This document shows positions 1 to 35,866 of a stretch of DNA of 35,866 nucleotides, one piece after another. The stretch is from assembly GCF_041956535.1 (NCBI RefSeq), contig NW_027192230.1:1-35866 (forward strand). Direction: 5' to 3'. The DNA comes from Calcarisporiella thermophila CBS 279.70 (Eukaryota > Fungi > Calcarisporiellomycota). The position numbers and the translations under genes were made by a program. Numbering within the stretch: position 1 is the first letter of the stretch; each line of letters starts with the position of its first letter. Below the pieces are notes generated by a model. That model did no database searches and had not been told where the DNA came from. It saw only the letters and a program-made list of their open reading frames with translations.

Positions 1-556
1 GAAATCAACTAAACTAGCAAAATCAGCACATGTTTCAAGATCTGACTTTAGGGTTTACTTCCCCTTGGCAATATATTCCTATTGTGAATAAAACTGAGTG
101 GGCTAAGAAGAGTTTCAGCAAGAGTCGTGATTGTCTTCACTCCTTCATCAACAAGGCTATAGAAAAATCCTTGCCACTTATTCCTCTGTAACGGACAAGA
201 ATAAGTTACCCTTAGTGTGTATTTTGGCAGAAATGCCGCAATACCGCGGAAAAGAAGGCCGGGTGGTTCTTATGCATGAAATGCTTAATCTTCTCTTTGC
301 CGGCCATGACACTACTTCACATACTTGTTCCTTTGCCTTTGGTGAGATCGCAAGGCGACCTGAAGTACAGAAGAAAATTTTTGACGAGGTTCAAAATATT
401 TTTGGCGATGTGGCTAAAATTGATCCTAAAGAAATTCTACCTGAGCACTTGAATAAATTCAACTATTCAACAGCGGTAATGAGAGAGACGATGAGAGTTT
501 ACCCTGCTGGAGTTGTAGCAAGTGCCCGTGTAAAGGATGAGTTTGAAGTCTGTGGA

Positions 557-830
557 TGTAACTGGAGTCGATGTGTCAGTGTTCAGTGGAAAATTAAGGA
601 GGGAAAAACTATGGTTATTGTTATTAAAATTAACTAAGGAAAATAGTACATATTTATAAGCTAAAAGGTTAAAAGAATAATGCAGTGGCTAATGGCTTGG
701 TTAAGTGGCTAATGGCTTAGCTAGGTGGCTATGAAACAAAAGAGTAAGAAACAGTGAAGGCATAAATAGTGTTGCATAAAGATCGTCGTGGGGCTATGAG
801 CATATCTATAATGGAACGTATCCTCTTACA
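557..830. mobile_element. Solo LTR #1 (274 bp) inserted in a P450 exon
   Basis: Termini TGTAA...TTACA; 5-bp direct repeat GTGGA at 552-556 and 831-835; internal ~20-bp tandem repeat GTGGCTAATGGCTT; removal restores the P450 frame. Confidence 0.9.
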
Positions 831-1047
831 GTGGAAAATTGATTCCTGCTGGTAAGAGTCATTTATTTTTTTTATTATATTTATTTGTAGAATGCTTTGT
901 AAAGCTAATTTGCGAAGAAAATTGCTTCAAATTTAATTTTTTCTCAATTATGCTCCCTTAGACACCGATATACTTTGCAACATTCGTGGAATTCTTATGG
1001 ACCCTAAGCTCTTCCCAAACCCGGAAAAATTCGACCCTGAACGATGG

Positions 1048-1319
1048 TGTAACAGTTCTGAGACTGTTAATGATTCGGATTCTTATTGAATATATGAAAA
1101 GTGGTCTTAATTCAATTAGAATAATGGACAAAATGGACAAATGGACAAAGGTTGGCCAAAGAATGGGCAAACAATGGGCAAACAATGGGCAAGGAATCAT
1201 AAACAAAGATCGAGGCTTAAATAGTAAACAAGTTAAACCTTAATCAGCGTAGGAACCAATGAGCATATAAAAGGAAATATTGAATCAGGATAGAGAGATG
1301 GTGGCTTGGTCCTGTTACA
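1048..1319. mobile_element. Solo LTR #2 (272 bp) inserted in a P450 exon
   Basis: Perfect 8-bp terminal inverted repeats TGTAACAG...CTGTTACA; 5-bp TSD GATGG at 1043-1047 and 1320-1324; internal tandem repeats (ATGGACAAA, ATGGGCAAACA); removal restores PERW-AAST. Confidence 0.92.
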
Positions 1320-2477
1320 GATGGGCAGCTTCCACAATAAATTCTGAAGCAAACACGTATCCTGAGCAGGAATCTGTAATGGTCAATCAAGGCATTCCAG
1401 AAGTTGCGTTTTCTGTCGGTACACATGCTTGTCTTGGTAGAAATTTGGCTACGCTTGAGCTGCGCTGTTTAATTGCATTGCTAGTTAATGCATTTCATCT
1501 AGAACTCAAAGAAGATAGTGGGATCAACCCTAAAGTCTATCTTACAATGAAGCCGGAGGGTGGAATTTGGATTAATTTCAAGAAACGTCGTTCCAATACC
1601 ACTCTGTAATCTGCAAATGTTACAAATAAATGCAGACAAAATATCAACTCATCTTATTAAATTATAAATATTTGTGCAAATTTAGGTTAATCTGATTTTA
1701 TATGTGATTTATGATTACAGTATTTACACCTAGTACACGGCCCCTACTTTAGTAAAGATCGAGAGCGAAAGTGAAAGAACAATTCCTATCACAACCATAT
1801 TATCAACATTTTGTTCCTATAGTACAATGATGACTCCAGTTTTTCGCAAGATATAAACCGTAGTACTCGGTCAAGTCATCGCGAGAATGGTCATGATCCA
1901 CTATAATATGATTGCGAGCAATGGCTTATAATATAATCCCCGATAGAGAAAAAGAACAATTAAATGATCCGATAGCCTATCTTGGCGTTATGGGAATCTA
2001 CCTTGATTACATTAGATTAGATATTGTTCTTAACTGTTACTTGGTTATATTCTGATTTACTTTTTTTTATGGTTAAAAAATTTGTTGTTAGAAGCAATTT
2101 TAAAAATCCGCTCTGCTCCTTCAACTAACTAGTTCAGCTAACTCCACTTTATAATTTTGATCCCAAAATCAATATTCTAAGTAATTATCATCAAATCAAA
2201 TATTAAACTTCTGCCATATAACAAGGAATTGCCAAAAGCGGACTCTTACAGTAAAAGAGGCTTCTCAAATCTGTGCTAGGGAACCCAATTTGTTTAATAG
2301 TTAATATCGGAAATAAACAATCTGAGCTGATAAATGCTTAGATTTGACCGCGTAATTAAGTACACGTATTCCAAATTGGCCTTCAGTTTTATAAAAGCTC
2401 ATTCGACATTCACAAAGAAATTATCTCCTTCTTTTTCATAATTTCAATTGAATAACATTTTACAGTCAGCCAAAGAT

Positions 2478-4058
2478 ATGGGTGTTCTTTACCTTGATAA
2501 ACTCTCGAATATCCGTGATCGCCTAAGGCCCATTTTATTGGGAGTCTTTTGCGCTGCGCAGATGCTCGATATTATGAATCTTTCTGCCGTAAACATCTTT
2601 CTGCCCCATATGCGCGATGAATTAGGATTCACTGAATCCACATTGCAGTGGGTTGTGAGCGCCTACTCGATCACATTCGGCGGATTGCTTATGTTGGCAG
2701 GCAAATCTGGAGATCTTTTCGGTCATCGTATCATGTTCCTTGTTGGTGTCGCTTGGCTTAGTATTTGGACATTGGTGGCAGGATTGGCTCCTAGTTCTAT
2801 CGTCCTGTGTATTGCGAGAGCTCTTCAGGGTGCAGGAGCGGCTTTTACTGTTCCAACTTCAATGGCATTAATTACAATTACATACAAAGATGAAAAAAAA
2901 AGATCATCTGCTCTTGCATTCTTTGCAGCATTTGGCTCCCTTGGTTTTGTTATAGGCTTGATTCTTGGAGGCGTACTCTCAGGGACCATTGGATGGAGAT
3001 GGGTAACTAATAATATTCCTTGTTATTTTATCCTATAATAGTTAGATAACATATGCTTTCAATGTTTATGCAAATAGTTCTTCTTTATCTCTACGATATT
3101 TGGCGGAATTTTATTTGTGGTTGCTTTTTTGGCTGTTCCTGTCACTCTCCACGATATAGAAAAGGAAGAGAAAGGTACTCGCAGAATTGATTATCCAGGT
3201 GCTTTTACAATTACTACTGGTGTTCTTCTTCTCGTATATGTTTTGATGGACAGCACTTCACTTGGATGGTCTTCACCTCTCATTATCAGCCTTTTTATAG
3301 TTTCTATTCTCTTAATTCTTTTCTTTGTCGGGATAGAATGGAAAATTTCCAATCCACTTATGCCCCTCAAGGTTTGGAAAATACGCAATTTTGCCCCAAT
3401 ATTCATTACCGCTGCTTTAATCTATGGCTATTGGCAAGGATACATGTACTTTGCAACGCTGATCCTGCAGGTCATACTCCGCTACACTCCGATGCAAACG
3501 GCATTGGCATTTCTTCCATTGGGAATCTGTGGCCTCATCTTTAGTTTTCTCGTTGGTAAAATTATTCCACATATGAATCCGAAGATTCTATTAGCAGTAG
3601 GGTTGGCAATTGTCACTGGTTCTGCTGTCATTTTCGCATTTGTGGATGAGAATACCTCCTATTGGCGTCTTCCATTCCCATCATTCGTGCTTAGCCAGCT
3701 GGGTCTTGCATTTAGCTATATCACTGCCAACACAATTGCTGTTTCTGGTGCTAACCCGAGCGATCAAGGACTGGTAGGAGGTCTTTTCAACATGGCATTA
3801 CAGATTGGCGGTGGTATTGGTTTAGCTATTCTTACTGCTATTGCAACCTCTATAAACAATTCAAGTATGGCTACAACTCTGACGGGTGCGCAATTACTTA
3901 AGGGTTATCGTGTTGCTCTATGGTGCTCAGTAGGCTTCACATCTTTGGCTTTAATTGTCGTCTTAGTATTTGTGCGTGGAATTCAAAATACCAACGATGA
4001 CAAGACCAATGTACAGAATAATGAAAACAGGCAAATTTCTTCCGCTGAAAAAGTATAG
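2478..4058 (+). CDS. MFS drug:H+ antiporter, DHA2 (14-TMS) family; 2 exons (2478-3002, 3078-4058)
   Basis: Motif A (GKSGDLFGHR), motif B (ARALQGAG), GLILGGVL-xx-IGWRW. Intron 3003-3077 (GTAACT...AATAG) joins WRW-FFFIS in frame; many hydrophobic helices. Confidence 0.93.
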
Positions 4059-6003
4059 CAAGTATTAGTTCCAATGCACGTTAGTAACCATTATTTTATC
4101 ACATTAATACTCTTTATCATTAACTACTATTAGATCGTATTTATTTATACATTTTCCATACAAATAATTTCCAATACCTCAATAAATTAATTTATTATTA
4201 TTTATTGAATACACCAACGAGGATGCTTGTAGCAGGTCGAACTATTTGAGCATATTTCTTAAAGTCACGCCTAGGCTTTCCTCTTCAGATCTAGTAATGA
4301 TAATTTTTATTTTTATCTTTTTAATAATAGTTTTTATATTATTTTAAAGTATATCCTTTGTCCATTATATCATTTTTTGGACTATTTAATTTCTTTGTTT
4401 TATGTTTTCTCATCAATTTGCTATAATTATTAAGATTATCTAAAGGGACCGCAGTAGTAGGTGGTCGAATTGCGGTTGTTTCCTGAATTTTGTCTTGAAA
4501 TTTACCCTGATGATTTTGCTTATCAATACGCGGACGGGAATTCCACGCCATGAATTTTTGAATTCGCATATGTCCCCCACTGGTACGCGTGGCTCTACCT
4601 ATTCAGGGCTTCGTTGGGACCTAAACATTAGACAGAATGGACCGTTTGGCTTATCCTGCCATATTTCAGTATTTTGCCGGGGCTTGGTGAGCCACATTTA
4701 TTTTCAGGTATTCTGGTCATATCGAAAGGATGTCAGATATTACTCTAATAATTTAGACAACTATAGTATTCTTTTGCTCTAACCCAATTCATCTCATTTT
4801 ACAGCTGGATCATGAAAAGACACACTGCAATTTATTCTCGTTAGGTATGTCAACCACTTCCTAATGCCAATTCCCCAGCATTTGCGGCATTCATCAAAAA
4901 AGTTAATGAAAAATCAAAGGTCAGAGGTACACCCAAATGCCAAAACTACGGTGCAACTGGAAGATTGGCTCTTAATCAGGATAAGCACAAACGCGGCTAC
5001 TATATGTTAAAAGGTTGCAATAAAACAGTTCACGATTGGAACATGGTAGCTCAACTTGGCGTTCCAGTTCCGCCTAAATTAGTCACGAGTGCTCTGGCGC
5101 AATCTCTTATTGTTCGATTAAAAGTAAATTATGCCTTTGAGCTACCTGATGCCCAGAAACTTCTTTTCAATCCTAGTGGCGCATCCACCCCAGCGCTCTA
5201 ACCGCTTTCTTCCCTCAAATCGGTTAGGTCCGCTGAACGAGAATTCTGTGAGTCGATCGGGGATGAACAGATCTAAGATACTAGCCACGATGAGAGAGCA
5301 CAACTTACGGTTCCATCTTTTTCCCTTCCATTTAGACCAAGGGGTGAATTAGCTGCAGATTGAGTCTATAGCTAGAAAGATAGAAAGCCCAGGAAGTGAT
5401 AGATGAAGTGGAAGGGCATCTTCTCCATGCCATCCAACTATGTACAGAGTCGATTTTCGACACCTACCGCCCATAAGAGCGCCGACAAACTCTTGATTAT
5501 CTATTTGAGACGCTTAAAACGTGAAGAAATACACATGGTCCTCTACGGATACTGAAAAAGGTACATATCCATTATATGATTGGGGTACTCGGTCTAACCC
5601 AGCCACAATTTGCTTCTTACCCAGATCACTCAGCTCCATCCGGCGTCTTCTTCAGTGTATAGTCAATATCCGCCCGTTTTCAACCTCGGACGAGGGCAAA
5701 ACAATCCCCCCAAGCATTGGCGAGGCCATTCGCCGTCCTCGTCCTATCAAGGCAATTATCAACCAGAGTCACACCCTTCTCAATGATGATAATGGGAACG
5801 TCTATCTATTTCCATAGAAAAGCCAATCTGAATACTTGTGTGGTGCACAAGCTGAGGACACCTACACATGAATCAAACACTTGGTCAGATAATTTTCACG
5901 GTGCCCAACCATCGTCTGCCCCAAGGTAGTGATGGGTGGCTTTGCGCAAAATTTTAGCACTATGCCTAGCGTATGCGACGGCTTAGTATAAATGGAATAG
6001 GCA

Positions 6004-6287
6004 GTCAGCAGTCCATGCTTCACGATCCCACCCCTCAATTTACTAGTTTGATTTTGTTACACCTATTTTTCTTTTTATTTTTTATTTTTCTTATATCTCC
6101 CCACCCCTCTTCTCGGGAGGGCCAAGGAGTTGCACTTGGGAAACGACAGCTTTTTATACTCTTGATTTATTCTCAGATTTTTTCTTTATTTTTCTTTAAA
6201 TTTCTTTAATTTTCTATGCAAATTCTCTGGAAGTAGCTCATTTGTCCAATAAAACGGCCTCATCATCGTGAAGCATGGACTGCTGAC
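6004..6287. mobile_element. MITE-like element bounded by perfect 23-bp inverted repeats
   Basis: GTCAGCAGTCCATGCTTCACGAT (6004-6026) and its exact reverse complement (6265-6287) enclose a T-rich non-coding interior. No clear TSD. Confidence 0.6.
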
Positions 6288-7498
6288 GTAGTCCGCATTC
6301 TATTGCATAATATAAGCAATTTTGAAGACTGAGCTTTAATCGGTATTGAACTTGGGGAACCGGCCATCAAACTATTCATGCTGCTGGAAGTTGGAGCTGT
6401 TGAGATGCCTATGTTTTCAATTCAGCAACCAGCATATTATAAAGATGTTATTCCTTAAACGCTTAATTTTGAGGCATGAGGACATTTTTTCCTCCAACCT
6501 CCTAGCATTATAAACGTAGCCCCTTCGCACACTGAGGTGAAAAGTTGGCAGGTGCACATCTCAATGTTTCAAAGCATTACAGCGAACCTTTGCATTCTGG
6601 ATAAAAATACTGATAATTGTGAGTAATGTGGAGTAAGTTAAGGGAAGCGCCTCATATATTTTACACTCTTGGCGAAGATCCTGCTCTCCATCTGCCTGAT
6701 TCTGTGTTGAAAAATTTTGTGATAGTTTCAGGGGACTAACTGTAGATGCTGCTTCAAATCAATCATAGTTGCTGGGAAATCTTCAATAAGCGCACAAAAT
6801 ATGGACCGGTCCATAGCAAAAACTTGGATGTACTCAATTTATTGACCGCTGTTTCGAATGTACATAGGATTATTGATAGCTAAATGGCTTTTTTTGCAGC
6901 AGAGACATTGACTACAAGAATAAGTCTAAAAGTATATATATTTTTAATGAGATTTATAGTTTAATGTATATAATAGCATCTAATTTCACGAATAAAAAAA
7001 AACCATATCTACAATTCATTTCATTCCTTTTTCATATTATTCTAAAATCATACTGTATAAATGATATTCTATTTTTTTTTTTTACTTGCTCACTCTAATA
7101 AGATATATACCCTAAATTTTGCCCAAGTTTTGACAGAAAATTAGATCATTGTAACAGATTTTTTTTTCGTTTATTCATTACTCTTTTCATGCATCATAAT
7201 CTACAAGGGAGAGCTAGTTTTTTGTTAAAAATTTACACAGCTTTTGATGGTATTGCATAAACTAACTAAAACAGTATGATCAGTATCAATGGCACTTTTA
7301 TCGCTTAAACATGAACAAGCAGAATTTTATGCCCTCATCTTTCAAACTAAAAAATTCTTTTATATTAATTCCAGAGAGCATTACTATTTTTGTTGGAGTG
7401 TGCTATCCGAAACAGGTTCCCTTTTTAGGATCCATACTAATTTTTCCTCGTATTCTTAAAAACAACTAAAATATACCGTCATTTTTGATCTCTCATTA

Positions 7499-8242
7499 TT
7501 AGCATCTCCTCCACTGGAGGCCATTGCTCTGCTTGAATTTGTCAGACAGGGAGTCGATGCTGATGTATCCTCTGGCATTCGATTCTGCTATAATGCGTAT
7601 ATTGGCGTTGATATTGAGATTGCGTGTCTGATTGCAAGGGGACCAATTATCAGATGAAAATCGATCCCGACTCAGATAGCTCTCGTTATATGGACCATCG
7701 AATTCACTCTCGGTCGTAATCTGAGGTGCATTTCCTAGGTAAAAGGTAGCATGTAAAAGTTAGACCCGAGAATATAAGGTATGACTAAAAGTTCAAAGTA
7801 ACTGCATTACTTTAGTCGTACCAGAAAAATAATAGATGCTTGAAGATAAAGCTTTCACTCCCGTGTCCATGCGCACGTATCCCCGTTTGACTGCACCCGG
7901 AATCGAGTATTGCCATCCGTCGGGAACACGAAGGTCGATTGAGACTTGGCAGAACTTACGGTTCTCTGTAGCGTTAACGTTTGGACCATATTGCGCAATG
8001 AACTCGTCGAAATATAGAATAAATTCAGGGGGATTTGGAGACCAGATGGGAGTGACTGTGTGAGGACGACAGCCGCTTCCGTTGTACTTGATATCTAACA
8101 ACTGAACTTGGCCTGGATCCGGTCCATCCTCCTCCCTTTGTTCGATGCGGGCAGGAGCCACGAGTGTAGAGAATGAAAAGATGATCAATATAGCCAGAAA
8201 AATGATTCTGTTCATTATCTGCTTTGCATTCATGAACTCCAT
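7499..8242 (-). CDS. Secreted DUF4360-family protein; 2 exons (intron 7735-7821); start may be 8242, 8233 or 8215
   Basis: Hydrophobic signal peptide; YNGSGC, FDEFIA, RKFCQVSIDL, PDGWQYSI, RGYV, YYFSG. Exon 2 (absent from the ORF track) reads NAPQITTESEFDGPYNESYLSRDRFSSDNWSPCNQTRNLNINANIRI...GYISIDS...LQWRRC*, all typical DUF4360 motifs. Confidence 0.88.
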
Positions 8243-8411
8243 CTCTAAGGTCGCCCTTCTTAAATTAACTGAAGACGAAGAGACTGCTCCTATTGACATT
8301 GGATCACCTAACTTAAAGTACCAACACAAGGTTACACGACCTTTTACAGATTTCTCTTGTAATACTTATGTTCACTTTTGTATTTGTTTTAATTTGTAAG
8401 AAATTCATTAC

Positions 8412-8445
8412 ATAATCCAAATTTTATTCTTAAAATTTGGATTAT
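8412..8445. repeat. Perfect 15-bp inverted repeat with 4-nt spacer upstream of the DUF4360 gene
   Basis: ATAATCCAAATTTTA-TTCT-TAAAATTTGGATTAT. Confidence 0.8.
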
Positions 8446-10589
8446 CTGTGGTATTTGATTCTTGATTGAAACTTGGAACCATTGGGAGCCATAGAGTTAA
8501 TCCTCTTGCCATCACAGTCCTTATATGACAAACTCCACAACCTATTCTATTTTCTTCTTTTGTTACCAATCATGGTTGTGTAAAGTCCTAAAGCTTGTAC
8601 GGCACTCTTTCCTCTGTGTGCTTGTATACGAATTAAAAAGAAGGATCTTTGAGAATTCGAAATGACGACTAAATGTTAAGTATTTCATATAGAATGGCAT
8701 AAGCATAAATGGCTTTTAGGTTAATAAAATATTAGAATAAGAAAATGAGCATGAGGAGAGAGACAAGTAATATAGCCTTAATAACCCCAAGAACAAAGCA
8801 CATAGCAGGGCAATTCCTTCAAAATGCAGGAATTAGTAATAACTACTGTACATCTATAGTTATTTGAAGATCATCGAATACTCTATATATGTTCTGATGG
8901 TATATATCCTCTATGATTATAACGGCCTCTCATCTCCGGAATTATACATGCCAAAGCATCTCTGATGTAAATTTTTGGCAAATTTACTCTCGAACTTTAA
9001 GTGGGAAATGAAACAAAGAGCCTATATATGCATTTAACCTTTAGATTAGCTAATAATCAATCAGATACCACCACTCTTCAAACGGGGGACGTTCATTTTA
9101 CAAACCATTGGAAGGGCACAGTATCTCCCAAGGTTTAATATTGATTTATTAAATTTGCATGCCCATTGAATGCGTGAAATGAGAACAACCGAGTGCCGAT
9201 CATGATCCATTGAGATCTCAAGTGACCTTAGAAATAAGGTTAACGAGTTAAATACCTTTTCGTATAAAAAATTAGGTCTAACGGTCGCTTTTATTTTAAT
9301 AGATGAGTTTGCTTGTTTCTCCTCAAAGCCATACATAAGACAACTTCTTATTGGTTGCATATTGCACGATAAGAGGCGTCCACGACCATTTGATAAGCTC
9401 TGCTTGCATTCACCTATTAGAAGGAATTGAAAGAGACGTTTCCAATAGGGCCAACCTGAACAAAGCCGTGGCAGCGAGTAGTTTTTCGTGCTTCTCCGAC
9501 ATCGAATTAGATTAGAGCACCTGGAGGAAGTGGCGGAAGTGGTAAATCGTGAGCAGAATAAAAAATTCAAACCTATCCTTTAGATTAGTTAGAATTGACC
9601 TCTGAAGCAATTGCCGTCTGCTATGTGTGCTCTGACATCACAGATTCAAGTCAGCGATTCATGTAGAGTAAAGAGGCGCTTCCGTATAATTTTTAGCTGA
9701 TTATGTCCAGTAATGAATTTACACTTTATGCCATATATGCAACCCATAAGATGGAGTACCATATACGAAAGGACATAGATATGGAATGGAAGAGTAGAAA
9801 CAGCAAAGTGTGACGAAGAGTCTGAAACGGGGAAAAAAAAATATCCGAGAGCAAGTATTGCACTAGGATATATTGATCTATACTTCGCTAGAAGTAAAAA
9901 AATGCATGAAGTTATATTGGCATCAGTGAATTGACCCCAAAGCGTTCAACCCAATATATCTATTTGTTATAAAGGCTGTTTCCCAATTCTTTTTCCAATT
10001 ATTAGGAATATCCCTATAATCATAGGTCAACCAATCTAGAGTAACGAAATCAGTTGCTATATCGCACCGATTCTTTGTAAAAATGATAACAACGATGCCA
10101 TCTTTTGTGCTCTATTACTTTCGTTACTCTTAAAATCACACCCTTTACACTTTACAGGGTGTCGTCCATTATAGTGGGACATGGTTATAAACCAACGTAC
10201 CATGAAATACCATGAAAGCACAGATGTGCGTAATGAGAATACACAGGAAAACAATTTTTTTAAGTTATTTGGTGCGTTCAAGTTAAGCGTGTGTTAGGCG
10301 ATGCTTTTTCAAGCTTGTTACTCTTGGTATCAGTGAGAAAAGCCGAGAATGGCCTCTTCCTCTCAGTTGATTTCGCAAGCCTCGGCTCATCCAAGAACCC
10401 GGTCGATTTGCGTTCGAGGGCACAATCGCACGCTAGCCCAATTTTCGAAAGTGATTTGGTTGATTCATCTTTTTCGCGTCACGCTGCTGACAAATTTTCA
10501 GCCGGAGGCCATTATATATAAGGCGAGTCCGAGGGCGCCGGTTAATATCTAACTGTTTAATCGTATTCCCCAAGCATCTGAAAACACTC

Positions 10590-11376
10590 ATGGCCACCCC
10601 TAACTTGACGCTCTACACTGCTGCAACCTCCAATGGCCGCAAAGTTTCCGTCACTCTCGAAGAGCTCGGCCTGTCTTACAATGTGAAGCCCATCTCCTTT
10701 GCTCAAAATGAGCAAAAGTCGGAATGGTTCACCAAGATCAATCCAAATGGGCGCATCCCCGCATTGACCGACCACTCCAGGGGTGACTTTAATGTGTTCG
10801 AATCGGGCGCCATCATGATCTACCTGTGCGAACATTACGATCCCGCCGGAAAGCTTTACCCCAAAGATGCAGATGCTCGCTCAGAGGTCTTGCAGTGGCT
10901 TATGTTCCAAATGGGCGGGGTGGGACCAATGCAGGGCCAGGCGAATCACTTTTATAGGTATGCGCCGGAGACGATCGAGTATGGAATTAAGAGATATCAA
11001 AACGAGACAAGGCGGCTCTACGAGGTGATTGAAAGACATCTCTCGGAGGGGAGGGAATGGCTTGCGGGGGGGCAATTCTCTTTGGCAGACATTGCCAATT
11101 TTACATGGTTGGTAATTGGTTCATTGCTTCAGATGCATTGTGGTAAGCATGAGCTTTTCCTATAGGATCCGTGGCCACTCGTGGTCCGGTGTTTCCATTG
11201 ACGGGCTCCCCAATCTCAAGGCATGGCTCGACCGCATCGAATCGCGTCCAGCAGTGCAGCGGGGGTTGGATGTTCCGGAGAAGGATAAGCTGAGACTGTT
11301 GACGAGCAACCCCGAGTTGGCGCAAAAGGCAGCGGAGGCTTCGAGGGCTTGGATTGTTCCGGAGCAACAAAAATAA
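10590..11376 (+). CDS. Glutathione S-transferase, YfcG/Ure2p-like (Nu/GST-II) class; 2 exons (intron 11108-11165)
   Basis: [48 protein letters not shown]. Intron GTTGGT...TATAG restores [12 protein letters not shown]...RPAVQRG. Confidence 0.95.
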
Positions 11377-12827
11377 GCTGCAGCATAGCTCCGCGCACGG
11401 CGTCTCTCGACTGGGAGACCGCCGTTGTCGTCTTCGCTTATTATGCCATCTCTAATCAGCTGATTTCCTGGACTTTTTGCGAATCTCTTCTACATGTATT
11501 GCACATGCATTTTGTCGCTCTTCACACAATGAAGCTTTTTGATATAGCCTGGACAAATAAAGATTCGGAAGAGTCCCTAACCTCGGCCGGAGCCTGCCTG
11601 TTGGATATGCACCCGCTGCGGCCACATTCTTGGCAGCCCCTGTGCGGGATCTCTTAAGCATCTCTGGAGCATTTGCCCGCTCTTCCTGCATAGCCCCTCC
11701 ACCTCCGCAGACTTCCCCGCCCTTCCACCGCAGGCGGCCAATCAGCGCGTTTGCCGCTACCTCCCGATCCTCTCCTTGCCAGTTACTTCTAAATTAATTG
11801 GAAACTCCGAACTCCCATACTCAACCTCGCCACCACTTTTCTCGCCTCATTCGTGGATCGCATTCATCGTGCTCTGCTCCCGCTAACAGTGCCGCCATCA
11901 TTCCTTTCTTTGATCATGCGATTTCCCGGGTACGCTTGGCCCAAGCAATGGGATCAATGCCTATAACACAGCCGTGGCAAGCTGTATTTTGCAGAGTATT
12001 TAATGCATGGAGGCTGAATTAATGTCCAACCATTGAAACCACCGATGAATGGCTCCATCCTATGTTTCCTTCGCTCTATATCTGCCAATACTTTTTTTTC
12101 TACTGAGAGAATCGGTGCTTGGTTTGGCCTGTATACCGTATGTAATGGATAACCCTTCGTGGTTGTGGCGAACTTCTGAAACCCATTCTTCAATTGATCG
12201 ATCTGCGCGCCATTATTGATATATTCTCGTAAGCAAAGTGCAATTCTCTAATGAGGAAACATTCTCAGGCTTTGCTTAAGTAGCTCCACTGCATATACTC
12301 ATATAAATATATTGATGGCTCCGTAATTCTCCAGGAATACTTGAACCATGATCTAATTAGCGCATAACGTCCACTTGGCGTATAATTGGTTCGACATTAC
12401 TTTTTGCAATCTTTTTTGGCTTAGTACGGGCTGGAAACAAGTATCTCTTTCAAATGCTTCGGTACGGCCTGCGGAGAGTGTGTTTTCGATGTAACTGGAT
12501 AGGTTGTGGCATAGGTATGGATCACTATTAGCATTGGAGCACGCACTTATCGTTGGTCCATTTTATTTATTTCGCAGATCGTAAGTTTTGGGAGTCTCGA
12601 CACCTCCGGCCATTTGGCGATTGCTTCGTGTAAGTTCGTTGGCTTGTGGAGTGCTATAATAACACTCTGATTCCAGTTGGCTATTTGTGTGTCTGTTTTC
12701 AGACCCTTGTAATGCTATCAATTAGACGATCGCTTTATTTGCCCGACAGTAAGGAACTGCGGAAAAATGTATTTATACTCGATTTTCAACTCGTGGATTT
12801 TTTTGCAACCTATTTTCACATGCTGCT

Positions 12828-13838
12828 ATGATTTGCCTAGTCATACCGACTTTACTGTTGATTGCGCTCCTCTTTGATGCCGCAAATGCTAGTGGCTATA
12901 TGGTGCAGAGTGCGATGGGAAACAGAGAAATGCTCTATCTTAATTGGGATGGCGATTTCGACGTGGTGGCCCCTGCTTCGGAGAGCGGCCTGCAGCACTG
13001 GTGGCGCCCTTACTCTAACCTGAGCAACCCGAATGCAGTGTCCTGGAGGGGCCCAAAGTATTTTGGGAAAAGCGATGGCAAATTCTTGGGGACAGTTTCT
13101 TTACTCGATATCGGATACGGACAACTCTTTTTGGTTGGCCGTGTGGGTTCTGAGCTGATACAATACTCATTCAGTGGCGGTCAATGGTACAAGCGAGCAA
13201 GAGTTATCTCTGGTGCTTCAGGGTCACCAGCCATGGTTAAAGGTAGGCTTGACCGCCCCCTCAAGCTTGTGGTTCCTCTCAGTACGGGTGGAATAGGCCA
13301 TTACAACCCCAAGTATTCGGAGGAGAAAAACTGGGATGGCCCTCTCGAGTTCGGCAAAAACCTTGGCAATATCGATGCAGTCACCCTCACCCTGATCAAC
13401 AATGGCACTCCGGGAGAACTGAAGGTGATCGCTCGTGTCGGGAACACACTCCACCAATTTTACTACGAAAAATCTCGTTGGTACTACGACGGATTAATTG
13501 CAACAGGGGTGCGGGGTCAACCATCTCTTATCCAGAGTAGTTTTGGGGGAGAAGTCAATTTGTTCGGCCCTCCTTCTATCCAAGGGAATTTTGAACTTAT
13601 TTCCCCTCTTCAAGATGGCGGACTTGGCCACTGGTATCGCGATAATAATTCTCCCTCCAGGCCTTGGCGAGGACCGAAGGTATTTGGCGACTCCCTAGTT
13701 TTCGATGATGTGGCTCTGGTTCAAAACTCCCAAAATCAAAATTTCCTCAATGTAGTTGCACGTTCCAAGGGCACTACCAAGGCTTATTATCGCAATGAGG
13801 CAGGTGTTTGGAACCCCATGCCTGCTCCTGCTCTCTAA
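12828..13838 (+). CDS. Secreted six-bladed beta-propeller, lectin-like protein, paralogue 1 (intronless)
   Basis: Signal peptide ending ANA-SG. Three A blades (V/I-x-P...GL/I-x-H...W-x-GP-x-x-FG) alternate with three B blades (ARVG/GRVG/ARSKG...W). No Cys in the mature chain. Fold and function are inferred from the repeats. Confidence 0.8.
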   Translation: MICLVIPTLLLIALLFDAANASGYMVQSAMGNREMLYLNWDGDFDVVAPASESGLQHWWRPYSNLSNPNAVSWRGPKYFGKSDGKFLGTVSLLDIGYGQLFLVGRVGSELIQYSFSGGQWYKRARVISGASGSPAMVKGRLDRPLKLVVPLSTGGIGHYNPKYSEEKNWDGPLEFGKNLGNIDAVTLTLINNGTPGELKVIARVGNTLHQFYYEKSRWYYDGLIATGVRGQPSLIQSSFGGEVNLFGPPSIQGNFELISPLQDGGLGHWYRDNNSPSRPWRGPKVFGDSLVFDDVALVQNSQNQNFLNVVARSKGTTKAYYRNEAGVWNPMPAPAL

Positions 13839-14445
13839 TGATATCCAAACCATCCAAAGTCGCTTACCTACTGCACCGGAGAACCCAATCTAAATTTTCT
13901 CTTTAAACTTTGATCTCAAAAATCATGCCTCTATCCAGTGTGATCATCTTTTCTAGGTACGCTAGGTACAGGAAATATTTAAATGTACCCATTGTCAATA
14001 TACAGTATGTTTGCTCAGATATGACGTTATCAGCCGTAGTTTGGCTAATTAAAGATTCCCGGATTCTGTACCAAAAGCATCACCAGCTCATTCATATCGA
14101 TATGAACTGGACTAATTGATAGGGGTATACAAGGATGCCGTGCGCGACTCTGTCGAACTGATGGCAGTCGTACGACAATTCATCTACCAGTGCACAATCA
14201 GTTTTGGAATTCCAACCTGAGTTTATATGCTCTCTAATGAAGCATTCATGGTGTTTTATTACCTAGAGTGCATCAATTTCAAAAAACACAAAATTTGACG
14301 CAGAATCAATAGGATTGAATTGTAGGTTTGTATTGTCTTCGAAATCGGAGCTCATAATATGAACTATTGTATATTATACAATCTTGAACCATGTTCCATA
14401 GGCACTCGAACCCTTGTCATATCAGAATTTTGGAGATCGCTCCGA

Positions 14446-14485
14446 ATTAGCCGATGGCAAATAAAGGTTAATTTTCACCTATAAA
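14446..14485 (+). promoter_or_regulatory. Conserved upstream motif plus TATA box of propeller paralogue 2
   Basis: ATTAGCCGATGGCAAATA followed by TATAAA (14480-14485); 17/18 match to the motif upstream of paralogue 3. Confidence 0.55.
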
Positions 14486-14536
14486 TTCCTCTTTCCGCTA
14501 TGGAATAGCTTGTGGCCTATTCTCGTAGACATCGTC

Positions 14537-15511
14537 ATGACTTACCCAATACTATCGATTTTAATTTTGATTGCGTCCCTTTTTACGGGAGCAAATTCCA
14601 GTGGCTACATGGTGCAGAGTAAGATGGTGAGCCGAGAAATCAGCTCCAGTAATATGCGGGGGGATCTTGATGTCGTCGCCCCCGCAACTGGGAGCGGCTT
14701 GCAGCACTGGTGGCGTCGTTCCGGCTCACCTCTCCAGCCTATCTCCTGGAACGGCCCGAACTACTTTGGGGAAAGCGTGGGCAAGTTTTCTGGGTCGGCC
14801 GCGCTCATTGAAAGCAAATATAATAATTTGGAGGTGGTTGCCCGTGTGGACAACCAATTGATGCATTTCTGGCGTGAACATGGTGAATGGCTCAAGGGTC
14901 CCAAGTTCGCCTCTGGGGCCTCTGGATCACCTGCCATGGTTCCAAACAAACCCGGGCGCGATTTTGAACTTGTCGTTCCTCTAAGCAGTGGAGGGATTGG
15001 CCATTATTATCGCAACGACCTGGCGGGCAACAAGTGGTTTGGCCCCGTCGTGTTCGGAAAAGACTTTGACTATGTCAATGCAGTCACGCTTATCAAGGTT
15101 AACGATAATACTCCGGGAGAACTTGAGGTTATCGCTCGGGTTGGGGACACTCTACATCATTTTTGGTACGAAGATGGTGGTTGGCACTATGACAAGCAGA
15201 TTGCAACTGGCGTACGGGGTCAGCCATCTCTCATCCAGAGTTCTATTGGAAGAGAAGGCAATTTTGAACTAGTTTCACCCCTTCAAGAAGGCGGGCTTGC
15301 CCACTGGTATCGTGATAATAAGGTCCCTTCCAAGCCCTGGCGAGGCCCCAATAAATTTGGTGACATGAGGCTGTATGACGACGTATCTCTGATCCAGCGC
15401 GCCGAGAATCCTAAGATCTTCAATGTGATTGCACGCTCCAAGGGAATCACCAAGGCTTTCTCTCGAAATGAGGAGCGCATCTGGGAACCTGAAACTGCTC
15501 CAAATCTTTAG
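14537..15511 (+). CDS. Secreted six-bladed beta-propeller, lectin-like protein, paralogue 2 (intronless)
   Basis: First ATG at 14537 (MTYPILSIL...ANS-SG). Shows the clearest repeats: LEVVARVDNQLMHFWR, FELVVPLSSGGIGHYYRND, LIQSSIGREGNFELVSPLQEGGLAHWYRDN. Cys-free. Confidence 0.82.
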   Translation: MTYPILSILILIASLFTGANSSGYMVQSKMVSREISSSNMRGDLDVVAPATGSGLQHWWRRSGSPLQPISWNGPNYFGESVGKFSGSAALIESKYNNLEVVARVDNQLMHFWREHGEWLKGPKFASGASGSPAMVPNKPGRDFELVVPLSSGGIGHYYRNDLAGNKWFGPVVFGKDFDYVNAVTLIKVNDNTPGELEVIARVGDTLHHFWYEDGGWHYDKQIATGVRGQPSLIQSSIGREGNFELVSPLQEGGLAHWYRDNKVPSKPWRGPNKFGDMRLYDDVSLIQRAENPKIFNVIARSKGITKAFSRNEERIWEPETAPNL

Positions 15512-16875
15512 CAATACCAGACCTGTTTGCACTTTGTCTGGCCATGTAATATAACTTATTGGTATTCTCGATGACTTGCCCATCAAACTAACAACGTCCT
15601 AAAACCAATAAATCCATAGGTAGATAGATACGCCTCAAAAAATCAGCCTCGTGTTTATCTTTATGCTTAGTTGAATCATGCATGCATTTAACGAGCACAA
15701 AATCAACCATTCATTAGTGACGACCGCTTCAGTGATTCCTAAGTAAAATTATTACAATGAATCCTCCTCCGAGAATGAAATTTTGCTCTTTTTATTCTTT
15801 TGTTTTATCAGTAAGATATAGCTAATTAAAGTAAGGTTAACTGATCGAGAGTATAAATTAAAGCTCAGCCAATGAGTTCTAAACCAAAAATAATTGGAAA
15901 CAGAGAGAAAATGACCCATACTAAGATTTATTGAAGGATAACTTAGTCGCCAGAAAATGTAGGCTAATTAGTGTAATTAAAAGTAAAAGATTGATCATTG
16001 CAAACCCCACCCTCATCAATAAATAAACGTAGCTCTCCAGGGTTAATTTTTATCTCTTTGTAAAGGGAAATAAATTATTAACTCAGGTTGCACTTCTTTA
16101 CCATCAGACTTGAATCATCACATTAAACTTAGAATTCCTCCTAATTCTGTTGTCGATGCTTCAAAGGCGAGATGTTTTGCTGCAACAATACCATCGAATT
16201 GACTGAAATTGTGAAGGCATATCTCGGCGCCTGTACTAAGATACGGCTCCTTTCAATGATTGTGAAACAAGCCACAAATTAAAGGAATATTGAGAGTTGG
16301 ATATGGACTCCGAATTCGGCAAAACCTCCAAGAATAGCAAGGCTCAAAAAAATATCTTTTGATGAATGGCTCTCTACCTATGTTATGCCTTCATATAGAA
16401 GTTTAAGATCTTTTAATAACTTAGGCTCTTGCATTTAAATATAAACATTCGAATTGAGCATATCTGGCGGGATCTGTTAATATACTCAATTGAGTGAATA
16501 TATGAAAGATTATCATATATGGTAAGGATTTTTTTTTTCTAATAATAAAAGGAAATTTCACTAGTATTTTCATGAAATAAAAGCCTAGTTTACATCCTGA
16601 AACTAAACAAAAGCATCAAATAATACCACGGTTATGTCTAAAATAAAGATCCATGTGTATTCAAAGTATGCGGAATTGAAGCAAAATATTCAAATCGCAT
16701 TTCATATATAGCCATTTGAAAATAATATTTTTCATTGTACTAATAGAAGGGTCGGATCGAAATATCTTTCCCGAGAACATAATCGAGATTTAAAATCCAA
16801 ACAAAAGATTGGGCTTGTTTTACAAAACTTACTTGTTTTGGACCCATGTAATTTCATCGATTAGGCGATCTTTAC

Positions 16876-16915
16876 ATTAGCCTATGGCAAATACTGGTAA
16901 GAATGCGTATATAAA
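16876..16915 (+). promoter_or_regulatory. Conserved upstream motif plus TATA box of propeller paralogue 3
   Basis: ATTAGCCTATGGCAAATA followed by TATATAAA (16908-16915); similar spacing to the ATG as in paralogue 2. Confidence 0.55.
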
Positions 16916-16964
16916 CACGGTCTTCAATTATTAGGTTTATGACTGACTATACTCACGAGCCATT

Positions 16965-17240
16965 ATGACTTACTCTATAATACCATTCCTATTTTTTACC
17001 TTGTACCTTTTCGTTGCCGTAAACTCAAGCGGTTACATGGCTCAGAGCGCCATGGGAAATAGAATGCAGCTCTATCTTAATTGGGGCGGTGATATTGATG
17101 TAGTTGCTCCCGCTCCGGACAGAGGCCTGCAACACTGGTGGCGTGTTTACTCCGACCTGAGAAATACAAGCTGGAATGGTCCAACCTATTTTGGAGAAAG
17201 CGATGGAAAATTCTTGGGGTCGGTTTCTTAGCTTGATCAC
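16965..17240 (+). pseudogene. Propeller paralogue 3, truncated after blade 1
   Basis: 88 aa closely similar to paralogue 1 (SGYMAQSAMGNR...GLQHWWR...GKFLGSVS). Premature TAG at 17229-17231 where the other copies continue. A LINE fragment follows, and the remaining ~250 codons are not recognisable downstream. Confidence 0.88.
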
Positions 17241-17244
17241 TATG

Positions 17245-18035
17245 TGTATGTATGACGCCCCAATCCTGGCCAGAGGTTGCATCCACGGCAAAGGAATGGG
17301 AAAAGGTCTGGACCTCCATTCTAAAACGGCCAACACTCCCAAAACACCGCACACTACGCTTGCAAATCCTCGTAGAGCGTGTAATTACAAACTCGACATT
17401 CCCTGGTCATGACCCGAAATGTACCCGCTGTAACGCTCCGAGGGACACCATCCGCCACACCTTCTTCGAATGTCCCGAACTCACATCAGTGTGGCATTGG
17501 ACGGAAAGGTGTATCAACACCATCTCAGGTCCCCTAAACACTCAGGTGCTGAGCCCCAGGAACCTCGTACTTGGCGACCTACCAGAAGCCCCAAGGACAG
17601 TAAGACACGCGGCTCAAATCGTCTTCGATTCGGTGCTATGGCAAATCCATCGGGACCGAATCGCCTACCATTTCGAATGCATTCGAGCATCACCCGAGAC
17701 AATCATCCTCCGTGCCAAAATGGACATCGAGGAGGCTATTGGAGCTGAACTGAAAAAGACGAGAGATGGAGTTATTCCGAAGGTGGTGCAGTCAGAGAGC
17801 GGTAATAGAAAGTTCGGATAGAGCAAGACTAAAACTGGAGTGACAAAGCAACCCTTCCTCTCTCCCAATCCGTTCTTTCCCTCCTCCCTCTTTACTTCAT
17901 ATCTTTCACCAAATACCCGATCACTATATACATCTAATTTACCCTTTATTCTCCCCTTTCTTATTTCATTTTAATCATTAAACTCTTGTAAGCTACGGAA
18001 ACTAATAAAAGTCTCCGTTGATTGATCAAAAAAAA
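17245..18035 (+). mobile_element. 5'-truncated non-LTR retrotransposon (L1/Tx1-like): ORF2 C-terminal zf-RVT region, 3' UTR, poly(A)
   Basis: ORF 17252-17821 has W..VW, CX2CX8HX4C (CTRC...HTFFEC..VW) and LWQIHRDR. Pyrimidine-rich 3' UTR, AATAAA at 18004-18009, A8 tail at 18028-18035. The 5' boundary is approximate. Confidence 0.88.
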
Positions 18036-18374
18036 GGGCTTTTATAACCTACTAGCTCTCTGATCCAAAATTACCGTCCAGGTACTGTGAATCAGTTAGA
18101 GAAAACGAACTGTTTCGCGTATACAATGGGCGGAATCAAATCTTGCACTGGATCGACGCATTCTATGGGGATAGTACAGGAATGAATTTACATAACAACG
18201 TAATGACCAAATACGGTATTAGACCGTGTCAAGTATCATATAAGCTTTGGACCCCTGCAATCCTAATCCAATCGATTGTCAATCGCGGAAGGCAAGATGA
18301 AATGGATGTAGAAAAGCGAATATAAAGTGACCCCCGTATACAGGATTTCCCACAATGTATCTTTATAGTTTGCG

Positions 18375-19385
18375 ATGGTCTCCTCAATAGCATCTCTGCT
18401 ACTTTTGTTCGCGACCCTTGTTACCACCTCTAATGCTAGTGGTTATATGGTGCAGAGCGCAATGGAAAACAGGCAAATACTGTTTCTTCATTGGGGTGGC
18501 GATATTGATGTAGTTGCACCGGCAACGGACTGTGGACTGCAGCACTGGTGGCATGTAAATAATAGTCCAAACACTGCTGCTTGGAATGGACCTCGATATT
18601 TTGGAAAAAGTGAGGGAAAATTCTCGGGATCTGTTTCTTTAGTTAATTCTGCCGCAGGAATATTGGACATGGTGGGCTGTGTGGGTTCTGAACTGGTCCA
18701 TTTCACATTCGAAGGCGGTCAATGGTCAATAGTCTCAAGGTTTGCCAATGACATCTCCGGATCACCGGCTATGGATGAAGGAATGTTAAATAGCGGCCAC
18801 AGGTACGATCTCGTAGTTCCCCTCAGCACGGGTGGAATAGGCCACTATTATTATGGTCCTTTAGAACATCCCAGATGGACAGGCCCCTCCGAGTTCGGCA
18901 AGTACCTCGGCAATGTCGATGCCGTCACTCTCGCTAAGAAAAATCAAGACAGTCCCCCACATCTCGAGGTTATCGCTCGAGTTGGAAGCATTCTTCACCA
19001 TTTTCAGTACGATAATACCAGTTGGAATTACCGTGGGATAATCGCAGCTGGTGTGCGCGGCCAACTTTCACTTATCCAGAGTTCTTCCGGTAGCGTAGGC
19101 AAACTTGAATTCGTTTCACCTCTTCAAGATGGCGGGTTAGGTTACTGGTATCTTGATGATAGTTCAATATTTAAAATCTGGCATGGGCCAAAGAGATTCG
19201 GCGACCCAATACTATTCGATGATGTATCTCTGATTCAGTTGACCGATACTCACGATGCAAATATGCCGCGATTTCCGGTAGTCAATGTTAATCTTTATAC
19301 GATTGCACGCTCCAAGAGTAGAACCAAAACCTACAGTCGGAGATATAATGGAGCATGGGTCTCCTGGAATGCTCCAGTTCTTTAA
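18375..19385 (+). CDS. Secreted six-bladed beta-propeller, lectin-like protein, paralogue 4 (intronless)
   Basis: Signal peptide ending SNA-SG; same (AB)x3 repeats; TATAAA at ~18321; several otherwise conserved residues are substituted. Confidence 0.8.
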   Translation: MVSSIASLLLLFATLVTTSNASGYMVQSAMENRQILFLHWGGDIDVVAPATDCGLQHWWHVNNSPNTAAWNGPRYFGKSEGKFSGSVSLVNSAAGILDMVGCVGSELVHFTFEGGQWSIVSRFANDISGSPAMDEGMLNSGHRYDLVVPLSTGGIGHYYYGPLEHPRWTGPSEFGKYLGNVDAVTLAKKNQDSPPHLEVIARVGSILHHFQYDNTSWNYRGIIAAGVRGQLSLIQSSSGSVGKLEFVSPLQDGGLGYWYLDDSSIFKIWHGPKRFGDPILFDDVSLIQLTDTHDANMPRFPVVNVNLYTIARSKSRTKTYSRRYNGAWVSWNAPVL

Positions 19386-19906
19386 CAAAGTTAAGTGTTT
19401 GAGATCTCGATCGCGCAATGTAAATAATTCCAAAGTAAATTTATTACTATCGGTCCACTGAGATTAGTGTTCATCTTAAATAAGAAAAGCCACTTAATGC
19501 CTTCGACGAGAAGTGACCTTTTACATATCAACCCTAGTCACCAGAGGAGTGCAAATAATATTTAATAAAAAGAAAATAGAATATCGAAAAATTTTACAAA
19601 GCTCATCTGGGTGGGCATGATGGGGGAGGAGTCAGAGTATATTACTATCTGATCGTTGAGATGGATTGCCAATGTTGAAGTAGATAAGGCCATGTGAGTT
19701 AGGGTGGCAAGAAAATTTTTGGCACCGATTGCAAAACAAAAAAGCTCAAATTTGACTGCAGCTATGAACTATATGGAAAACTGCATTACAGCAATCGTGC
19801 ACAGGAGACTTTGGTTGATTCTAATATGGAGGGGCAAAAATTCTATCCATAATAACCATAGTGATTTTTGCTCAAGTTGATCAGGTACTAATCGAAAATA
19901 AATCAA

Positions 19907-20746
19907 TTAGGGAAAATGACTCGCTGGGCTGGCGGTGAGAATACTACCGAGAACAAGACAAAGATCAGCTAGATATGCACTCTGGAGCGCAACACGTATC
20001 GGGATCTTGAGGAGCGATCCACCAAAATTTATCATGGAGTCATATAAGTCAGCTCCACAAAGCCCTCATTTCCTATCTGTACGGTGAACTTGGAAGAATA
20101 TACGATAAGAAGTCACGGCACGAAAATCTAATCGGCCATATTCAATTGTTAATGAGACGCGAGAATAAAATTTGTCAGTTGCTCCCAATGTATTAGTGCT
20201 TATATTACCTCGAATATACTCTTTTCCACAGCTCCTACGATATCCCCTGTTTGAATCCCCATGCAATTACGATATTCTACCAGGTAGCATTTCATTCTTT
20301 CGATGTAAACCATCACAGTTTTAGTTAACATACTATGTATTTCAGTATACTTCGATTTTGAAGTTAAAAGAGCGACATATGAGTTGGAGTGGGAATAGCT
20401 TGAAAAACGCTGGCAGACTTGTGTTTACGAGCGCGAGTTTGCCTTTTAGGGTCCATACTCCTTTTGAGCCACGAAAATCCGGAATGCCTATGTAACATAT
20501 AATCAGTATTAAGATATTAGCAGGGATACTTTGTTCTTCCTTTGGGTTACACTAGTGAAAAGACTGGCTTTCTACAACCATTTGATCTTTCTGCTGTTGT
20601 CGACACTCCTGCTCCCATATAATCAATTGCATGTTTATTCTTCCTGATCCAAGGTGCAAGAAGGTTTGCCTCCCGATCCACCTCTGCTTGTGATTCAAAT
20701 CTCTCGGTTTTCAAATGAATAAAATCCAAGCCACGTAATTTGCCAT
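19907..20746 (-). pseudogene. Sir2-family NAD-dependent deacylase (SIRT6/7-like, class IV) pseudogene with intron remnants
   Basis: Colinear minus-strand motifs: KHAIDYMGAGVST, GIPDFRGSKGVWTL, QAIPTPTHMSLF*LQNR, NCDGLHR, RIS*LHGDSN...CGKEYIR, DFRAV...HRTDRK*GLCG...DSMINFG, ADLCLVLGS. Multiple stops and frameshifts. Confidence 0.9.
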
Positions 20747-21898
20747 GCCAATTTTGATTTTAAACACCAATTTCCCGTGACCTATTAATATTTCTCTTGA
20801 TAGTGTCAAAAATCCTTTAAATCGTCGTTCCTTATAGCACAAGCATACATAAATACAGCCCCTAATTTGATCACACATACCTATCCAACCTAATCAACAT
20901 TTTTTGCATATAAGTAACTTATTCACCTGCACTTCGCCTTCCTCATTTTTACACTGTATGAATGTTTATTAATAGTATATTCAGATGTTAGAGCAGATAA
21001 AGCGTTGGTCAGAAAAATTAGAAACTGAATTGTGCGTGGATCTAGTAGTATTAAAATATTTCTGCCCACCAATACTGGGTGATGTTTACTGTGATCTCCA
21101 TGAATATTACAAACCCAAGATTCTCTAACTGATGCGTTTGACTGAACTTATCAGTACACAATAAATCCGGATATTTAACTATCTCTTCATTTTATTAAAC
21201 TGTGGCATTTTATTTTTAAAAGTGGCCTGGGTCTTAATTGAAGTAGAATTTATTCTGGCATTTTGAATTAAAATTCAGATTACTAAATCACAGTGCATAG
21301 TACATTTGCCTAGTAATTCTTGCTCGCTCTAAAGTTTTTTATACTAATATACAGCACATTGTACATCGCGAAACTCGATAAATCTTATAAGTTAAATATA
21401 CCGATTAAATTCATAATCTAGCCTTAAATGCGACGAAGTGATTTACTCACGAATAAACTAAAATGCCTAACCAATGAACTAATATCACATTACGATAGTC
21501 ACTTAGTATACTTTTATGTTTCACTTGGACCTTCTCTAGTCGCTAGCATAGGATATTCTGAAACAAAACATTAAATTATATTAAATTCATGGGGAGGTAT
21601 GCAAATAATATTACAATATATTTTGCATTTTATTGTCTTGCACTAGATTGTGTTTTTAAAGTGAATTATAAATTTTTTTACGCATTACCGAAATACTCAA
21701 GATATACTTAAGAATTTGAAAATTTTAAAACCTTTTGGAGCTATTGGGCGAGTTTATATGAAAAGAGACAGAACGTGTTTATACATTGCATATAATGAAA
21801 GGAGACACAAAATGGACAAAAGAATCAATTGAATAAGTCAAGGCGATGATAAATTATTTTTGAGATAAAGGATGGAGGTAAAACTAGGTTGAACTAAA

Positions 21899-22711
21899 TT
21901 AAAAAGGTGTCTCTTGGTCATATTTTGAGCTTCGTTCGAGAGAACTCGTTATCGTCCTACTGGCATAAATAGCAGTTTCATCTGTCAAGCGGTTTAGAAC
22001 TAGCAAATCGCTAGTAAGACGCAGTTGTAATATGAGGTCGGCATAAATTAGGATAACGGTATACTCGACAAAGACATTAGAGACCACTAATCCGTTTAGT
22101 GCTATGGAGAGGCATAACACAGGCACTGCTTCATATATATATTCGCGAAAAAGCCGTCGTATCTTTTGTGTCGAGGAGCTGATGTGCCTATCGTGTTTAC
22201 GGAGGTGAATGTATATTTTCAGCATGAAAAGTGCAGTTAATGAAAAGTCGGTAATGATGTCGAGGACAAAGGTAGAGAGGGTGGATATCGGCTCGAACCT
22301 GTCGAGACAAACGTGGATAGTTGAATTGTAGATTGGTTGCATCATGGCACAATGGGAAGACACTGCGGCAATTTTTAAAGCTACAAGAAAATAGAATCCA
22401 TAGCGTACCAAGGGGTGATGGTTGGTCACAATGTTGCAACGCCAGAAGAGAATCAGATAGTTCAATAGCTTTGCCGAATGAACCATTCCGCATCCGAGTC
22501 CATGCTCTAAAATGCACTCGCTGCTTAATATGGACTCGTTGATCCATATGTTTAGGCTCGCTATCACTGCGAATATGTTAGAGAGCAAATGAGCGACCCC
22601 TGCTCGGGTGCGAATTAGTTTAGGGCGCGCGATAAATATTCTAAGATTGACGAAACATGCAGCGACAACTGAGGCAAGGATGCCAACATAAAGCCGATCA
22701 TACGATACCAT
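21899..22711 (-). CDS. Intronless 7TM (GPCR-like) membrane protein
   Basis: About 7 hydrophobic segments, Cys before TM3 (SSEC) and in a putative ECL2 (HVCL), basic third intracellular loop, Ser/Thr-rich tail; ATG at 22711. Confidence 0.7.
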   Translation of the reverse strand: MVSYDRLYVGILASVVAACFVNLRIFIARPKLIRTRAGVAHLLSNIFAVIASLNIWINESILSSECILEHGLGCGMVHSAKLLNYLILFWRCNIVTNHHPLVRYGFYFLVALKIAAVSSHCAMMQPIYNSTIHVCLDRFEPISTLSTFVLDIITDFSLTALFMLKIYIHLRKHDRHISSSTQKIRRLFREYIYEAVPVLCLSIALNGLVVSNVFVEYTVILIYADLILQLRLTSDLLVLNRLTDETAIYASRTITSSLERSSKYDQETPF

Positions 22712-23941
22712 CCTCCGCAAAATCAAGAGAGCTTTACCCCACTACAGACCGGTATTCAGCAAGAAGTAGTAAAAAGAATTGTAGATATGGTAGTATCACA
22801 AGAGATATACAAGATTGCAACTTTCCAATTGTCAACACACGATGGGTTAACTCCCATTATATAATGAGCATCGGTATGAAAAAGGACGGTAAATTTATTG
22901 ACCGTCCTTTTCATACCGATTTATTTTGCCTCGGGTTGTTTCACCACTCGAGTCATCATGCAAAATATCAAATACAATTGTCCAAGGTTCAAAAGAAACT
23001 TGATTTGGTTAAGCTCGTGAACCAAAACGCCATTTGGTCTGGAATCTTGTGTGTCAATTGATGTTTCTAAATAGACGAGTGATGTTTTAATCTCGTCGTA
23101 TTCTCCAGCCACCCCGCATTGAATATTCAAATGCTATTAATTATTAAAGTTTCTGAAATGACGTCCCAAATAATCAATCATTGATATTATTTAAACAAGT
23201 AAAGAAATTTATTTAAATCACTCGTCAAGAATCTAAAACCTCTAACGTGAGTCGAAACAAAACAAAACGATTCCCCAAGGTTCTCCTGAGCACCACTTAG
23301 GGCATCCTTAACTTGCATATACCATTAAATTGCTAATGGTTAATACATATTTTCGATGAGCAGTGTCTATGTACTCAAATTCCAAGGATGAGTTAGGTTT
23401 CTCCTTCCATTTTGTGTAAAAATGGGGCTATGTCAAAGCTTTCTTTCTCACCCATCTATTAGGTGGTAGCTCTGTGCTCCTATACCAAAAGATAAACGCC
23501 AAACAGTACCTTCGAACGCGACCATAGTTTGCACTTCATTGAATTAAAACTTAAATTGGGTTATTATTAAAGCTTAACTACTTTTTGTATGACACTGTAT
23601 CAATCCCGAAAAAGCTTCCCACTATGCAAGAAACCGTTTATTATAAACTGAATAACGGATGGATACGTCTTTGCTTTCGTTTTATCAACAAAATATGAGA
23701 TAGCCTCTCTTCTTAGCAAGATTTCACACACTTTATCCAAATTGGAGGTCACACAATACAATCAATCCAACAAAGAGGCGTGTTAGTTTCGTATGGAAAG
23801 CCACAAATTTGGATGGCCGTTAATTCAATAGGTTGGCCGCGGCGAAAAAGCCGATAATAAAAGTAATATTTGTTTATTGACCAATCGGTAAAATATATTA
23901 AACATATGAATAAAATAATCTATTGTAACCTCGAGTGAAAT

Positions 23942-25620
23942 CTAATGTTGGCAGCGGCCACATGATTGTGTTGGAATAACAAAACCACGGTTGAAGAGAC
24001 AATCTGGATCGTATTTTTCCTTAATCTGGATTAGTCTCTCAAGATTTCCGCGGAATAGATTTTGAATCGGTTCATCATAAATTGCGAAGTTGGAGTAAAG
24101 AGGCTTGTCCTCATTACCTTGACGCAGAATTGAATCTCCCTTACGCATCCATTCCCGCACCGACTCTGTTTGTGAGACATCAGTCCATCGCGGAACTTGA
24201 AGAATGAAATGATTAGCCTTGCTATGCGGATAGGCCGAATCCGTGTCTTTAATTCCGGCGAACGCGCCAGGGAACACTGGCTCAAAGAGGATCGCGCTTT
24301 TTTCAGTACTTGGCACGGCATTGGTAAAATCAACAAAGTGCTTATATGTGTTTTGGATTAGCTCTGGAGTAAGATGAGGGGAAACTGCAGAAGACAGGTA
24401 TTTGTAATCTCCAGCATTCACCATCTCATCCTGGACGGTGTTACCAGTTGCATAGTCCATCTCGGCGGTGGTATCCACAGTGGAATTGATTGCATAAAAT
24501 TCTTTGAATATCTGCTTCGCTTGCTCTTTTGCCCCATCATACCAGATTAAAATGATCGGAGCAGGCTATTGGGTAAGATAAAGTAGACATTATGAAATAG
24601 ATAATATAGGGGTAATTCAAGAATTGAGGCATACCTCAAAATTTGGAGGGGGTTTTGCAAAAATGAGCATGAGATTGGCTTTAGGATCTTTGTTGTTTTC
24701 AAGCCAATTGTACACTAGCTTGGATAGCTCTTCCACTTGATCCTTGGTGTAGAACAGGAATCCAGTAGTGACCGGACCATCTTGTGGGAAGGTTTTGAGC
24801 TCGAATTTAGTTACAACGCCAAACTGATTTCCTCCTCCACGAATCGCAAAGAACAAATCTGTGTTTTCCCTCTCGCTGGCACGGACAATCTCTCCGCTAG
24901 CAAGCACAACTTCGGCCTCAACAAGAACATCTAGATGTAGTTACATCGTGAAAAATATATATATATCTTAACACCCATCATAATCGTATATTTTTTATCA
25001 TATTTGTTAATATCAAATGAGGCCTTACCGCTTGCGAGGTTGTGCTGACCGGTTTTCCATCCATAACCTCCACCTAGTATGAATCCAGCCACCCCAACAT
25101 TTGATACATGCCCGCCTACTGTAGTACGATTAAATTTTATAAGATATTTATCGACCTCTCCCCAACGTGCCCCTGGTCCAAAGACGACAGTCTTGCTCTT
25201 ATCGTTGTATGTGATATTGTTTAAAAGGCCAAGGTCAATCTGCAGCCCACCATTTAACCCACTATAACCTGGGTTGCAACTGTGGCCTCCAGACTTAATG
25301 ACAAAATCAATATTGTTGTTCTTGACATAACGAAGAACCTGCTGAACACCTTCCGCACTTGTAGGCTGGACTATCAATGTGGGGTTGAGTTGCGAGAGGT
25401 CAGACCAGTATTTATTTGCAGCAGCATACTCCTTTGTATCCTGGCGAAGGATTTTTGAGCTGCTGGAAAGCACCTTCTGGATATCCAACTGCATTGCGTG
25501 TTGAACTTGACTGATGAGGCAATTGGATGACAACTGCTGAGATTGTCTTTGCGCAAAACCCATAGATCCAAAAAGTAATGCACATGAAATGACGGTGAAG
25601 ACTATACCTCTTGATATCAT
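23942..25620 (-). CDS. Secreted FAD-binding (FAD_binding_4/BBE-like) oxidoreductase; 3 exons (introns 24931-25028, 24566-24634)
   Basis: Signal peptide; KSGGHS (His for covalent FAD), GPGARW, VGVAGFILGGG, DLFFAIRGGGNQFGVVT; C-terminal BBE motif YSNF...NLERLIQIKEKYDP. Both introns are GT-AG and keep frame. Confidence 0.93.
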
Positions 25621-26626
25621 AGTTTTAGTGTAATTTTTAACGGTGCTAATGTAATCAGAGAGACACGGTTGAGGGGTGGGAATGAAGCCGTGCTAAATAA
25701 GTTCAATAAACGAATTCCTATTTTGGTATTGTAATACGAACTGCATCTGAACAAGCATTTCGCGGTCTCGTGCTTGGACCTAATTTTAGGTTTTTTTTTT
25801 TGTGACCTGGATATTTAATATTTGGAGTGGATAAACAGACATCTGGGTCTTGATGACCATAGTGGCAGATACGATCAATCCATTATTCGCAAATTTTTAT
25901 ATAGAGGAGAAAACATGAAACACGGCGCCTTGGCTGTATTGCTTCTTGTTATCATTTCGTCTGAATATAAAATCAGTAATCAGTTTCAAACCCCCATAAG
26001 CTAAACTTAATCTAAACCTTGCTATTACGAGCTTCTCCTGGTAGCGGATGAGGTTGCTCCGGTATTTTAGAAAAACCAATTTAGTGAGAGAATAGAAGTG
26101 TACAGATATAGCAATGCAACTCGTAGAACTTAAAAGACAAATTAGCAATTGAAATATTGGACCAACTTAAACTTAGAAATATAGCTTATATCTTGGAAAA
26201 AAGGATAACTTGACCAAATATGGCTCTCGATATCCTCGGTCTGGATCATCTCCGCACACTGCTATCTGAACAACAATAAAAATTTTCCCGGGCTAAGATG
26301 GTGATACCTGTAGAACAGTAGTGATAATTGCACAAACCAATCGCTTATCCGGAGTATTGCATATTGACTTGTGGGAATGTGATAAGGGACACTTCGAATT
26401 ACACTTCATTCAACCTTAAACATGAAACTAAACAATCTAGGTCAAAGCGCTTGATCTCACGTACTTGTCTAGTTAAGTAACGTTTCACGAACATCTGCAA
26501 CTCCTACTTAATATTCAATAAACAGATATGTATTCATCTGGACACAAGAGTCTGGATATTTACATATATCACTTAACTTCCACTCTCTTTTTTTTCTTTT
26601 CTATTATTTTATTTAGGCTTGTTAAA

Positions 26627-27842
26627 ATGGACCAGAAAACCATTGATCCGGAATTGTGGAGGATTGCTCACAATGAAAAATTGGCAGTATTTATCATCGG
26701 TCAGTATCCCTTTAGGAAGATTCATGAGACCAAACTAGTTATGACGGGACCGAGAAGAAATGGATTTATATCTAGAAACTCAAACTATTATTTTTATTTG
26801 TGTGAGCAGGGATGATCTTCTCTGTGTTTTTGCTCAACATATATCTCTCCATAACCATGTTGCGTAAATTCAATCAAATGATATACTGGCTTTGTCTTCT
26901 CTGCAACTTGATGGGCCCAATCCGTCTCCTTGGATTTTTAGTCCCTTATCTCGGGCCGCAGGGCGGAAATTGCAGCTATGTTTGCTATCTAACGAATGTT
27001 CCACATGAAATATCTCTAGATGCTATCACCGGTATCCTGTAAGCTCTCTCGAATCCCATATTCTACAACTTGATTAAACACCAACCCCTTTCTAGGATGA
27101 TCAAAGCATATGCATCCTATAACCGCAAAATCTTCATACCTATCATCACTGGGCTCTTAATGGCTGGCTCTATTGTCGTGCATTTCCTTCATAATGCTCA
27201 GGCAGTGTATTTCAAAAGCCCATTTGGTGGATGCTCGAACATTCCTAATCTTCCCCTTGTCATGATGTGGTTCGGATTTGTATGGGCACAGAATGCTTTT
27301 CTCAACATAATGTTTTGCATTAAGATATTCTTCGTCAGAAAAAATGCAATCTATCGCAGTCTCATCCGCGACGGGATGCTATACCTTCTATTACTCACTT
27401 TATCGAACATAATTACTCCAGTGCTGATCTACTACCAAGCATTGGGAGACGAGTCAACAATTCTATTCGATATTGATCGTAAGCACTTTTATTATAAAAT
27501 TACCCTTCAAGGATCAAGTCAGCTCACAAGTTCTTAACTGCTTTATTTAAACAAATAGTTATATTGGCGTGTTTATTAATCACACTACATCTCTGGAACT
27601 GTGCAAGTATGCGTTCAGGAGGCTCTGGGTCCCATAACACTAGCAGCTATCCACAATTATCACTTAATATAAATAACTCCCATTCAGCATCTCATAGGCC
27701 TCCCCATCCTGAACTTTTATCTGGCCATTGTCGTACAGTTCTCTCAGGCACCAAAAAAGACGATTTAGATTTTGATAATGATATGGAACTATATGACGTT
27801 TCATACCAAGATAAAACAAAATCAAATCTAGTGGGACCGTGA
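26627..27842 (+). CDS. 7TM (GPCR-like) membrane protein; 4 exons (introns 26700-26809, 27039-27095, 27479-27558)
   Basis: Canonical introns join four ORF pieces in frame; ~7 hydrophobic helices; Cys before TM3 (GNC) and in ECL2 (GGC); SLIRDG before TM6; Ser-rich cytoplasmic tail. Confidence 0.75.
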
Positions 27843-28546
27843 AATTGATTTTCTTTCTCGGAGATTAGAACACCTTTCATGGTCCTTACAACCTCAGAAA
27901 TAATGAGTTATATATTGATTTTTAGACAGCTTCATTTCTTCTTGATTATTTTTTTCATAATTTTGATTATTCGCATATATATTTATTTATTTATTACTGT
28001 AATTGTTTATTTTTTCATTGAAATTACTTGCAACTATAGATAATTTTTGATACAAAATCTATTGAATATCACCTCTTCAATACCATCGGCTGAGTGCGTG
28101 TAAGATAATTTTTCCAGCCATTTTTTACATAACTCAACAATTGTAGGGTTCTAGTAAATAGTGTCCATTTAGAGTCTCGTATATTGACATACAAATGACA
28201 ACACACATATTCGTATAACTTTATGAATATTACTATCTTCATTTCTAATTTAATTTTGTCGGGATAAAACTGTTATTTTCTCTTAGAAAATTATAATATT
28301 TTTGAACATTATAGACCTACTTAAGTCAAGAAATCTTTATACTTTTGCCCAATATACTAAACTTGACTATATTTTACGACGTTATATCCATATTTGGAAA
28401 GTTATATTATATTGCAATAGCAATCAAGTGTACAAGTAGGGAAAAATGTGACAGCGTGTTTTAACAATTTTCCTTTGAATGCTCATATCTCCTGAATGGA
28501 TGGAATATTAGAACAGCGGCTTTGTTATTAAACACTGTTGGATCTA

Positions 28547-29663
28547 CACTATGTGCTGTTCCAACCGCTACCCCGGTTATAAATGCATTTTCTAAAATAC
28601 CATGGGTATTAATATAGATGCTCCGGAAAAATGGCCTTCATGATAAAATTGAAGACATATTTATTATCGTTATTTCACAAAAATATTTTAATACTTCGTA
28701 TATCCTCCTCTAGCTTTATAAACAGCTCGGAATCTCCTCAACATACTCTCGTATAGGTTATCAATATAAATCTTTTCTATATTCTCCCACGTGTATTTGA
28801 TTCGTTCCCAGAGCTCTTCCCTATCCTTTGGCCGAGTAGGATAATCTTGAAGCCTCCTCTTCAAGAGGCCCCACGCGTTTTCTATGGGATTCAAATCTGG
28901 TGATTGAGCAGGCCATTCTAAGACCCTTATATTGCGATCTCGCAGTCACGCTTGAGTTGACTTGGTGATGTGAGGGGGGGCGTTATCAAGTTGGAATACG
29001 ATCTTGTCCTTGTCTATCCCGTACCGTTCGAGTGTTCCAAGAAAACCCTCATCTAAAATGATCTGATACATCCTAGCATTTATTCCGCCTTTCACGCGAA
29101 GTAGAAGTCCAACTCCTTGCGAAGTAATGCAGCCCCATACCATGATTGCCTCTTTTCCCTGTTTCGTGGTAGGAATGATATTGCACTCACGCAGAGGCTG
29201 TCCCTTCTTTACGTATGTGTATTCCTTCCCGTGGTCTGTAAAAAGGGTACAATGGTTTCATCCGAGGATATTATGGTTTCAATGGTCTGAAAATCCCATC
29301 TAACAAGTTGAGCTGTGAATTTGAATCGAGTTTTAAAATGGCGCGGGAGCAGCAAAAGCTTCCTAGGCTTTGATTGAGGCTTTACTTCGTGATGTCTGAG
29401 CATCATTTTTACAGTTTTGTTTGTTACGCTCTTATTGAGCTCTTCTTTGATAACTTGCTGCAAGTCGGCAAGCTTAGAACACTCTCCGGTTGACGCCTCC
29501 TTAGCGATATATTTCTCATCTGATTCACATAGACTACGTGGACGACCATATTTTGGCTTCATAGGAGGATATTTCGGGGTGTTCCATTCCTTGATGATCT
29601 TTCTGGCAGTTTCACGGCTTATTCCTATTCGTGCTGCAACCTTACGTGTGGACTCTCCCTTTC
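28547..29663 (-). mobile_element. Tc1/mariner (DD34E) DNA transposon, inactive; 5' end lies in the assembly gap
   Basis: HTH (STRKVAARIGIS), GRPR, SDE, MVWGC, DNAPPH, WPAQSPDLNPIEN with 34 residues between D and E, GGYTKY*. Frameshift near 29240 and in-frame TGA at 28946-28948. Probable terminus TA|CACTATGTGC at 28545-28556. Confidence 0.92.
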
Positions 29664-30312
29664 NNNNNNNNNNNNNNNNNNNNNNNNNNNNNNNNNNNNN
29701 NNNNNNNNNNNNNNNNNNNNNNNNNNNNNNNNNNNNNNNNNNNNNNNNNNNNNNNNNNNNNNNNNNNNNNNNNNNNNNNNNNNNNNNNNNNNNNNNNNNN
29801 NNNNNNNNNNNNNNNNNNNNNNNNNNNNNNNNNNNNNNNNNNNNNNNNNNNNNNNNNNNNNNNNNNNNNNNNNNNNNNNNNNNNNNNNNNNNNNNNNNNN
29901 NNNNNNNNNNNNNNNNNNNNNNNNNNNNNNNNNNNNNNNNNNNNNNNNNNNNNNNNNNNNNNNNNNNNNNNNNNNNNNNNNNNNNNNNNNNNNNNNNNNN
30001 NNNNNNNNNNNNNNNNNNNNNNNNNNNNNNNNNNNNNNNNNNNNNNNNNNNNNNNNNNNNNNNNNNNNNNNNNNNNNNNNNNNNNNNNNNNNNNNNNNNN
30101 NNNNNNNNNNNNNNNNNNNNNNNNNNNNNNNNNNNNNNNNNNNNNNNNNNNNNNNNNNNNNNNNNNNNNNNNNNNNNNNNNNNNNNNNNNNNNNNNNNNN
30201 NNNNNNNNNNNNNNNNNNNNNNNNNNNNNNNNNNNNNNNNNNNNNNNNNNNNNNNNNNNNNNNNNNNNNNNNNNNNNNNNNNNNNNNNNNNNNNNNNNNN
30301 NNNNNNNNNNNN
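29664..30312. other. Assembly gap (N run)
   Basis: 649 consecutive N. Confidence 1.
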
Positions 30313-30383
30313 CATTGATTTTTCTGCTTTTATTATTAATACTTAGATCATATCATAATTTTTTTAAGAATTCACATAAAAAA

Positions 30384-32208
30384 TCAGTGTTGCACAATGT
30401 ATTCGAGCATTGTCAAAACGGCTTTAAGAAGGCTTTCACCGGAAGGGATAATTTTTGAGGGAGGAAGGACAAAGCTGTTTCCTTCAAGTTCAATAAGAAA
30501 TGCGTATGGTACTTTTCCGGCTATTCGTGAATGGATTTATCAATTTACTACCTGCAGCTTCTATGTTGGATTACATTAAAAATTAGATTGCACTTACGGC
30601 CAGTTGCCCAATCAATTGACATTCCAATCCCTTTACTTCCCGCGCTGCACATTTTAGTAGGCTTAAAGGGTGCAACATCAATTGCTTTAGCAGTTTGTTT
30701 AGCGCATTCCTCTAATTTTTTTGCGGTTGGTGTGTTCTAAAATAACTCCTTTTAGTGCAAGTTTGCTAAATACGGGCATCTACACTTACTCCATTACATC
30801 CTGGGCCAAATGTATACATCACTATATGTAAAGATATATAATATTTATCTGATAAATTAGATATATATCATACAATCTTCGGCTACTCACCCAGTTGGCC
30901 ATATGAATGGAAATCGATATAAGCGGTAGCATTTTTCTCTTTGATGAAATTTGCAATATTTTTTGTTTCGGGTGCTGAGAAAGGCTTGGATCCAAAGTAA
31001 GCTAAAAAAAGAGAGTCTTAACAAATGAAACTGTAAATACGTATTATACTAAAATACCTACTTTCGTCACATGGGTTATTAGAAGCTCCTCCCCACCCTG
31101 CATCCTAATTTATAATGAAAGTGCAATAGAAATTGTTAACTGTTTATTCTTTAAACTATATACGCATCCTTACCCAATTACGGTTGTTATCGGTACCAAC
31201 ACAATTTGAACCAGTGTTAGGTTGTCGGTTCTTTCTCCACTATAAATAAATAATAATCTACAATAAACCTATTTTAGCTAAAAGCATTATAATTTTACCA
31301 TACGCTCTTTTGTAAAAGTGTAATGGTATCCATCTGCATTCAAAACTGGGATTGCATATATATCAAATAAATCTACAACCTTAGTAATGCGATCATCTTT
31401 TCCGTACAATCCCGCCAGTGCATTCAAGATATAAGTGGCTGTGGCCTAAAAAGCGCGTCATTAGTTTGTATATGTAAATACTTACCTTTTCTTGGTAAAT
31501 CATATCTTACCGGAGATATCCATTCTCGGGCGTGTTGTCCACCATGATATACAAACCTATATTTGGGATTCTTGCCTTTGATTCTTAAACCGGTTTGATC
31601 CCTACCCTCATAAGTTTTTCCAATACTAAACACTTCGGTGTGATTGGGGTAATCTTGGTTGAGTTTCTTAACCAGCTGCGTAAGCTCCTCGTAAGTGCGA
31701 TATTTTTTGAAAAATTCGAGGTTTGGTGGATTAGCGCTTAATTGCGTGGTAAATTTACCACTCTCCTTCACCATTTGTGATTCTGTAATTGCCTGTTGCA
31801 AGTCTTCAATCTTGACGGAGATTGGGGATTGGATCTCACTTTGCACACCAGTGATGAACTCAGATGGAACGCGTACATCGACTTTTCCAATTTGAGGCAC
31901 AGTCCATTCATCGAGATGATATTTCTTTAATATTTTTTTGTAATATTATATATGTGACTTGGTTTTAGTACCTAATTCTAACTGCTCTTTTTGTTTACCT
32001 TAATAACATTTTGCAATTGCTTTAGCTCGCCTTCATTACGCACGTTGATCGTGAAGACCTGATGGCCTTTATACGTGATGGGCCTAATTGGATTTGTGTA
32101 CTTTTTTACTACTTTACTAATTTGCTGTTGGGTCAATGCTTGTGCAGCCACAGCAGTAGCGCCCATCATTAATATTAATGTGTAAACAAAAAATTGATTG
32201 GCCTTCAT
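30384..32208 (-). CDS. Secreted M14A zinc carboxypeptidase (CPA-like) with propeptide; ~9 exons
   Basis: Signal peptide and propeptide; GGQHAREWISP, PVLNADGY, WRKNR, DNNRNW, DFHSYGQL, SIDW, AFLIEL. The last exon ends ...EYIVQH* (TGA at 30384-30386). Exons joined by GT-AG introns. Confidence 0.93.
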
Positions 32209-33487
32209 ATTTTTTGAATAATAGTTATTAAATTTTCAAACAGATGTTTGATACGATATACTTTGCTAATAGAAAATATAAATTAAATCATCGCTGGAAA
32301 TAAAAAATGAAAAGGTATATATATCACGATACTAAAAACATGCGCATAAATTGTATTACTCTAATAAGAATTTCATTAAATGTCTTTACTCTCCCCAGAT
32401 ATAATCCAGATATTATATTTAAAGTTTTCTAGTCGCTTTTGTCTATGGTTAAGTAATCAATCTGAACATGATGTTAAAATTACTAAATAAAATTCATTGA
32501 AAAATCTCATTAAACAGATTTTAGGTAGATCATTACCATTCATTTTGCTCAAAATTATTAACTTTGATGAAATCCTAGAATAATTTTCCGAGAAAAAAAA
32601 AGTGGTAGCACCGAATAAAAATATAGTAACACAGAGCGACATCCGAACGTCAGAATATTTTTCAAAATCTCAGAATTTATTAATAATATATCCCCAACAT
32701 TACAACAGAATTAGTCGTCTCTGTTTTATCTGACTGCCTTCGTTGATTTTCTATTTTTACAACAGACTAATGATACATTTATTTTAAATAGTTGCACACT
32801 ACTATTATTAAGTATTAAACATTTTTGATAACATAGCTAATCTAATGCATTTTTATTAAATCATTCAGATATATAGTTTCTCCACAATAGAGTATTTTTG
32901 GCCTAAAATATTCAAATTTGCGTAAATAAAATTATCACATCATCATATGCTGCATGTATATGTATAAATAGACTAATATATTTGTATAAAATTTATATAG
33001 CGATGCTTATGATGTAAATCTTTCGGTAATTATTTCATTCTGTTTTATATAATCCTGAGTAGATCAAAGTTAATTCCAAATCATTCATCAAAATTGGGTA
33101 ATCACTGGAACGAATTATTTTTAATAATATTCCATATGAACGCCCAATCTGATCCAACAATTTCTCTCGACCAGTTTGAACCATATCATTTTTGAAGACT
33201 TCCCCCTATCTACAGAATGCTAAAACGACATCATTATTAATAATCAATTTTTCAAATTTTGTGAAGTAAGCCGATAGATATTTCTGCTTAAGTGTTTGTA
33301 TTGTTTAAAAATCATTTTGTTATCAATATCTTAATTAACTAAATTTATACGGAACACATCATTCATTTCAAAAGTTACAAAATATAATACTGTAAAAATA
33401 TACTAATATTAATATACGAATTTCAACTCCCCAAATGCTAGATAGTTTCGTCTGGAGAGCATCCAAATATATTGAGGAAAAGGTTGC

Positions 33488-35217
<1,730 letters not shown>

Positions 35218-35866
35218 TTCTTAATTAATAAAATGAAATAAAAGAATCAATAATTAAGCAAAGTATTGGAAATATGAGTATTTATATAATTTTTTTCAAG
35301 TATTTAAAATATTATATCGATCATTTGTATAGAAACAGGCAAAATATGTATTTTCCCAGAAAATAAGCTAGCTTCAACAGATCTTCGATTAAAATCTCTA
35401 AACATGAAAGATATTTCGAACTTTATTAGCAAATTTTTGACTTAGTTTATGTTATATTATCATGAGTTTTGTTACAATTGCATAATGAATCAATTTAATT
35501 GAGGTAATTGAAGTGATAATTAAATAACGATTTTTAAAACTAAAGATGATAGAAAATATACAGCTTTGATAAGCAAATTTAATTTCTCAACCAATATCTA
35601 TCTTTTATTTTGAAGGATAGTTATGTTTGTTATTTTAATTATATTCATCTAAATATGTAGATGAACCACATTTCTAAAGACGGAGCTAATTGTATTTGAA
35701 ATGACACACTGAGAAACTCTGAATTTTGGCCAAAGAGAAAGAAATAAAAAAAAACAATGTCGTTTGCTATTCCTATTAAAAATTATATAATCATCATATG
35801 CGCATAAGAAAATCTGAACTTTATACAAAACTTATAAAATTACTTTTTTTTATTAGCACACATTTT

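Follow-up and report, generated by a model that had tools for sequence, protein, structure and literature searches.

Genes and features at the locus

The window analysed here is the stretch of 35,866 nucleotides at the start of contig NW_027192230.1 of the thermophilic soil fungus Calcarisporiella thermophila CBS 279.70. An earlier note, made from the sequence of this window, had placed four co-oriented paralogues at 12828–19385, three of them intact and one truncated, and this arrangement was confirmed with open reading frames (ORFs) and pairwise tblastn (Table 1). The copies are paralogous with 51–54% amino acid identity (E 1e-95 to 1e-114), a similarity far beyond chance, and all of them carry an 8-residue insert in blade 1 of the alignment. 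g1, g2 and g4 each form one unbroken ORF that is colinear, from the first to the last blade, with intronless bacterial homologues. g1 is NCBI VTP21DRAFT_8843; the public model, which has a 3' intron, departs from the ORF after residue 284.

Table 1. Position and state of the array genes and of the adjoining retrotransposon (window coordinates)
Feature	Position	Strand	State	Remarks
g1	12828..13838	+	intact, 336 aa	six-bladed propeller gene; putative signal peptide at about codons 1–21
g2	14537..15511	+	intact, 324 aa	length counted from the first ATG
g3	16965..17237	+	5' remnant, residues 1–94 only	ORF end at 17231
Non-LTR retrotransposon (LINE), 3' end	17253..18035	+	5'-truncated	adjoins g3 and stands in place of the g3 body
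zf-RVT ORF	17252–17821			within the LINE; Pfam zf-RVT, 30.7 bits
g4	18375..19385	+	intact, 336 aa	two Cys; 11-residue insert in blade 6

The remnant g3 runs from the signal-peptide region through blade 1 into the beginning of blade 2 (65% amino acid identity to g1 over residues 1–94, tblastn), and no downstream remnant of the rest of the gene was found by tblastn. The adjoining LINE is dispersed, with at least 65 matches at 89–96% identity across numerous contigs of this genome; its copies vary in where they begin at the 5' side but share their 3' end. Insertion of this element, with an accompanying deletion, would have destroyed one of the four copies after the array had formed.

The bacterial-looking affinity of the protein family could be taken as a sign of an assembly artefact or of bacterial contamination, but the array lies well inside a ~109-kb contig, amid intron-split fungal genes (MFS, BBE oxidase, M14, subtilase, P450), and is interrupted by an element found throughout the genome; both the flanks and the LINE place it physically in the recipient genome. 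In GC content and at codon third positions, too, the genes resemble the fungus and differ from the bacterial relatives with their high GC. Contamination was rejected on the intron-split neighbours and the LINE, and the chance of any such artefact was considered negligible. Elsewhere in the window, a run of 649 N was observed at 29664–30312; a Tc1-like ORF with 18% GC was dismissed as an artefact of this run.

Base composition, leader and cysteines

The propeller genes had been described as GC-richer than the protease genes of the window. This was correct for the comparison made (0.46–0.51 versus 0.39–0.40 in the M14 and subtilase exons), but the genes are not local outliers: MFS and BBE exons have 0.41–0.455, DUF4360 has 0.45 and the neighbouring GST 0.51, and the propeller genes occupy the upper end of the local coding range. 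The contrast that meets the eye is for the most part one between coding DNA and AT-rich intergenic DNA (0.33–0.39). GC content was rejected as a signal of horizontal gene transfer (HGT), because the propeller genes fall inside the range of neighbouring fungal exons.

All four copies begin with a hydrophobic stretch of ~21 residues that ends in ANA, ANS, VNS or SNA directly before SGYM; by inspection, these tripeptides constitute a putative (−3,−1) signal-peptidase site. AF2 models of g2 and g4 contained an N-terminal helix at low confidence. Mature g1 and g2 lack cysteine, as noted earlier (residue count zero in each), g4 has C53 and C102, and g2 is without an N-glycosylation sequon.

Fold and family

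A propeller fold had been predicted from the repeats, and structure modelling bore this out: AF2 returned a confident six-bladed model, and the best structural matches in Foldseek were lectins. The g2 model (pLDDT 87.4, pTM 0.85) has six four-stranded blades, and the g4 model (pLDDT 86.9, pTM 0.87) has six blades and a floppy insert at ~291–304. Six repeats in an alternating (AB)x3 pattern were seen in the alignment. Only g2 exceeded the gathering score of Pfam DUF346 (PF03984), with 28.6 bits over three stretches (cut-off 22); g1, g3 and g4 scored 13.9–16.3 bits, under the threshold, and belong to the DUF346 superfamily through their 51–56% identity to g2. PF26607 (Beta-prop_PLL) is borne by many close homologues and by the nearest Atlas clusters, 75–100% of these entries being bacterial or archaeal; the g2 record gives PF03984 only. 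In homologues the propeller domain is fused to C1, M23 and M64 peptidases, to a glycoside hydrolase (GH)-like domain and to tachylectin domains.

Sequence searches of PDB chains with g2 (phmmer) or with a 66-sequence profile (hmmsearch) gave no match at E <= 1 to 10, no copy matched Fungal_lectin PF07938 in Pfam at E <= 1, and NCBIfam matches were far below threshold ('beta propeller lectin', 28.6 bits versus a cut-off of 200). The description of the family as uncharacterised holds in that neither sequence searches of the PDB nor the literature searched gave a characterised member of the six-bladed subfamily. Judged by sequence and models, the array would be a small family of putatively secreted proteins, each a six-bladed beta-propeller standing alone, within the PLL-like / DUF346 lectin superfamily.

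In Foldseek, the Photorhabdus PLL family (PLL, PLL2-5, PHL; PF03984/PF26607) gave the top matches (E 5e-11, TM ~0.65). These lectins, which belong to the same repeat family by virtue of the DUF346 score of g2, are likewise all-beta propellers of similar size (~340 aa), and they bind fucose and O-methylated sugars in sites between the blades (PMC6943638). They differ from the array proteins in having seven blades instead of the six seen in the g2 and g4 models and in the aligned repeats, and in lacking the alternating (AB)x3 repeat; they are bacterial proteins, cytoplasmic or released, whereas the array proteins are fungal with a putative signal peptide. Identity is only 15–20%, and the likeness is structural only, with no PDB sequence or profile match. 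The six-bladed propeller of AAL, AFL (FleA), AOL, AofleA, SapL1 and RSL can be superposed on the array fold, but these are PF07938 lectins with 9–13% identity to the array, and their Arg/Glu/Trp fucose triad is located on other strands than the E...W-R motif of the array; a shared fold is observed here, and homology is not demonstrated.

A fused fifth copy and its prokaryotic relatives

The genome contains a fifth copy on contig 16 (VTP21DRAFT_3128, 801 aa, intronless), in which a GlxA-like copper-radical oxidase is followed by a C-terminal six-bladed propeller (residues ~490–801). Compared from end to end, this protein is 50–60% identical to bacterial proteins that share its architecture, among them proteins from Mycobacteriales and Acidimicrobiales MAGs, and no other fungus occurred among its best 120 matches. 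The contig of the closest homologue has a GC content of 0.68 and carries LysR, GerE and WS/DGAT genes as neighbours. Neither the contig-16 protein nor the bacterial fused proteins have a leader; therefore the ancestral module may not have met extracellular glycans.

The propellers of the bacterial fusions (P0272, Mycobacteriales P0280, Acidimicrobiales P0222) and of VTP21DRAFT_3128 are the nearest to the array (clade 100/99). They share with it the six-bladed (AB)x3 repeat and a homologous linker before the propeller; the array proteins differ in having a putative signal peptide instead of the oxidase and E-set domains, in the blade-1 insert and in the loss of most copies of the E/W-R motif.

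A scan of a prokaryotic genome collection gave 144 loci with relatives, spread over more than 10 phyla with archaea among them. Over 1,000 representatives of 50%-identity clusters belong to the family (1,117 at E <= 0.001). The view that the family is bacterial-looking and not broadly fungal was supported: nearly all of the family is prokaryotic, and the named fungal matches were C. thermophila and one Aspergillus, the latter in a separate, distant clade, with eukaryotes sampled through protein databases and relatives possible in unsequenced or unannotated early-diverging fungi.

Phylogeny and origin of the array

In the maximum likelihood (ML) tree, g1, g2 and g4 formed one clade (100/100) that joined the contig-16 domain (UFBoot 99 / SH-aLRT 92), and the resulting group was sister to two bacterial fused proteins (100/99), with 57–60% identity along the whole fused protein; further trees had the same topology. 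In the unrooted tree the fungal copies were nested with support inside prokaryotic sequences. An ancient fungal family, vertically inherited and lost nearly everywhere else, or a transfer from fungi to bacteria would fit the sparse sequencing of early-diverging fungi, a scan that covered prokaryotes alone, and a coding GC of 0.46–0.54 across the fungal propeller genes that is fungal-like and well apart from the 0.67 of the closest bacterial gene. Such an origin is nevertheless very improbable: the sequences from the fungus form a small clade at the tips of a tree of broad prokaryotic diversity, the entire two-domain architecture also occurs in bacteria, the five copies are intronless (by ORF) in an intron-rich genome, and a published survey found DUF346 lectins in Dikarya only (PMC10481521), the Aspergillus homologue belonging to a different clade.

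A bacterial gene captured and amplified locally had been proposed for this locus. The trees and the tandem array agree with bacterial origin and amplification, but the source was most probably an oxidase–propeller fusion and not a stand-alone lectin. We regard it as fairly probable that the fusion was transferred once from a bacterium to the fungus, that a copy of the propeller module then acquired a leader and was tandem-amplified, and that the mature proteins are glycan binders. Judged by trees and architecture, the donor would have been a bacterium, probably an actinobacterium, with an intronless gene for a GlxA-like copper-radical oxidase and a C-terminal six-bladed propeller, and VTP21DRAFT_3128 on contig 16 would be the donated gene as it survives today. 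Its 3' part, which encodes the propeller, may later have been copied to contig 40. The copy would begin in the interdomain linker (AAN-S/A-SG), which, with a new hydrophobic leader in front of it, could now serve as the signal-peptidase site, and a leaderless enzyme module would thereby have been turned into a secreted protein. Old tandem duplications (dS >= 1) would have given the four copies.

Alternatively, the array may stem from a second transfer, without any copying inside the genome; the gene taken up would have encoded a propeller only, being either stand-alone or truncated independently, and its source would have been a close relative of the fusion donor. A tree that unites the contig-16 domain with the bacterial fused proteins and places the window copies outside this group was not rejected by an approximately unbiased (AU) test (p = 0.066), the stem branch to the array is long (0.64–0.73), and stand-alone propellers are frequent in prokaryotes. 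We nonetheless rate a second transfer as unlikely. The ML tree unites the array with the contig-16 domain, and the six-member clade is free of any sampled stand-alone prokaryotic protein. Both the contig-16 domain and the window copies have Asn in the linker AAN-x-SG where bacteria have Ser, both end in ARS...KAY.RN, and homology of the array genes starts exactly in the interdomain linker of the fusion. Given the non-significant AU result on fungal monophyly, a single transfer is favoured, not proven.

Transfer followed by duplication and domain loss has precedent, both being common among bacteria-derived xenologues of early-diverging fungi (PMC11291939). Those xenologues resemble the array in being intronless and of bacterial affinity with duplication and domain loss after transfer; Calcarisporiella is not included in that survey, which mentions no propeller lectin or galactose-oxidase-like xenologue.

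Blade motif and function

Full E/W-R positions were kept in one blade of g2 and in no blade of g1 or g4, whereas the contig-16 copy kept them in 5–6 of 6 blades, as did three out of four relatives from bacteria or archaea used in the comparison. g2 has the best-preserved repeats and g4 the most eroded motif. An invariant distal Trp, checked in four blades, was present in every intact copy. The ratio dN/dS was 0.27–0.30 for g1 versus g2 and g4 and 0.21–0.27 in comparisons with g4; as the range over the intact copies is 0.21–0.30, at saturated dS (dS >= 1), these copies are under constraint. With the motif eroded, g1 and g4 may have fewer sites or sites that were retuned, and ligand binding could have been lost or altered.

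By analogy with PLL, AAL and RSL lectins, the mature proteins may be multivalent carbohydrate binders with sites between the blades, and their targets may be the glycans of other microbes or those of the wall of the fungus itself; by fold and family, a role in glycan recognition, adhesion or defence may be proposed. The scaffold might instead have been kept while lectin activity was given up, the proteins being retuned, once released from the enzyme, to proteins or other ligands, for instance as inhibitors of or effectors against competitors or as structural proteins of the wall. In favour of such a change are the erosion of a motif that is present in nearly every bacterial blade, accelerated evolution on the array stem, the blade-1 insert of all copies together with the insert specific to g4, and a dN/dS of 0.2–0.3, by which some function is maintained. 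We consider it rather unlikely, since all characterised relatives of the fold are lectins or glycan-processing enzymes and the distal Trp of the four checked blades is retained; moreover, motif erosion is no proof of lost sugar binding. Returning to the glycan-binding account, one extension of it is put forward tentatively, as a possibility with the odds somewhat against it: a module was liberated after HGT, its linker became a signal-peptidase site, individual blade sites were selectively eroded and retuned, and a fungus-specific secreted recognition family arose with ligand specificities absent from the bacterial parents.

Implications

The small size of the proteins, the lack of cysteine in g1 and g2 and of a sequon in g2, and their origin from a thermophile make the array convenient for recombinant expression and glycan-array profiling, and possibly as a source of heat-stable glycan probes. 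The array draws attention to a six-bladed (AB)x3 branch of the PLL-like lectin superfamily that is large (more than 1,000 cluster representatives) and uncharacterised; its propellers are often fused to peptidases, oxidases or glycoside-hydrolase-like domains, and none of its members has a known ligand. As read from phylogeny and gene architecture, the case for HGT appears solid, and it offers a clean example, and one that can be dated, of a bacterial gene which, once gained by horizontal transfer, would have given rise to a new family of secreted proteins in a fungus of an early-diverging lineage: a two-domain enzyme came in, one module was copied, a leader was made partly from the old linker, and amplification followed.

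Gene models and state of the array

The four propeller genes of the array (g1 to g4) are co-oriented paralogues, three intact and one truncated, as the earlier note had read them. The intact copies share 51–54% protein identity and about 65% DNA identity (tblastn E 1e-95 to 1e-114) and have no flank homology; given this divergence and the unrelated flanks, they are old duplicates and not recent ones. A hydrophobic leader, some 21 residues long, opens every copy; it ends in ANA, ANS, VNS or SNA, directly next to a conserved SGYM(V/A)QS, and its end before SGYM is, by inspection, a putative classical signal-peptidase site. Mature g1 and g2 contain no Cys, as previously claimed, and g4 has two (C53, C102); N-glycosylation sequons number three in g1, none in g2 and two in g4. 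Purifying selection acts on g1, g2 and g4 alike (dN/dS 0.21–0.30, with dS of at least 1; NG86). The public g1 model (VTP21DRAFT_8843, 329 aa) diverges from the ORF at the GT behind residue 284 (nt 13679), and the frame shift costs it blade 6. Since g2, g4 and the propeller copy on contig 16 all conserve the uninterrupted reading, the intron in this model is probably spurious.

The segment adjoining the broken end of g3 has at least 65 matches (89–96% identity) spread over many of the fungus's contigs; these share their 3′ end and have ragged 5′ ends, the signature of 5′-truncated non-LTR retrotransposon copies. It belongs to a young, abundant family, most of whose copies are 5′-truncated. No trace of the remainder of g3 was found downstream of the insertion by tblastn, so a deletion came with the insertion or after it.

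Positions of the propeller genes and neighbouring features (window coordinates unless stated)
Feature	Position	Strand	Remarks
P450 exons	131–1606		
MFS transporter	2448–4058		
DUF4360	7793–8329		
GST	10590–11165		ORFs on to about 11880
g1	12828–13838	+	intact, 336 aa
g2	14537–15511	+	intact, 324 aa counted from first ATG
g3	16965–17237	+	residues 1–94 only
5′-truncated non-LTR retrotransposon copy	17253–18035		zf-RVT ORF and genome-wide repeats; adjoins g3 residue 94
g4	18375–19385	+	intact, 336 aa
BBE-type FAD oxidase	23942–25620		
Tc1/Tc3-type transposase HTH match	29212–29663	-	flanks N run
649-N run	29664–30312		a gap, or masked or withheld bases; ORFs across run are artefacts
M14 carboxypeptidase	about 31427–31945		
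Subtilase and its I9 propeptide	33491–35220		
VTP21DRAFT_3128	G000:C16:478970–481375 (= L004:1465–3870)	-	801 aa, single ORF, intronless, leaderless

The window opens contig 40 (assembly of 28 Mb, 116 contigs) and covers its first 35.9 kb; its proteins carry the name Calcarisporiella thermophila in public databases. The neighbours of the array are ordinary intron-split fungal genes. The propeller genes (GC 0.46–0.51) are GC-richer than the protease exons (0.39–0.40), as had been noted, and than the MFS and BBE exons (0.41–0.455), but the GST gene equals them at 0.51, so GC is not a useful signal of transfer here. This GST has the highest local coding GC (GC3 0.61), and the 11–12 kb stretch beside the array reaches 0.53–0.60.

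Fold, family and distribution

The DUF346 repeat was the only Pfam match; g2 passed the cut-off of 22 bits with 28.6, and g1, g3 and g4 scored below it. A 66-sequence alignment resolved six repeats that alternate as (AB)x3, five of them with an invariant Trp. Confident AlphaFold2 models of g2 (pLDDT 87.4, pTM 0.85) and g4 (pLDDT 86.9, pTM 0.87) predict six four-stranded blades, with an N-terminal strand closing the propeller. The top 22 Foldseek matches were the Photorhabdus lectins PLL, PLL2–5 and PHL (E 5e-11 to 1e-9, TM about 0.65), in support of the lectin-like fold proposed earlier; these lectins have seven blades, whereas the array proteins have six, and identity is 15–20%. No PDB chain was found by sequence search with g2 alone or with the family profile. 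The nearest ESM Atlas clusters are named 'PLL-like beta propeller' (PF26607, Beta-prop_PLL) and are 75–100% bacterial or archaeal, the domain often being fused to C1, M23 or M64 peptidases, an Rv2525c-like glycoside-hydrolase-like domain or tachylectin. PLL-family proteins bind fucose and O-methylated sugars between blades (PMC6943638).

Beyond its own paralogues, the best matches of g2 are prokaryotic or metagenomic (33–44% identity, including Methanotrichaceae and Chloroflexota), and Aspergillus pseudoviridinutans is the only other fungus among the named matches listed (best 120 of 171). Exhaustive search gave 1,117 representatives (50% identity) at E ≤ 0.001, 206 of them below 1e-30; all ten of the best representatives looked up were metagenomic or bacterial. 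A scan of one prokaryotic genome per species gave 144 loci, in Actinomycetota, Acidobacteriota, Gemmatimonadota, Chloroflexota, Methanothrix, Cyanobacteriota, Bacillota, Myxococcota and others. A published survey places DUF346 lectins in Dikarya only, with none in Mucoromycota (PMC10481521), and Calcarisporiella is not among the 44 early-diverging fungi of an HGT survey (PMC11291939). Stand-alone archaeal members (Methanothrix loci; P0005, P0004, L012/L021/L028) form a tight Methanotrichaceae clade, several genomes having more than one copy; in place of a signal peptide they begin with some 55–70 extra residues of low complexity, rich in Lys and Arg.

Probable origin from an oxidase-propeller fusion

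One further copy in the fungal genome, six-bladed and PLL-like, forms the C-terminal 310 residues of VTP21DRAFT_3128 on contig 16. The N-terminal part of this protein is a Glyoxal_oxid_N/Kelch/GO-like E-set enzyme, GlxA-like (copper-radical oxidase) by a sub-threshold NCBIfam match. About 20 proteins built of the same two parts are 50–60% identical to VTP21DRAFT_3128 over its full length; those with a name are bacterial (Mycobacteriales, Acidimicrobiales MAGs), and no other fungus occurs among the top 120 matches. The closest fused relative (P0272) lies on a contig of GC 0.68 beside LysR, GerE, recombinase and WS/DGAT genes; the fungal gene (GC 0.54) has fragmented ORFs of intron type around it, on a contig of 737 kb. 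VTP21DRAFT_3128 is itself a strong candidate for horizontal transfer, and the array probably descends from it.

In a 60-row tree the window copies formed one clade, sister to the contig-16 domain and nested in prokaryotes, with the Aspergillus protein in a separate clade. When the propellers of bacterial fused proteins were taken in (95 rows), the four fungal sequences formed one clade (SH-aLRT 94) with two bacterial fused proteins as sister (SH-aLRT 99). A careful 47-row tree supported the window clade at 100/100, monophyly of the fungal sequences at 99/92 and their grouping with the two bacterial fused proteins at 100/99; all three trees agree. The alternative in which the contig-16 domain joins the bacterial pair and the window copies are excluded was disfavoured but not rejected (AU test, p = 0.066). 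The Aspergillus protein (P0104) groups with Planctomycetota, Actinomycetota and Acidobacteriota sequences in this separate, well-supported clade, and the placement suggests an independent acquisition in Dikarya.

Homology between the window proteins and the fusion begins in the interdomain linker of the latter. This linker reads LAPAANSSGWLIQS in the contig-16 protein and LAPAASS(T/S)G in the bacterial proteins, and the matching stretch of the window copies is (A/G/V/S)N(A/S)SGYM(V/A)QS, so the linker Asn is common to the fungal sequences only. A C-terminal ARS...KAY.RN motif is also common to the contig-16 domain and the window copies. The start of homology, the Asn and the C-terminal motif are independent characters and support the link between array and fusion. 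The hydrophobic leader would occupy the place of the last E-set strand, and the former linker would now provide the putative cleavage site. The proposal that a bacterial gene was captured and amplified locally is thus supported, and is sharpened by trees, architecture and linker characters: what was captured most likely encoded an oxidase-propeller fusion, which persists at another place in this genome, and the array would be the propeller module liberated from it.

Changes after the proposed release, and possible function

The array stem is long (0.64–0.73 substitutions per site in the 95- and 47-row trees), and an insert of eight residues in blade 1 is common to all window copies, g4 having another of 11 residues in blade 6. 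Of four relatives compared, bacterial or archaeal, three keep the Glu (GNFE/GNLE) and Trp-Arg (xWRD) of the repeat in five or six of six blades and the fourth (P0280) in three; the contig-16 copy keeps them in five. The full triad is found in one blade of g2, three more having a conservative substitution at one of the three positions, and in no blade of g1 or g4. The distal invariant Trp, mappable in four blades, is kept in all four by every intact copy. With the motif eroded in this way, the proteins may have fewer sites or new specificities, or may serve a role other than glycan binding. Fold, family and the domain context point to secreted proteins that bind glycans as the likeliest mechanism, a reading that is modestly favoured.
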